Assembly (NCBI GenBank): GCA_040389905.1
Contig: JAZJZK010000009.1
Coordinates: 32,001-96,000 of the forward strand
Reading direction: 5' to 3'
Source of the DNA: Gemmatimonadota bacterium
GTDB taxonomy: Bacteria; Gemmatimonadota; Gemmatimonadetes; Gemmatimonadales; Gemmatimonadaceae
DNA: 64,000 bases
Shown: one piece after another, positions 1 through 64,000 of the stretch
Numbering within the stretch: position 1 is the stretch's first letter
Layout of the letters: the number at the start of each line of letters is the position of its first letter
Position numbers and translations under genes: made by a program
Notes under the pieces: generated by a model
Told to the model about the DNA's origin: nothing
Databases searched by the model: none
What the model saw: only the letters and a program-made list of their open reading frames with translations

Positions 1-2
1 AG

Positions 3-1157
3 CGGAATCCCATTTTTACCGTGGCCGATGGCGTGTTCTGGCTGTCTCAGGTCACGGACCGCAACTCGGTGGTCAGGAAGCTTCAGGCGATGAAAGTTCG
101 TGGCCGCGCGACGATGCCTGGACTCCACACGTTCCGCATTACCAACGACGGCGTCGAGGTGTTTCCGCGCATTCCCGAGCAACAGCTCGAGCGGCGCGCG
201 ACGTCGAGTCGCCGATTGGCCACGGGAGTTCCCGGGCTCGACGAAGCGATGGGCGGCGGCATTCCAGCGGGGGACGCCGTGATGCTTGCTGGTCCCGCCG
301 GAAGCGGCAAGACGACCTTCGCCACCCAGTTCGCCGCCGAAGGGCTGCGGCAGAAGGAAGCGGTGATCATCGTCGTCTTCGAGGAGTACCCAGAGGAATA
401 CATCGCGCGCGCGAAATCACGCAATCAGGACATGGCCGCCTCGATCGAGGCGGGCAAGCTGAGACTGATCTATCTGAGGCCGCTCGATCTGTCGGTCGAC
501 GAAACGCTCGCCGAGATCCTCGAGGCGGTGAAGGACCTCGGAGCCACGCGCGTCATCATCGATTCGCTCTCCGGCTTCGAGGTTGCGCTCGCCCCAGCGT
601 TTCGTGAGGACTTTCGCGAGTCGCTCTATCGGCTGGTCGGTGCACTGACCGCCACTGGCGTGACGATCTTCATGACGACGGAGATCGTCGGAGAATACCC
701 TCACGTGCGCTTCACGACGGAGAAGGTGTCCTTCATTACCGACGACATCATCGTGCAGCGTTTCGTGGAATTCGATGGCGCGTTGCGCACCGTGCTCGCG
801 ATTCACAAGATGCGCGGCAGTGAGCACAGCCGGGACTTCCGCGATTACGAGATCGGTGCGAATGGCGCGGTGGTGGGCGGGCCGATTCGTAATTATCGCG
901 GTATCATGACCGGAAATCCGGAGCCGCAAACTGGACCGCCGAGTTCCACACACAAGGGGCTGACCCTTCAGGAAACGTCCGTGTTCGACGTGCTCGTGCG
1001 GCTCGGCGAGTCATCGCGCGAGCGACTGCGTGAGCGCGCTGGGCTGACGCCGGCGCAACTCGGACAAGCGCTCGCGCGTCTCGAGATGCTCGGCTACGTG
1101 ACCGCCGATGGTGATGGCCAAGGGATACGTGCCATCGCACAGCCAGGCGCTTCGTGA
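3..1157 (+). CDS. KaiC/RAD55-like RecA-superfamily ATPase with C-terminal winged HTH (5' partial, runs off window)
   Basis: Frame is open to the left edge (RNPIFTVADG...). TGVPGLDE, Walker A GPAGSGKT, FEE, Walker B IIDSLS, KMRGS; preceding KVRG marks the end of a first KaiC domain. C-terminal LTLQETSVFDVL...LARLEMLGYV resembles a wHTH. Confidence 0.88.
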   Translation, partial: RNPIFTVADGVFWLSQVTDRNSVVRKLQAMKVRGRATMPGLHTFRITNDGVEVFPRIPEQQLERRATSSRRLATGVPGLDEAMGGGIPAGDAVMLAGPAGSGKTTFATQFAAEGLRQKEAVIIVVFEEYPEEYIARAKSRNQDMAASIEAGKLRLIYLRPLDLSVDETLAEILEAVKDLGATRVIIDSLSGFEVALAPAFREDFRESLYRLVGALTATGVTIFMTTEIVGEYPHVRFTTEKVSFITDDIIVQRFVEFDGALRTVLAIHKMRGSEHSRDFRDYEIGANGAVVGGPIRNYRGIMTGNPEPQTGPPSSTHKGLTLQETSVFDVLVRLGESSRERLRERAGLTPAQLGQALARLEMLGYVTADGDGQGIRAIAQPGAS

Positions 1158-1158
1158 C

Positions 1159-2916
1159 GTGACCCACGCGACCGATTCGCACCGCTACACCGACGCGGTG
1201 GCTGGCGCGAGCACTCCCGCGGAGCAGGCATTTGCGGGCTGTCTGGCGCACGTCACGGCTGCGTTCGCCGTGACATCCGGCGTGCAACACTCGATCATTT
1301 ACGCGAATGCCGCCTTTCGCGCGCTCGTCGCGTACGGCGAGGCCGAACTCGTTGGCGCCATGCTGACACAGGCGGTGGCGCCGCGCGACGCCCACCTTTT
1401 TACGGCACTGCTCGACCGCGCGTTCCGCACAGGCCACGTTGTACGGAACAAACGGCTCGCGATCGTCAGCGATGCGCGGAAGCTCCTGTGTTGCACGGTC
1501 TGGCCGAGCCAGAACGATCGTGGAACGAGCGAGCACATGGTCATCGAATTGCGCCCGATCACCCGCGGAGAGCAAACGCTGGCGCTGCAACGCGACGTTG
1601 CCGAGCGACTCCTGCTCAGCGCACTGCGCGAACAGGATGCCGCGGCACTCGCCGAGGGATCGCGCCGCGCCGCGCAATTCCTCGCTCGGGAAAGCAGGCG
1701 CCTCGCCGAGTCGCTGCATGAAGCCACCACCAAGTTGGCCATGACCGCCATGTCGCTGCCGTATGTTGGCGATTGGTGCATCGTCGACATGCTCGATGAC
1801 GACGCGATCATGCACCGGCTGTCCATCATTCATCCGGACCCGGCGAAGCAGGCGATTCTCGAAGAATTGGACGGACGTTGGACTCCCGATCCGGACGACG
1901 AGTTCGGTTTACCCGCCGCGCTGCGCAACGGTGCCGCCTCGATTCTGGCCGATGACGTTGACGAGGCGCTCGGTACGGCCGCTCGGGACCCGGAGATCTA
2001 CCGCGCACTTCGCGAGCTCGGCGTCGGTCCGTTGCTCACCGTGCCGCTCGTGATTCGCGACCGGCTCATTGGAGCGGTCACGTTCGTCGGTGGTCGCAAC
2101 GATCGCCCGTTCACTCGGGACGACGTCCAACTCGCCGACGAACTGGCCAGCCGGAGCGCGGCCGCACTCGATCGCGCTCGTGCCTACGGCGAGGCCATCG
2201 CGTTGACCGCGCGCGCCGATTCCGCGAGCAATGCGAAGAGCATGTTCCTTGGGATGATGAGCCACGAACTCCGCACGCCGCTCAATGCCATTGGCGGCTA
2301 CGTCGACCTCATCGACATGGAGCTCCGTGGGCCGGTCACGGCCGCGCAACGCATCGATCTGGCCCGCATCCGCAGCAATCAAAGGTATTTGTTGGGGCTC
2401 ATCACTGACCTCCTCAGCTTTACGAAGCTCGGCAGCGGCCAGCTGACGTTCAACACGACGACCCTTCTGGCGACCGACGTGCTCCAGGCCAGCGCGAACA
2501 TGATCGAGCCCCTGCTGGCTGAAAAGACGCTCCGCTTCGAGCCCGTGATCTGTGCGCCGAATATCTATGCGCTCGGTGACCGGGAGAAGGTCGTCCAGAT
2601 TCTCGTCAATCTACTGTCCAATGCCATCAAGTTCACGGCGAACGGAGGGCGAATCGCGATGACGTGCGAGACGACGGATGCGTTCGTGCTGGTCCACGTG
2701 GCCGATGATGGGATCGGCGTGCCGCCAGACAAAGTCGAACTCATCTTCGATCCCTTCGTCCAGGTCAACGGCGGAGCCACGCGCCATGAAGGTGGCATCG
2801 GGCTCGGCTTGGCCATCAGCCGCGGGCTCGCGCGCGGAATGCGCGGTAACCTGACCGTCGAGACCGAGCTGCACCACGGGGCCCGGTTCACACTCTCATT
2901 GCCGCGCGCGGTCTAG
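1159..2916 (+). CDS. GAF-domain sensor histidine kinase
   Basis: GAF (DWCIVD...VPLVIRDRLIGAV), H-box MSHELRTPLN, NLLSNAIKFT, DDGIG, GIGLGLAI. GTG at 1159 directly follows the KaiC stop. Confidence 0.9.
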   Translation: MTHATDSHRYTDAVAGASTPAEQAFAGCLAHVTAAFAVTSGVQHSIIYANAAFRALVAYGEAELVGAMLTQAVAPRDAHLFTALLDRAFRTGHVVRNKRLAIVSDARKLLCCTVWPSQNDRGTSEHMVIELRPITRGEQTLALQRDVAERLLLSALREQDAAALAEGSRRAAQFLARESRRLAESLHEATTKLAMTAMSLPYVGDWCIVDMLDDDAIMHRLSIIHPDPAKQAILEELDGRWTPDPDDEFGLPAALRNGAASILADDVDEALGTAARDPEIYRALRELGVGPLLTVPLVIRDRLIGAVTFVGGRNDRPFTRDDVQLADELASRSAAALDRARAYGEAIALTARADSASNAKSMFLGMMSHELRTPLNAIGGYVDLIDMELRGPVTAAQRIDLARIRSNQRYLLGLITDLLSFTKLGSGQLTFNTTTLLATDVLQASANMIEPLLAEKTLRFEPVICAPNIYALGDREKVVQILVNLLSNAIKFTANGGRIAMTCETTDAFVLVHVADDGIGVPPDKVELIFDPFVQVNGGATRHEGGIGLGLAISRGLARGMRGNLTVETELHHGARFTLSLPRAV

Positions 2917-2952
2917 CCAACGAGCGCGAGCGAACACGCGGTCTGCTTCGCT

Positions 2953-5900
2953 TCAGGCGTCCAGCGCCTCCCGAATGCGCTGTAACAGGAACGCGGGCGA
3001 GAACGGCTTGGGGACGAACCCGGCACCCGTCTGTTCGACACCCAGTCGAGTCGCCGCATCCTCCGCGTATCCCGACATGAACAGGACGACCACCTGCGGC
3101 TGTTGAATCAGGAGCGCTTCCGCGAGCTGCAGCCCGTTCATCTCCGGCATCACGACGTCGGTGAGCAACAGGTGAATCGGGGTTGGATGGTGCGCGGCGA
3201 TCTCCAGTGCTTCCTTCCCGTTGCGGGCTTCGAGTACTGTGTAACCCTTGGCCGACAGCACGCGCCGCGCGATATCGCGAAGGGCGTCCATGTCCTCCAC
3301 GACGAGGATTGTCTCCGATCCCCGCGTGTTACGGAGCACCGCGTCATCCTGCCCGCCGCTGAGCGGCCGCGCGACCACTGGAAGGAAAATGCTGAACGTC
3401 GTCCCCTTGCCGACATCGGAATCGACGTGCAGGTAGCCGCCGGATTGCTTCACGATTCCGTACACCGTCGCGAGCCCGAGGCCTGTGCCTTCTCCGACCG
3501 CCTTGGTCGTGAAGAATGGCTCGAAGATGCGTGCGCGCACTTCGGGCGAGATCCCAATTCCGCTATCGGCTACGGAGATCGCGACATACGTGCCCGGCAC
3601 CACGATCGACTGGTCCTCCATCTCGTCCGACGTGGTGAGTTCGACCTCGCTGGTCTTGATGCACAAACGTCCCCCCTCAGGCATCGCATCCCGGGCGTTC
3701 ACCGCGAGGTTGAGGATAACCTGCTCCAACTGGCCCGGATCCGCTTCGATGAATCCGAGTGCGTCCGCAAGCCGCGTTTCGACGATGACGTCCTCGCGGA
3801 TGAGGCGCAGCAACATCGGGCGCATTCCGGTGACGATGCTATTCATGTCGAGGACGCGGCTTTCGAGAATCTGCTTGCGCGAGAAGGCCAGCAGTTGTCG
3901 CGTCAGCGCGGCCGCGCGGTCGGCCGCATCGCGGATCTCGATGACGTCAGGCCGCTGTGGGTGGCTTCCGGGGAGATCCTCGAGCAGGAACTCCACGCTG
4001 CCCTTGATGACCGTGAGAAGATTGTTGAAGTCATGGGCGACGCCGCCGGCGAGCTGCCCCACCGCTTCCATTTTCTGCGCTTGGCGCAGCTGTTCCTCGA
4101 GCTGGCGGTTCAGCGTCGTATCGCGAAAAACCGTATGGATCGCATTCCGTCCCTCAAACTCGAACAGCACGGACGAGACTTCCATGTGACGCGTAACGCC
4201 ATCGAGTGTGACCCAGCGCATATTCGTTGAGGGCACTGACTCGCCACGTCCAATCCGAAAAAGCCGGTCCTTCTCGGCGATCCTCGATTCCGGATGCACG
4301 AGCGCGATCTTCGATTGCCCGATGAGATCGGCGGCGGACGATGCCCCTAAAATGCGTGCCGCCGATCCGTTCGCGAAGACGATATTCCCGTCAACGTGAA
4401 TCAGGATGCCATCCGGCGAGAGCTCCACGAGCGTGCGATACTGCTCTTCACTCTCTCGGAGGGCATTCGCCGCGGAAACCTCCCCCGACACGTCAACGCC
4501 GTGCAGGAGGACTCCGGAGATAGCGCCGTCCGCCTCTTCCATTGGCTGGAGCACAAAATTCACGACCTGCGCGTGTTCCTCACCCGTTCTCCCGTGAAGC
4601 GTCATCGTCGCATGCGTGCCGACGTACGGCCGTCCTGTGGCGAGTACCTCATCGGCGCGTGCGAAGAGTCGCTTCCCGGAGTCCTCCGTGATCGCGTCCC
4701 TCCCCGCAATTCCCATCGGGTTTCGTCCGATGAGGCGAATGAACTCGTGGTTCGCCATTTCAAAGACGTGCGCGGGTCCGCGCATCACCGCGATAAAGGC
4801 CGGTGATTCCGTGAAGATGGCAGCGAGCCTGTTCCGCTCGAACTCGAGCGACTCGACCAGCCGAACGCGCTCCCGCTCTTTCTCCTGACGTTCGGTCACG
4901 TCGACGTTTACGCCCACCACACAAGTGATCGTTCCGTCCGCGTCGCGGATGGGCGCCGCAGAATTGAGGATGGACAGCCACTTCCCATCACTACGTCGCA
5001 TCTCGATGAGCTGGCCGTTCACCGCGTGCCCGGTCCGAAGCGCAACCGACGCCGGCCAGTCCTCTGGTGTCAACTCCCGACCCGTGTCGGCGAACCAGGC
5101 CGTGATGAGGCCGTAGTCCTTGGTCGAATCCGCATGCGGAAGTGGAGCACCCCAGATCTGTAGCAAGGCGGCGTTTGCGTGAGTAACGCCTCCCTTGGCA
5201 TTGGTGATGACAACGCCAACAGGCATTGCCTCGAGCGTTGCCTCGAGCAGCCTCCGCTCGAGTTGCGCCTCGGCGAATGCCGCTTCGGCCGCGCGCTCCG
5301 CCCGAACCCGTTCCGTCACGTCCGTCGGGAGCACGATCTGGCATGGCCGACCATCCAACTCGATCGAATGCAGTACCACATCGACGTCGATCGCTTCCCC
5401 CGATTTCCGCCGGTGCTTCGTGACACCCAGCCTGGTGAGGCCGGTCGGACGCGTCAGCTTGGCCGCATCGATCGCGTTCCGCTCCTGCGGAACGACGAGA
5501 TCGTAGGCGGACAACTCGAGGAATTCATCGAGCGCATACCCGTAGAGCGCCAGCGCAGCCGCGTTCGCGGAAATGCATCGGGTCGTCTCGCTCTCCGCAA
5601 CCCAGAGGGGCGCCGGATTGCTCTCGAAGAGCATGCGATAGCGCTCGGCGCTCTCGCGCAACTCGCGCTCGGTGCGCAGGCGCTCCGTCACGTTCTGATG
5701 GGCGACCATGACGCGCTGCGCGCCATCCATCCGGACGCGCGTCGCGTCGAGCGTGAACCACCGCTCCGCGTCGGGCGAATGACACGGATACATCATCGTG
5801 AAGCGGTCGCGCTCTCCCGCGAGCATCTGTCGCAGTCCTTTTGCGACGCCGCCGGCCGACTCATCACCGCCGAGTGCCGCTGTGTCGCAGACCTGGAGAT

Positions 5901-6519
5901 AGCTCTCGCCTCGCCCGGCAAGCGCCTCGGCGTATCCATTGTCCTCGGCGAACGTCTGCCACGCACGGTTGACCTCGATGATTCGTCCGCGCTCATCGAG
6001 AATGGCGACGTGATCGCTCAACGCATCGAACGCGGAGCGAAAGAACGCACGCGTGCTCCGCAACTCTCGTTCGATCCGGGTTCGCTCCAACGCGTAGCGC
6101 ACGCTCCGCTCGAGCGGGCCAGCCCGCAGCTCGGATTTTTCCAGCAGGTGCGCAATGCCGGCGCGCGATGCTGCTTCATCGACTTGGTGGCTTGCCATGC
6201 CCGTGAGCAGGACCACCGCCACACTCAGTGTCGAGCCGAATGCTTCCTCCAGCAGGTCGAGTCCGCTCCGCGCGCCGAGGCCATGATCCAGCAGGATGAC
6301 ATCGTACACGCCGATTCTGATCGCATGCAGCGCAGTCGCATAGCTGTGCACGCAATCCGTCGAACAGGTGAACCACGGAATCTCGGAAAGTGCATGCCGA
6401 GTCAACGCGGCGTCCTCCTCGTCATCATCGATGACCAGGACGCGCAGATGCGTTGTTCCGTCGTTCTCGGCGAGACTCACGCGGCGCGTGACGTCCATGC
6501 GATCGGCGAATTGCATCAC
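2953..6519 (-). CDS. Multi-PAS hybrid sensor histidine kinase with N- and C-terminal receiver domains
   Basis: N-terminal VLVIDDD/LLD receiver, several PAS/PAC domains, [26 protein letters not shown]-terminal receiver LLLTDVVMP. The GTG start overlaps the upstream stop. Confidence 0.92.
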
Positions 6520-6959
6520 GCCGGCAGGTCGACGATCTCGAACCAATACTGTCCGAGTCCGCGCATTGCCCGGACGAGCCCATCGAAGGTTACCGGTTTC
6601 GTGACGAACGAATTCACTCCCAGGTCGTAGCCGCGAAAGACGTCTTCCTCCGCGGAGGAGGTGGTGAGGATGACCACCGGAATCTGACGAAGGGATTCAT
6701 CCTTCTTGATGGCCGCGAGGCACGCGAACCCGTCGCGCTTGGGCATCTTGATGTCGAGGAGAATCAGGCCCGGCCGCGGTGCGCTTCCAATGGCGGAATA
6801 CCGGCCATGCCCGCGCAGATAATCCATGAGCTCGTCGCCATCCTCCACAAAATGCACATCGTTCGCAACGCGGGCGAGCTTGAGCGCTTCGCGCGCGAAC
6901 TCGCGATCTTCCTCATCATCGTCCGCGATAAGAATGTGAATCGGTTGATTGTCCGTCAT
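6516..6959 (-). CDS. Single-domain response regulator (Rcp1-like)
   Basis: ILIADDD, LILLDIKMP, ILTTS, NSFVTKP; ATGA overlap with the upstream kinase. Confidence 0.92.
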   Translation of the reverse strand: MTDNQPIHILIADDDEEDREFAREALKLARVANDVHFVEDGDELMDYLRGHGRYSAIGSAPRPGLILLDIKMPKRDGFACLAAIKKDESLRQIPVVILTTSSAEEDVFRGYDLGVNSFVTKPVTFDGLVRAMRGLGQYWFEIVDLPA

Positions 6960-8110
6960 GCAACACACTGTGGAGGAAGAGGGGTGCGGCGTGCGATCAC
7001 CTGTGATGGCGCGGCGGGAAGCGTCACACGGAATCGGCTGCCCTCATCCGGCGTACCGTCTGCGCGGATCACACCGCCGTGTCGTTCCACGATCCGACGT
7101 GCGAGTGCGAGCCCCATTCCACTGCCAGCGTAGGCCGTCCGGCCGTTCAGACGCTCCAGCGGTTCGAAGATCACTTCGGCGTGCCGTGGCTCGAATCCGA
7201 TCCCGTTGTCCGCGACGCAGACGCCGGCTGATCCCTTCCGCAGCGTCGCGGCGTCGGGGTCGCACGCGTCAATGTCGATTGTCAGGACCACGTCGAGGCG
7301 ACGGAACTTCAGCGCATTCGAGATGAGATTCTGGAAGAGCTGACGCAGGAGTGTCGGATCACCTTCGAAAATCGGAAGCGCACCGACGGTGACCACGGCG
7401 CCAGCCGTGGCGATGGCAGACTCGAGGTCCACCAGAACGTCTCGTACGATCTGGTTCGCATCGACAGGGCCCATTCGCTGCGGGGCGGACAATCGCGCAA
7501 GTGCGAGCAGATCGTTGATGAGCGCCTGCATCCGCGTCGCCGCATGCATCATCCGCCCGACGTAGTCGCGCCCCAACGCCGTGGGCAGCGCGTCCGCTGT
7601 GCGCTCGAGCATATCGCCGTATGTCCGGATCTTCCGCAACGGTTCGTTGAGGTCGTGCGACGCAATCGCCGCGAACTGCTCCAGCTCCCGATTCGAGCGC
7701 TCCAACTCCCGCGAGCGCTCCGCAAGTGCGCGCTCCGCTGTCCGTCGCTCGGTGATGTCGTCAATGGCGAGCAGAATGAGGTACTCGTGTTGCTCCGGCC
7801 GAATGATCTCGCATGCATTGAGCAGCATCGAGCGCGCGCCGAGGAGAGGAAAGACGTGCTCGACGGGGAAGTCGGAGATTTCGCGATGCTTCGGAAGAAC
7901 GTCGAGCAATAGCCGACGAAGCTCGGCAATATCCCATTGTCCATTGCCGAGTTCGAACAGGTTTTGTTCGATCGTGGTGTCGGGGCTCGCGTGGAAGGCT
8001 GCGAAGTACGCGCGATTGGCGGCGACGACGCGGAATTCCGCGTCAAGGACCAGCAAGGGCTCGCGAATCGTGTCGGCGATATAGCCGCTGACGGCGAGGT
8101 GGCTCAGCAC
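6956..8110 (-). CDS. PAS sensor histidine kinase (phytochrome-kinase-like output module)
   Basis: REPLLVLD PAS, SNRELEQFAAIASHDLNEPLRKI, NLISNALKF, GSGMGLAL. Confidence 0.9.
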   Translation of the reverse strand: MLSHLAVSGYIADTIREPLLVLDAEFRVVAANRAYFAAFHASPDTTIEQNLFELGNGQWDIAELRRLLLDVLPKHREISDFPVEHVFPLLGARSMLLNACEIIRPEQHEYLILLAIDDITERRTAERALAERSRELERSNRELEQFAAIASHDLNEPLRKIRTYGDMLERTADALPTALGRDYVGRMMHAATRMQALINDLLALARLSAPQRMGPVDANQIVRDVLVDLESAIATAGAVVTVGALPIFEGDPTLLRQLFQNLISNALKFRRLDVVLTIDIDACDPDAATLRKGSAGVCVADNGIGFEPRHAEVIFEPLERLNGRTAYAGSGMGLALARRIVERHGGVIRADGTPDEGSRFRVTLPAAPSQVIARRTPLPPQCVA

Positions 8111-8238
8111 GGCGCTGAATGACTTCGGCGCTGGTGGAGCAGGGGGTCAATCAATTGTTCACGGTGGAGGCTAGTCGAGAGTCTCGGCACCGGACCTGGA
8201 ATTCTGTACCCTCTTGTACATACGTACGCCTGGACTCA

Positions 8239-8311
8239 GTACAAACACATACGTACGAAGTACCCGGAACCGTGTATCCGGACTGGCATCCACACCAAAA
8301 GGAGCCATCGA
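8239..8311. repeat. Left arm of ~73-bp imperfect inverted repeat enclosing the four-helix-bundle gene
   Basis: GTACAAACACATACGTACGAAGTACCCGGAACCGTGTATCCGGACTGGCATCCACACCAAAAGGAGCCATCGA is reverse-complementary to 8745-8817 (about 61/73 by hand alignment). Confidence 0.9.
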
Positions 8312-8385
8312 CACATGCGCTGAAATGACTCGCAGCTGCAACAGAATGGTGACGCATTGACGGGGCGAGGCAGGCAATTTCGGTC

Positions 8386-8739
8386 ATGCATGACTTCCGC
8401 AGACTTCGGGTTTGGCAGCTCTCCCGCGAACTTGCAGCGGAGCTCGGCAAGGTTGTCCAGACCTTCCCGCGCTCGGACCGTGGCGTCATCGCGAATCAAC
8501 TGCGCCGATCGGCCCTTTCAGTACCTGCGAACATTTCGGAGGGCTGCGGTGACGATTCGCGTGCAGAGACGCTACGCTTCCTGCGCATGGCCGTGCGATC
8601 CGCTACGGAAACGGAAAACCACCTCGTTGCCGCCGCCGACGCGGGTTTCCTCCGCCGGGAGGTATCCGATCGGTTCATCGAGAGGACCGTCTCCATTCAA
8701 AAGATGCTGCGAGCCCTGATCCAGAATCTCCCGAAATAG
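8386..8739 (+). CDS. Four-helix-bundle protein (23S rRNA IVP-like, TIGR02436/PF05635-type)
   Basis: F..LRVWQ.S, FP, QLRRSALSVPANISEG, FL..A..S..E family signature; 117 aa. Confidence 0.9.
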   Translation: MHDFRRLRVWQLSRELAAELGKVVQTFPRSDRGVIANQLRRSALSVPANISEGCGDDSRAETLRFLRMAVRSATETENHLVAAADAGFLRREVSDRFIERTVSIQKMLRALIQNLPK

Positions 8740-8744
8740 TTGGA

Positions 8745-8817
8745 TCGACGGCTCCTCTTGGGTCGGATGCCAGTCCGGGTACCTGGTTCCAGGTACCTCG
8801 TACGTCTGTGGTTGTAC
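8745..8817. repeat. Right arm of the inverted repeat, starting 6 bp after the four-helix-bundle stop
   Basis: TCGACGGCTCCTCTTGGGTCGGATGCCAGTCCGGGTACCTGGTTCCAGGTACCTCGTACGTCTGTGGTTGTAC; contains 7-mer units GTACCTG/GTTCCAG/GTACCTC/GTACGTC. Confidence 0.9.
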
Positions 8818-9016
8818 GAAATACCGAAGTACGTCAGTTCAGCCCTGCCCCCGCCAGATTCGCCCCTGAGCCCCCCGCGCGCTACCTTATAGCCACTATC
8901 ACGAAGATTCCGAAAACCGTCACACCCGGGAGTTCTTGACACCCCCGCCACCCGCGGCGAGTTTCACGCTCTGGCCTTTAGTTCGCCCGTAACCCAAGAA
9001 CCGACAACATCAGTTT

Positions 9017-10843
9017 ATGGCCGCTCCGGTCGCCTCCAGCGAACGCCTTGGCGATCTCCTCGTCCGCGAGGGGCTCATCACGCGCGAGCAACTGGAAAAG
9101 GCCCTCCAGGAGCAGCGCCAGAGCGGCACCCGCGTCGGCTATAATCTCGTCAAGCTCGGCTTCATCCCTGAAACCGAGCTCACCAAGATGCTCGCGCGGC
9201 AGTACAAGATGCCCGCCGTCGATCTCTCCAAGTTCGAGGTCGACCCCCGAATCGCCAAGCTCATCCCCGGCGACCTCGCGATCAAGCATCTCGTTCTGCC
9301 ACTCAAGCGCGACGGCCGCACGCTCACCGTCGCCATGGCCGACCCGACGAACCTCGGCGTCCTCGACGACCTGAAGTTCATCACGCGCTACGACATCTTC
9401 CCCGTCATCGGCGGCGAGTTCACGCTCAAGAGCGCCATCGAGAAGCTGTACGAAAACACCGCCGACTCCCAGGTCAACGATCTCCTCAGTGTGATCGACG
9501 ACATGGAGAACGACGTCGAAGTCGTCGAGGAGAAGGAGGAGGATCAGGCCGCTGCGCAGCTCAGCGCGCAGATGGAAGATGCGCCGGTCGTGAAGCTGAT
9601 CAACGCCATCCTCACCGACGCCGTGAAGAAAGGCGCGTCGGATATTCATTTCGAGTGCTTCGAGCACGACATCCGCGTGCGCTACCGCATCGACGGTGCG
9701 CTCATGGAAGTGATGAAGCCGCCCATGAAGCTCAAGGCGGCCCTCATCTCGCGCTTCAAGATCATGTCGCAGCTGAACATCGCCGAGCGACGCGTGCCGC
9801 AGGACGGGCGTATCAAGCTGAAGATGGGCAAGAAAGTCATCGACTACCGCGTGTCGACGCTGCCCACGCTCTTCGGCGAAAAGATCGTGCTCCGAATTCT
9901 CGACAAGGGCAACCTGACGCTCGACCTCGAGAAGTTCGGCATCGAGCCCAAGGCCGAGAAGGACTTGATGGAAGCGGTGTCGAATCCCTACGGCATGGTG
10001 CTCGTCACGGGCCCCACGGGATCAGGCAAGACGACGACGCTCTACTCGGCGCTCTCGAAGGTCAATAACATCGACGTCAACATCATGACCGCCGAAGATC
10101 CCGTGGAGTACAATCTCTACGGGGTCAATCAGGTGCTGGTGCGCACGGAAATCGGCATGACGTTCGCTGCGGCGCTCAAGGCGTTCCTGCGACAGGATCC
10201 GAACATCATCATGGTCGGCGAGATCCGCGACCTCGAAACCGGCGGTATCGCCATCAAGGCGGCACTCACCGGCCACATGGTGCTTTCCACCCTGCACACC
10301 AACTCGGCGCCGGAGACCGTCACCCGCCTCATGGACATGGGTCTCGAGCCATTCAACGTGGCGTCGGCGCTCAACCTGGTGCTCGCGCAACGACTGCTGC
10401 GCCGCATCTGCGGCAACTGCAAAATCCAGTATACGCCAAGCGCCGAGGAGTTCGACGTCGCGAAGGTGAAGTCGGACACGACCTTCCGTACGCTTCGCTT
10501 CAAGCAGGAAACCATCGACAACGCCAAGGTGAAGGCCAGCCCCGAGGCGATGCCGCTCCTTCAGAATGTGACACTCGACACACCGGTCATGCAGTTGCCC
10601 TTCTTCAAGGGAAAAGGCTGTGACAAGTGTGGTGGCAGCGGCATGAAGGGCCGCCAGGGTGTCTACGAGGTGATGCCGATGAGTCCGAACCTCCGGAAGC
10701 TCATTCTTCAGAATGTCGGCGCAGCCGAAATCCGTGATGCGGCCGTGGATGAAGGAATGCTCACGCTGCGTATGGACGGCTGGGTCAAGGTCATGAAAGG
10801 CATCACGACGCTCGAACAGGTTGTTCGCGAGACCTCGGCATAG
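9017..10843 (+). CDS. pilB: Type IV pilus assembly ATPase PilB with MshEN domain
   Basis: RLGDLLVREGLI...LEKALQEQ MshEN, ASDIH, PQDGR, GPTGSGKTTT, EDPVEY, LRQDP, GHMVLSTLHTN, two CxxC. Confidence 0.95.
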   Translation: MAAPVASSERLGDLLVREGLITREQLEKALQEQRQSGTRVGYNLVKLGFIPETELTKMLARQYKMPAVDLSKFEVDPRIAKLIPGDLAIKHLVLPLKRDGRTLTVAMADPTNLGVLDDLKFITRYDIFPVIGGEFTLKSAIEKLYENTADSQVNDLLSVIDDMENDVEVVEEKEEDQAAAQLSAQMEDAPVVKLINAILTDAVKKGASDIHFECFEHDIRVRYRIDGALMEVMKPPMKLKAALISRFKIMSQLNIAERRVPQDGRIKLKMGKKVIDYRVSTLPTLFGEKIVLRILDKGNLTLDLEKFGIEPKAEKDLMEAVSNPYGMVLVTGPTGSGKTTTLYSALSKVNNIDVNIMTAEDPVEYNLYGVNQVLVRTEIGMTFAAALKAFLRQDPNIIMVGEIRDLETGGIAIKAALTGHMVLSTLHTNSAPETVTRLMDMGLEPFNVASALNLVLAQRLLRRICGNCKIQYTPSAEEFDVAKVKSDTTFRTLRFKQETIDNAKVKASPEAMPLLQNVTLDTPVMQLPFFKGKGCDKCGGSGMKGRQGVYEVMPMSPNLRKLILQNVGAAEIRDAAVDEGMLTLRMDGWVKVMKGITTLEQVVRETSA

Positions 10844-10906
10844 CGCGGTCTTGTTCCCCTCCATAGCCTTGAATCGTCAACTCTTCGGCGGGCGACGTTG
10901 CCCTCG

Positions 10907-10946
10907 TGTCATCCCGAGCGAGCGAAGCGAGTCGAGGGATCTGCAC
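10907..10946. repeat. GTCAT-type REP-like palindromic unit (single half)
   Basis: TGTCATCCCGAGCGAGCGAAGCGAGTCGAGGGATCTGCAC, similar to units at 13665, 28661 and 52693. Confidence 0.75.
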
Positions 10947-10970
10947 CGGTAGTTACCTGTAGCCCAGACC

Positions 10971-12119
10971 ATGACCGCTCCCGCACAAGCCGCTGGCGTC
11001 AACCTCCGCGTCCTCCTCGAGGAAGTCATCGAGCGCAACGCGTCCGATCTGCACATCACGGCCGGCGAACGCCCCAAGATGCGCATCGACGGTGAGATCG
11101 AGAATTCGAACATCGAGTACGTGATGACGCCGAAGGACACCCTTCAGCTCGCGTACAGCGTCCTTACCGAAAATCAGAAAAAGCGTTTCGAGATGGAGGA
11201 CGAGCTGGATTTCTCGTTCGGCATCCAGAACCTCGCGCGCTTTCGCGGCAACTGCTTCAAGCAGCGCGGTTGCGTGAGCATGGTCATTCGGCAGATTCCG
11301 TTCAACATCAAGACCTTCGACGAGCTCAAGCTGCCGGATGTCATCCGCAAGATGGCGGAGAAGCCGCGCGGCCTGATCCTGGTCACCGGTCCCACCGGCT
11401 CCGGCAAGAGCACGACGCTCGCCGCCATGATCGACAAGATCAACAAGGACCGGCGCGGCCACATCATCACCGTCGAAGACCCCATCGAGTTCATTCATCG
11501 CCACCAGGGCTGCATCGTCAACCAGCGCGAGGTGGGCACGGATACGAAGAGCTTCCAGGCATCGCTCAAGTACGCGTTGCGACAGGATCCGGACGTCATC
11601 CTCATCGGTGAGATGCGCGACCTGGATACCATCCAGGCGGCGCTGACCATTTCCGAAACGGGACACCTTGCCTTCGCCACGTTGCACACGAACAGCGCGG
11701 CCGAGGCGATCAACCGTATCATCGACGTGTTTCCGAGTCACCAGCAGAGTCAGGTCCGCGCACAACTCGCATTCGTGCTCGAGGGCATCGTTACGCAGAC
11801 GCTGCTGCCCAAGGCCAAGGGCCGCGGTCGCGCCATGGCCGCGGAAATCCTCGTCGTCACACCCGCCGTGCGCGCACTCATCCGCGACGACAAGATTCAC
11901 CAGATCTACAGCACCATGCAGTCCGGAAAGAAATTCGGCATGCAGACCATGAACGATGCCTTGTATAATCTGTACATGAACCGCGAAGTCGCGCTGGAAG
12001 ATTGCCTGCGCAGCTCGCACGATCAAACCGAGTTCCTCCGCATGATCGGTCAGTCGCCGGAGGACGAGGCGAAGAAGCCCGGTGGTCCGCCTGCGATGGC
12101 CGGAGGAATGAAGCGTTAG
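10971..12119 (+). CDS. pilT: Type IV pilus retraction ATPase PilT
   Basis: ASDLH, GPTGSGKST, EDPIEF, QREVG, LRQDPD, ETGHL, TLHT, AVRALIRD, GMQTM. Confidence 0.95.
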   Translation: MTAPAQAAGVNLRVLLEEVIERNASDLHITAGERPKMRIDGEIENSNIEYVMTPKDTLQLAYSVLTENQKKRFEMEDELDFSFGIQNLARFRGNCFKQRGCVSMVIRQIPFNIKTFDELKLPDVIRKMAEKPRGLILVTGPTGSGKSTTLAAMIDKINKDRRGHIITVEDPIEFIHRHQGCIVNQREVGTDTKSFQASLKYALRQDPDVILIGEMRDLDTIQAALTISETGHLAFATLHTNSAAEAINRIIDVFPSHQQSQVRAQLAFVLEGIVTQTLLPKAKGRGRAMAAEILVVTPAVRALIRDDKIHQIYSTMQSGKKFGMQTMNDALYNLYMNREVALEDCLRSSHDQTEFLRMIGQSPEDEAKKPGGPPAMAGGMKR

Positions 12120-12141
12120 TTGTCATCCGTGAAGGGAACCG

Positions 12142-13344
12142 ATGCCTAGTTTTACCTATACTGCCCGCGCCCTCAACGGCGACCTTCGTACGGCGACGAT
12201 CGACGCGCCGAACCGCGATGAAGTCGTCAACCAGCTCAAGCGGCAGCGACTGAACGTCGTCAAGATCGACGAAACGAAGGTCGCGCAGAAGAAGAAGTCC
12301 GGCGGCAAGATCTCGATGCGCGACATCGTGATCTTCACCCGCCAGTTCTCCACGATGATCAACGCCGGCCTGCCGCTCGTGCAGGCACTCGACATCCTGA
12401 GCAAGCAGAGCGAAAACCCTGCGCTCAAGGATGTCACCATCGCCGTGGTGTTCGACGTGGAATCGGGGCACACCGTCGCCGACGCGCTGGCCAAGCACCC
12501 CAAGGCCTTCGGTGAACTGTACGTCAACATGGTGGCCGCCGGTGAGGCGGGCGGTATTCTCGACACCATCCTGATGCGCTTGGCGACGTTCATGGAAAAG
12601 AACGACGCCCTCGTCCGGAAAGTGAAGGGCGCCATGATCTATCCGGGCGTCATCTCCGCCGTGGCCGGCATCGCCATCAGCGTGCTGCTCATCTTCGTCA
12701 TTCCGGTGTTCGAGAAGATGTTTGCGAGCGTCGGCCTGCCCCTCCCGTTGCCGACGCGCGTCGTCATCGCGATGTCGAACTTCCTGCGCGGCATCGGTGG
12801 CGTGGTCACGGTGGCCGCGATTGTTGGCGCCGGCTACATGCTCAAGAACTACTACAAGACGTCGAACGGCAAGCTCCAGATCGACAAATTGATGCTCAAG
12901 GCGCCGGTCCTCGGCGACGTGTTGCGCAAGTCCGCCGTGTCACGCTTCACGCGAACGCTGGGCACGCTGATTGGCTCGGGTGTGTCGATTCTCGACGGCC
13001 TCGAGATCACGGCGAAGACCGCAGGTAACCGCGTGATTTCCGACGCGATCATGGAATCACGGACGTCGATCGCCGGCGGTGAAACGATTGCTGCACCGCT
13101 CCAGAAATCGGCCGTGTTTCCGCCCATGGTGATCTCCATGATCGCCGTCGGCGAACAAACCGGTGGTCTCGACGAAATGTTGTCCAAGATCGCCGACTTC
13201 TACGATGAAGAGGTTGACGCAGCTGTCTCGGGTCTGTTGAGCCTCATGGAACCAGTCATGATCGTGTTCCTCGGCGTGGTCGTTGGCGGCATGGTCGTGG
13301 CCATGTACCTGCCGATCTTCGACATGATCAACGCGGTGCAGTAG
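12142..13344 (+). CDS. pilC: Type IV pilus platform protein PilC (T2SSF family)
   Basis: FTRQFSTMINAGLPL, AGEAGG, YP, GEQTG, EP...YLPIF. Confidence 0.95.
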   Translation: MPSFTYTARALNGDLRTATIDAPNRDEVVNQLKRQRLNVVKIDETKVAQKKKSGGKISMRDIVIFTRQFSTMINAGLPLVQALDILSKQSENPALKDVTIAVVFDVESGHTVADALAKHPKAFGELYVNMVAAGEAGGILDTILMRLATFMEKNDALVRKVKGAMIYPGVISAVAGIAISVLLIFVIPVFEKMFASVGLPLPLPTRVVIAMSNFLRGIGGVVTVAAIVGAGYMLKNYYKTSNGKLQIDKLMLKAPVLGDVLRKSAVSRFTRTLGTLIGSGVSILDGLEITAKTAGNRVISDAIMESRTSIAGGETIAAPLQKSAVFPPMVISMIAVGEQTGGLDEMLSKIADFYDEEVDAAVSGLLSLMEPVMIVFLGVVVGGMVVAMYLPIFDMINAVQ

Positions 13345-13354
13345 TCGCCAGATC

Positions 13355-13618
13355 GTGCGCCGTTCCGTCTTCACCACTCGTGTTGTTCCCGACGCAGCCG
13401 AGGAACAGCGCGCCATGGCGGAATTGAGAGTGCTGGCATTCGAGCACGCAACCCCGGAAGAGGTGGCGCGAATGCTGGCACTCGAAGCACGCAATGCCCA
13501 GCTTCGCGCCGAATGCGAGGCACTCGATCGCCAGCAGCTGCGCCGTCGCAATCTCGCGTTCGTGACGGTCGTGCTTCTCTGTACGGTCGCGTTCCTGTTC
13601 GGCTGGATGCGAAAATAG
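13355..13618 (+). CDS. Small hypothetical protein, coiled coil plus C-terminal TM helix
   Basis: Fills the gap after pilC; hydrophobic C-terminus. Start uncertain. Confidence 0.5.
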   Translation: MRRSVFTTRVVPDAAEEQRAMAELRVLAFEHATPEEVARMLALEARNAQLRAECEALDRQQLRRRNLAFVTVVLLCTVAFLFGWMRK

Positions 13619-13664
13619 AGGTCGTGGCACTGGCCCAGCAGGCTGTCGAAGAGGCGGTACATTT

Positions 13665-13772
13665 TGTCATCCCGCACGAGCGACCGCGAGTGTCGGGATC
13701 TTCTGTCCAAGCCGAGCCGCTCGCTTCGTGAACTGCGGACAGGCAGATCCCTCGAGTGCGCTCGGGATGACA
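13665..13772. repeat. GTCAT-type REP doublet (inverted pair)
   Basis: TGTCATCCCG...GGGATCT ... AGATCCCTCG...CGGGATGACA. Confidence 0.8.
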
Positions 13773-13782
13773 TCACCGGCGC

Positions 13783-13828
13783 TTGCCGGTCATTAAGTAT
13801 GGCCATACATTTCAGAGTATGGCCATAC
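13783..13828 (+). promoter_or_regulatory. TA promoter (TTGCCG-17-TACATT) with two perfect GTATGGCCATAC palindromes
   Basis: Palindromes at 13797-13808 and 13817-13828; the second covers the antitoxin ATG. Confidence 0.75.
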
Positions 13829-14103
13829 CAAAGATCAAGGCGACCTACTCGCTTGACGAGGTGACCGCGAAGAAGCTCGGAGAAATCGCGCGGAGGTGGA
13901 ATACCTCCAAGTCCGGCGCGCTGTCACGGCTCATCGATCAGGGTGCGCAATCCATGTCAAACTCCGACGATGTGCAGCGCAAGCTCGACGCGTTGAAGCG
14001 TTTTCAGGAGGCAAATCGCCACATCACCCGCGAGCAATGGGACCAGTTCGAGCGGGAGCGGAAGGAGATGTGGCGCGAGCCACTCGGTGGGGAGCCCTGT
14101 TGA
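13819..14103 (+). CDS. RHH/CopG-type antitoxin (VapB-like)
   Basis: KATYSLDE...KLGEIARRWNTSKSGALSRLI ribbon-helix-helix pattern; overlaps the PIN gene. Confidence 0.75.
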   Translation: MAIPKIKATYSLDEVTAKKLGEIARRWNTSKSGALSRLIDQGAQSMSNSDDVQRKLDALKRFQEANRHITREQWDQFERERKEMWREPLGGEPC

Positions 14104-14471
14104 CGATCCATCTCGACACCAACTTCCTGGTCGCGCTCGCCAGCGACGATTCCCGCGCGACGGGCGCGGTAACTCAGTGGCTCCACGAGGATCGCGAGAT
14201 CCACGTCTCAGCGGTGGCCTGGGCCGGGTTCCTGTGTGGGCCAGTCACCGATATAGCCACGTTGCAGGCGCTGCTTCCTCCACCCGTGGCCTTCGAGGCA
14301 GACGATGCCGCAAAGGCAGCTGCGCTCTTCAATGCGACCGGACGGCGCTCGCGCTCCCTGCAGGATTGCATGATCGCCGCCGCTGCGATCCGCGCAAATG
14401 CGGAACTCGCAACGATGGACATGAAGGGTTTCCGCCGCTACGAGCAGTTCGGCCTGCGCATCGTCCGCTAG
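14100..14471 (+). CDS. PIN-domain toxin (VapC-like)
   Basis: IHLDTNFL, SAVAW, SLQDCMIAAAA, LATMD; TTG start overlaps the antitoxin stop. Confidence 0.85.
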   Translation: MTIHLDTNFLVALASDDSRATGAVTQWLHEDREIHVSAVAWAGFLCGPVTDIATLQALLPPPVAFEADDAAKAAALFNATGRRSRSLQDCMIAAAAIRANAELATMDMKGFRRYEQFGLRIVR

Positions 14472-14649
14472 TCGGCACGGCGGCGGCTGCATGACGTACG
14501 AGGGGAGCAGCAGGCCGGCTACTACATCGAGCGGCACAAGGCGGTCGATGCGCGACAAAGTCGCCGCGCTGAAGGTCCCGCGTTTGCCGACCGCGTGGAC
14601 CACGAGTAACTTTGTTCGCTCCTGCGACCCACTGCCAGCGCAACGACTC

Positions 14650-14910
14650 TTGCCCATCGATCGCAGCAAACTCGCGCAACGCACCGTGCTCTGGACCATC
14701 ATCGGATTCTCGGTGAAGGGCACGGTGACCTTGGCGATCATGGCCTACTCAGCCTTCGTGGTGTGGAGCGGCGATAACGCCGAGAATGAGCTGTTTTCGC
14801 ACGCGTTGGCCCTCGTGGTGGTTACCGCCTTGATCGGCGCGCTTTGCATGACGCGCTACATCGCCCGTCGAAACGCAGCCGCCCGCACGCCCGAACGCTC
14901 GCGTCGCTGA
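14650..14910 (+). CDS. Small hypothetical membrane protein
   Basis: Two hydrophobic segments; start uncertain. Confidence 0.4.
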   Translation: MPIDRSKLAQRTVLWTIIGFSVKGTVTLAIMAYSAFVVWSGDNAENELFSHALALVVVTALIGALCMTRYIARRNAAARTPERSRR

Positions 14911-14927
14911 CGCAAGTCGGCTGTTCG

Positions 14928-15323
14928 TTAAGTCGACCGCGCTTCCGGGTACACGCCCAGTAGCATATCGACCTCATCCGTCGCCTGGAGCTGGTGCGAT
15001 ACGCCAGGTGCAAGCGACAGGATCTGCCCGGAGTTGAGATCATGCTGCTCGGCTTCCGTGCGCACGGAGAGACGTCCAGCAAGCACATGAATCGTCACCC
15101 AGCCCGGCGCCGCATGCTCCTTCATGCTGCCTCCCGCATCGAACGCGAATAGCACCAGCCGGACCGGCCCTTGGTGCATGAGCGCGATCTGTCGATGCCC
15201 GTTGGCGCCTGGCCGGGCTTCCGCACGGAGCGCTCGAAGTGCCGCAGGGATATCGAGCAGATGCTCGGCGCCGGCGAAACGGTCGGATGGATGCGGACGT
15301 GGACGGTCTTCGATTGCTGGCAT
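14928..15323 (-). CDS. Cupin-domain protein
   Basis: LVLFAFDAGGSMKEH...IHVLAG...LAPGVSH cupin motifs. Confidence 0.8.
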   Translation of the reverse strand: MPAIEDRPRPHPSDRFAGAEHLLDIPAALRALRAEARPGANGHRQIALMHQGPVRLVLFAFDAGGSMKEHAAPGWVTIHVLAGRLSVRTEAEQHDLNSGQILSLAPGVSHQLQATDEVDMLLGVYPEARST

Positions 15324-15475
15324 TCGCGCTCTCCGGCTTTGGTATGCGGTCGTGATTGCGGACTCGGCCGCCGTGAACCCACTGAGTGCTTCAAATAGTG
15401 GGCCTGTCAGCCTGGGGAAACTCCCCACACGGAGCGAGAACTGGCCCCGACTGCACCGCGACTCGAAAAGAAGGA

Positions 15476-15495
15476 TTCTCATATCAGCATGAGAA
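15476..15495. promoter_or_regulatory. Inverted repeat TTCTCAT-N6-ATGAGAA upstream of nirK (candidate operator)
   Basis: Perfect 7-bp arms in an AT-rich patch ~30 bp before the nirK start. Confidence 0.5.
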
Positions 15496-15523
15496 ACTCC
15501 TCAATCGCCGAGCAGAACCGACA

Positions 15524-16621
15524 ATGATACCCACGCCTCTTTCTTCAGTGCGAATCACGGCGAGCCGGCTGTCGGCGATCGCCGCTGCGCTACTCGCGCT
15601 CGCGAACATTGCCGCCTGCGGCGCGCCGGCGGACGCCGCCGAAAGCCGCATCGGCGTTCCGGTCCGCTCGGCGCCCAGTGCCATCGTGGGTCAGGAAACC
15701 GCGATCCTCACCGCTGCGCCCAACGTGCCGCCGCCGATTACCCGCACGAACCCGACCAAGGTCATCGTCAACCTCGACGTCGTCGAGAAGACCATGCGTC
15801 TCGCCGACAGTGTCGAGTACACCATGTGGACCTTCGGGGGCTCCGTCCCGGGCAGCTTCATCCGCGTCCGCGAGGGAGATCTCGTCGAGATGCACCTGCG
15901 GAACGCGTCGAACAGCACGATGCCCCACAATATCGACCTGCACGCGGTTACCGGTCCAGGCGGAGGCGCAAAGACATCGCTCGCCATGCCGGGCCAGGAG
16001 TCGGTCTTCAGCTTCACCGCGCTCAACCCGGGCCTCTACGTCTATCACTGCGCGACCTCGCCCGTGCCGATGCACATGGCGAATGGCATGTACGGCATGA
16101 TTCTCGTCGAGCCCAAGGCGGGACTCCCGAAGGTCGATCGCGAATTCTACGTGATGCAAAGCGAGTTCTATACGACGGGCAAGTTCGGCGCGCATGGCCT
16201 GCAGTCACTCGACATGGACAAGGGCGTCGACGAAAAGCCCACCTACGTCGTCTTCAACGGCAGCGTCGGCGCGCTGACGGGCGACAAGGCACTGAAAGCA
16301 AACGTCGGCGAACGCGTGAGAATCTTCTTCGGCGACGCAGGCCCGAACCTCACGAGTTCCTTTCACGTGATCGGCGAAGTATTCGACAACGTGTACGCCG
16401 AGGGCGGCACGACCGTGAGCCACAACGTGCAGACGACGCTCGTGCCGTCCGGTGGCGCGGTGATCGTGGAGTTCGGTGTCGAGAATCCTGGCGACCTGAT
16501 TCTGGTCGATCACTCGATCTTCCGCGCCTTCAACAAGGGAGCACTCGGCGTCCTCACCGTCACGGGCAACGGCGACAAGAAGATCTTCTCGGCGCTCAAG
16601 GGCCTTGGCATCGCCGAGTAG
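15524..16621 (+). CDS. nirK: Copper-containing nitrite reductase (AniA-like lipoprotein)
   Basis: [36 protein letters not shown]; lipobox-like IAAC. Confidence 0.93.
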
Positions 16622-16631
16622 GGGGAGAATC

Positions 16632-17432
16632 ATGCAGACGCACCTTCTCCTGCTCCTTGCGCTGTCCTCCACGCGCGCAGCCGCGACGAATGGCGCGGTC
16701 AGCGTGCGGAATAACCCGGCGAAGGTGCGGGCCATGGCGACCATCCCCGCCGGCAATTATCGCCCGCTCTTCACGTCCGCCGGGCGAGAGCGGGTGCGCA
16801 TTGCGGCATTCCGCCTCGACCGAGTCCAGGTCACGCGAGGCGACTTTGCGGACTTCGTCGCGACGCACCCGCAGTGGAGACGGAGCGACGTTCCCGCTGC
16901 GCAGGCCGATGCGGGCTATCTCTCCGACTGGAGCGCGTCAGGCAGCCCAGGCACTACGTCCGAACGTGCGCGCCCGGTTTCCTCGGTCTCGTGGTTCGCG
17001 GCACGCGCCTATTGCGAGGCGCAGGGGAAGCGACTTCCGACGGTCGACGAGTGGGAGTACGTCGCGGCGGCGGACGAGACTCGGCGCGATGCCAGCGACG
17101 ACCCCGTCGTGCGAAACCGCATTCTTGCGCTTACCGCGGCGCGGGGAGGGAAGCCGCCCGTTGCCGGTCGGGGCGCACCGAATGTCTATGGCGTGCGCGA
17201 TTTGCACGGTGTGGTCTGGGAGTGGACGCAGGAATACAACGGGATCGTCCAGCACGCGTCCCACGGAGCCGCGGGAATGCCACTCGCGCACGATCTGTAC
17301 TGCGCCGGCGGAGCGATTGGCGCGTCTGATCCTTCGAACTATCCGGCTTTCGCACGCTTCTCGGTCCGCGGGGGGCTCACACGACGCTCCACGTCGAAGA
17401 GCGTTGGATTCCGTTGCGCGGCGAAGGCCTAG
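16632..17432 (+). CDS. Formylglycine-generating-enzyme-family protein (NirV-like)
   Basis: PV..VSWFAARAYC...KRLPT..EWEY, N.YGVRDLHG.VWEW, GFRCA; 10 bp after nirK with GGAG RBS. Confidence 0.85.
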   Translation: MQTHLLLLLALSSTRAAATNGAVSVRNNPAKVRAMATIPAGNYRPLFTSAGRERVRIAAFRLDRVQVTRGDFADFVATHPQWRRSDVPAAQADAGYLSDWSASGSPGTTSERARPVSSVSWFAARAYCEAQGKRLPTVDEWEYVAAADETRRDASDDPVVRNRILALTAARGGKPPVAGRGAPNVYGVRDLHGVVWEWTQEYNGIVQHASHGAAGMPLAHDLYCAGGAIGASDPSNYPAFARFSVRGGLTRRSTSKSVGFRCAAKA

Positions 17433-18397
17433 CCGGTCACGCCCTCGCTGATCCGGCGGAGCTCCGCAACCAGCCCCCCGACGCTGTCCTCTACCCGGAT
17501 GTTGAGTGCGAGCAGCTCGCGCGCGATCGCGCGCACCCCGTTGCCGCCGACCACCAGCTCCACCTCGTTTGGCAATCGCGCGCGTAGCGACGCGAGCTCG
17601 TCGAGCACGCGGCGACCTCCTTCGACGAGGATCACGCTGATTGCCACAACGCGTACTCGCGCCGCTGCGGCCGCAGCCGCAATGTCGGCTGATGGCAGAT
17701 CGGCGCCGAGGTAGAGGACATTCCATCCTTCAACGGCCGCTGCCGCGCCAACAAGCGCTGCGCCGATGGCGTGCCGATCTCCGGCGGGGGTCGCGACGAG
17801 GATGCGCGGTGCCCGCGGGCGCGCGAAAACGGCGCGCATTGCCCCTGTGAGGATGTCGTGGACGAGCGACGAGACGAGGTGCTCCTGGGCCGGCGTCATA
17901 CGTCCTGCGTGCCACTCGTCTCCAACTCGCCTGAGCAAAGGGGCGGCAATCGTCTCGATGAACGCAGGGATGCCCAGGTTGGCGGCTGAGCGCCGAAGCG
18001 TCTCCTCAACTGCCGCCCCGTCCAGTGACTGCGCCAGCCCGATCGCGGTGAGTACGACATCCTCCGCCCACCCAGGACTCGCGACCGCGCCGAGCGGGGC
18101 CGGGCGCGACTCGCGTGCGACACTGTCCTCGCGAACCAATTCCTCGATGTCGCGGGTTGGCAAATGTGCGAGCCTGCCAATGCTCCGGCCAGCGCGTGTG
18201 GCGGACTGCAGCAGCGTCAATCGGTGGACGTCTGCATCCGAATACAGCCTGTTGCCGCCAGCGTCCCGTACGGGGGTGACCGCTGCGTACCGCCGCTCCC
18301 AAACGCGCAACACGTCCTGCGTGAGCCCCGTCCGCTCAGACACGACCGCGATCGGATGACGCGCACTCGGCGCGACCTGTTCCCTGGGTTTCTGCAT
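17429..18397 (-). CDS. MerR-family B12-binding transcriptional regulator (CarH/LitR-like)
   Basis: MerR HTH (LRVWERRY...R..GG.RLYS), W-x9-EH (WHAGRMTPAQEH), B12 motif GDRHAIGA, YLGADLP. Confidence 0.88.
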   Translation of the reverse strand: MQKPREQVAPSARHPIAVVSERTGLTQDVLRVWERRYAAVTPVRDAGGNRLYSDADVHRLTLLQSATRAGRSIGRLAHLPTRDIEELVREDSVARESRPAPLGAVASPGWAEDVVLTAIGLAQSLDGAAVEETLRRSAANLGIPAFIETIAAPLLRRVGDEWHAGRMTPAQEHLVSSLVHDILTGAMRAVFARPRAPRILVATPAGDRHAIGAALVGAAAAVEGWNVLYLGADLPSADIAAAAAAARVRVVAISVILVEGGRRVLDELASLRARLPNEVELVVGGNGVRAIARELLALNIRVEDSVGGLVAELRRISEGVTG

Positions 18398-18416
18398 TGG
18401 CACAGTAATGCGTAGC

Positions 18417-18502
18417 CGTCTAGCACATGTCAAGGCAAAAGATGGACATACACTTGACAACAGTGTGATACACAGTGGAGATTGATGGACAAGTGATGGA
18501 CA
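18417..18502. promoter_or_regulatory. Candidate CarH operator: ~11-bp-period TnnACA direct repeats over divergent promoters
   Basis: TGGACA 18443, TTGACA 18454, TGGAGA 18476, TGGACA 18486, TGGACA 18497; minus-strand TTGACA 18433 and TAGACG 18422. Confidence 0.75.
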
Positions 18503-18550
18503 ACCATTCGGTCCACGCGCACACACACTCACACCTGAAGGAGCTCTCCC

Positions 18551-19072
18551 ATGAAAAAGACCGTACTCATGTCGCTGGCGCTCGCCACGACCCTGTCAGC
18601 CATTCCATCCACGGTGCCTGCCCAGGCTACGGCCCGCGCGCAGAACATCCTGGAAGTCGCCGTGGCCGACGGCAGCTTCAAGACGTTGGTAGCCGCGGTG
18701 CAGGCAGCCGGCCTGGCAGAGACGCTGAGCGGGCCCGGGCCGTTCACGGTATTCGCGCCGACCGACGCCGCGTTTGCCAAGCTGCCTGCGGGCACTGTAG
18801 ACGCGCTGCTGGCCGACAAGACGAAGCTCGCGTCCATCCTCACGTACCACGTGTTGAGCGGAAAGATTGGGGCGGGCGACGTGGTCAAGGCTGGTGGAGC
18901 GAAGCCCGCGACGGTCAATGGTCAGACGTTGGACATCGTCGTGCGGGCCGGAAAGGTGTACGTCAACGGTGCGCAGGTTGTGTCGGCTGACATCGTTGCA
19001 TCGAATGGCGTCATCCACGTGATCGACAGCGTGCTCCTGCCGAAGCAGGCAGTCGGTGCCGTCGCTCGCTGA
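18551..19072 (+). CDS. Secreted fasciclin (FAS1) domain protein
   Basis: Signal peptide; [28 protein letters not shown]. Confidence 0.93.
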
Positions 19073-19079
19073 CCGGACG

Positions 19080-19628
19080 ATGATGCGCGTCTCCATCCTT
19101 GCCGCGGGCCTTGCCCTATTGCCCGCGGCAGGGGTGCGTGGCCAGGCGACCCCACAGGCAGTTGATTCCGTCGTGCGTTTCCCGTTTGTCGACGCTTCCA
19201 ACCTCGAAGGGCGCCCGTTCGCCGTACCGCGTGATTTCGCGGGTGCCCTCAACCTCGTGGTGCTGGCGTTCACGCGAGAGCAGCAGACGGACGTCGACGG
19301 CTGGATGCCCACACTGCGGGGCATCGCTGCCACACGTGCGAACGTTCGCGTTTACGAGCTTCCGGTCCTTGCGCGGCGTTATCGCCTGATCCGACGCGTC
19401 ATCGATGGGGGAATGCGCAGCGGCATACCCGATCCCGCGGTGCGGGCTGCAACGATTACACTCTTCATCGACAAGTCACCGTTCGAGCGTGCGCTTGGGA
19501 TTCCGAACGAGGAACAGATCCAGATCCTCCTCGTCGATCGTCAGGGGACGGTGCGTTGGCGAGCGGCGGGGCGATACACGGAAACGGTTGGCGGACAGTT
19601 GGCAACGCGCGTGGCCTCCACGCCGTAG
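19080..19628 (+). CDS. Secreted hypothetical protein, thioredoxin-like/ATP10-like fold
   Basis: Signal peptide; AF.REQQ.DVDGW, IDGGMRSGIP, LVDRQG.VRWRAAG. Confidence 0.6.
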   Translation: MMRVSILAAGLALLPAAGVRGQATPQAVDSVVRFPFVDASNLEGRPFAVPRDFAGALNLVVLAFTREQQTDVDGWMPTLRGIAATRANVRVYELPVLARRYRLIRRVIDGGMRSGIPDPAVRAATITLFIDKSPFERALGIPNEEQIQILLVDRQGTVRWRAAGRYTETVGGQLATRVASTP

Positions 19629-19749
19629 CGCGACGCGCTCCCTGCTAAGAGCGGCGGCAACGCGCGTCAAGGGCTGGCGCGGCCAGAACGGTGTGGCCCA
19701 TACTCTCCAAAGAGGGGATAATGCCTGCCGCCGCTGATAGGAGCTTCCC

Positions 19750-22479
19750 ATGCCGACCACCGAATGCCGACCAGCGCTTCTCCGCATTGCTGCTGAACCG
19801 ACCACCGCCACGAACAGGAAACTCTGGCGCGCGTTGACGCTCGAGGAACGTGAACGAGCGCTCGCCAGTGCGCTCGTCGATGGCGACGCGGGCTCGGAAA
19901 CGCGGCAGCAGGCAGAGATCGCTATCGCGAACAACCGCGGCTTTCGGAGGCAAAGCGTCGCCCGCTGGCCTGACCAGAAAATCGCGACGTGGGCCGCCAA
20001 GATCGAATCGCTTCCCTCGGAAACGATGTGGAATTCGATCGTGCACTTCCACATGACGCATCGTGTCGCGATGATGAGCCGGTTTCTCGATGGCGCCGGG
20101 ATCGAGCACGAGGACGGCCGCTTCGTCGATGAGGGCCCCTCGGTGGCACTCGAGGCCGAGGTCCTTCGCGGCGCCGCAGACACGCTGCTCGAGTCGTGGT
20201 CGCTCGATGATATCGTGCTGTACCTCCTCGCGCTGCGCATCAATTTCGCCGACGGATTCTGCAATCTCGACCCGTGGCTTACCTCGAGGACCGAGTTCGA
20301 GCCCACCCCCGCCATTATCGACGAGCCCCCGACAAGTGAGCCGCGAATTCTTCCCCTCGGCGGGCGTGATTTCACGACGCTCGATAGGCGGCTCATCCGC
20401 TGCATCGTCGACGCCGCCGCGGGTGTCATCGGTGCCGAGTCAGAGGAAGAACTCGATGATCTTCTGCTCGAGATGGAGCAACTGAACGCCAGCAGACATT
20501 CGACCTTCTTTCACGGTGGGTTCCGTGATTCAATGTTCGGTCGCGCACCTAAGGATGAGCTTCCTGCCGAGAACGAGACGCGCCGACGCTGGTACTGGTC
20601 AGGGTATGTGACCGGCCTCGCACGCAGGGACGAGTGGCACGAGATCGCGCGCTACCATGCGCTCGAGCCCACCGTGCGCGCGCTCGGCAGCAAGGCGGAC
20701 GGCCCAGCGCGCATAGCGGCGGAACTCGTGTTCAGGTCATTGGTGCGCGTCGAGCGGTACGCTGAAGCAGCCGCCTTCGTCGCACCTCAGGCGGCAGCGA
20801 CGTCGGAACAACTTCGGAGCGCAATGCTCGAAGCCGCGGTGGACTTGATTCGTCGCGGTCGCGCGAGCGAGGCACGGCCGTTGCTCGATAGTCTGTGGTC
20901 GGTTGCGCGGAGTGAGAAGGTAGCAATCGATTCGAAATTTCTCGTTGAAGTCCAACGCCGGCGCGCCCTGTGCCTCCGCCAGCTCGGTGACCAACGCGAA
21001 GCAATCGACATCCTCGACGAGCTCGCACGCCACGACGATCCACGGATTCGTGCAATCGCACATACGGACATCGGGCTGATCAAGGCTGGTTACAGGCGGC
21101 TTGGAGATCTGACACTGCCTGTCGAACGCAGCGAGCTTTCCACGCTCATCGAGTCGCTCGAACGAGGAGAGACCGCGTGGATGGATGCGGCGCGCACGCC
21201 GGGCTTTTCCCCGGCGCACGCGAACTTCGCGCTCGGCGTTCTGGCGCTCGCTCGTGAGAAGTATCTGGAAGCCGACCACCGGCTCGGCGACGCAGTCGTC
21301 GTGTTCAGCGGAAAACCGGACGTGTATAGCTCCGACGGGTCGCTTGGACTCGCGCAGTTGTACTTGGGGGTCTCCATTTGCTTGACACTCGACAATCCTG
21401 GCCGACTCGCGCACGCGCGCGAATTGATCGTGGCCGGCCTCGACGCGGGTGCTCGGGTGCCGCGATGGCTTATCAGCTCGATCGTGGAGTCGCTCGCGCT
21501 CCAGAACGGCCAGCTCGCCGGAGAGGCGGCATCGGCCCTGCTCGTGCGTGCCGACGAGGGCATTCTCGACGAACTGATCACCGCGGCGTCACCTGCCATC
21601 ATTCCAGCGATCCGGCCCGCATTGTTCCAGCGCGCGTCGTCGCCATCGCGATCGGACACGCTCCGTGCAAAAGACTATCGCCTCGTTGTCCCGTGGTTGC
21701 TCGAAGCGCACGAGGTCGACAAGGCAAAGGATGCGCTCGGATTCCTCGAGCACTCCGCAACGCTGGGCATCGGGAGAACGGAATTGCTTTCGCTGATCGT
21801 CGAGGGTGACCTGAGCCCGGCATGGAGCGCGGAGCAGTGTGCCGAAATGCGGATTCATCTCCTCGAACTTCAGGGCGACTACGCTGGCGCCGCGTGGGCG
21901 GTGGAGGAGATTGCGCACGCGATGCTGGCTGCCGGTGAACCCAATGCGCTCGATAACGCCGAGCTTCTGCTCCTCCTCCTCGAAGGGTACGGACCCGCAG
22001 GGGCGGACAGCCACTATCGGTTGCGTGGTGTCGTTGAAGCGCGGACCGCGGCGCGCGACCGCGAGGAAAGCGTTGCGCTCGATTCCGGCGTACACCAGGA
22101 CGAGCGGTGCGACGTCCTGATCCTCGTGGTCGGCGGCAACGAGGTCCATGCACGAATGGACACGGACATTCGCGCGCGCATTGCCGCCGACCTGCCGGGC
22201 GTCAGCGTGGAGTTTCTCCATTCTGGATGGACTGGAAACTGGAGTGTCCACGTGGAACAGTTCGAGCGGCTGGTCGCCCGCGCAGACGGCGTGGTCATGT
22301 TGCAGTTGATGCGAACGATGTTCGGGCGGTCCGTGCGCGCGCGCTGTCATGTTCCGTGGCGGGGATGTCGCGGCAGAGGCCAGGGCGAAATCGTGAATAC
22401 CGTGAAGCGAGTCGTTCCGGCGGCGCGGGCGCGGTTAGCTGGACGCACGCCGCAGTCGACGGACGGAGCGATCGCGTGA
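19750..22479 (+). CDS. 909-aa hypothetical protein: N-terminal uncharacterised domain, TPR-like helical repeats, C-terminal alpha/beta (DUF2325-like) domain
   Basis: Long ORF with GAG RBS; A/L-rich helical repeats (ANFALGVLALAREKY, AQLYLGV); C-terminal ILVVGG...ADGVV. Confidence 0.75.
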   Translation: MPTTECRPALLRIAAEPTTATNRKLWRALTLEERERALASALVDGDAGSETRQQAEIAIANNRGFRRQSVARWPDQKIATWAAKIESLPSETMWNSIVHFHMTHRVAMMSRFLDGAGIEHEDGRFVDEGPSVALEAEVLRGAADTLLESWSLDDIVLYLLALRINFADGFCNLDPWLTSRTEFEPTPAIIDEPPTSEPRILPLGGRDFTTLDRRLIRCIVDAAAGVIGAESEEELDDLLLEMEQLNASRHSTFFHGGFRDSMFGRAPKDELPAENETRRRWYWSGYVTGLARRDEWHEIARYHALEPTVRALGSKADGPARIAAELVFRSLVRVERYAEAAAFVAPQAAATSEQLRSAMLEAAVDLIRRGRASEARPLLDSLWSVARSEKVAIDSKFLVEVQRRRALCLRQLGDQREAIDILDELARHDDPRIRAIAHTDIGLIKAGYRRLGDLTLPVERSELSTLIESLERGETAWMDAARTPGFSPAHANFALGVLALAREKYLEADHRLGDAVVVFSGKPDVYSSDGSLGLAQLYLGVSICLTLDNPGRLAHARELIVAGLDAGARVPRWLISSIVESLALQNGQLAGEAASALLVRADEGILDELITAASPAIIPAIRPALFQRASSPSRSDTLRAKDYRLVVPWLLEAHEVDKAKDALGFLEHSATLGIGRTELLSLIVEGDLSPAWSAEQCAEMRIHLLELQGDYAGAAWAVEEIAHAMLAAGEPNALDNAELLLLLLEGYGPAGADSHYRLRGVVEARTAARDREESVALDSGVHQDERCDVLILVVGGNEVHARMDTDIRARIAADLPGVSVEFLHSGWTGNWSVHVEQFERLVARADGVVMLQLMRTMFGRSVRARCHVPWRGCRGRGQGEIVNTVKRVVPAARARLAGRTPQSTDGAIA

Positions 22480-22624
22480 ATGCGATTCCCTCAATGAAAA
22501 TCAAGGGAAGGGGCTGCACAGTGGTGGTGCCTGCCGCTAAATACGGACGACAGGTACGTACACCGGAGTTTCGCGATGACGCGAATGATGTCGGACATTC
22601 CATTGCTCATCGGCAGCGCAAACG

Positions 22625-25057
22625 GTGAGGCAGCGCCGTCGCGTGCGTAACCCCGACGTTGCGGCGCCCGATCACCGGCCCTATGGCGCAGACGATGCCC
22701 CTCGGTGGCGAGCCGAGGTCCTCCAGCAGCTGACGTCCGGGCTCGTGCGCCTCCAGTCCGTCGCCGAGATCGGCGCGTTCTGCTCACGAGAGCTCAGCGG
22801 CATCATCGGCGCCGACACGTGCTGGGCCGGCCAGTTGACGAATGACGGACAATCGATCGAGACGATCGCGCTCCACGGCGTGCCGGACGCGGTCGCGGGT
22901 CCATGGCAGCGCTTTTCCATCGACGCGCCCGTTCCCATCAGTACCGCGCTACGCGAGCGGCGCGCGCTCTGGTTCAGCGACAAGGCCGCCCTCCTCGAAG
23001 CGTTTCCGGGGTACGCCTACACCGCGCGCGCGATCGACCGCGAAGCGACCGCCTTCGTTCCTCTGGCGGTTGGCGGCAGTGGGGGCGAGGCGCGCGCGGT
23101 TGGTGCCCTCTCGATCGGATTCCGTCTGCGCCATGTGTTCGACGAAACGACGCGCGCCTTCATAATGACGCTGGCGCAACAATGCGCGCTCGCGCTCGAC
23201 CGTGCACGCCTGCTCGAGGCGGAGCGAGCGGCGCGGGCGGCGGCAGACCACGCCGCCAGCCGGACAGCGCGGCTCCAGGCGGTGACGGCGGCACTCTCCA
23301 AGGCGCTTGCTGCGAAAGAGATTGCCGAAGTCATCACCGAACAAGGAAGCGCCGCATTCGACGCCGACGGCGCAGCCGTCTACATCCTGGATGACAGCGG
23401 GATGGCACTCACGATGTTGGCGGACCGGGGCTTCTCGAAATTCACGAGAAGGACGTTCGCTACCGTGCCACTCGACGCGAAGGTCCCTGCGGCGGACGTT
23501 GTGCGAACGAGCGAATCGCTCTTCGTGTCCGACTTCGACGCGCTCGTCGGCCGGTATCCGAACCTCGCAGAGGCGATTGCCACGACTGGTCGTCAGGCAA
23601 TCGCCGGCGTTCCCCTCCGCGACACGCGTGGCACAGTCGGTGTCCTGATCTTCGCCTTCGACAGACCGCAGATGTTTACGACGGCCGACCGCGCCTTTGC
23701 GACCGCGCTCGCCACGCAGTGCGTGCAGGCCTTCGAGCGTGCGCGACTCTACGAAGCACATAGCGCGTCCGCACGACGTGCGGCGTTTCTCTCCGACGCG
23801 TCGCGCACGTTGGCGTTACCCCTCGAGACGACGGAACTTCTGCGGCTGCTTGCTGAGCTCCCCGTTCCTGTCATCGCTGACTACTCGATCGTCTATCGTG
23901 TTGGCGCGGATGGGATGGGGCATCGCGTCGCCCGCGCGCACGTGAGCGCGGCCGGCGCCCAGGTACTGGACAGTCTCGAGCGCGAGTATCCGCTCGCGCA
24001 CGCATCCGAGGTGCCTGCGGCGCGTGTGCTTCGGACACACGAGACATTGTTTCTCCCACTCATGCGCCTGGACGACGTCTCGGTGGTGGCTCCGGACGAG
24101 CGCTACATGGACCTCGTCGCCGAGTTGGAACCGTGTTCCGGCATCGTGGTGCCGCTCGTTGCTCGGGGACGCGCGCTTGGCGCGCTCGTGCTCGCGATGG
24201 CGTCGCGCGCGCGCGGTGGTTCCGCGCGGCAGTTCACGACGGACGACGTCACGCTCGCGCAGTCGCTCGCGGAACGCGCAGCGCTCGCACTCGATGCCCT
24301 GATGATCCTCGAGGACGCCGAGCGTGCGCGCGAAGATGCCGAACACGCCAATCGCGCCAAGAGCGACTTCCTCGCGACGATGAGCCATGAGTTGAGAACG
24401 CCGCTCAACGCCATCGCTGGTCATGTGCAGCTGATCGACATGGGCCTGCACGGCCCGGTGACAGAGGCGCAGCACGTCACGCTGCAGCGGGTCACGCGCG
24501 CGCAAGAGCGCTTGCTCGGCTTGATCAACGACATTCTCAACTTCGCGCGTCTCGAGGCAGGCCACGTCGAATACCGGATCGAGCCGATCTCCGTCAGCGA
24601 TGTGACGGCGGAGATGGTCGGCTTGATGGAGCCGCAGTTTGTCGCGCGCTCGATCGCCATCGAGATCCGCGTCGCAGCGCAGAACGGCGCGTCGCCGCTC
24701 ATCGTTCGCGCCGATGCCGAGAAGCTCGCACAAGTGCTGTTGAACCTTCTGTCGAACTCGGTCAAGTTCACGCCGCCCGGTGGGCGCGTCACGATCGAGT
24801 TCGTCCCCAACCCGTCGGAAGACGGCATTGCACTATTGCAGGTGCGCGACAACGGCGTGGGCATTCCTGCCGACAAGCTGCAAACGATCTTCGAGCCGTT
24901 CGTTCAGCTCGGGCGAGGGCTCACTCGGAACGCCGAAGGAACCGGGCTCGGTCTCTCGATCAGCCGCGATCTCATGCGCAGTATGGGCGGTGACCTCGTC
25001 GCGGAAAGCGTGCTCGGCGCGGGGAGCACATTCACGATCCAGCTCGTCCGCGCCTGA
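22625..25057 (+). CDS. Multi-GAF sensor histidine kinase
   Basis: Three GAF-like repeats, MSHELRTPLN, NLLSNSVKFT, GTGLGLSIS. Confidence 0.9.
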   Translation: MRQRRRVRNPDVAAPDHRPYGADDAPRWRAEVLQQLTSGLVRLQSVAEIGAFCSRELSGIIGADTCWAGQLTNDGQSIETIALHGVPDAVAGPWQRFSIDAPVPISTALRERRALWFSDKAALLEAFPGYAYTARAIDREATAFVPLAVGGSGGEARAVGALSIGFRLRHVFDETTRAFIMTLAQQCALALDRARLLEAERAARAAADHAASRTARLQAVTAALSKALAAKEIAEVITEQGSAAFDADGAAVYILDDSGMALTMLADRGFSKFTRRTFATVPLDAKVPAADVVRTSESLFVSDFDALVGRYPNLAEAIATTGRQAIAGVPLRDTRGTVGVLIFAFDRPQMFTTADRAFATALATQCVQAFERARLYEAHSASARRAAFLSDASRTLALPLETTELLRLLAELPVPVIADYSIVYRVGADGMGHRVARAHVSAAGAQVLDSLEREYPLAHASEVPAARVLRTHETLFLPLMRLDDVSVVAPDERYMDLVAELEPCSGIVVPLVARGRALGALVLAMASRARGGSARQFTTDDVTLAQSLAERAALALDALMILEDAERAREDAEHANRAKSDFLATMSHELRTPLNAIAGHVQLIDMGLHGPVTEAQHVTLQRVTRAQERLLGLINDILNFARLEAGHVEYRIEPISVSDVTAEMVGLMEPQFVARSIAIEIRVAAQNGASPLIVRADAEKLAQVLLNLLSNSVKFTPPGGRVTIEFVPNPSEDGIALLQVRDNGVGIPADKLQTIFEPFVQLGRGLTRNAEGTGLGLSISRDLMRSMGGDLVAESVLGAGSTFTIQLVRA

Positions 25058-25069
25058 GCAATCGGCGGC

Positions 25070-25564
25070 TCAGTACAGCCGCGCCAGCACTTCCTGCAGC
25101 AGGGTCGCCGGAACATTGGTGAAGGTGAGTCGCTCTGTGCCCTGGCTCACGACGGCGCGCCGCACCAGCCCATCGGCTCCACGGTAGTACACATAGCGTG
25201 ATGCGCCTGACGGGGTCGTGCGGATGACGGTGTAGCCGCGTCGTCCGAGGATGTCACCGAGGACGGTCGCGCCCTCGAGCGTGCCATACCGTTTCTTGTA
25301 CTGGCCCGGCGGCATTCCACCAGGCTTCTTCGCGAGGCCAGGCGGCACTTTCACGCCGTTGCGATACACGCCGTCGCGATACACCCCGTCGCGAATGCCG
25401 TCATGATTTCGGTCGTCGACCCGAACGACCTTCGCCTTGTCGTGATCCTTGTCGGGTCCCTTGTCGGGCTTGCCCTTGCTCTTGCCCTGCGCAGCCGCGG
25501 CGCCCGTCGCGAGCGTGAGGAGCGCGATGGCGACTCCGATGGCGCGTCGAGAGTTGATGATCAT
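25070..25564 (-). CDS. Secreted hypothetical protein with PPGLAKK/PPGQYKK motifs
   Basis: Signal peptide, GK-rich region; GGAGG RBS. Confidence 0.75.
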   Translation of the reverse strand: MIINSRRAIGVAIALLTLATGAAAAQGKSKGKPDKGPDKDHDKAKVVRVDDRNHDGIRDGVYRDGVYRNGVKVPPGLAKKPGGMPPGQYKKRYGTLEGATVLGDILGRRGYTVIRTTPSGASRYVYYRGADGLVRRAVVSQGTERLTFTNVPATLLQEVLARLY

Positions 25565-25817
25565 GGTGAGCCTCCGATTGAGTGTGGCTCGGGCGCGAGG
25601 ACACTCCGGGCGCCCAGCCACGCCTGCTTCACAAGGCAGCTTTCGCGCCGGATCACGGGAAACAGCTAACATCCTCGCCAGTAGTGGGTTAGGGCGAGGT
25701 CGCCGCATTCGTCACGCCTGTGTTCGTATCGAATCGCGGACGGGATTTCCAATACTGGGACACCGGGCGGGCGAGCTTCGGGAGCATCTCGGGAGACCGC
25801 TTCGCAGGAGGCAGGGT

Positions 25818-25890
25818 TTGCGATTGCGCTGTGTTCTGGTATAAGTTCCATATCAAGTAGTTCCATAGGTGGAACTTCCAGCACTGGAAC
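25818..25890 (+). promoter_or_regulatory. Promoter (TTGCGA...TGnTATAAG) with clustered TTCCA/TGGAA direct and inverted repeats
   Basis: AGTTCCATA at 25844 and 25859; AGTTCCA-N4-TGGAACT 25859-25876; TTCCAG-CA-CTGGAA 25876-25889. Confidence 0.6.
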
Positions 25891-25892
25891 CA

Positions 25893-27317
25893 ATGAGCGC
25901 TCCGTCGATCAAGCCAACGGATATCACCGACCGCGACAGGGAGTGGGCCATCCTGCAGTCGCTCTGGGGGAGCTCGTCACCCGAACTCGTGTTCGTCGTC
26001 GGGCGGCGTCGCGTCGGCAAGAGCTTTCTCCTCGGTCGCTTCGCGCGGGAAGCGCGTGGGCTCTACTATCAGGCGACGCGCCGGACCGAGGCGGAGCAAC
26101 TCGCGCAGCTCAGCCGAGCGGTCGGGGAGCATTTTGCCGATTCAGCGCTCCAGCAGGGCGTGGCATTCCCGGATTGGGAAGCACTGTTCGCGTACATCGC
26201 CGGCCGCGTCGCGGGTGAGCCGTTTCTGCTCGTCCTCGACGAGTTTCCGTATCTCGCCGATGCGGCGCCGGCGCTTACATCAATCCTGCAAGCGTGGTGG
26301 GATCACCGGTGGGTAGGCACGCGGATGAAACTGGTGCTCTGCGGTTCCCACATTACTGCAATGCGTCGACTGGAGGCGGCAGATCAACCACTGTACGGCA
26401 GGCGAACTCGGCGCATGGTCCTCCATCCGTTCACTCCGCGGGATGTCGGCGCGTTCGTACCTCGGTACGACGCGCGCGATGTGCTTACGGCGTACGGTCT
26501 CTTCGGAGGGTTGCCTGGGCACCTCAGCTTGCTCGATCCCGCGCGATCGCTCGCTGCAAACGCCGCGACGCTCCTGCTCGACAGCTCAGGGCGGCTGGCG
26601 GATGAAGCCCAGCATATGCTCGATGCATTCCTTGGAGATGCCGCGGTCCACTACTCCATTCTCGAGGCCGTCGCGACCGGCGACCAGACGTGGAAAGGGA
26701 TCACGAATCGCATCGGCAGGAGTGGGGGCGCGGCACTTCGGCCCCTCGACTGGTTGGTGGGCATGCTCATCCTCGAGCGCGTGGTACCGATCTCCGAGCG
26801 CGACCCGCGCAAGTCGAAGCGTGCGCTCTACCGCATCGCGGATCCGTATGTCGGGTTCTGGCACCGCTTCGTAGCGCCTCTCGCCGCGTCGGGTGCGATT
26901 GGGCTCGTCCCGCCGGAACGGCTGTGGAGCACGAGCGTTTCGCCACAGGTCGCCGACTACATGGGGCCGGTGTTCGAGGACGTGTGCCGGCAGGCGGTGC
27001 GCTCGGGCCGCGTGCAGATGCCGTTCGAGCTCGCGCGCGTGGGAGAGTGGTGGAACAGCTCGTCCACCGAGCAGATCGATGTCGTGGTGCTCGGCGGCAC
27101 CCGCGAGATGTTCATCGCCGAGTGTAAATGGGGGCGAGTCACCTCCGATGATCTCGAACGCTTGGAGCGGCGTGGCCAGCTCATTGCGGGCGAGATTGGA
27201 GGGGTTCGACGCACGCATGTCGCAGTGTTCTCCGGCAGCAACACGTTCGACGCCGGCGTCACCCGCGCGATCGAATCTGGACGGATTCTCGGCTACTCAG
27301 CGAACCACCTCATCTGA
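25893..27317 (+). CDS. Archaeal-type AAA ATPase with wHTH and C-terminal DUF234/PD-(D/E)xK-like domain
   Basis: DREW, GRRRVGKS, LDEFPYL, CGS, PLYGR, GGLP, YRIADPY, FED.CR, QIDVV, AECKW. Confidence 0.88.
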   Translation: MSAPSIKPTDITDRDREWAILQSLWGSSSPELVFVVGRRRVGKSFLLGRFAREARGLYYQATRRTEAEQLAQLSRAVGEHFADSALQQGVAFPDWEALFAYIAGRVAGEPFLLVLDEFPYLADAAPALTSILQAWWDHRWVGTRMKLVLCGSHITAMRRLEAADQPLYGRRTRRMVLHPFTPRDVGAFVPRYDARDVLTAYGLFGGLPGHLSLLDPARSLAANAATLLLDSSGRLADEAQHMLDAFLGDAAVHYSILEAVATGDQTWKGITNRIGRSGGAALRPLDWLVGMLILERVVPISERDPRKSKRALYRIADPYVGFWHRFVAPLAASGAIGLVPPERLWSTSVSPQVADYMGPVFEDVCRQAVRSGRVQMPFELARVGEWWNSSSTEQIDVVVLGGTREMFIAECKWGRVTSDDLERLERRGQLIAGEIGGVRRTHVAVFSGSNTFDAGVTRAIESGRILGYSANHLI

Positions 27318-27318
27318 G

Positions 27319-27358
27319 AAAAAACGAGCGGGGGACGCCCACCAGCGTCCCCCGCTCG
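27319..27358 (-). terminator. Intrinsic terminator hairpin
   Basis: 14-bp perfect stem CGAGCGGGGGACGC/GCGTCCCCCGCTCG preceded by an A6 tract (U tract on the minus strand), between convergent genes. Confidence 0.8.
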
Positions 27359-27378
27359 CACCACTCGCCGTCCGAGAC

Positions 27379-27996
27379 CTACCGGCGAAAGCCTCCGCCA
27401 AATGCCCGGCCTTGCGGCACGAGCGGCATCGCGAGGTTGGGGCGCCCGATCTCCTGTGGAGTCGTATGCGTGTCCGTGCGTGGATCGCATTTCTCGTTTC
27501 CCGTTCGTCCGCCGCGAATGACGACACTGAAGGGTGGTGTGAGCGACACCGGATCACGAGGCATCTCACCGGCGTGATCGATCATGGCCATCTGCTGGAG
27601 ATCCGGTCTCGCACTCGCGCTCGACGGTGCCTCGGCTGGTGCCTTCATCGCGACAACGAGAGTTGCATCTTCGGCTCGCGCGTCAGACGCGAGCACGGTC
27701 GGTGGCTTTACGGCCAGAGCGCTGTACGGATCGTGGGCCGGGATGGCCTCGGGCATTACCATGCTGTGCGTCGCCACAGTGCGGAGCGGAGTGCCGCCGC
27801 TTCTGGGCTTCGCTCGCTCGATGTCGGATACGAAGCGCATCCGCTGGGCGCTCTGCGGTGCCGGAGTCAACTCGGCGTACGATGGTGTCGTTGTTGCCGC
27901 TTTCGCGGAGGTGCCGGCGATTCCATCTTCGCTGCGGCTGCACGCCGCGAGCAGGAGAGGAAGTGAGAGCATGCCGAGCTTGATGTCGGTCCGCAT
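27379..27996 (-). CDS. Hypothetical lipoprotein
   Basis: Lipobox LAAC; GGAG RBS; followed by the terminator. Confidence 0.65.
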   Translation of the reverse strand: MRTDIKLGMLSLPLLLAACSRSEDGIAGTSAKAATTTPSYAELTPAPQSAQRMRFVSDIERAKPRSGGTPLRTVATHSMVMPEAIPAHDPYSALAVKPPTVLASDARAEDATLVVAMKAPAEAPSSASARPDLQQMAMIDHAGEMPRDPVSLTPPFSVVIRGGRTGNEKCDPRTDTHTTPQEIGRPNLAMPLVPQGRAFGGGFRR

Positions 27997-28094
27997 ACGA
28001 ATCTCCGGAGTGTGGAACCAGCGTCGCAGCCGATGCGAGTATACAATTATGCGTACACATTTCGAGATGCGCAATACCCCGTTCCAGCCTACCG

Positions 28095-28613
28095 ATGCCA
28101 ACCGCTTCCAGGGCTTTCCGAACGCTTGTGGTCGTGCTCACGCTTTCCGCGGCGATTGGGTGTCGGGAGACGCCGCCGAGCATCACGACCGAGCAGCGCG
28201 CGGCGATCGCCGACACGTTGAAGAATCTGATCGTGAACGCCTACGATCTGACCACCCCGGGTGACGCGGTGGCTCGCCTGATGAGCCTCTATCCGACGAG
28301 TGGCGCCGTGATCTCCGCGAGTGGCGGCATCGTGAGCACTTCGCGGGATACGCTGGCGGCGGGTCTTCGCGCCTTCTGGGACAACGTGGGCCGGAACATG
28401 CGCGAGCCGAAGTGGACGTGGGGCGACATGCACGTCGATGTCGTCGGACCCGACGCGGCAGTCCTTACGACGACCTACCGCGTACCACACCTGACGCCCC
28501 GAGGCGAACCGCACGTGCTTGCCGGGGCGTGGACTGCCGTGTTCCAGCGTCGCGGCGGGAAGTGGGTGATCATCCAGGAGCATCTTTCGGACTTGCCGCA
28601 GCCGGCGCATTAA
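28095..28613 (+). CDS. NTF2-like (SnoaL/DUF4440) lipoprotein
   Basis: IGC lipobox; WTAVFQRRGGKWVIIQEHLS. Confidence 0.8.
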   Translation: MPTASRAFRTLVVVLTLSAAIGCRETPPSITTEQRAAIADTLKNLIVNAYDLTTPGDAVARLMSLYPTSGAVISASGGIVSTSRDTLAAGLRAFWDNVGRNMREPKWTWGDMHVDVVGPDAAVLTTTYRVPHLTPRGEPHVLAGAWTAVFQRRGGKWVIIQEHLSDLPQPAH

Positions 28614-28660
28614 GTAGTGTCCGTCCTGAAACGACCATTTCTGGAGCGTATCGCCTCGGA

Positions 28661-28750
28661 TGTCATCCCGAGCGACGTCGAGGGATCAGCACCTTCAGTC
28701 TGGGTTTGACGTGCAGACCCCTCGACTCGCTGCGCTGGCTCGGGGTGACA
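28661..28750. repeat. GTCAT-type REP doublet
   Basis: TGTCATCCCGAGCGACGTCGAGGGATC...GACCCCTCGACTCG...CTCGGGGTGACA. Confidence 0.8.
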
Positions 28751-28794
28751 AAGTCTTCACGTCCAGTTCCACGTTCGCACAAGGAGTGACCACG

Positions 28795-29571
28795 ATGAGA
28801 CGTGTTACGCTGTCGACTCTCTGGCTTGTTGCACTCGTGGCGGGATGCTCATCTGCCCCGGCATCGGTCGCGCAGACGCCCGCGCCGGCGATGGCGCGGA
28901 CCGCGCAACAGCTCGCAGCAGACTCCATTGCCCTCGACCGCCTGCGCAATGACTGGGCGGGACTCAGGCGTTACCGCGCGGCGAATGATGCACTGAAGGC
29001 ACCGCGCGCAGACGAGAGCCGCGTCGTGTTCTACGGCAATTCGATCACCGATTCCTGGGCGCAGTTCTTTCCCTCGATGTTTGCCGGCAAGCCCTACGTT
29101 GGCCGGGGCATCAGTGGACAGACGACGCCGCAAATGCTCGTCCGCTTTCACCAGGACGTCATCGCGCTTCAGCCGAAGGTCGTCGTCATTCTCGCCGGCG
29201 TCAACGACATCGCCGGCAACACGGGTCCGTCGACGCAGGAGATGATTCAGGACAACCTGATGGCCATGACGGAGCTCGCGAGGGCGCATCGAATTCGTGT
29301 CGTCCTGTCGTCCGTACTTCCGGCCTTCGACTTTCCGTGGAAGCGCGGCGTGGAGCCGGCGCCAAAAATCATCGCACTCAATGCGTGGCTGAAACGCTAT
29401 GCCGCCGAGGTGGGCGAGACGTATCTCGACTATCACTCGGTGATGGCCGACGAGCGGGCCGGGCTACCGGTGTCGTTGTCTCGAGATGGAGTCCACCCGA
29501 CCGAGGCGGGATATCGGATCATGGCGCCACTCGCGGAGGCGGCCATCGCGAAGGCGTTGGCCCGGCCGTGA
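28795..29571 (+). CDS. SGNH/GDSL hydrolase lipoprotein
   Basis: GNSIT, RGISGQTT, GVNDI, DGVHP; AGC lipobox; AAGGAG RBS. Confidence 0.9.
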   Translation: MRRVTLSTLWLVALVAGCSSAPASVAQTPAPAMARTAQQLAADSIALDRLRNDWAGLRRYRAANDALKAPRADESRVVFYGNSITDSWAQFFPSMFAGKPYVGRGISGQTTPQMLVRFHQDVIALQPKVVVILAGVNDIAGNTGPSTQEMIQDNLMAMTELARAHRIRVVLSSVLPAFDFPWKRGVEPAPKIIALNAWLKRYAAEVGETYLDYHSVMADERAGLPVSLSRDGVHPTEAGYRIMAPLAEAAIAKALARP

Positions 29572-29867
29572 AGCTCGCCGATCCGGCACTGCAGGCGGCA
29601 CGCGGGCTTGCGGAGATCAACGAAACGTTTCGAGCGGAGCTGGCGGAGCACCGCACCCTCGCTGCGGCGCGGCGCAGGAGGCGTGGCGGAGTGGCGGCGT
29701 GGGTGATTCTGGTGGCCGGTTGTTCAATGGCGGGTCTGTGGGCCACGCACAGTCAGCGTGCTGCCGCCATTCGCAGAGACCTGATGGACGGGTTCAACCG
29801 TTCAGCGGTTGAGGCACCTGCGGATCGCTCCGCTCCGTCTCCGCCGACTCAACCGCTTATTCGCTAG
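29568..29867 (+). CDS. Small hypothetical single-TM protein
   Basis: GTGA overlap with the upstream stop; RRRRR followed by a hydrophobic helix. Confidence 0.5.
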   Translation: MKLADPALQAARGLAEINETFRAELAEHRTLAAARRRRRGGVAAWVILVAGCSMAGLWATHSQRAAAIRRDLMDGFNRSAVEAPADRSAPSPPTQPLIR

Positions 29868-30660
29868 CCCCGACCCACGGGTCGCGCGATAGCCAGTTCT
29901 CGTCCGGCGCGTAGAGGAACACCATCCCACCCTGGGCGAGCTTCGGGAGCAGTCGCTCTGCGCGTGCTGGTTCCATCGCGGGGCATCCCTCGCTTCGGCC
30001 CGCTTTGCTCGCTGTGACGTAGGGTGCACCGTGCGCGACGACACGTCGTGCGGCGGCGTTGTCATTGAAGCCGCTCGAAACGCCCTCGAGCCGCAGTCCC
30101 ATGGCGCTGTAGGCGCGGCCACCGGTGTGCCCGTGGAACGCATACGTCGCCTGCGCGACGTAGAGACCCAACGACGTCGCATAGCTGTTCGGCGCGTTCG
30201 AGAAGCGCGTCGGAAGGCCGTATTGCGATGTCGAGGATCCGCGTCCGTGCGCCACGGTGAACGGGCCGTCGACGACCGTGAGGTTTTGCATGTCGAACAC
30301 GTATCCGCGCGGTTCGGTGCTCGGCAGGCCGTAATCGACGAAATAGAGGTAAGGCTTACGGACGTCAGTCGGGTGTGCTGATTTGTACGCGAAATACCCG
30401 CGGAAACCTGCCTCGAGTGCCTCGGGGCGGCTCAGTTTGCGAACACTTCCGGAGAAGGCGGCCAAAGCCGTCTGCGTAACCGATGTAACGGTAGAGGCCG
30501 CTCCACTCGCCGTATCTGCCGTGCTCGGTTGACTGACGAACTCGACCGCGGCGTTCAATACGGGGCCATTTGCCTGATTGCCGGGAACAAACTGTGCACC
30601 AGCGAACAGCAGCGCACTCGCGCCGACAAGGACGTTCTGCAAGTACCGGGGAGGTCTCAC
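29857..30660 (-). CDS. Murein L,D-transpeptidase catalytic-domain family protein (YkuD_2-like)
   Basis: VDY..PS...R, VAHGRGS, FSN..NS..TSLG, HGAPY, GRSEGCPA. Confidence 0.85.
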   Translation of the reverse strand: MRPPRYLQNVLVGASALLFAGAQFVPGNQANGPVLNAAVEFVSQPSTADTASGAASTVTSVTQTALAAFSGSVRKLSRPEALEAGFRGYFAYKSAHPTDVRKPYLYFVDYGLPSTEPRGYVFDMQNLTVVDGPFTVAHGRGSSTSQYGLPTRFSNAPNSYATSLGLYVAQATYAFHGHTGGRAYSAMGLRLEGVSSGFNDNAAARRVVAHGAPYVTASKAGRSEGCPAMEPARAERLLPKLAQGGMVFLYAPDENWLSRDPWVGASE

Positions 30661-30844
30661 GGAGTCACTCTCCTGTAGCGGGCGCCGATGGGCGCAAGGC
30701 GGGACGATCCGGAGGGTACAGCCCAGATCGTTGCAACTAACGTAACGCAACCTACGTTACATAATGTAGTCGATTGTTGACCCAATGTGAAGCGGTCGGT
30801 CAAATCCTCGTCGAAGATTGACGGCTTGACAAGGTTATGGAATT

Positions 30845-30873
30845 TGCGCATGGTTTATCACATACCATGCGCA
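30845..30873. promoter_or_regulatory. Inverted repeat TGCGCATGGT-N9-ACCATGCGCA, candidate TA operator
   Basis: Perfect 10-bp arms just upstream of the antitoxin RBS; TTGACA at 30826. Confidence 0.65.
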
Positions 30874-30883
30874 TGAGGAGACG

Positions 30884-31129
30884 ATGGCGAAGATCCCAAA
30901 GAACCTATCGCTCGATGCAGAGGATATCGAAATCGGGTTACAGTACGCTGAGCGGAACGGGGTCAGCCTTTCGAAAGTGGTGAGCGAGTTTTTACGCTCC
31001 CTGCCGAACGGGGAGGACGGTGCGTTGGCATCGCCAGCACTGGAGCGACTGATCGGGTCCGCCAAGAAATCCGGCGCAGCTGACGATGGACCTTCGTACC
31101 ACGAGTATCTCGAGCAGAAGTATCGCTGA
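30884..31129 (+). CDS. RHH-type antitoxin (DUF6364-like)
   Basis: KNLSLD......YAERNGVSLSKVVSEFL...YHEYLEQKY; adjacent to the PIN gene. Confidence 0.75.
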   Translation: MAKIPKNLSLDAEDIEIGLQYAERNGVSLSKVVSEFLRSLPNGEDGALASPALERLIGSAKKSGAADDGPSYHEYLEQKYR

Positions 31130-31564
31130 GTGACTTCCCGCCGAGTGCCGCGCGTGTTGATCGACATCAACGTGCTGATCGATGTCGTCGAGGAACGCGT
31201 TCCCTGGTACCGCGACTCGGTCGCGCTCCTGGATGCGCTCAGCCGGGGGCGGGGTCAGGGGTTTCTTGCCGGCCACTCGGTTACGACGCTGTACTACCTC
31301 GCGAAGAAATCCAACGGGCACATCGCCGCGTCCACCGTCGTGAGTGACGCATTGGCGCTCGCCACCGTGGTCCCACTCACGAACGCCGACTTTCTGCGCG
31401 CCCTGTCACTGGGATTCAAGGATTTCGAGGACGCGGTGCAGGTGGCGGCCGCCCTTCAAGCGGGCTGCGACTTCATTGCAACGCGAAACACCATTGACTT
31501 CGCCGGCTCTCCGATTCCGGCCTTGATGCCCGGAGTGATCGCGGCTCGGCTCTCGATGGCCTGA
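31130..31564 (+). CDS. PIN-domain protein (toxin)
   Basis: VLIDINVLID, TTLYY, DFEDAVQ, IATRN..DF. Confidence 0.88.
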   Translation: MTSRRVPRVLIDINVLIDVVEERVPWYRDSVALLDALSRGRGQGFLAGHSVTTLYYLAKKSNGHIAASTVVSDALALATVVPLTNADFLRALSLGFKDFEDAVQVAAALQAGCDFIATRNTIDFAGSPIPALMPGVIAARLSMA

Positions 31565-31603
31565 GGTTCGCCCGCCAACGATTTGCACGGTAGCTTCCGC
31601 ACC

Positions 31604-33796
31604 ATGCGCTCTTTCCTGACTACGGTCGTTGTTCTCTCCACTGTCGCGAGCACGGTTATGGACGCGCAGGCGAGCCATACGCGGATTCGGTTGAGCAAGG
31701 GCCTGGTGATCTCGGCATCAGGGCACGTCGCGCCGGGGGTCTACCGGCTCGGCGCCGATACGTCGCTCGCTGCGCAGCTGATCACGATTTCCGGCAACGA
31801 CATCGACGTCGACTTCCGGGGCGCTACGCTCGAAGGCACAGCCCCCACCTCCGAACCCGACGAAGCGGCAGGTGTTGCGATCCTCGTGAACGGCGGACGC
31901 AACGTCACGATTCGCAATGCAACGATTCGCGGCTACAAGATCGCGATTCTCGCGCGTGGCACGCGCAACCTGCGTCTCATCGACAACGACTTGCGCTTCA
32001 ACTGGAAGCCGAGGCTCTACAGCCTCATCGAGCACGAGAGCCTGGCGGATTGGCTCTCGCACCACAAGAACGAAAAGGACGAATGGCTCCGCTTTGGCGC
32101 GGCGGCGTACCTCACCGACGTGACGGGCGGCGAGATTCGCGGCAATCGCGCGGAGCAGGGCATGGAAGGGCTGATGCTGACGCGCTGTGACAGCATTCAC
32201 ATCGTCGGCAACACGATCTCGTTCAACTCCGGCGTTGGGATCGGACTGTACCGGTCGAACGACAATGTGATCATGCACAACCGTGTGGATTACAACGTCC
32301 GCGGTTACAGCCACGGCTTTTTCAGGCGAGGGCAGGATTCCGCCGATCTCCTGATCTACGAGCAGAGTTCGCGAAACGTCGTCGCCTACAATTCCATGAC
32401 GCATGGTGGAGATGGCCTCTTCTTGTGGGCGGGCCAAAGCACCATGGATACCGGGGCAGGTGGTGCGAACGACAATCTCTTCTATGGGAACGACTTCAGC
32501 TTCGCCCCGACGAATGGGATGGAGGCGACGTTCAGCCGCAATACCTTCGCGCGCAATCGCATCGAAGGATCGGATCACGGGCTCTGGGGCGGATACAGCT
32601 TTGGCGCGCGCGTGGTCGAAAACGAGTTCGTGCGGAATCGCATCGGCATCGCCATCGAACATGGGCAGAACAACGAGATCGTCGGGAACCGATTCGACCG
32701 GGATGGCACCGCGATTCAGCTCTGGGCAAACACGATCGAACCATCCGACTGGCAGTATCCAAGAAAGCGCGATACGCGGAGCACCGGATATCGAATCGAA
32801 GGCAACACGATAGCGGGCGAGCCCGTGGGGATGCGAATTTCGGACACCCGCGACTCACGCATCGTAGCGAATTCCGCTACCGGTGTGGATTCGGTCATGG
32901 TCTTCAAGGATACGGCGGCCGTGTCCGTCGAGAACGGCCAGCCAACGAGCAGCGCAAGTGTCGCAGACAAGCTCGCCCCGAACCGCATCCTTGGCGTGCC
33001 CTCCGCGCTCGGTGACTCGCTCGCGCTGCGAGACCGCTCGGCCATCATCGTGAACGAGTGGGGGCCGTTCGACTGGAAGTCACCCATGTTGTGGCCAGTC
33101 GACAGCGCGCGCCGGAGTCCGCTCGCATTGCGAGTACTCGGGCCGCCTGGCAAATGGTTCGTGGCGAGGGAACGCGGCGTCGCACGCGTCTCGCGCAAGA
33201 AAGGCGTGGTGGGTGATACGCTCGTCGTCACGCCAGCTCGCGCGGGCGACTGGCAGGTCGATCTCCAGTACAACGGCGCCGCCACGGTGTCACCACGAGG
33301 CGAACAGAAACGCGCCGGCGCGCCCGTCGTGTTTTCATATGCGCACTTCGAAGTGTCGCAGAGCTGGGACGTGCGTTTTTTCGCCTGGCCGGATAGCGCA
33401 GATCCACGAACACAGGCGGATCGCTTTGCCAGTCTGCTTCGAGGCACACCACTCGTCGTGCGTCAGGAGCCCCGGCTCGACTACATGTGGTATCGCCCGA
33501 CGATCAAGGACGTGCCGCAATCGAAATTCGCCATCGCTGCGACGTCGCGAGTGGTGCTGCCTGCGGGAACGTTCACCTTGCGGACGATCAGTGATGACGC
33601 GATTCGTGTATGGGTCGACGGCAAGCTGGCGATTGACAACTGGACGCCGCACGAATCTGCGGTCGACGTCGCTCCGGTTGGTGGCGGCGTACGTGACATT
33701 CGCGTTGAGTACTTCCAGGCGGAGGGATGGACCGAACTGCGGCTCGACATTATCCGTGGTTCGCAGCGCGCCGGTGGTTCGCCTGGCCCACACTAA
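31604..33796 (+). CDS. Secreted right-handed beta-helix (NosD/CASH-like) protein with C-terminal PA14 domain
   Basis: Repeated N.I..N beta-helix rungs; SDDAIRVWVDGKLAIDNW PA14 motif. Confidence 0.8.
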   Translation: MRSFLTTVVVLSTVASTVMDAQASHTRIRLSKGLVISASGHVAPGVYRLGADTSLAAQLITISGNDIDVDFRGATLEGTAPTSEPDEAAGVAILVNGGRNVTIRNATIRGYKIAILARGTRNLRLIDNDLRFNWKPRLYSLIEHESLADWLSHHKNEKDEWLRFGAAAYLTDVTGGEIRGNRAEQGMEGLMLTRCDSIHIVGNTISFNSGVGIGLYRSNDNVIMHNRVDYNVRGYSHGFFRRGQDSADLLIYEQSSRNVVAYNSMTHGGDGLFLWAGQSTMDTGAGGANDNLFYGNDFSFAPTNGMEATFSRNTFARNRIEGSDHGLWGGYSFGARVVENEFVRNRIGIAIEHGQNNEIVGNRFDRDGTAIQLWANTIEPSDWQYPRKRDTRSTGYRIEGNTIAGEPVGMRISDTRDSRIVANSATGVDSVMVFKDTAAVSVENGQPTSSASVADKLAPNRILGVPSALGDSLALRDRSAIIVNEWGPFDWKSPMLWPVDSARRSPLALRVLGPPGKWFVARERGVARVSRKKGVVGDTLVVTPARAGDWQVDLQYNGAATVSPRGEQKRAGAPVVFSYAHFEVSQSWDVRFFAWPDSADPRTQADRFASLLRGTPLVVRQEPRLDYMWYRPTIKDVPQSKFAIAATSRVVLPAGTFTLRTISDDAIRVWVDGKLAIDNWTPHESAVDVAPVGGGVRDIRVEYFQAEGWTELRLDIIRGSQRAGGSPGPH

Positions 33797-33852
33797 TGAA
33801 GACTGGAGTCGGAACCGTCAGTCTTCTCGCGCCACACCATAGGACAAGCCAC

Positions 33853-35286
33853 TTGAAAACGCTCATCACACTTGCCCTCGCGGCAGTTCCCGCCATGTCG
33901 CTCGCCCAGGCGCCGCTCCCGGGTCCCGCGACACTCAGCGCGCACCAGGCCCTCGCGCGCGAGATCTACAAACAACTCATCGAGATCAACACCGTCGATT
34001 CCGTCGGCTCGGTGACGAAAGCAGTGGAGGCGATGGCGGCGCGCTTTCGTGCGGCCGGGTTTCCCAGTGAGACATCAGGATACTGGTCCCTGATGGCAAG
34101 CCGACGAAAGGCAACCTCGTTGTGCGCTATCACGGCGATGGACGCGCGAGTGCGCGGAAGCCGGTGTTGTTGCTGGCCCACCTCGATGTGGTCGCGGCAA
34201 AGCGCGAAGATTGGCCACGCGATCCGTTCGTGCTGCACGAGGAGAACAATTACTTCCTTGGACGTGGGACATCGGACGACAAGCCGATGGCGGCAATCTT
34301 CGTGGCGAACCTGTTGCGCATGAAAGCGGAGAAGTACGTCCCGGATCGCGACATGATCCTCGCGTTGACGTCGGATGAGGAGGGCGGGGACGCCAACGGC
34401 GCGCAATTCCTCGTGACCACGCACAAGCCGCTCATCGATGCCGCGTACGCGATCAATGAAGGGGGCGGCGGAACCCTCGACGGAAATACCCCGGTCTTTC
34501 ATTCTATCCAGGCGACGGAAAAGGTGTACGTCGACTTCAGTGTGACCGCCGCGAACACCGGCGGACATTCGAGCGTACCGCGTCCGGATAATGCCATTTA
34601 TCAGCTGTCGCAGGCATTGCTGAACATCTCGAAGTTCCAGTTTCCCGTCGCGCTCAACGACATCACGCGTGGCTTCTTCGAGCAGACGGCGAAGGTGGAA
34701 CCGCGCGCGGAGATCGCTGCGGCCATGCGAGCGATCGTGGCGAATCCCACGGATGCGCGCGCGAATGCAACGCTGTCGAAGGACGCACGCTACTCATCGA
34801 TGCTCCGCACCACATGCGTAGCCACTCGGCTGAACGGTGGTCACGCCTACAATGCACTCCCGCAGTCCGCGAGCGCGAACGTGAATTGTCGTGTCGCGCC
34901 GACGTCGAGTGGCGAGGAAGTTTTCGACTTGCTCACGAAAGCCGTGAACGACACGGGCGTGAAGGTCGCATTCCGGACGACGGAACGAAAATTCGGTCGC
35001 GCGCCCACGCCGATCGAACCGCAGCTCATGGGCGCCGTCACGACGCTCACGACGAAGATGTGGGGAAACATCCCGGTGATTCCGACGATGTCGACTGGGG
35101 CAACGGACGGCGCGCACCTTCGCGCCCGAGGGCATCCCGACGTATGGGGTGAGTGGGCTGTTCATGCAGTCCGGTGAAGGCAATGCCCACGGCCGCGACG
35201 AGAAGATGCGCGTCAAGTCATTCTACGACAGTCTCGAGTTTCTCGATCAGCTCGTGCGGCAAGTCACCTCGGCGCCGCGACCGTAG
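33853..35286 (+). pseudogene. M20/M25/M40 metallopeptidase split by two compensating 1-bp frameshifts (pseudogene or sequencing error)
   Basis: Signal peptide and LIEINT in frame 1; shift near 34070 into GNLVVR/AHLDVV/GRGTSDDK/DEE; shift back near 35127 into GIPTYGVSG...AHGRDE. Confidence 0.8.
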
Positions 35287-35300
35287 CGAAGAAAAACCCC

Positions 35301-35531
35301 AACTGCAACTGCCAAGGAGCGGATTGTACGGATTCCACGGATAACAGCCGGATCAAGCAAAAGGGCTGGCCTCGGAGAACGCGAGGCCAGCCCTTCGGCA
35401 TTCAGAATCAATACAGTCTTTGAGGGTGCTAAGTCAGTCTCGTGGTGCGAGCCTCCGAGTACGGTGGCCGAGAGAATCCGTCAAAATCCGTCGCATCCGT
35501 CAAATCCGCTCCTCGAGCAGTTCACGCAGTT
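35301..35531. repeat. ~230-bp inverted-arm element (MITE/REPIN-like), copy A
   Basis: Arms AACTGC..AGGAGCGGATT / AATCCGCTCCTCGAGCAGTT..GCAGTT, four CGGAT versus four ATCCG units, internal 14-bp hairpin; second copy at 60604. Confidence 0.88.
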
Positions 35532-35543
35532 CAAAGGACCACT

Positions 35544-36614
35544 CTACCTTGGCGCCACGAGCACATCCGAAGCAATCAACAGACGGAACTCTGCCCGGCG
35601 GTTCGTGGCTTCGGCGCTCTCGGAGGTGCCCGATGCAATCGGATTCCGTTCGCCAACAGTAGAGACTTCGATCCGTACCGGATCGATGCCCTGCTCGACG
35701 AGATACGCCTTGGCCGCCGATGAGCGTCGCCCGCCCAGCCCCATGTTGTAGGCGTCGGAGGAGCGAGCGTCGGCGTTGCCAACGATCACGATCCGCATGG
35801 CGGGATTTGCGCGAAAGATCTTCACCTTGGCGTCGAGAATCGCCCGGGACTCAGCGGACAGCTCCGACTTGTCGCTCGCGAAATGGATCTTCTCTTCCAT
35901 CGTGGCCAGTGCTGCGGCCGATGACGCCGGCGCGGCCGGTCTGGATGGCAGGCGACTCAGGGAATCGCGGAGCATCCTGTAATCCTGCTCGACTCTCCGG
36001 CGACGCGCCTGTTCGCCAGCACTCACCGAATCAGATCGCTGTGTCGTTGCCGATGCGACCGGAACGTCAACGGTGCGCAACACCTCGACTGTGCGCACGA
36101 CGCGGTTCGGTTGGCGGAAGAAGCTCAGGCCCAGGTGCAGGCGCTGAAACGACTTCCAATCGTTGTTCGCGAGCCAGTCGGAGATGGCATCCACACGAAA
36201 CGACACCTGATCGGAAAGCGCGAGCTTCGCGCCCACGAGCGCGTTCACGCCATAGCTGTGGAGGAAGTTGGTCTCGGTGCTCGCACCCGCTCCCGCGCCC
36301 ACGTGCATCGAAAAGGCGCCACTCTGGATCGGCGTCACCACGAGATGACTCGCGAGAATGCCAACGTTCACATCTTTCAGTCCGAGCGTGCGCCCCGCGC
36401 GCATCTCCCCCTTTTCGAACTCGAGCGCGATGCGCGGATCGAGAAACACGCCGACTCGTCCGCCACCACCGATACCCTTGTCGAGTGTGAGGTCCTTATC
36501 GAACCTGCCCGCGCTGCCGAACGCGCCGAATTCCACCGTGCCGCGTTCCTGCGCTGCGGCCTGCGCCGCCCACAACAGCGCTGCCGCGCCGAGAATCTTT
36601 GCTGCATGTGACAT
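35544..36614 (-). CDS. OmpA-family protein (N-terminal beta-barrel, C-terminal peptidoglycan-binding domain)
   Basis: IHFASDKS, GNAD, YNMGLGGRR, GERNP, NRRAEF. Confidence 0.9.
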   Translation of the reverse strand: MSHAAKILGAAALLWAAQAAAQERGTVEFGAFGSAGRFDKDLTLDKGIGGGGRVGVFLDPRIALEFEKGEMRAGRTLGLKDVNVGILASHLVVTPIQSGAFSMHVGAGAGASTETNFLHSYGVNALVGAKLALSDQVSFRVDAISDWLANNDWKSFQRLHLGLSFFRQPNRVVRTVEVLRTVDVPVASATTQRSDSVSAGEQARRRRVEQDYRMLRDSLSRLPSRPAAPASSAAALATMEEKIHFASDKSELSAESRAILDAKVKIFRANPAMRIVIVGNADARSSDAYNMGLGGRRSSAAKAYLVEQGIDPVRIEVSTVGERNPIASGTSESAEATNRRAEFRLLIASDVLVAPR

Positions 36615-36685
36615 TTGAATTTCCAATTTGAAAGGCCTGTGAATCATCGGGACCGGACGGCTGTCCGGCCCCGGTGAGTCACCTA

Positions 36686-39529
36686 TTACGGCAGTGTGAT
36701 GACGTTACCCGTTCCCAACGACACCGCACCGTTTCGCGCGAGGGCGCGTCCGGTGAGGTTGGCGTTGTCCACCAGCGTGATGCTGGTGAGCGCCAGGATG
36801 TTTCCCTGCCATTGCGAGGCGGTACCGATCGTCGCCGAGCTGCCGACCTGCCAGTACACGTTCTTGGCCTGCGCACCATTGATCAGAACGACATTGCCTG
36901 CTGTCGTGAGGCCCGTGCCGGCCTGGAAGACAAAGGTTGCGTTCGGGTCGCCGCCACCATCCAAGGTGAGGGTGCCGGTGACACCAATACCGCTCGCTGT
37001 GCAATAGACGCCTGCGGGTTTGGTCGTTCCCCCGAGGTTCGCGACTATGGCGTTCGCCGCCGGGCAGGGCAGTCCGGCGAGCACGTCGTACGCGGCCTTG
37101 AGGTCGATCTGGGCCTGCACGGCGATGCCGTCGTTGAGGTGCTGCGTGCCCGTGATGATACAAGGCGGGAAGCCTGTGACGGTGCTACCCGGGCTGATCG
37201 CAATGTCCGCGAAGATCGTCCCGAGACTGACGCACGTGAATGCGGTTCCGGCCATGATCCCGTTCGGACCGGCGGCTCCGAGGTTCACGATTGGCGGCGG
37301 CACTGCGCCGGTCACGTTGACGGTGGCCGTGCCGAATGTCGCGCCGCTCGTCGCCCTGACGGTATTGGTGAAGGTTCCCGCCACTGCTCCTGCTGTGAAG
37401 AGCCCGGTGACCGGGTTGATGGAGCCGCCTCCATTGGTGACGGTCCACACTGGGACGATCGGGAACACGTTACCGTTCCCGTCACGGCCCGTTGCCACAA
37501 ACTGCTGGGTTGAGTTGGCAAGGACGGATGCCGGGTTGGGTGTAACCGTGATTGTCGCAAGAGACGGAAGCGCGGTGACGTTCACCGTGGCGAATCCGGA
37601 GATCGCGCCGCTCGTCGCTCGCACCGTATTGATGAACGAGGCCGCAACTGCGCCCGCGGTGAACAAGCCGGAGTTCGGGTCAATCGAGCCGCCGCCATTC
37701 ACGATCGCCCAAACCGGGGTAATCGGGATGATGTTGCCGGCGGCATCGCGTCCAACGGCCGCGAACAGCGCCGTTGTGCCGGCCTGTACCGTTGCGGGGT
37801 TGGGTGTTACGGTGATCGTTGCGAGTGGGCCAGGCGTGACAGTGACCGTGGCGAAGCCAGCCAGACCACCCACGTTCGCGCGAATGGAGTTCACGAAGGT
37901 GCCTGACGTATTGCCGGCCGTAAACAGTCCGGACGTGAGATCGATCGTACCGCCACCAGCGACGACAGACCACGTCGGCGTGATGGCGACGACGTTTCCG
38001 GAAACATCTCGGCCGACGGCGGTGAACTGTTGCGTGCCCCCGATGCCGACTGTCGCCGGATTCGGCGTAACCGTAATGGTTGCCAGCGCACCCGCGGAAA
38101 CGATGACTGTCGCCGTGCCCGATACCGCGCCGCTCGCCGCGCGCACCGTACCGTTGTACGTGTCTGGGGTAATGCCCGCGGTGAACAAGCCGGAGCCATT
38201 GATCGTGCCGCCGCCATTCACCACTGACCAGACAGCTGTGATCGGAACGACGTTGCCGCCGGCGTCCGTACCCACGGCTGTAAACTGCTGCGATGCACCC
38301 GTCCCCATCGTTGCCGGATTCGGCGTGACCGTAATCGTGGCGAGGGGGCCTGGCGTCACGACCACCGACGCGAAGCCTGCCAGAGCACCGACGTTGGCGC
38401 GCACGGTATTCGTGTAGGTACCTGGCGCGTTACCGGCGGTAAAGAGTCCACTGGTGATATCGATGTTTCCGCCGCCAGCCGAGACAATCCACGTCGGAGT
38501 AATCGGGACGACGTTACCGCCGAGATCGCGTCCAACGGCGGTGAATTGCTGTGTGGCGCCGATGCCGAGCGTCGCAAGAGCCGGAGAAACCGTAATCGTC
38601 GCGAGTGGACCGAAGGTCACGATCACTGTGGCAGTTGCCGCGACCGCGCCGCTGGCTGCCCTGACCGTGCCCGTGTAGGTGCCGGGCGTTCCGCCCGCTG
38701 TGAATAGACCAGTCCCGTTGATCGTGCCGCCACCAGCGACGACCGACCACGCCGGCGTCACGGTCACGACGTTTCCGCTCGCGTCTCGACCGACCACGGT
38801 GAACTGCTGTGTCGTGCCGACCGCGAGTGTAGCAGGGTTCGGCGCAATCGTCATGCTGGCCAGAGGACCAGCGATGACAGTCACCGTGGCGAACGCACGG
38901 ATACCGTTGCTGCTCGCCTGCACGGTGTTGGTATAGGTTCCCGCGAGTCCGCCGGCGGTAAAGACACCCGCCTGATCAACGGAGCCACCGCCGGCCACAA
39001 TGGACCAGCTCGGCGACACAGGAACAGCGTTACCTCCCGCGTCGCGACCCGTTGCCACGAACGTCTGCGTCGCGCCCACCGCAAGTGTCACCGGGTTCGG
39101 GGTGACGACGATCGTCGCCAACGGACCCGCGACCACCGTGATCGATGCGCGACCGGAGACGCCGCCAACCGATGCAACGACAGTGTTTGGAAAGCTGCCG
39201 ATCACCGTTCCAGCGGTGACCATGCCCGTTGTGTTAACGGAGCCCCCGCCTGCGGCGATCGACCATGCGGGGTCGATAGTCACGACGCGACCTTCGGCAT
39301 CGTATCCCACCGCAGTGAATTGCTGGACACCGCCTGTCGAGAGGGTCGCGTTGGGCGCGACAGTAATGCTCGCCAGCGTTCCCGGGGCGGTGATACCGTG
39401 TACGTCGCACGCAGCCATGAAGGCGCTCGCGAGTATGAGGGCAACGACGGCACGCGCGCCGGATCTCCATGAGATTGGCGTGCGACGAGCTCGTTCCGAC
39501 CTTGTGCTATCCATGCTAATCCTCAGCAA
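36686..39529 (-). CDS. Ice-binding-like (DUF3494) lipoprotein with 8 tandem Ig-like repeats
   Basis: AAC lipobox; eight ~87-aa LATITVTPNP...F.A.GRD..GN..W repeats; C-terminal GVY, TLTLDG.GDPNATFVFQ, NVYWQVGSSAT, GNILA, GRALA. Start may be 39514. Confidence 0.9.
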   Translation of the reverse strand: MLRISMDSTRSERARRTPISWRSGARAVVALILASAFMAACDVHGITAPGTLASITVAPNATLSTGGVQQFTAVGYDAEGRVVTIDPAWSIAAGGGSVNTTGMVTAGTVIGSFPNTVVASVGGVSGRASITVVAGPLATIVVTPNPVTLAVGATQTFVATGRDAGGNAVPVSPSWSIVAGGGSVDQAGVFTAGGLAGTYTNTVQASSNGIRAFATVTVIAGPLASMTIAPNPATLAVGTTQQFTVVGRDASGNVVTVTPAWSVVAGGGTINGTGLFTAGGTPGTYTGTVRAASGAVAATATVIVTFGPLATITVSPALATLGIGATQQFTAVGRDLGGNVVPITPTWIVSAGGGNIDITSGLFTAGNAPGTYTNTVRANVGALAGFASVVVTPGPLATITVTPNPATMGTGASQQFTAVGTDAGGNVVPITAVWSVVNGGGTINGSGLFTAGITPDTYNGTVRAASGAVSGTATVIVSAGALATITVTPNPATVGIGGTQQFTAVGRDVSGNVVAITPTWSVVAGGGTIDLTSGLFTAGNTSGTFVNSIRANVGGLAGFATVTVTPGPLATITVTPNPATVQAGTTALFAAVGRDAAGNIIPITPVWAIVNGGGSIDPNSGLFTAGAVAASFINTVRATSGAISGFATVNVTALPSLATITVTPNPASVLANSTQQFVATGRDGNGNVFPIVPVWTVTNGGGSINPVTGLFTAGAVAGTFTNTVRATSGATFGTATVNVTGAVPPPIVNLGAAGPNGIMAGTAFTCVSLGTIFADIAISPGSTVTGFPPCIITGTQHLNDGIAVQAQIDLKAAYDVLAGLPCPAANAIVANLGGTTKPAGVYCTASGIGVTGTLTLDGGGDPNATFVFQAGTGLTTAGNVVLINGAQAKNVYWQVGSSATIGTASQWQGNILALTSITLVDNANLTGRALARNGAVSLGTGNVITLP

Positions 39530-39754
39530 CCTGCGTGGAGCAGGCGTGTTGGGACAACGTGTCCCGACCTCGCCGGAGCAACCGATTGTGTAAAGAGTTG
39601 TGTCTGGGCGCGGAGCTCCAGCGGTGTGGACCGCGAGCGTGTTCGCCTTTGAACTCTGCTACCGTGAAGAAGGAACGTCCCTGGCTCACGGGAGAGTCTG
39701 GCGAGCTCATCGCCTCCCGGTTTCTTCTGAAGAGGAAGGCGCTCTCGCTCTTAA

Positions 39755-39770
39755 TGCAGTTTGTGTTCCA
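39755..39770 (-). promoter_or_regulatory. Candidate sigma-54 -24/-12 promoter for the IBP-OmpA unit
   Basis: Minus strand TGGAACACAAACTGCA (GG-N10-GC). Confidence 0.45.
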
Positions 39771-39847
39771 TACCGAACGCAAGCAGGCTGCTGAGCAACC
39801 TTCTCGAGTGCGGGCGGCTCCAAGATGCGTAACCCAATGCCGCGTGC

Positions 39848-40681
39848 ATGAAGACTCGTCTTCCCGTCAATCGACAGTTCGACCTTCGTTCATTGCTCGT
39901 CGCGGTGCTCGCGACGGCACTGTCGTTCGCCGCCGTGCTGTCATCGGTTGGGCCGGAGCTGTTCGACCTACGTCAACCCGCGCGACCCGACCAACAGATT
40001 GCGATGGAGCACGTGGACTTCGTCGAGCGACTGCCGCTGCCGACCGCTCCACCCGTGGTGGCCGGCACCGCGTCCAGCGCGGCAGTGGAAGGCCGCTTGC
40101 CGGAGACGACGCCCGCCGCCGACACGGCCAGGCGGCGCGAGGCCGCGCGAGTGATCATCGGTCCGGCAGCGCCAGCCGCTGCGCCATCGGGCAATTCCGT
40201 CACAGCGGTTCCAGTCCCATACGCCGGCCGAGGCAAGACGACTCTCCTCTTCATACCGAAACCGATTGACCCTTTTGCTCCACCTCCGCCGCTGACCGGG
40301 TACCAACGTGACTCACTGCTGAACCTCATGCGGCTCGCCGTTCCTACCACGGCGGCGAACCGCGTCGCAACCCGGGAGGAGCAGGATTCTCTCTGGCGGG
40401 CGAAGAGCAGCCCTGGAACGATTCCAGGGCGGAAGGCGGGCGAGCAAGGAGGTTTCGTTCTACCAGGCCCATGGTCTGGCAGGTACGATCCGTCGAAGAC
40501 GGACACCGGCGGTGGCGGCGTCACGTTCCTGAGTCCGGGCCCATCTCGCGCCGAGCGGAAACGGGACAGTGTGGCCAATTCGCAGTTTCTCGCATCGTTA
40601 TCTCGACTTCAGGCTCGAGCGCGCGTGAAGCAGGATTCCCTTCGGCGGCGCGATTCGATCGCGCGCGCGTCGGTTCCGTAA
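39848..40681 (+). CDS. Hypothetical Pro/Ala-rich membrane-anchored protein
   Basis: N-terminal TM helix; RDS repeats; no recognised domain. Confidence 0.6.
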   Translation: MKTRLPVNRQFDLRSLLVAVLATALSFAAVLSSVGPELFDLRQPARPDQQIAMEHVDFVERLPLPTAPPVVAGTASSAAVEGRLPETTPAADTARRREAARVIIGPAAPAAAPSGNSVTAVPVPYAGRGKTTLLFIPKPIDPFAPPPPLTGYQRDSLLNLMRLAVPTTAANRVATREEQDSLWRAKSSPGTIPGRKAGEQGGFVLPGPWSGRYDPSKTDTGGGGVTFLSPGPSRAERKRDSVANSQFLASLSRLQARARVKQDSLRRRDSIARASVP

Positions 40682-40759
40682 GACCGACATAGAGCGCGTT
40701 TCCTGCAACGGTGATTGATTTCACGCACCCAAACTTCACCGAGCTCGAGTCCAGATCCA

Positions 40760-42421
40760 ATGACACAACCGCTGCTGATCGCGATCGTCGTCGTGGCACT
40801 CGCGGTGTTGCTGATACGACCGATTCTCGAGACAATCGCGTTGCGCAACGCGGCCAGCCGTCCGTCGCGTGAGCACGACCTGGTGCGCATCGCATCGTAT
40901 TTTTTCGCGCTCCCGGATGCAGACGCTGCGCTACCTGCGCGCGTCTGGAGCGATCTGGATATGGATGCTGTTTTCCAGTCCATCGACCGGACGGCGAGTT
41001 GGCCAGGCCAGCACCATTTGTATGCGCGGCTCCGCGCAGGGGTGCACTCGGAAAGGGCGCTTCTCGCGTTCGACGCAGCGGTAACGGCGCTGCAAGGCGA
41101 CGAATCGTTGCGCGATCGCATCGCCAGCGCACTCGCACCCCTCGATGACCGCCGGGCAAGTATGCTGCCCGCGCTCTTTCAGCAGCAGCTGCCACGCAGA
41201 CCCGCGGCCGCCTGGATGTTTCCGGTGCTCTCGCTCGCCGGCCCCGCGCTCCTGATTGGCGTCATTCACTGGCCGATACTCGTGATCGGCATCGCGGTGC
41301 TCGCCCTCTGCAACGCGTTCATCCGCGTTGCGATGCGCGAGCAGATCGATCGAATCGTCCCGGCCATGCGTATGTTGCCGGCCATGCTTCACGCCGCCTC
41401 CGATCTCGCCCTGATCGAGACCCCGGCGTTGGTCACGCTCACCGGTGTACTTCGCGACGCGGTTCCGCGCCTTCGCTGGACAGGTCGAGCCGCGCGATGG
41501 CTTTCCTTCGATCCCACCGGTGGGAACGAGCTCGCGGGATACGTCTACGAGTATGCGAACCTGCTGTTCCTCCTCGATGTCACCGCCTATGCACTGAGCC
41601 TTCCAGCGATCTCGGCCGAGCGGCGTTCGATCCAGTTGGCGTACGACGCCCTCGGTGAATTGGACGCGGTGCAGGCCGTGGCGCGCCTCCGCGCCGAGCG
41701 CGCAGTGTGGACGCGACCAGAGACGACCATGGAGCCTCGCACGCTCGAGTTCTCGTCGCTGGTCCATCCGCTTCTCGCGAACCCCGTTTCGAACTCGCTG
41801 TCGATGCGTGGGCGGAGCGTGCTGCTCACTGGATCGAACATGTCCGGCAAGTCGACATTCATTCGCACGGTGGGAGTGAATGCGATTCTCGCGCAGACGA
41901 TCGGAATGGTCTACGGAGAGCGCTGGCGCGGGCCGCCACTCGTCGTCAGAACCTCGATCGGCCGCGCCGACAGCATCACGGAGGGGCGGAGCTACTATCA
42001 GGCCGAAGTGGAGACGCTCGGCGCGCTCCTTGCTGCCGCGGACCGGGGGGATCGGCTCATACTGCTCGACGAGCTGTTCCGGGGCACGAACGCCATCGAG
42101 CGTGTTGCTGGAGCGAAGGCGGTACTGGCCGAACTCGATCGCCGCGGTGATCTCGTGATCATTGCCACCCACGACGCCGAGCTCCTCGAACTATTGCCCA
42201 CTTACGCCCCGCATCATTTTCGGGAAGAAGTACGCGACGGCGAGCTGTCCTTCGATTACCGTTTGCACGATGGCGCATGTTCGACGCGGAACGCCCTCGC
42301 GATTCTGGCGCTTGCCGGCTACCCCGAGCGCGTGGTTGCCGATGCGCGCGAGACCGCGGAGCGCCTCGAGCGGCGCATCGAGGCCGCCGCCCCGGAACCG
42401 GCAACAGGCATGACCGCATGA
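40760..42421 (+). CDS. Membrane-associated MutS domain V ATPase (MutS-related family)
   Basis: HPLL, TGSNMSGKSTF, GRSYYQAEV, LLDELFRGTN, IATHD, FDY.L; TM segments; no mismatch-recognition domain. Confidence 0.88.
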   Translation: MTQPLLIAIVVVALAVLLIRPILETIALRNAASRPSREHDLVRIASYFFALPDADAALPARVWSDLDMDAVFQSIDRTASWPGQHHLYARLRAGVHSERALLAFDAAVTALQGDESLRDRIASALAPLDDRRASMLPALFQQQLPRRPAAAWMFPVLSLAGPALLIGVIHWPILVIGIAVLALCNAFIRVAMREQIDRIVPAMRMLPAMLHAASDLALIETPALVTLTGVLRDAVPRLRWTGRAARWLSFDPTGGNELAGYVYEYANLLFLLDVTAYALSLPAISAERRSIQLAYDALGELDAVQAVARLRAERAVWTRPETTMEPRTLEFSSLVHPLLANPVSNSLSMRGRSVLLTGSNMSGKSTFIRTVGVNAILAQTIGMVYGERWRGPPLVVRTSIGRADSITEGRSYYQAEVETLGALLAAADRGDRLILLDELFRGTNAIERVAGAKAVLAELDRRGDLVIIATHDAELLELLPTYAPHHFREEVRDGELSFDYRLHDGACSTRNALAILALAGYPERVVADARETAERLERRIEAAAPEPATGMTA

Positions 42422-42431
42422 GGTGCACGCG

Positions 42432-43619
42432 ATGAGTTGGACGAGCAAGTTCGAATCCTTGATCGGTGAGATCGATCATCACCTTCGCGATGCGGCGCGT
42501 TCGATTCTCGGTGACGGGCCGCAGGGCGTGATCGCCTATCGCGGCTACGGAAATCATACGGCAGCGTACTTTCATGGGCGGGCACTGGAATGCCGGACGT
42601 ACGACCCGAGCGCCCATACGGACTCCGCGCTGCGCAATCTCCTCAACACGTATCGTCGGGTGGACGCCAATGCGATTCCGCTGGCGCAGGTGGCGATCGA
42701 ATTTGCGGGCCGAACGGTGACGTGCACCGCCGACGACGAAGGGTTCTTCGCCGGGCGGATCGACCTCGCGCCGCCGCTGGAGGATGGCGACAGCTGGAGG
42801 ACATACGCCGTGGAACTGCTCTCGCCGGCCGCGGCGGGAGTCGTGCCGCCGAAGACGAAGGGTGAGATGCTCGTTCCGCCGAGTACCGCTCGCTTCGGCG
42901 TCATCAGCGACATCGACGATACGGTCATTCAGTCGCGCGTCAACAACTTCCTGCAAGCCGCGCGCACGGTCATGCTGGGGAACGCGCGGACGCGCCTGCC
43001 GTTTCCCGGCGTCGCGGCGTTCTACGATGCGCTGTCGCGCGGCGCGGACGGTGCGCAGCAGAACCCAATTTTCTACGTCTCCAGCAGTCCGTGGAATATC
43101 CATGACATCATCGTCGAGTTCATGGACCTGCAAGGGTTGCCGAGGGGACCAATTCTCCTGCGCGATTGGGACATCGCGCTCGGCGCGCTCGCCGCGAGCC
43201 GGCACTTCGAGCACAAGGGAGTGGCGATCCGTCGCATCCTCGCCCTCTATCCGGACTTGCCCTTCATACTGATCGGCGACACGAGCCAGCACGATCCGGA
43301 GATCTATCGCCAGATCGTCAGTGAGTTTCCCGGGCGGATCAGCGCCGTCTACATTCGCGATGTGAACCGGTCGCCGGAGCGAACGCAATCGGTGCAGCGT
43401 CTCTCGGAGGAGATTCTCGCGGCGAAATCCGTGTTGGTGCTCGCGGAGAATACCGTCGGCGCCGCGACGCACGCCATCGAACGCGGCTGGATTTCCGCGG
43501 ACGCACTTCCGTCGATTCGCGATGAGAAGCGCGCCGACGAGGGCACGTCGGGCGAGAAGGTTGCGACGCCGGATGGCGGCGCCCCGGGTGATGGCAACGC
43601 GCCAACCGTTGTCCAGTGA
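42432..43619 (+). CDS. App1-family (DUF2183) phosphatidate-phosphatase-like protein
   Basis: ISDIDDTV, FYVSSSPWN, LIGDTSQHDPEIY, YIR. Confidence 0.85.
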   Translation: MSWTSKFESLIGEIDHHLRDAARSILGDGPQGVIAYRGYGNHTAAYFHGRALECRTYDPSAHTDSALRNLLNTYRRVDANAIPLAQVAIEFAGRTVTCTADDEGFFAGRIDLAPPLEDGDSWRTYAVELLSPAAAGVVPPKTKGEMLVPPSTARFGVISDIDDTVIQSRVNNFLQAARTVMLGNARTRLPFPGVAAFYDALSRGADGAQQNPIFYVSSSPWNIHDIIVEFMDLQGLPRGPILLRDWDIALGALAASRHFEHKGVAIRRILALYPDLPFILIGDTSQHDPEIYRQIVSEFPGRISAVYIRDVNRSPERTQSVQRLSEEILAAKSVLVLAENTVGAATHAIERGWISADALPSIRDEKRADEGTSGEKVATPDGGAPGDGNAPTVVQ

Positions 43620-43818
43620 CGTGAACCTGTAAAACATCCGTTGGCGTCATTTGTCCGCTCGCGTAACGAATGCGCCACAGTGTCCAGGCAATTTGTCACT
43701 TGAAATACGGAATGCGTCTAAACTCCGCTGCATCGGTTGACGACGACTCCTGCCTCGCTATGCTCCATCGTGTGAGACACACATCGTGCTCACCTTACCG
43801 TTACATGGAGCAGAGAGA

Positions 43819-44298
43819 ATGCCGGATCGAAGTAGAAGTGGGGCACTCGCCCTCGCCGTTGCCGCCACCGTGCTTGCTGCGTGCTCGCCATCGCAGATCG
43901 GCGTGAACATTGCCGCAGAGCCGTTGGCCGCAGGCGCGAGTCCTGTGCAACAGCCATTGACACTCAGCAGCGACGCGCAGACGAAGATCGTCGATGCCGC
44001 TGATGCGACGCAGTTCGCGCTTGGCGTGCAATCCGTGTTTGCGGGTCGCGTGAGTGGCCTGGACGTGATGCAGGATTCATCCGGGGCCCGACTCCGTATC
44101 AAGGGCCTTGTCTCCGGCGGGGCTCGCGTTCCCCTCTTCGTGATCGACGGCGTACCGCTGGCGGAAGGCTTCAGCATTTCGATGCTCGTGCGGGCGATCG
44201 ACAGGATCGACCTGTTCGAGGACTCACTGTCGACGGCGCCTTATGGGGCTCGCGGCGTGAATGGCGTGATGACGATCGCGACGTCGCGAAAGCGCTGA
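43819..44298 (+). CDS. Lipoprotein consisting only of a TonB-dependent-receptor plug domain
   Basis: LAAC lipobox; GRVSGL, LRIKG, PLFVIDGVP, IDRID, YGARGVNGV..I.T; no barrel follows. Confidence 0.75.
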   Translation: MPDRSRSGALALAVAATVLAACSPSQIGVNIAAEPLAAGASPVQQPLTLSSDAQTKIVDAADATQFALGVQSVFAGRVSGLDVMQDSSGARLRIKGLVSGGARVPLFVIDGVPLAEGFSISMLVRAIDRIDLFEDSLSTAPYGARGVNGVMTIATSRKR

Positions 44299-44410
44299 AC
44301 AACGGCTCTCGATGGCCGTCGCTCTAGCGGCGGCCATCCCCACGTCGTATTCTCGGGCACTGGATTGGTGTGCGTTTCAGTCGACCCTTTTGCACGACTG
44401 GAGGCGAGCC

Positions 44411-45655
44411 GTGACGACCCCTGTGCCCCCGCAGTCAGGCCCCCTTACTACCGAGGACGCGCTGAAAGACGCGTTCCTCGCGCACCACGCAGCGCTCGCT
44501 GCAAAAGCCCGTGAGAAACTCGGCGCGGATGCCGTGGCCCTTGCGCCCAAGGTCGTGGAAGGCGCGTTCGTGCGAGCCTGGGATGCTCGTGCGAGGTTCA
44601 AAACTGCGAGCGAGCTCGACGCCTTTCTCGCTGACGATGTGCATCACGCATCTGCGCGCGCGCTGAGCCGACGGGCGGCGGCGCACCGCTTCGCGGGCAA
44701 CGCCACGAGCGATGCCCATCATGCGACCAGCGGAGAGATCAACGCGGACGAATCCTGGACGCACATTCAACACGCGCTCCACGGCGAAGAGCACAGCGCC
44801 GGAACGCTCGCCGCGGTGGCGAAAGCGTCGCGCCACGAGGCGGCGGGACATATTGCCGGCGTCGGCAAGTCACGTGGCGCCGCGATCGCCATCGGGATCG
44901 GCGTCGTCGCGATCGCCGCCGTCCTTGGTTTGATGTCGATGATGAACCGGATGGCGGAGAAGGGAAAGGTCGCGAGGGCGTTGAACGCCAGCGACGTCCG
45001 CCTCGTGAACACGCCGATGGGCCGAAAGGGCGAGATCAGCCTTGCCGACGGCAGCACCGCGCATGTGGCCCCGGATTCGAAGCTGACCATCCCGAAGGAC
45101 TTCGGTCCGGAGCTGCGTGGCGTGAAGATCGAAGGCGCCGCGACGTTCGATGTGTGGCCGAACATCCCGGTGGAATTCCAGGTCTACGCGAGAAACGTCG
45201 TCGTCGCGGCGAAGGGCACGTCGTTCACGGTAAACGCCTATCCGGACGACAAGGCGGTGATTGTCGTCGTCGCGGAAGGGTCGGTCGAAGTGCGGCAAGG
45301 TGACGTGATGCAAACCGTCGCCGCAGGTGCAGGGCTGGTGATTCCGGACTCCGGCGCGGCGAGAGTTGCCACGGAAGACGAACGAAATGTGGGCGCTGGA
45401 TGGCGGACAGGTATGCTTGCGCTCACCGACCGCCCGCTGCGCGACGCACTCAAGGCGATGAAGCGGTGGTATGGATACGAGGTCAGTGTCCCCGAAGTCG
45501 CGCTCCTCGAGCGTCGAGTGACGATGAAAGCATCGCTGGATTCCGCACTACAGGCAGTGCACCAGATCGCGAAGTCCGGAGGCCTCAAGTTCGGCTACGT
45601 GGGCCAGAACATGGCGTTCATCGATTCCGCCGACAAGAAAACGAATCTGCGATAG
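44411..45655 (+). CDS. FecR-domain protein with N-terminal ECF sigma region-2-like segment
   Basis: TM helix then T..G...LADGS..., EGAATFDV, GTSF.V, V.V.EG.VEV, W..G.L; N-terminal VVEGAFVRAW...F...LDAFL. Confidence 0.8.
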   Translation: MTTPVPPQSGPLTTEDALKDAFLAHHAALAAKAREKLGADAVALAPKVVEGAFVRAWDARARFKTASELDAFLADDVHHASARALSRRAAAHRFAGNATSDAHHATSGEINADESWTHIQHALHGEEHSAGTLAAVAKASRHEAAGHIAGVGKSRGAAIAIGIGVVAIAAVLGLMSMMNRMAEKGKVARALNASDVRLVNTPMGRKGEISLADGSTAHVAPDSKLTIPKDFGPELRGVKIEGAATFDVWPNIPVEFQVYARNVVVAAKGTSFTVNAYPDDKAVIVVVAEGSVEVRQGDVMQTVAAGAGLVIPDSGAARVATEDERNVGAGWRTGMLALTDRPLRDALKAMKRWYGYEVSVPEVALLERRVTMKASLDSALQAVHQIAKSGGLKFGYVGQNMAFIDSADKKTNLR

Positions 45656-45781
45656 CAGCGCTTAGAAAAAGCTAGGTGAACGGCAGGGGCGACGCGCGCA
45701 TACACTAAAGTTTGCGCGCGTTTTCGCCGATACTCCTCAGGTGCGGCTGGATGAAGGCCCCTCCCCACCTGGAGGTCGTTC

Positions 45782-48532
45782 GTGCGGATCGTCGAACCGG
45801 TTGCTCGCGTTTTTCAACCGCTACAGCGCAAACTGCCGCTATTGATCGCTGCGCTCCTCTGCGCCGTTGTCGTTGGATTTCTGTGGTTGGTGAACCGCGA
45901 GTTGAAGGGCGCGTTCGAATCTGCGGCGAGTCAACGCCTCAGCGTCGCCGCGCAGCGACTTGCCAGCATGTTCTCGGAGTCGAGCGGTGCGCTCCGTGGC
46001 GAGATGCGCCGCCTGGTGTCCGATAGTGCGATCACGGCGCTCATGACGAAGCAAGATGCATCGTCCATCACCGCTGCGACCGCACTCCTCGTACAACGCC
46101 GCCCGAATGCCGGCGCCCCTCCTTCGCGCGCGATCTGGACGCGTGACTGCCGGTTGCTCGTATCGACGGGAGAGTTCAAGGGCACGTCACTGCTCGAAAC
46201 GTGTCCCAGGGAGTCGCCACTCGTCGATCATTCGCCGGCGCAGGGAAATGACTGGGTGCACCCGATGGGCGCCTTTGGCAAGACGATGGTGTATGCGACC
46301 GTCGTTCCCATCGAGGGCGCGGCGCACGATACCCTGGGGCATCTCGTGCAGCTTCGCACCCTCACCGGCGCGGCAACGACGCAGTTGTTGAGCAGTATGC
46401 TCGGCAAGGACGCGACGCTCCTCTTTGGAAACGCACGCGGCCCCGTTTTCTGGACGGATTTGTCCAAGCCGACCGACGGTCCGCCGCGCTCCATTCCGCC
46501 GGGCATCGCGACGCACTACACGGGAAAGGACGGCGTCGAGCAGTTCGGCGTGGCGCAGACCATCGCCTCCACGCCGTGGACGCTCTGGGTGCAGATGCCC
46601 GTGGCCACGGTCGCCGCGAGCCAGGTGGACGTGCTCCGCCAGCTCGCCTACATCGCACTCGTCTGCATTATCATCGGCGTACTGGGGGCGTGGGCGTTGA
46701 GCCACCACGTCACGCGCCCAATCCTCGAGCTCAAGCGGGCGGCGGAAGACCTCGCCGGCGGCGACTATTCGCGCCGAGTGGACGTCACGCGGAATGACGA
46801 GCTGGGAATGCTCATGACGTCGTTCAACAGAATGGCGGAGCAAGTCCAGGCCGGCAACGAAGAACTGAGCGCCCAAACCGAGGAACTGGAGCACCACTTC
46901 ACCGAAGCACAGGACCTCGCGCGCCAACTGGAGATGTCCAACCAGGAGCTCATCGAGTCCGCTGAGCTCACGGAACGTGCGCATCACGAGCGCGAGCTCG
47001 CGCAGTCGTTGCTCGATGAGGTGATCAATCGCGCGCCGGTCGGCATCGCGGTGTTCGACGCGCAGCTGCGATATGTGCGCCTCAATCCGGCCCTCGCCGC
47101 GATGAACGGCGTGTCCATCGAGGAGCACATCGGCCGCACCGCGTCCGCGGTCGTGCCGGAGTGGGGCAACTTTGCCGTCCCGCATTTGTCGAGCGTCATC
47201 CAAACCGGCGCAACGCTGGCCAACAAGGACGTGAACGACATCATGCTCGGCGGAAAGAAGCGGCATTGGCTCGCGAGCTACTTCCCCGTCCGTGGCCACC
47301 GCGGTGAGGTGATCGGTGCCGGCGCGATGATCCTCGATACGACGCTGCATCATGAGCTCGAGGCGCAATTGCTCCAGGCGCAGAAGATGGATGCCGTCGG
47401 CCGTCTGGCTGGAGGCGTGGCACATGATTTCAACAACCTGCTCACCGTCATCAGCAGCTACAGCGAAATGGCGCTGGAGACGCTCGCGCGGGAAGATCCC
47501 CTCTACGCCGACATGCAGGAGATTCGCAGCTCGGCGGAACGGGCATCGCGGCTCACGCGGCAATTGCTCGCGTTTAGCCGAAAGCAGGTCATGCAGCCAC
47601 AGGTGCTCGACCTCAACCGCGTGGCCACCGAGATGGAGCGCATGCTGCGTCGCCTGATCGGCGAAGATGTGATGCTCCTGCTCGACCTCGCGCCCAAGCT
47701 CGGCGAGGTGTGTGCGGATCCGGGCCAGATCGAGCAGGTCCTGATGAATCTCGTGCTCAACGCGCGCGACGCGATGCCGGAGGGCGGACGCCTGGTAATC
47801 GGTACGTCGAACCTCAGCCTGACGTCGGACCTCGCACTCGATGCGGAAACGTTACCGGCCGGCGAGTACGTGACGCTGAGCGTGGACGATTCGGGCACCG
47901 GGATGACCGACGAGACGAAAGGGCATCTCTTCGAGCCGTTCTTCACCACCAAGGCAACCGGTCAGGGAACTGGCCTTGGGCTGTCGACGGTGTACGGCAT
48001 CGTGAAACAGTCCGGGGGAGACGTCGTGGTCCGCTCGTCGCCCGGGAAGGGCTCGAACTTCATGATCTATCTCCCGCGACACAAGCGTCAAGCCAATCGC
48101 ACCCCGCTCAACGGCAACAAGCCGGCAGGTGCGTACGGTGGATCGGAGACGATTCTCCTCGTCGAAGACGATGCCGCGCTCCGCAATCTCGCCCGACGCA
48201 TCCTCAAGTCTGCGGGCTACACCGTGCTCGAGGCGCGAACGGCGAACACTGCCATCGAGCTCGGCACGAATCACGAAGGCATCATCCACTTGCTTCTGAC
48301 GGATGTGGTCATGCCGCAGGCGAGCGGCCGAGAAGTCGGCGACCGCCTGTCCGTGCTGCGGCCAGATATTCGGGTGCTCTACATGTCCGGTTATACGGAC
48401 GACGACGTCATGCGGCGCGGCGTTGTCTCCGCGAAAACGGAGTTTCTGCAAAAACCATTTACACCGGAAGAACTCATCCGTCGTATTCGCGAAGTACTCG
48501 ACGCGAATATCGTCCACGCCGAGGCGGTGTAA
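45782..48532 (+). CDS. Membrane HAMP/PAS hybrid sensor histidine kinase
   Basis: Two TM helices, HAMP DELG.L...[19 protein letters not shown], receiver domain. Confidence 0.92.
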
Positions 48533-48549
48533 AAGGCAGAACAAGCCTC

Positions 48550-48646
48550 ACCACAGAGGACACAGAGGACACAGAGGACAGCATCAACGCATTGAGTCTC
48601 TGTGACCTCTGTGTCCTCTGTGGTTCAATCGGTTGCAGTTCACGCA
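48550..48646. repeat. Palindromic element of 9-mer tandem units (CACAGAGGA x3 / inverted x3)
   Basis: Left arm 48550-48579, right arm 48596-48624; followed by GCAGTTCACGCA, also found at the end of the element at 35301. Confidence 0.85.
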
Positions 48647-48649
48647 CGA

Positions 48650-49114
48650 TTACGGTGGTGGAGGCCCCCCGCGCGGCGGAGGACCGAACGGCGGTGGGCC
48701 ATCTGGCGGCGGGCCACCACGACCGCCGCGACCGGGAGGGCCTCCCTGTCGGCCAAAGGGCGGCAACTCGCGGGTCGCGCGTGCGAGTCGATCGCGCTGA
48801 TCAGCATCCAGGAGTGGGTCGAGTTCGGCACGCATGGAATCGATCGACGCGCGCAACTCGTCGTTGGTGCGCCGAATGAGGAGTTGATTGCGCTCCGCGG
48901 CGCGCTGGATGATCGGCCTGAGTTGTTCGGCCTGCGCGCCATCCCGCGGGTTGATGACCTCTTCGATATGCCGCGCGAGGCCAGGAGGGCGTCCCATCCC
49001 CCCAAGTCGCTCGCGACGCTGGCGGTCGAGCGACCCCGCGCCCGCCGCGCCGAGAACCATGCCGACCAACAGCGTAGCGCCGAGCAGGAGCGCCGACTTC
49101 GTGCCGGCCGTCAC
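48650..49114 (-). CDS. Spy/CpxP-like or heavy-metal-sensor-like periplasmic helical protein
   Basis: TM/signal segment, helical core ending LDADQ, Pro/Gly tail. Confidence 0.6.
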   Translation of the reverse strand: MTAGTKSALLLGATLLVGMVLGAAGAGSLDRQRRERLGGMGRPPGLARHIEEVINPRDGAQAEQLRPIIQRAAERNQLLIRRTNDELRASIDSMRAELDPLLDADQRDRLARATRELPPFGRQGGPPGRGGRGGPPPDGPPPFGPPPRGGPPPP

Positions 49115-49452
49115 TGGAGCGACTCCGCGCCAAGCATGGCGCCGCTTCCGACCGCGGCCGCAATCGTCACCGGCTGAAGGCCGAGCGCCGCCGCGAAGGT
49201 AGAGTCAGACGACCCGCCCGCCGACCTCAGGTTCCACGCAATCAGCGCGATCGACGCGGCGAGCAGTGCGGGGAGCACGCGCACGGCTTGCCGGTTGAGC
49301 GAGGTCGCTACGGACTGACTCGTCGCGAGTCGATCGGCGGCAACCCGCGCCAGCACGCGATCAGCAAACCCCTCGCCGAAGCGAGGCGTTCCGATATCGT
49401 GCGCTTCGCTCACGAGTGTCTGCAGTGCGGAATCCATCTCCTGATCGTTCAT
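49111..49452 (-). CDS. Putative anti-sigma factor (single TM)
   Basis: GFADRVLAR followed by a TM helix; overlaps the sigma gene stop. Confidence 0.65.
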   Translation of the reverse strand: MNDQEMDSALQTLVSEAHDIGTPRFGEGFADRVLARVAADRLATSQSVATSLNRQAVRVLPALLAASIALIAWNLRSAGGSSDSTFAAALGLQPVTIAAAVGSGAMLGAESLQ

Positions 49453-50033
49453 CGATCCTCCGTGATTGCGCCGCTTCGCATGTACGGCGCCAGCGTCACC
49501 TTCAATTCCTGCATCGCGCGTGAGAGGCGCGACAAGACCGTCCCCTCCGGGATTCCCAAAGCCTGTGCCGTTTCCTTCGTGGTAAGGTCTTGCAGGAGAC
49601 GCAGCACGACGACCGGCTGATGCCTCGGGCCGAGCATCGCGACGGCGCGCCGCACCATCGAGCGACGCTCATCGCCATCATCCAGCGCCACAGCCGGGAC
49701 GGCCGCGTCTGGAACCGGTGTCTCCGCCTGGTCCCTGCTGATGAATCGCAGCGCTCCACGACGGCGGCTCTTGAGGGCATTGAGTGAAAGATTCATCGCG
49801 ATGCGCACCAGATACGTCTTGAGTGTGCTCTCTTCGCGGAAGCTGTCGAGCGCACGATGAAAGCGAATGAACGTCTCTTGTCCCACGTCGTCGGCATCAT
49901 CGCCGCGACCGAGCATGCCAATCACCGTGGCTGCGACAACCGGTTCGTACCGGACGACGAGAAGGCGAAAGGCCTCATCATCGCCCCGGCGCGCGCGTGC
50001 GATCAACCCGGCGTCGGTGTCGGTGTCGGTCAT
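49449..50033 (-). CDS. ECF RNA polymerase sigma factor
   Basis: GDDEAF..LV.RY, DDVGQETF, TYLVRIAMN, ETAQALGIPEGTVLSRLSRA. Confidence 0.93.
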   Translation of the reverse strand: MTDTDTDAGLIARARRGDDEAFRLLVVRYEPVVAATVIGMLGRGDDADDVGQETFIRFHRALDSFREESTLKTYLVRIAMNLSLNALKSRRRGALRFISRDQAETPVPDAAVPAVALDDGDERRSMVRRAVAMLGPRHQPVVVLRLLQDLTTKETAQALGIPEGTVLSRLSRAMQELKVTLAPYMRSGAITEDR

Positions 50034-50153
50034 GATCAGGAGTTGGACAACGCGACGTGACGATTCATTCCATTTGCGGGAAATGGAATGGAGTGCCAGC
50101 GATCGTTGTCAAAGCTCCGACCCCACCGTCACCGCACTACGGAGCACATTCAC

Positions 50154-50903
50154 ATGAATAACCATCGAGAAGTTTGTGCCGCAACACTCATCGCCATCGC
50201 GATCGGCGCGTGCAGCAGCGCCGCCGATGCCACTGGGGCGACCACGAGCGCCACGAACATACCCGCAGTGTACGCCAAGTTCACGAGTGACGTGCAGGTT
50301 ACCGTCGAGGGAAACACGATTGTGCTCCGGTCGACCGGCGTACCGAATCACAAGAGTCCCTATTTCCCGACGACAGACGCTCGGTACGAAGCGTACAACG
50401 GGACGAACGCGAACTACGCAAAGGCGGGCAACAACTCCATCGTCAGCCAGAGCTACGTGTTTCGCATTCCGATGAATCCGACGAAGGCAGCGACGGCTGC
50501 CGCCACGCCACTCGGACCAATCGGTATCTCGCTCGCCGGTGTACCGTTCTTCAACCAATACAACGGGCAGAACCGGCCGTTGTCCGCGGAGATCGACAGC
50601 TTCGACCAGTACAACGGACATCCGACGCCGACCAACGAATATCACTATCACGTCGAGCCGCTCTACCTCACGAAGACCGTCGGGTCGAGCGTGCTGCTCG
50701 GTTTTCTCCTGGATGGCTTTCCGGTGTACGGTCCCGTGGAGAATGGCAAGCGGATGGTGAACGCTGACCTCGATGCCCTGCATGGGCACGTCGGCGTGAC
50801 CGTGGATTACCCGAACGGGATCTACCACTACCATATCACGGACGCCGATCCGTATGTCAATGGCGCTGGCTTCTATGGTACCGCCGGCACGGTGGGACGC
50901 TGA
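50154..50903 (+). CDS. YHYH-domain lipoprotein
   Basis: GAC lipobox; GVPNH, GPIG, D..NGH, YHYH twice, DGFPVYGP. Confidence 0.88.
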   Translation: MNNHREVCAATLIAIAIGACSSAADATGATTSATNIPAVYAKFTSDVQVTVEGNTIVLRSTGVPNHKSPYFPTTDARYEAYNGTNANYAKAGNNSIVSQSYVFRIPMNPTKAATAAATPLGPIGISLAGVPFFNQYNGQNRPLSAEIDSFDQYNGHPTPTNEYHYHVEPLYLTKTVGSSVLLGFLLDGFPVYGPVENGKRMVNADLDALHGHVGVTVDYPNGIYHYHITDADPYVNGAGFYGTAGTVGR

Positions 50904-50904
50904 C

Positions 50905-51345
50905 ATGCGTGCGACACTCTCTGGTCTGCTGTGCCTTGCACTCGCCGCGGCGGCGGCGCCGCACGCCGCTCTTCGCGCGACGTCCGAACCGGATGAACTG
51001 CGCCGAGTCTGGCACGACAACGGGCAGCTCGCGGAGGAGCGCGGATTCGTGAAGGGCAGGGAAAATGGAACGCATCGCGGCTGGTGGCCATCCGGCGCCG
51101 TACACTTCACCTACGAGTACCGCGACGGAGTGCTCGATGGCGTGTCGCGTGAGTTCTATCCATCCGGGGCGCTGTGGCGCGCGCAGCACTACGCGCGCGG
51201 ACACGAGGAGGGATTGCAGCGGCTTTTCTGGGAAGACGGTCGCGTCCGGGCAAGCTACGTCGTACGCGGGGGACGCCGATTCGGACTCATGGGAGCGAAG
51301 GGGTGCGTCACACGTGCGGACAGTCTCGAGGCAGGCATTCTATGA
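50905..51345 (+). CDS. MORN-variant repeat (YwqK-like) protein
   Basis: WHDNGQL, WWPSG, FYPSG, WEDG repeats; ends GLMGAKGC. Confidence 0.8.
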   Translation: MRATLSGLLCLALAAAAAPHAALRATSEPDELRRVWHDNGQLAEERGFVKGRENGTHRGWWPSGAVHFTYEYRDGVLDGVSREFYPSGALWRAQHYARGHEEGLQRLFWEDGRVRASYVVRGGRRFGLMGAKGCVTRADSLEAGIL

Positions 51346-52004
51346 AAGTTGCGCTCTTTGGAACACTGACGATGGGAGTCGTTGCCGCAGCCGCACTCGT
51401 GGCTGCGAGCGAGGCTCGGCGCGTCCCGTCGCTTCCGTACTACGCCGACGCGACGCTGACGCCGCACTGGGCATCGAGCCGACGCGAGTTGGACACCGCG
51501 CATACCGTCGGGGAGTTCTCGCTGTTCGACCAGACGGGGCACGCCATGAATCGCGCGGTCGTTGCCAATCACGTCTACGTCGCCAGCTTCTTCTACTCAA
51601 CGTGCCGCACGCTCTGTCCCGCGCTGCGTACCGAGCTCGCCCGAGTGCACGACGCCTTCGCGAAGGACACGAACGTGTTGATTCTCTCGCACTCCGTGAC
51701 GCCTGAGGCGGACGACGTCGGCCGACTGGCGCACTACGCCAGGGTGAATGGCATCGATGACCGGCGGTGGCGATTGTTGACGGGATCGCGCTCGGAAGTG
51801 GAGCGACTCGCGCGGGAACGCTATTTCGTCGAACTATCCGACACGACCGGTAACACGGTTGGACGACTGCGACACACCGAAACGCTCGTGCTCATCGACG
51901 GCGACGGTCACATTCGCGGCGTCTACGACGGCTCGCTGGCATTCGAGGTGAATCAACTGATCAAGGATATTCGCGCCCTGCGCGCACCACCGAAATGGAA
52001 CTGA
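51342..52004 (+). CDS. SCO-family copper-binding protein
   Basis: FFYSTCRTLCP (CxxxC), SVTPEAD, HTETLVLIDGDGHIRGVY. Confidence 0.9.
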   Translation: MKVALFGTLTMGVVAAAALVAASEARRVPSLPYYADATLTPHWASSRRELDTAHTVGEFSLFDQTGHAMNRAVVANHVYVASFFYSTCRTLCPALRTELARVHDAFAKDTNVLILSHSVTPEADDVGRLAHYARVNGIDDRRWRLLTGSRSEVERLARERYFVELSDTTGNTVGRLRHTETLVLIDGDGHIRGVYDGSLAFEVNQLIKDIRALRAPPKWN

Positions 52005-52041
52005 TGTCCCCCACCGCTTACGTACCACTCTCTCGAGGAGG

Positions 52042-52692
52042 ATGAAGATGTCACGCATAGGAATTACACTCACGCTGGCAGCGGCATTGGCGGCCGGTCC
52101 GGTGCTCGCCGCGCAACCGGCGCCGGGCCAGGGTCCGCCACCAAACGGGCGAGGCATGGGACCGGGACGTCCTGGCCCAGGGCCAGGACCGGGGTTTGCC
52201 TCGGTGCTCCTGGCGCGAACGGGCGAGCTCAAGCTGACTGACCAACAGGTCACGCGTCTGGCCGGAATTGCGCGACAGGCATCGGAGCGCCACAAGGCAA
52301 ACCAGGTGGCGCTGGATTCACTCCTCAACCAGGATGCGCGCGCGAGAGCCGACCGCCCGGAGGATCGCCCGGCCGGTCCGCCGCCTGCCGCGCGCGCGCT
52401 ACTCGATCGGGTGCGCACGCAGGAACACAATGATCTGCGTGACGCGCTGGCAATTCTTACTCCCGAGCAGCTCGCGACGGCATTCGAGTTGTCCAGGGGA
52501 GGGCCCGGCGGCCGTCCTGGTCCGAACGGACCTGGTGGACCCGCTGGCGGGCAGCGCGGCATGCGGCCCGGGATGGCCGGACCAATGGGCCCGGGAGCAG
52601 GCCCGCGCGGCGGTTCGCCGAACGGCCCCCCGAATGGTCCGCCGAATGGAGGGGCGCAGCGCGCGCCGGGCGCTCGTCCGGGGCCGCCGTGA
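52042..52692 (+). CDS. Spy/CpxP-like periplasmic protein with Pro/Gly-rich tails
   Basis: Signal peptide; LTDQQ and LTPEQ (LTxxQ) motifs. Confidence 0.75.
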   Translation: MKMSRIGITLTLAAALAAGPVLAAQPAPGQGPPPNGRGMGPGRPGPGPGPGFASVLLARTGELKLTDQQVTRLAGIARQASERHKANQVALDSLLNQDARARADRPEDRPAGPPPAARALLDRVRTQEHNDLRDALAILTPEQLATAFELSRGGPGGRPGPNGPGGPAGGQRGMRPGMAGPMGPGAGPRGGSPNGPPNGPPNGGAQRAPGARPGPP

Positions 52693-52768
52693 CGTAACCC
52701 AAGGGAAGTCGCGGGATCTGCACTTTTCGCGAGGTGCGGATCCTTCGCTTCGCACGCTCGGGGTGACG
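52693..52768. repeat. Degenerate GTCAT-type REP doublet
   Basis: GGGATCTGCAC...GTGCGGATCCTTCG...CTCGGGGTGACG. Confidence 0.65.
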
Positions 52769-52855
52769 ATGCAATGTGGAGTGGGGCGACGCCTTGCGTC
52801 TCCCACGATACTCGGACTCATGAGATTCGGGGATTGGGTCGATACTGGCTTCCTG

Positions 52856-53665
52856 ATGAACTGTCCGCCGGGTCGTCGATCGCGCTGTCGAGCATGCATG
52901 CTTCTGCTCGGCGGCATGGCATTGTTTAGCCAGTCTGCGAGTGGCCAAGGGCGCGCGGTCCGCACACCCGTACGGCTTGAGGTCGCCGTTGAAGACGAAG
53001 CAGATCCGTGGTCTCGCAAGGACGGTAACGGCTACGCCAATGACATTGTGCGCGCGGCCTTCGCTGCGGCGAATGTCGACGCCCACCTCGTGGTAACGCC
53101 GTACGCGCGATGTAAACAGATGGTGGTCCAGGGTTCGGTCGTTGCGTGTTTCAGCATGTCACCGTATCCGCGACAGAGCGACCACGTGATCTTCGCACCC
53201 AAGCCGCTCTTCGTCATTCACTCGGTGCTCATCGAGCGCGCAGACTCGACGGCCAGTGCGCCGAGCGCGGCAGGCAAGGCGGTTGCGAAACGAGTTGGCG
53301 TGGTGCGCGGATATGAGTACCCGGACCCAGTCTACCGCTTCGAAGCGAGTGGCGCCGCCGTATTTGACTACAGCGCGTCGGAAGCGATCAACCTGCGGAA
53401 ACTCATGGCGCGCCGGTTGGACGCGGTCCTCGTGAACCTCGACAAGATGAAAACATTGCCGCACGTCCTTGCGCTGGCTGGCGTCACCGGAAAGGTCCGA
53501 CGATCCATGGATTTTGGTGACATGCGCGCGTACCTCGGCTTCAGTCGTAAACACCCGCAGTCACAATGGGCGCTCGCACGGTACACTGAAGGGCTCGCGC
53601 TCATCAGCGAAAACGGAGAGGCGGATCGGATTCGCGTCGAATGGGAGCGACGCGTGCCGAAGTGA
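52856..53665 (+). CDS. Periplasmic substrate-binding protein (SBP_bac_3-like)
   Basis: G...DIVRAAF, P.AR, VGVVRGYEY, L...RLD, YLGFS. Start uncertain. Confidence 0.75.
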   Translation: MNCPPGRRSRCRACMLLLGGMALFSQSASGQGRAVRTPVRLEVAVEDEADPWSRKDGNGYANDIVRAAFAAANVDAHLVVTPYARCKQMVVQGSVVACFSMSPYPRQSDHVIFAPKPLFVIHSVLIERADSTASAPSAAGKAVAKRVGVVRGYEYPDPVYRFEASGAAVFDYSASEAINLRKLMARRLDAVLVNLDKMKTLPHVLALAGVTGKVRRSMDFGDMRAYLGFSRKHPQSQWALARYTEGLALISENGEADRIRVEWERRVPK

Positions 53666-56451
53666 CCACTGACCGCCTGACCCCACGGTCGGGGACGCTC
53701 CGCTCGTCGGCGTCAATTACGCGTCGCCTGATGATCGGCCTCACCGTCGCCGTTGGAATGAGTTCGGCACTCGTCGTCGTATTGCTGGCGGTGTTCGCGA
53801 TGCATTCCGCGGACGCGGAACTCGAACGCAACATCGACGCGGCCGCGTCGGAAGTCGCCCAGCTTCTGGATGCGCCACTCTGGGATCTCGACCTCGATCG
53901 CGCCCAGCGCCTCGGTGAAGCGTTCGCGCAGGATCCACGCATTACGCACCTCACCATACGGGAATCGACGACCGGTGCGATGCGAGTCATTGCCCGCCAG
54001 CAGACGGCGGACACCGCGTGGCGCACGCGAACCGTGAGGCACCATGGCACCGATGTCGGTGAGGTTGGCGTCGCCTTCTCGCGCGCCATCTATCGCCAGC
54101 AGGCGCTCCAACAAGTTCGCCTGGCGATCGGCGTGAGTCTCATTGCGCTCGCGGCAACGATCGTCAGCGTGCAGTTCCTCGTGCGCCGGCTGCTTCGAAA
54201 ACCACTGTCGGAGCTGTCGGACGTCGTCGGCGCGTATGCCGATGGCGACTATACGCGATCGAACGTGGACGTGAAGGAATTCAAGCCGTTGCTGGCGGTG
54301 CTCGATTCCATGGGAAACAAGATCGCCAGGCAACTGAGTGACTTGCAGGCGGGCAACGAGCAACTCGAGCAGGAAATTGCCGAGCGCAAGAGCGCGGAAG
54401 AGACGTTGCGCTGGAGAAACGACGAGTTGGCGTCGCTGAACCGCTTTCTCGACATCGCCGCCGCGGAGGGAAAGCCGGCAATCCTGCTCGAGCAGGCTTG
54501 TATCGAGCTGTGCCAGATGCTGCGCATGCCGCGGGCCTTTGCGCTCCTGTTGAACGAGATCGATGGCTCGCTGAAAGTGATCGCCGAAACGGGACACTCG
54601 TATGGTGGCGGTCGGTTCGAGCGCGAGATCGCACTCGACAGCCATCCGGCGTTACGCGCATTTCTTCATGGTGGCGAACCGGTGATATCGGAATCGGTGC
54701 GGGAAGATCCCCGGTTCGCCGACGTCGCCCAACGACTTTCGGGCGTAGGTATCGAGTCGTTTGTCGGCTTGCCGCTGACGATCCAGGGCGTCGCGCTCGG
54801 TGCGATCGCACTCGTGGCGTCCGAACCACGGACGTTCGATGAGGACGAGATCGCCCTCGCCTCTGGTATCGCCGCACAAGCAGCGAGCGCGCTATCGCGC
54901 CACCGTGCGCGTGCCGCGGAGCGCTTGCTGCGAGCCGCAATCGAGCAGATTCCCGAGAGCGTCATGATGATGGACACTGAAGGCCGGATCGAGTACGTCA
55001 ATGCGGCCTTCAGCCAGAACACCGGCTATTCGCGCAGCGAGGTGCTCGGACAGCATCCGCGTCTCCTGCGAACGGGCATGCACGACGATTCGCTCTACGA
55101 CGGCATCTGGCAGGCCCTCGAATCCGGACGGACATGGCGTGGCCGCCTCACGAGCCGGAAGAAGTCCGGCGAATCGTATTTCGAGGATGCGCTCTTCACC
55201 CCCGTGCGGAATGAGCGTGCACAGATCGCGCACTACGTCGCCATCGCCAGAGACATCACGCTCGATCTGGATCGCGAAGCACAGTTGCTGCACGCACAAA
55301 AGCTGGAGGCGATCGGTCAGCTGGCCGGCGGCATCGCGCACGACTTCAACAACATCATGGGCGCGATCCTCATGGAGCTGGAGCTCCTCAGCTACGAACA
55401 GGAGCTCCCCGATGATATCGCGGCCGGTGTGCACAGCGTCCGCGCGTCGGTGGACCGCGCCGCGCGGCTGACGCGACAGCTGTTGCTGTTCAGCCGGCGT
55501 CAGGCCATGAACATCCAGCTCCACGACCTCAACCTCATCGTCGCCGATCTCCTGCGAATGCTCACGCGCGTCATCGGCGAAAATATCGTCGTCGAGTTTG
55601 TCCGGGCGCCGACGCCGACCTTTGTGGAGGCCGACGCCGGCATGATCGAACAGGTCCTGATGAACCTGTGCGTCAATGCACGCGATGCCATGGAAGACGG
55701 TGGACGAATCACGATCTCGATCGAAGGCTGCCAGCTGCGTGCGACCGACCTGAGCGCGCGGCCCGAAGCGCGAGCCGGTAGCTTCGCGTGCATCGGTGTC
55801 GCCGACACCGGCACCGGTATGAACGCGGAGACGCAGCGTCGCATGTTCGAACCATTTTACACGACGAAGGACGTGAGCAAGGGATCCGGGCTCGGGCTTG
55901 CTACGACGCACGGAATCGTCGCACAGCACAAGGGGTGGATCGAGGTCGCCAGTGAGCTCGGGAAGGGAACGACCTTCCGAATCTATCTTCCCGTGAGCGT
56001 GCAGTCGTCGAAGCGCGTGTCTGGCCCTGTCGTCGCCCCCATGCGGCGCGGTTCGGAGGTCATCCTCGTCGTGGAAGACGAAGCGAACATTCGCGTCATG
56101 GCATCACGCGCCCTCAGGCAACTCGGCTACGAGGTGCTCGAAGCGGTGAGCGGTGCCGAGGCACTTACGCTGTGGGAGACGGAAGGCGATCGTATCGATC
56201 TCGTGCTGACGGACATGGTGATGCCGGGCGGCGTATCCGGTGCGGACCTGAGCGCTCGTTTGCGCGCGGCAAAGCCCGAGCTGGAGGTCATTCTCATGAG
56301 CGGGTACAGCGTTGATCTCGTCGATGATGCCGAGGCGATTACGCGCGAGCGCCACTTTCTCAGCAAGCCATTCACCATCGCGGCCATGAGCGACTGTATC
56401 CGAGCGGCGCTCGACGGGATGGACACCGGCGTCTCGCCGCCGCGAGGCTGA
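53662..56451 (+). CDS. Membrane HAMP/GAF/PAS hybrid histidine kinase
   Basis: TM helices, GAF, PAS (NAAF..TGYS), AHDFNN, FYTTK, receiver domain; GTGA overlap with the SBP gene. Confidence 0.92.
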   Translation: MTTDRLTPRSGTLRSSASITRRLMIGLTVAVGMSSALVVVLLAVFAMHSADAELERNIDAAASEVAQLLDAPLWDLDLDRAQRLGEAFAQDPRITHLTIRESTTGAMRVIARQQTADTAWRTRTVRHHGTDVGEVGVAFSRAIYRQQALQQVRLAIGVSLIALAATIVSVQFLVRRLLRKPLSELSDVVGAYADGDYTRSNVDVKEFKPLLAVLDSMGNKIARQLSDLQAGNEQLEQEIAERKSAEETLRWRNDELASLNRFLDIAAAEGKPAILLEQACIELCQMLRMPRAFALLLNEIDGSLKVIAETGHSYGGGRFEREIALDSHPALRAFLHGGEPVISESVREDPRFADVAQRLSGVGIESFVGLPLTIQGVALGAIALVASEPRTFDEDEIALASGIAAQAASALSRHRARAAERLLRAAIEQIPESVMMMDTEGRIEYVNAAFSQNTGYSRSEVLGQHPRLLRTGMHDDSLYDGIWQALESGRTWRGRLTSRKKSGESYFEDALFTPVRNERAQIAHYVAIARDITLDLDREAQLLHAQKLEAIGQLAGGIAHDFNNIMGAILMELELLSYEQELPDDIAAGVHSVRASVDRAARLTRQLLLFSRRQAMNIQLHDLNLIVADLLRMLTRVIGENIVVEFVRAPTPTFVEADAGMIEQVLMNLCVNARDAMEDGGRITISIEGCQLRATDLSARPEARAGSFACIGVADTGTGMNAETQRRMFEPFYTTKDVSKGSGLGLATTHGIVAQHKGWIEVASELGKGTTFRIYLPVSVQSSKRVSGPVVAPMRRGSEVILVVEDEANIRVMASRALRQLGYEVLEAVSGAEALTLWETEGDRIDLVLTDMVMPGGVSGADLSARLRAAKPELEVILMSGYSVDLVDDAEAITRERHFLSKPFTIAAMSDCIRAALDGMDTGVSPPRG

Positions 56452-56458
56452 CGCCGAC

Positions 56459-58108
56459 ATGGAAGCCGATGTCATCATCGTCGGCGCCGGCCTGGCGGGA
56501 CTCGTCGCCGCGGCGGAACTGACGGATCGCGGTCGCACAGTCATTGTCGTGGATCAAGAACCCGCGCAATCACTCGGCGGACAGGCATTCTGGTCCTTTG
56601 GTGGATTGTTGTTGGTCGATTCTCCAGAGCAACGTCGGCTGCGCATCCACGACTCGCTGGACCTCGCTCGCCAGGACTGGATGGGAACCGCGGGCTTCGA
56701 CCGGGACGAGGACCTGTGGCCGCGACGGTGGGCGGAGGCGTATCTCGACTTTGCCGCGGGTGAGAAGCGCCCATGGTTGCACGCACAGGGCGTTCGCTTC
56801 TTTCCTGTCGTCGGCTGGGCGGAGCGCGGTGGTGGGTTGGCCGGCGGCCATGGCAACTCGGTTCCGCGTTTTCACATCACTTGGGGAACGGGACCGGGCA
56901 TTCTCGCGCCGTTCATCAGGCGCACTCGCGACGCCGAGTCGCGCGGCTTGTTGTCGTTCCGATTTCGCCACCGCGTCAACGGCATCTCGACAACGAACGG
57001 TGTCGTCGACGGTGTCGAGGGTGATATACTCGCCCCAAGCGCGGCCGAACGCGGCGCAGCGAGCACGCGTGACGTCATTGGCGACTTCAGGTTCAAGGCG
57101 CAGTGCGTGATCGTCACCTCCGGCGGCATCGGCGGCAACCAGGAACTCGTGCGGCGGTATTGGCCGGCCCGCCTCGGAGTTCCTCCCGCGCGCATGTTGT
57201 CCGGCGTTCCAGAACACGTCGATGGTCGCATGCTCGCCATCGCTGAAGCAGCAGGTGGCCGCGTCATCAATCGCGATCGCATGTGGCATTACACTGAGGG
57301 CATTCAGAACTGGAATCCGATCTGGAAGCGACACGGCATCCGCATCTTACCGGGACCGTCGTCGCTGTGGCTCGACGCGTCGGGACGCCGACTCCCGCCG
57401 CCGCTGTTTCCGGGGTTCGATACGTTGGCGACGCTCGAGCACATCCTCGCCACCGGCGACGACTACAGCTGGCTCGTGCTCACGCAGAAGATCATCGAGA
57501 AGGAATTCGCGCTTTCGGGGTCGGAGCAGAATCCCGACCTGACTGGCAAGAGCATCCGTCAGGTGCTCGGACGCGCACTCCCGGGTGCGACGCCACCGGT
57601 TGAAGCATTCAAGAAGCACGGCGTGGATTTCGTCGTCGCGACGACGCTGTCGGAACTCGTGCGTGGTATGAACCGTGTGGCCGGAGAAGAGCGCCTTGGC
57701 GAAGAGTCGCTACGCAGGACGATACACGGTCGCGACTCCCAGTTCGACAATCCATTCGGCAAGGACGCGCAGATCACGGCACTCCGTGGTGCTCGCAGCT
57801 ATATCGGCGACAAGCTGATCCGGGTCGCGAAGCCACACCGGCTCCTCGACGAGCGCGCAGGGCCGCTCATCGCGGTGCGCGTGTCGATTCTTACGCGCAA
57901 GACACTCGGCGGACTGGAGACGGACTTGTCGAGCCGCGTGCTCGGCGCGGATGCGTCGCCGGTACCTGGGTTGTATGCGGCAGGTGAAGTCGCCGGTTTC
58001 GGGGGTGGTGGCATGCACGGATACCGCGCGCTCGAAGGAACCTTTCTCGGCGGCTGCATCTTTTCCGGTCGGACAGCAGGGCGCGCCGCGGCCGAGGCGA
58101 CTCAGTAA
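56459..58108 (+). CDS. FAD-binding dehydrogenase (FAD_binding_2, 3-ketosteroid-dehydrogenase-like)
   Basis: GAGLAG, GGQAFWSFGG, GNSVPRFH, TRKTLGG, GLYAAGE, LEGTFLGG. Confidence 0.9.
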   Translation: MEADVIIVGAGLAGLVAAAELTDRGRTVIVVDQEPAQSLGGQAFWSFGGLLLVDSPEQRRLRIHDSLDLARQDWMGTAGFDRDEDLWPRRWAEAYLDFAAGEKRPWLHAQGVRFFPVVGWAERGGGLAGGHGNSVPRFHITWGTGPGILAPFIRRTRDAESRGLLSFRFRHRVNGISTTNGVVDGVEGDILAPSAAERGAASTRDVIGDFRFKAQCVIVTSGGIGGNQELVRRYWPARLGVPPARMLSGVPEHVDGRMLAIAEAAGGRVINRDRMWHYTEGIQNWNPIWKRHGIRILPGPSSLWLDASGRRLPPPLFPGFDTLATLEHILATGDDYSWLVLTQKIIEKEFALSGSEQNPDLTGKSIRQVLGRALPGATPPVEAFKKHGVDFVVATTLSELVRGMNRVAGEERLGEESLRRTIHGRDSQFDNPFGKDAQITALRGARSYIGDKLIRVAKPHRLLDERAGPLIAVRVSILTRKTLGGLETDLSSRVLGADASPVPGLYAAGEVAGFGGGGMHGYRALEGTFLGGCIFSGRTAGRAAAEATQ

Positions 58109-59280
58109 CGCGCTCGGAAGCGAATCGGCAAGCGCATCGGCCCATGGACGTGCAGTGCGGGGCGTGGTTCCCACGGCTCGTCATCGGCGAGGCGGATGTC
58201 ATCGAGCCGATCGAAGAGATCCGACAGCGCGACTTTCGCCTCGAGTCGCGCGAGTGGCGCGCCGAGACAGAAGTGAATCCCATGGCCGAACGCGATGTGG
58301 GGGTTCGGGTTACGCGCAATGTCGAAACGATCGGGCTCGTCGAAGTAACGCGGATCGCGATTCGCCGATCCGATCATGATGAGCACGAATTTGCCTGCTG
58401 GGATCGTCCGGCCGTGGAGCTCGACGTCGCACGTCGTTTCCCGGAACATTGCCTGGCCTGGCGAGCGGTATCGCACGACCTCCTCGATCGCTGAGGGCAG
58501 CAGTTCCGGCTGCCGCCGCAATCGAGCGAGTTGCTCTGGATTCTCGATGAAGGACAGCACGGCGTTGTCGATGAGGTTGGTCGTCGTTTCCGTCGCCGCC
58601 GAGAGTAGCAGTTGAAAGAAGCCGAGTAAGTCGTCGACAGAGAGTGGTTCCTCACCAACCTTCGCCTCGACGAGCCGCGTAATGAGGTCGTCCTTTGGTT
58701 CGGCGCGGCGCTGCTCCGCGAGCGTTGTGATGTAGTCGAGCATTTCCGCGCGGGCCGGCGCGTGCTCACGGATGACTCGTGCTGCCGCTTCGCCGCCGGC
58801 GATGCAGTAGCTCAGGTTGACGATCGCGTGGCTCCAACGGATGAACCGGGTTCGCTCCTCCAGCGGGATGCCGATGAGCTCTGCGATGACGAGGACGGGC
58901 AGCGGCGCGGCGTAGTCGGCAACCAGATCCATCGTGTCGCGCCCGGTTGCCGAATCGAGTAGCGTTCGCGAGAGCGCTCGCATTCGGGGCTCGAGTCCCG
59001 CGATGGCCCGCGGCGTGAATGCGCGCATCACGACGGCGCGGGATTGCGTGTGGCGTGGCGGATCCTGAAAGACCAGCCAATCCGGCGCGCGCCCCGTGGG
59101 CGGATGTACGACGGAGCTGAAGCTCTCGTGATCGTCCATCGCGCGCTTCACGCTGTCGTAATCGAACAGCATCCACATGTCGCTGCGCGGGTCGTGCAGC
59201 ACGGGACTCGCACTGCGGACCTGCTCGTACCAGTGATAGGGATTGCGGCGGACGTCGTCCGAGAAGAAGAAGTTCATCAT
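58102..59280 (-). CDS. Cytochrome P450
   Basis: DPPRH, AATETT (I-helix), EEVVR (ExxR), FGHGIHFCLG. Confidence 0.95.
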   Translation of the reverse strand: MMNFFFSDDVRRNPYHWYEQVRSASPVLHDPRSDMWMLFDYDSVKRAMDDHESFSSVVHPPTGRAPDWLVFQDPPRHTQSRAVVMRAFTPRAIAGLEPRMRALSRTLLDSATGRDTMDLVADYAAPLPVLVIAELIGIPLEERTRFIRWSHAIVNLSYCIAGGEAAARVIREHAPARAEMLDYITTLAEQRRAEPKDDLITRLVEAKVGEEPLSVDDLLGFFQLLLSAATETTTNLIDNAVLSFIENPEQLARLRRQPELLPSAIEEVVRYRSPGQAMFRETTCDVELHGRTIPAGKFVLIMIGSANRDPRYFDEPDRFDIARNPNPHIAFGHGIHFCLGAPLARLEAKVALSDLFDRLDDIRLADDEPWEPRPALHVHGPMRLPIRFRARY

Positions 59281-59870
59281 GTATTGGACGGTTGAAATGC
59301 ACGCATGACGGCATCGACGGTGTCGTTCACGAGTCGCTCGTCGATTGCGTCGCCAGTGATGAGCCCACGAAATGCCATCGGGCCGCTGAGGAGATCGAGG
59401 ATGAGGTCGATGTCGGAGCCGGCATGCAGGTCGCCCGCCGCGATGCCGTGCTCGACAACGCGCCGCAGCACGTTGCGCCTTGCTGCGACGAAGCCGCCGC
59501 GAAACGCCGCCGCGATCTGTGTACTTCGCGGCATGGCGGCAACAAGTGCCGTGAGCAACGGTGCAGTCGCGGGGTCGTTGTACATGCGCATGTTCTGATG
59601 TAAAACAGCGCGCAGCTGTTCACGCATGGAGCCATCACCTGGCGACGCTAGTGATACTGCGAAGTCCTCCAGCGCCTCGACCACGAGTTCTTCTTTCGTC
59701 GACCAGCGGCGGTACACCGTTGTTTTCCCAACACCGGCCTGCGCAGCAATGCCGTCGATGCTCGCCGCGTCGTATCCGACGTCGCGAATCACGCGAAACG
59801 CCGCCTGAAGGATGGCCGCGTGCGCCTTTGCGCTCCTCGGTCTTCCGGGCCTTTTTCCGTTCGGCTCCAT
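59277..59870 (-). CDS. TetR/AcrR family regulator
   Basis: PGRPRS, IAAQAGVGKTTVYRRWSTKEEL. Confidence 0.93.
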   Translation of the reverse strand: MEPNGKRPGRPRSAKAHAAILQAAFRVIRDVGYDAASIDGIAAQAGVGKTTVYRRWSTKEELVVEALEDFAVSLASPGDGSMREQLRAVLHQNMRMYNDPATAPLLTALVAAMPRSTQIAAAFRGGFVAARRNVLRRVVEHGIAAGDLHAGSDIDLILDLLSGPMAFRGLITGDAIDERLVNDTVDAVMRAFQPSNT

Positions 59871-59888
59871 GCGTGAATATTGACCACC

Positions 59889-59920
59889 CCAATTACGAAA
59901 CGCAAGCGTATCGTAATTGG
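59889..59920. promoter_or_regulatory. 32-bp palindrome, candidate TetR operator
   Basis: CCAATTACGAAACGCAAGCGTATCGTAATTGG, 14/16 symmetric, 19 bp upstream of the tetR start. Confidence 0.8.
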
Positions 59921-59976
59921 TCAGCGTCATTGCGGGCGCAGCCCAGAGGTCAGGTGTGGGATTGAGTACGAGATTC

Positions 59977-60324
59977 CTACTCGATCAACCGCCTCCTTCG
60001 GTGCGGCAGCGCTTCCGCCGCCCGCCATAGCTCACGGAGTTTGTCCTCGGGTAGCGCATGCCACTCCGTCGGTATCGGCGCGAGTCGCTTGCGTGCGTGC
60101 GCGGATTCGAATGCCAACCAACCGTCCGCGAGATGCGGGGTCAGCGCGATCCGAATTCCACGCACGCGACGACGATCGGCGACTCGGCGCTCACCTGATG
60201 TTGGCGGCTCGCCATCGCGCACGCGTCGTTCGGCAACTCGGCGCTCACCCCAGGAAGGGATGACGTCCCATACATTCCACTGAAGCTCGTCGTCATCGAG
60301 AAAAACGCGGTGGGGGCTCATCAC
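59977..60324 (-). CDS. Hypothetical protein with tandem ERRxx(E/D)RR motifs
   Basis: F.D...W.VW, GERRVAERR/GERRVADRR, GWLAFES..RKRLAPIP.W. Confidence 0.75.
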   Translation of the reverse strand: MMSPHRVFLDDDELQWNVWDVIPSWGERRVAERRVRDGEPPTSGERRVADRRRVRGIRIALTPHLADGWLAFESAHARKRLAPIPTEWHALPEDKLRELWRAAEALPHRRRRLIE

Positions 60325-60391
60325 CTGTTTCGTACGGCACTCATCGTGCCCAAGTGATGCGGGTCACACCACTTCCCTGCACGAGGTCGCC

Positions 60392-60595
60392 ATGAACAAA
60401 CGCATCAGGCGTAAGCGCATACGTGGTCTCTTACTCGCCGAGCTCGCTCACCGGTTTCACGAGCAGGCGGATGCCATCGCATGGCTCGAAACATCGCAGG
60501 CGGCGCTCGGTGATCGCACGCCTCGCGAGGTCATCGCGGCTGGCGACATCGAGGACGCGATTCTCCAGCTGCGGCAGGTGCCCGTCGCTGAATAA
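60392..60595 (+). CDS. Small protein resembling the MbcA/ParS/Xre antitoxin C-terminal domain (DUF2384-like)
   Basis: A.AWL.T...ALGDRTP.E.I; GAGG RBS. Confidence 0.55.
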   Translation: MNKRIRRKRIRGLLLAELAHRFHEQADAIAWLETSQAALGDRTPREVIAAGDIEDAILQLRQVPVAE

Positions 60596-60603
60596 CTACC
60601 AGA

Positions 60604-60832
60604 AACTGCAACTGCCAAGGAGCAGATTCTACGGATTCAACGGATAACAGCCGGATCAAGCACAGGGCTGGCGGATGAGACGCGAGGTCAGCCCGTCAGC
60701 ATTCAAAATCGCGAGTGCTTTTGAAGACTACGGGTCGCGACTTGGTGCCACCCAGTCGGTCTCCTTCGCAGATCAAATCCGAAGAAATCCGTCGCATCCG
60801 TCAAATCCGCTCCTCGAGCTGTTCCCGCTGTT
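60604..60832. repeat. ~230-bp inverted-arm element, copy B
   Basis: First 59 bp differ from copy A at 3 positions; 35 bp (60785-60819) identical to 35484-35518; divergent centre. Confidence 0.88.
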
Positions 60833-62470
60833 TCAATCCGCGCCCATCGAAAGCTTCACACCGCACGCTGCAGCCACGCGCCTCGCAGCGGGCGCTGACG
60901 GAAACAGGTCCCGCGCCGCCACAATGTGTGGCCGCGCCTTTTTGCAGTCACCACGCCGGCTGTAAGACTCCGCGAGCCGCAGGTGAATCCGGTAGCTCCC
61001 GGGATCGAGCGCGGACGACCGCTCGAGTACGCTGAGCTTCGAACTCGTCGAGTACATCGCCATGGCGGAGAGTTGCGTGCTGCTGCGCGTGATCGCGAGT
61101 GCCCCGAGCACGATCACGCCGGCAATGAGCATGACCCGCCGCGGCGCCGGAAGCTGAACGACGGCTCGCTCTCGCGAATGGGCCGCGAGCGCACCGAGTA
61201 ATGACCATCCAACGAGCGCGGGAATCGGAAGCAACAACACCGCGTCGAACGTTCCGACCGTGACCAGAATGACGAGCGTCGCGAGAAACACCGCCGCCGC
61301 GAGCCTGGATTCGGTCGTGTCCTCGTCACGCAGTCCGCGAATACCATCCGCAAAGAGCGTAAGCATGGCGAGGCCGAGCAGCACGAGCGCTGGCACGCCG
61401 CGCTCGGATACGAAGGTGACCCAATCGCTGCTCGGCCACGGATTCGACGTCATCCCGTCTTGCCCGAGAGATGGGTCGTTGTCCGAGGCGAATCGCGGAT
61501 ACACGGCGGGCCAGTTACCGGGACCGACGCCAAGCAGCGGATGACGAAGGGTCATGCGCAATGAGTTGCCGTACTGAACGAGCCGGCCATGCCCGCTGCC
61601 ACCCTTGTAGTTGACGATGCTCTGTGCCGTATCGAGATATGGGGAATCACTCTTCCAGTCGAGCGTGTTCGGAATCACCAGTGCCGCGCCTCCGCCGCCA
61701 ACAGCCGCGAGGAAGAGAATCCCGAGTCGCCCGAGACGCACACTGCCGTCGCGCTTCCGCAGCGCGATCAGGCCTGCGATCGCCAACACCACGAGTCCGA
61801 CGAGGAGCGCGAGCCACGCCGCGCGTGTACGTGAGAGCACGAGTGACGCGACGACGATCGCAATGCCACCACACCACCGCAGGAGTGCGCCATGTGAGGG
61901 CGCGCGCAGGCCACTGAAGAGCAACGCCGGCAGCGTGATGACGCTCAGGTGTGCCATGAAATTGCGATTCCCGAATGTGCCGCCAGGCGCGCGATTCAGG
62001 CTGAAGAACTCGGTGCGAACGCCGTAGGCCTGAAGGAGCGACGTGGCTGCGCCGATGACGCCAGCCAGCGCGAGTGCCGCGACCAGCGCACGTGAGTGGC
62101 CCGCACGCGAGAGGGCGCGCGCCGTCCAGAAGCACGCAGCGCCCGCGAGTGCCAGCGCGAGCGCGCGTCCTGCCAGCCACCAATTGGTTGCGAAGATCGC
62201 GGACAGCGCCGCCAGCAACAGCGCCCCCGCGAGCAACTGATCGACCCGAGACGCAGCGAGCCGCTTCGCTCGTGCCAGGCAGAGCACGGTGACAATCACG
62301 GCAGTCGCGTTCAGAACCAGCTCCTTCGGGACGAAGAACCGGTCCAGATCGAATGACTTGTACGGGGCCGACGCAAGCACGACCGCGATCGCGCCTGCTT
62401 GAAGAATTCTCAAGGCAACGAGCGACATCCGCGACGCTCCTGCGGCCTCCTCGGCGTGTGGCATCGTCAT
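60833..62470 (-). CDS. O-antigen ligase (Wzy_C) family membrane protein with C-terminal TPR-like segment
   Basis: Many TM helices; GTFGNRN, SRTRAAW, HPLLGVGPGNW, ERG. Confidence 0.85.
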   Translation of the reverse strand: MTMPHAEEAAGASRMSLVALRILQAGAIAVVLASAPYKSFDLDRFFVPKELVLNATAVIVTVLCLARAKRLAASRVDQLLAGALLLAALSAIFATNWWLAGRALALALAGAACFWTARALSRAGHSRALVAALALAGVIGAATSLLQAYGVRTEFFSLNRAPGGTFGNRNFMAHLSVITLPALLFSGLRAPSHGALLRWCGGIAIVVASLVLSRTRAAWLALLVGLVVLAIAGLIALRKRDGSVRLGRLGILFLAAVGGGGAALVIPNTLDWKSDSPYLDTAQSIVNYKGGSGHGRLVQYGNSLRMTLRHPLLGVGPGNWPAVYPRFASDNDPSLGQDGMTSNPWPSSDWVTFVSERGVPALVLLGLAMLTLFADGIRGLRDEDTTESRLAAAVFLATLVILVTVGTFDAVLLLPIPALVGWSLLGALAAHSRERAVVQLPAPRRVMLIAGVIVLGALAITRSSTQLSAMAMYSTSSKLSVLERSSALDPGSYRIHLRLAESYSRRGDCKKARPHIVAARDLFPSAPAARRVAAACGVKLSMGAD

Positions 62471-63273
62471 AATGCCGGCAGCGCCCACACTGCGCGCAGG
62501 CGACGGTACTCGTCCGCCGGCAGTTGAACCATCATCGGCCGACGGCTGTGGTCGAGCCACCGGACCAGTGATTCGAGCGCACCGGCGTCGAGCGCCGTGC
62601 ATCCAGCCGTCGACGACGAGGGCCCGTTCCAGATATGCAGGAAAATGCAGGAACCTCGGCCACGCTCAGGTGGCTGCGCATTGTACCCGACGATCACGCC
62701 GAGCCGGTAAACGGGAATCTGGCGCATGTGTTCGGCGCTGGTCCAGTCAACGGCCTGAACGTGCGTGCGATCCACCACGGTGTTGTAATACTTCGAGCGC
62801 TCGTCGTCGACGCAGTCGCTGCCAGCTTGCAGTGACGCATAGGGCAGGCGCAGCCAGGGTAGCTCCGACGAGGCCGCGAACCCGAACGCTGTATCGAGTG
62901 GAAAGGCGCCCGCGGGAGACCGCCCGTCGCCCTCTCGCTTGACGGGATCGCTTGGCGTGGTTGCGAGCGCGCCATTGCCCCAGGCAAGTCCCGTGCGGCC
63001 AATGACGACCGGCACCTCGCCGTCGACGACGCGCCATGCTTTCGCCCTATCATCGCGCTCAAAGCGTCGCAGCGTACCCGCCGTGGCGTTCCAGCCGGGG
63101 GTCACGACGACGACCAGCTGTCGCGCGTCAGCGAGCGGTGCCGGGACCTGCGCGGGCAGCAGCGCTGGTGCGACGACACACGCAAGCACTCTCAGGAAGA
63201 ATCGCATGCGCAAGTCTACGGAATTGCGACGCATTTCGCCTCCATGCGCCTGCAATTCGTGTCCACCGCTCAT
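62467..63273 (-). CDS. L,D-transpeptidase family protein (YkuD)
   Basis: KREGDGRSPAG, GSCIFLHIW, TAGCTA. Confidence 0.88.
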   Translation of the reverse strand: MSGGHELQAHGGEMRRNSVDLRMRFFLRVLACVVAPALLPAQVPAPLADARQLVVVVTPGWNATAGTLRRFERDDRAKAWRVVDGEVPVVIGRTGLAWGNGALATTPSDPVKREGDGRSPAGAFPLDTAFGFAASSELPWLRLPYASLQAGSDCVDDERSKYYNTVVDRTHVQAVDWTSAEHMRQIPVYRLGVIVGYNAQPPERGRGSCIFLHIWNGPSSSTAGCTALDAGALESLVRWLDHSRRPMMVQLPADEYRRLRAVWALPAL

Positions 63274-64000
63274 ACGATGATGCGGTCGTGATGCGTGTAG
63301 ACCGTAACGCGCGAGTCTCGCGCAAATCCCGCGAGGGTCATACCCGCATCATGCGCCATGCGGATGGCCAGTCCGGTCGGCGCAGATACCGTTGCGAGTA
63401 GCGGCACGCCGAGGACTGCTGCCTTCTGCACCAATTCGAAGCTGCCTCGGCTGGTCAAAACGACGAACCCTTCGTCTGCCCGGACCGGCGCGCGCGCGAG
63501 CGCACCGACGAGTTTGTCGAGCGCATTGTGTCGCCCGACGTCCTCGCGCACAAAGGCAACGGCGCCATCCGCGCTTGCCCAGCCCGCCGCATGCACGGCA
63601 CCGGTGGCCTGATTCAGCGGCTGTCGTGTCGCCAGCTCGCGCATGGCTCTCGCGATCGCGGCGGCGGAGAACGACGCGGGCCGATCGATTCGCGGGAGTG
63701 CGCGCAGCACGTCTTCGACATCCTGCTTGCCGCAAATACCGCATCCCGTTCTGCCAGACAGTCGTCGCCGTCCCGGCGCGGTCGCGAGGGGCACCGCCGT
63801 TTCGATCTGGAGTTCAACGCCGCGGCTATAGCGCACCACGGTGATCGACGACAATGCGTCGGCAGAGTCGACCACGCCTTCGGTCAGCGAGAAGCCCACC
63901 GCGAAGTCCTCGAGATCATCTGGCGTCGCCATCATCACTGCGTGCGACACTCCGTTATACGCCAGTGAAATGGGCGTCTCCTCGGCGACCGTCTCGGCGC
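63270..64000 (-). CDS. fdhD: Formate dehydrogenase accessory sulfurtransferase FdhD (5' partial)
   Basis: AEETP, MMATP.DLEDFAVGF, GRTGCGICG, TGAVHAA, EDVGRHNALDK, TSR, SAPT; frame open to the window end. Confidence 0.93.
   Translation of the reverse strand, partial: AETVAEETPISLAYNGVSHAVMMATPDDLEDFAVGFSLTEGVVDSADALSSITVVRYSRGVELQIETAVPLATAPGRRRLSGRTGCGICGKQDVEDVLRALPRIDRPASFSAAAIARAMRELATRQPLNQATGAVHAAGWASADGAVAFVREDVGRHNALDKLVGALARAPVRADEGFVVLTSRGSFELVQKAAVLGVPLLATVSAPTGLAIRMAHDAGMTLAGFARDSRVTVYTHHDRIIV

Follow-up and report, generated by a model that had tools for sequence, protein, structure and literature searches.

DNA uptake sequences, as found in Neisseria and Haemophilus, are species-specific, tied to transformation and often arranged as inverted pairs after genes. 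They are 9-12 bp long, number in the thousands, occur within coding DNA as well, and are read at the cell surface. The RAYT proteins of REP/REPIN repeats are HUH transposases. For the PF05635 four-helix-bundle proteins, in contrast, we know of no catalytic activity. In the available sections of PMC3733652, REP families are described as a gene with its cognate repeats and many gene-less palindromes, which are species-specific and located at gene ends. An intervening sequence (IVS) of Coxiella with an S23p ORF, a 28-bp stem, terminal inverted repeats, heptamers and excision by RNase III is reported in the accessible part of PMC4990558. The related Avd protein forms a pentamer that binds an RNA stem-loop with all five protomers and with flipped-out bases (excerpt of 10.1101/2023.10.23.563531). 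Members of the S23p/four-helix-bundle family have also been located inside cas loci (PMC3936711, in part), and the excerpt of PMC4679880, which deals with TAACTGA repeats, makes no mention of this protein family. Among the papers listed in our full-text searches of literature outside subscription journals, none described a PF05635 protein in connection with competence or with cognate hairpins dispersed in a genome.

The element described here was found in a window of 64,000 nucleotides (the whole stretch of DNA that was analysed; coordinates without a contig number refer to it). Its features and direct neighbours are:

8215..8841, no strand: whole element, composed of arm, promoter leader, four-helix-bundle gene and inverted arm (local BLAST, arm profile)
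8215..8311, plus strand: left arm, 97 bp, with the core 8239-8311 and GTAC-like units about 7 bases apart
8319..8380, plus strand: promoter-like motif with the core GTGACG at 8349-8354 and a -10-like CAATTT at 8375-8380 (motif matrices)
8386..8739, plus strand: gene of a four-helix-bundle protein, 117 aa, TIGR02436 / PF05635, with the fold of Xcc0516 and Avd
8745..8841, minus strand: right arm, reverse complement of the left arm at 75 of 97 positions
6956..8110, minus strand: divergent PAS/histidine kinase gene, context outside the element
9017..10843, plus strand: pilB, first gene of pilB-pilT-pilC, TIGR02538 over the cut-off, context outside the element

The arms form a gap-free inverted repeat (8215-8311 / 8745-8841, 75/97 identical, 77%, local BLAST E 2e-21), which encloses a 72-bp leader and the 117-aa ORF. 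The original prediction had put the complementarity of the core arms (8239-8311 and 8745-8817) at about 61 of 73 positions, which is the number we obtained, and its weaker outward pairing turned out to be a gap-free extension to 8215 and 8841. It had also stated correctly that the right arm closely follows the stop codon (5 intervening bases), that the unit lies upstream of pilB-pilT-pilC, and that the arms are richer in GTAC than their surroundings, with 12 occurrences in 8190-8840 versus 3.0 per kb genome-wide. The 7-bp periodicity that it described is visible in GTAC-like cores at identical offsets in both arms (1, 9, 17, 24 / 38, 45, 52, 59, 65, 71), mostly 7 apart. When the self-match was pooled over 71 arms, period 7 reached 0.45, the other periods from 2 to 12 gave 0.12-0.30, and periods 13 and 14 gave 0.35 and 0.41. 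Tandem Repeats Finder missed the arms, whose repeat units are degenerate. Exactly five units per arm, one for each protomer of a pentamer, are not supported, as array sizes vary.

The ORF at 8386-8739 scores 101 bits with TIGR02436 (cut-off 24) and 99 bits with PF05635 (cut-off 33.8). Its AlphaFold model (pLDDT 95) has four helices and matches Xcc0516 (2GSC) with a TM score of 0.93, and also BT_0352 (2RLD), so that the four-helix-bundle identity given in the original prediction stands. The structural kinship to Avd that it had named was recovered as a weaker match, with TM 0.76-0.79 (PDB 4DWL, 8UBE). Both crystal structures, 2GSC and 2RLD, contain 5 chains, from which we infer that the 117-aa protein is probably a homopentamer. 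The gene family is under purifying selection, with dN/dS of about 0.07-0.18 in those homologue pairs whose dS is below saturation. A single query of viral contigs gave no close homologue of the protein, and in metagenomes there was none above 66%. Among the homologues, repeat type tracks the protein clades, in a comparison that includes pairs related by descent, and an amino-acid-to-base code was set aside.

Like the 23S rRNA IVSs of Coxiella burnetii and Leptospira, as far as they are covered by the source sections available, the element places a protein of this family between terminal inverted repeats and has heptamers near the ORF start. It differs from them in that it lies outside rRNA, between a histidine kinase gene and pilB, has degenerate arms of 97 bp with a promoter-like motif of DNA-uptake genes inside, and consists of an intact gene under purifying selection with dozens of gene-less sister copies. 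With REP/REPIN-RAYT systems, again to the extent of the available text, it shares dispersed intergenic palindromes that match the repeats around one gene and often touch stop codons. However, its gene encodes a four-helix bundle and not an HUH (Y1) tyrosine transposase, and the elements are 200-290 bp long with 7-base units. A search of the source genome, which is 85% complete, for the PF01797 (Y1/RAYT) transposase gave no hit. The fold is common to Avd, whose stem-loop-gripping pentamer is a precedent in the part of the Avd report available, but the identity to Avd is 11-12%, and unlike in a diversity-generating retroelement (DGR) there is neither a reverse transcriptase nor a template/variable repeat beside the gene. 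Only two reverse transcriptase matches were found in the genome, both on contig C31. These are group II intron-type ORFs (C31:1050-4316), apparently broken or nested, and next to them lies a gene pair that we take to be a HigBA-like toxin-antitoxin system. In contrast to DNA uptake sequences, the repeats described here are long, occupy about 44 sites, are intergenic wherever paired, and have a predicted cytoplasmic reader. By membership, the element is thus neither an rRNA IVS nor a REPIN-RAYT system nor a DGR, yet it is built like the first two.

The source genome (5.08 Mb) was searched with a profile of the arms. There were 80 matches at 44 sites, 36 of which are inverted pairs; the other 8 sites have a solo arm. 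The 8215-8841 element is the only gene-bearing one of the 36 paired elements, and the only one with an inner part of 430 bp; in the other 35 the inner part measures 32-100 bp, and 23 of these gene-less inner parts belong to one conserved, asymmetric type. Gene context was taken from a simple gene caller, which gave 4089 genes: every one of the 36 paired elements is intergenic, 15 of them lie in gaps between convergent genes (573 of 4024 gene pairs overall), and 28 have a stop codon at most 20 bp away. Because the promoter motif is missing from the gene-less copies (best score 6.2 bits) and their inner parts have no detectable homology to that of the 8215-8841 element, we rejected the idea that they are simple ORF deletions.

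The arm family is genome-specific. The arm of the 8215-8841 element had 0 matches among 54 congeners, and the arms of six congener gene cassettes matched their own genomes at at least 40, 45, 35, 46, 19 and 19 places, including short elements whose inner parts are genome-specific. Among the matches listed, strong cross-matches of congener arms occurred only within the sister pairs G009/G015 and G004/G001, and weak ones only in G021 and G022, with the arm of G009. The same one-to-one relation between gene and repeat is seen within the source genome. It contains five PF05635 genes, whose flanks match 39, 4, 22, 33 and 28 loci and thereby define five non-overlapping families. Three GxxExxY genes (C2:51844-52269, C14:56778-57197, C15:74839-75240) and one GIY-YIG gene (C13:67317-67640), each with the promoter motif described below, have four further non-overlapping repeat families (5-123 loci). 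Repeats likewise adjoin recQ and pilV.

Flanking repeats were scored at 107 homologue loci, i.e. those with full flanks out of 114. The inverted-repeat score was at least 20 at 87 of them, and the direct-repeat score was that high at 11; the repeat periods were mainly 7, followed by 8 and 6. As a control, 7 of 971 small genes of the source genome reached the same inverted score, among them the gene at 8386-8739 itself and two GxxExxY genes. In other phyla, inverted flanks were present at 42 of 76 loci in genomes, and on viral contigs at 33 of 64 loci. The expectation of the original prediction that paralogues would have inverted flanks was therefore borne out across homologues and only partly in the source genome: three of the four other paralogues are not enclosed by arms, each lying instead beside a whole hairpin of its own family. 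At one congener locus (L197, G024:C380), a G024-type arm pair surrounds 627 bp, possibly with another cargo gene.

These data bear on the question of whether the gene belongs to the repeat at all. An ordinary MITE- or REPIN-like repeat could be moved in trans by an unrelated enzyme, and the four-helix-bundle gene would then be a host competence gene that acquired arms. The very high repeat load of the genome would fit, with 771 of 2309 intergenic regions containing a repeat of a family of at least 10 copies and 33% of the genes adjoining some large repeat family. So would the missing leader of the gene-less copies, the one-sided repeats at three of the five paralogues and the two reverse transcriptases on contig C31. 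We nevertheless consider this explanation very unlikely, given the excess of inverted flanks at homologue loci over small control genes, their recurrence in other phyla, the distinct family of each paralogue, and the failure to find a Y1/RAYT transposase in the 85% complete genome. Several large repeat families of the genome, such as GGGGACA hairpins (18 regions), have no neighbouring four-helix-bundle gene.

That gene and arms form a discrete unit, as originally proposed, agrees with the absence of the gene at 28 of 28 congener pilB loci. For the further label of a self-contained cassette we see no support, the protein having no known catalytic activity. In two of these genomes (G013 and G065) the divergent kinase gene adjoins pilB with no element between, so the empty alleles sought by the original prediction do exist in relatives, but the sites are too diverged to define junctions at the base level. 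Comparable length differences are found at other sites. At a junction that we take from the sequences to be sdhC-sdhA-like, the source genome has a 294-bp element, compared with 0-37 bp in 19 of 28 congeners. Between rplI and rsfS (L391-L420, 17-310 bp), the hairpin family differs from congener to congener, and this gap is a hot spot for insertion behind the stop codon of rplI. Three elements are common to the sister species G009 and G015; G029 and G075 are plainly empty at two of the three sites, which places the insertion directly behind the stop codon, and contain other sequence at the third. In orthologous gene-less elements, 624/732 arm positions (85%) and 257/384 inner positions (67%) were identical, compared with 1084/1664 four-fold sites (65%), a figure biased low by the way the frame was picked. 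The count comprises six comparisons from three loci, which are not independent, and leaves out the orthologous pair L131/L465, whose anchor was not found. Gene conversion rather than selection could account for the arm conservation. Together, empty alleles, sharing between sister species and arm conservation indicate, at the level of sequence comparison, that the elements are old, have moved over evolutionary time, and are maintained in their arms. Spread is slow: copies of the arm family are mutually 74-79% alike, and elements are inherited between sister species. We saw neither a young insertion nor a target duplication, with empty alleles too diverged for junctions to be read base by base. 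Contigs of four runs at the locus included no empty-site contig, and the arm-to-arm joints among them fit other gene-less copies.

An RTGACG core, located 36-39 bases upstream of the start, is common to leaders of the homologues; a strict pattern recovers it in 38 of 113. A forward matrix was trained on 108 leaders from other genomes, of which 92 were retained, and applied to the source genome. The five paralogues ranked 2, 3, 4, 14 and 15 of 4090 genes, with the gene at 8386-8739 in position 14. The 19 genes with at least 15 bits include comEC (TIGR00361), comM (TIGR00368), radA (TIGR00416), recQ and a PilB/GspE paralogue, further a Uma2 gene, a methylase, an SNF2 helicase and two pilin-like genes, the latter recognised by eye from their N-terminal motif with no family match; cheW is a probable false match. 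A gene-call-free scan yielded 62 sites of at least 16 bits and added comEA (HHH_3), yraN directly before recA, radC, obgE before dprA, and GxxExxY, GIY-YIG and more Uma2 genes. Genes such as comEA, comEC and comM encode the machinery of natural transformation. In each of 20 congeners comM has the motif upstream, and in other families it does so in 1 of 7 genomes. For comEA, 15 starts were found, and the motif stands before the gene at 13 loci of congeners. It was present before pilB in 0 of 29 cases, before radA in 1 of 27 relatives, and before neither of two lexA genes.

In the opposite direction, a reverse matrix was obtained by Gibbs sampling from 35 comM/comEA promoters only. It scored the gene at 8386-8739 with 10.4 bits, with 8 of 4071 starts higher. 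The 99.5th percentile was exceeded by 5 of 5 paralogues of the source genome, by 70 of 80 leaders from the same genus and by 15 of 26 from the same order. With a fixed start, convergence was poor, and the numbers were 40 of 80 congener leaders and 6.5 bits for the gene at 8386-8739. Since the genes used to train the matrix have related arms, the counts from it are not independent. We infer that the shared motif is a competence promoter. The original prediction had recognised neither this promoter-like motif inside the arms nor the family of 35 gene-less elements. An SOS reading is disfavoured by the lack of a site at either lexA and by the radA count; recA may be covered via yraN-recA. In Acidobacteriota no shared motif was found, and the comM-trained motif reached p < 0.05 in 2 of 27 leaders. 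Most cassettes of Acidobacteriota and other phyla have their array directly before the start, with no room for a promoter. With no such link seen in Acidobacteriota, coupling to competence may be lineage-specific. GTCACAG or a near form, which the motif search missed, is seen in some Acidobacteriota leaders of comM (L657, L661, L663, L669) and of four-helix-bundle genes (L588, L597, L604, L607).

From the spacing between motif and start codon, the mRNA of the gene at 8386-8739 is predicted to be leaderless and to begin to the right of the left arm. Scans of 8100-9050 for standard sigma-70 promoters and terminators gave no match; since no terminator-like site was found, pilB-pilT-pilC could be reached by read-through from the element promoter. 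On the minus strand, a -10-like motif at 8884-8892 would have put the element into the 5' leader of the kinase gene; it was discarded, as it also occurs with a co-directional upstream gene (L050).

The original prediction had the arms fold into an RNA stem that loops out the ORF. In an IVS-like version of this idea, the arms would pair in a read-through mRNA, RNase III would cut the stem, the protein would bind RNA, and the gene-less copies would tune mRNA ends or stability. The element does fold far better as RNA than 20 shuffles (z = -7.35), and the position of gene-less copies behind stop codons and in convergent gaps would suit such a role. Precedents are the Coxiella IVS, in which RNase III excises a unit that has the same gene family, heptamers and terminal inverted repeats (PMC4990558), and the RNA binding of Avd (10.1101/2023.10.23.563531). 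Pairing within elements also slightly exceeds expectation (31.8 vs 30.3 of 44 columns, p = 0.03). However, arms are as similar between elements as within one (74% each), their mismatches are spread over all types with no G-U bias, and two-sided changes were found in only 4 of 53 predicted pairs (11 copies). A stem on the gene's own transcript would be impossible, because the predicted leaderless mRNA starts right of the left arm. The missing left arm and the little selection for pairing are evidence against an RNA stem, and the promoter in common with DNA-uptake genes would be left unexplained. The looped-out ORF is thus weakened, and we regard an RNA-level element as unlikely. What is conserved are the GTAC-like cores at 7-base spacing. 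They look more like arrays of binding sites that follow one consensus throughout the genome and remain able to fold as single strands.

Binding of the repeats as DNA would be compatible with a service to the host. Competence proteins might mark or protect kin DNA by means of genome-specific hairpins, possibly against the co-regulated nucleases GxxExxY, GIY-YIG and Uma2. Genome-specific arms that are kept at fixed loci across sister species, purifying selection on the genes, and the motif before several nuclease-family genes would all be expected of such a self tag. But there are merely about 44 sites in 5 Mb, all intergenic, the number and position of paralogues vary widely between congeners, as for selfish elements, and a single site holds different families in different species. 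To us, a self tag appears distinctly unlikely.

The reading we prefer, although we put it somewhat short of an even chance, is that the element with the gene at 8386-8739 is the one copy with a gene in a hairpin family specific to this genome, and that its Avd-like protein binds the arms of this family on single-stranded transforming DNA and thereby favours their spread during competence. The motif in common with DNA-uptake genes makes it likely that the protein would bind its own repeats on incoming DNA. Its expression would be timed with the uptake machinery via this motif. As transforming DNA enters in single-stranded form, the elements could fold, and an Avd-like ring would grip the cognate hairpin by reading its 7-base units. 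The ring might shield the folded element or hand it to DprA, RecA, ComM or YraN, after which host recombination would copy filled alleles over empty ones; rarely, new copies would be placed directly behind stop codons. A more general form, which is possible but which we hold with clear reservation, is that four-helix-bundle, GxxExxY and GIY-YIG minigenes with their private hairpins are transposase-free selfish elements riding natural transformation; each protein would recognise a repeat code specific to it in single-stranded DNA that enters the cell and drive it into the chromosome.

If transformation-coupled spread is correct, it would give a role to the orphan S23p/IVP family, which is large and has solved structures, and would explain 7-base repeat families at bacterial gene ends. 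How palindromic repeats without a transposase spread in bacteria is an old question. The five non-overlapping protein-repeat pairs in one genome, with more in congeners, lend themselves to a direct test of specificity. The promoter link to competence genes is the new part of the finding; the shared motif is a clue to the timing and substrate of protein action and supplies a candidate competence promoter in a little-studied soil and freshwater group.

Some further observations concern the putative competence regulon and the surroundings of the element. Sites of this regulon in the source genome are at C22:34360, C7:335264, C9:21222, C34:39935, C66:16481, C27:57354, C65:18547, C36:10626, C13:73255, C20:100830 and C6:82619, and its putative genes are comEC, comM, comEA, radC, yraN-recA, obgE-dprA, recQ, radA, the pilin-like genes and the PilB/GspE paralogue. 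The last of these (C6:82619-84622), under the shared motif, is a fusion of a PilB/GspE-type ATPase with a C-terminal NUDIX domain. Up to eight Uma2-like endonuclease genes, two of them Pfam-confirmed, have the motif (C14:191005, C6:193688, C5:267244, C3:30063, C22:89884, C5:108940, C6:195362, C53:43355), and those that were checked have no large repeat family adjoining. In the window, pilC is followed at 13783-14471 by what are presumably a small antitoxin-like ORF and a PIN-like ORF, and an ORF at 15386-16621 may be a copper nitrite reductase by its resemblance. At 15 congener loci comEA is found directly before pilB; in the source genome the two are 18.6 kb apart, and between them lies an 18-kb chemotaxis-like and two-component block (C9:21888-40110), the right part of which is window 1-8110.
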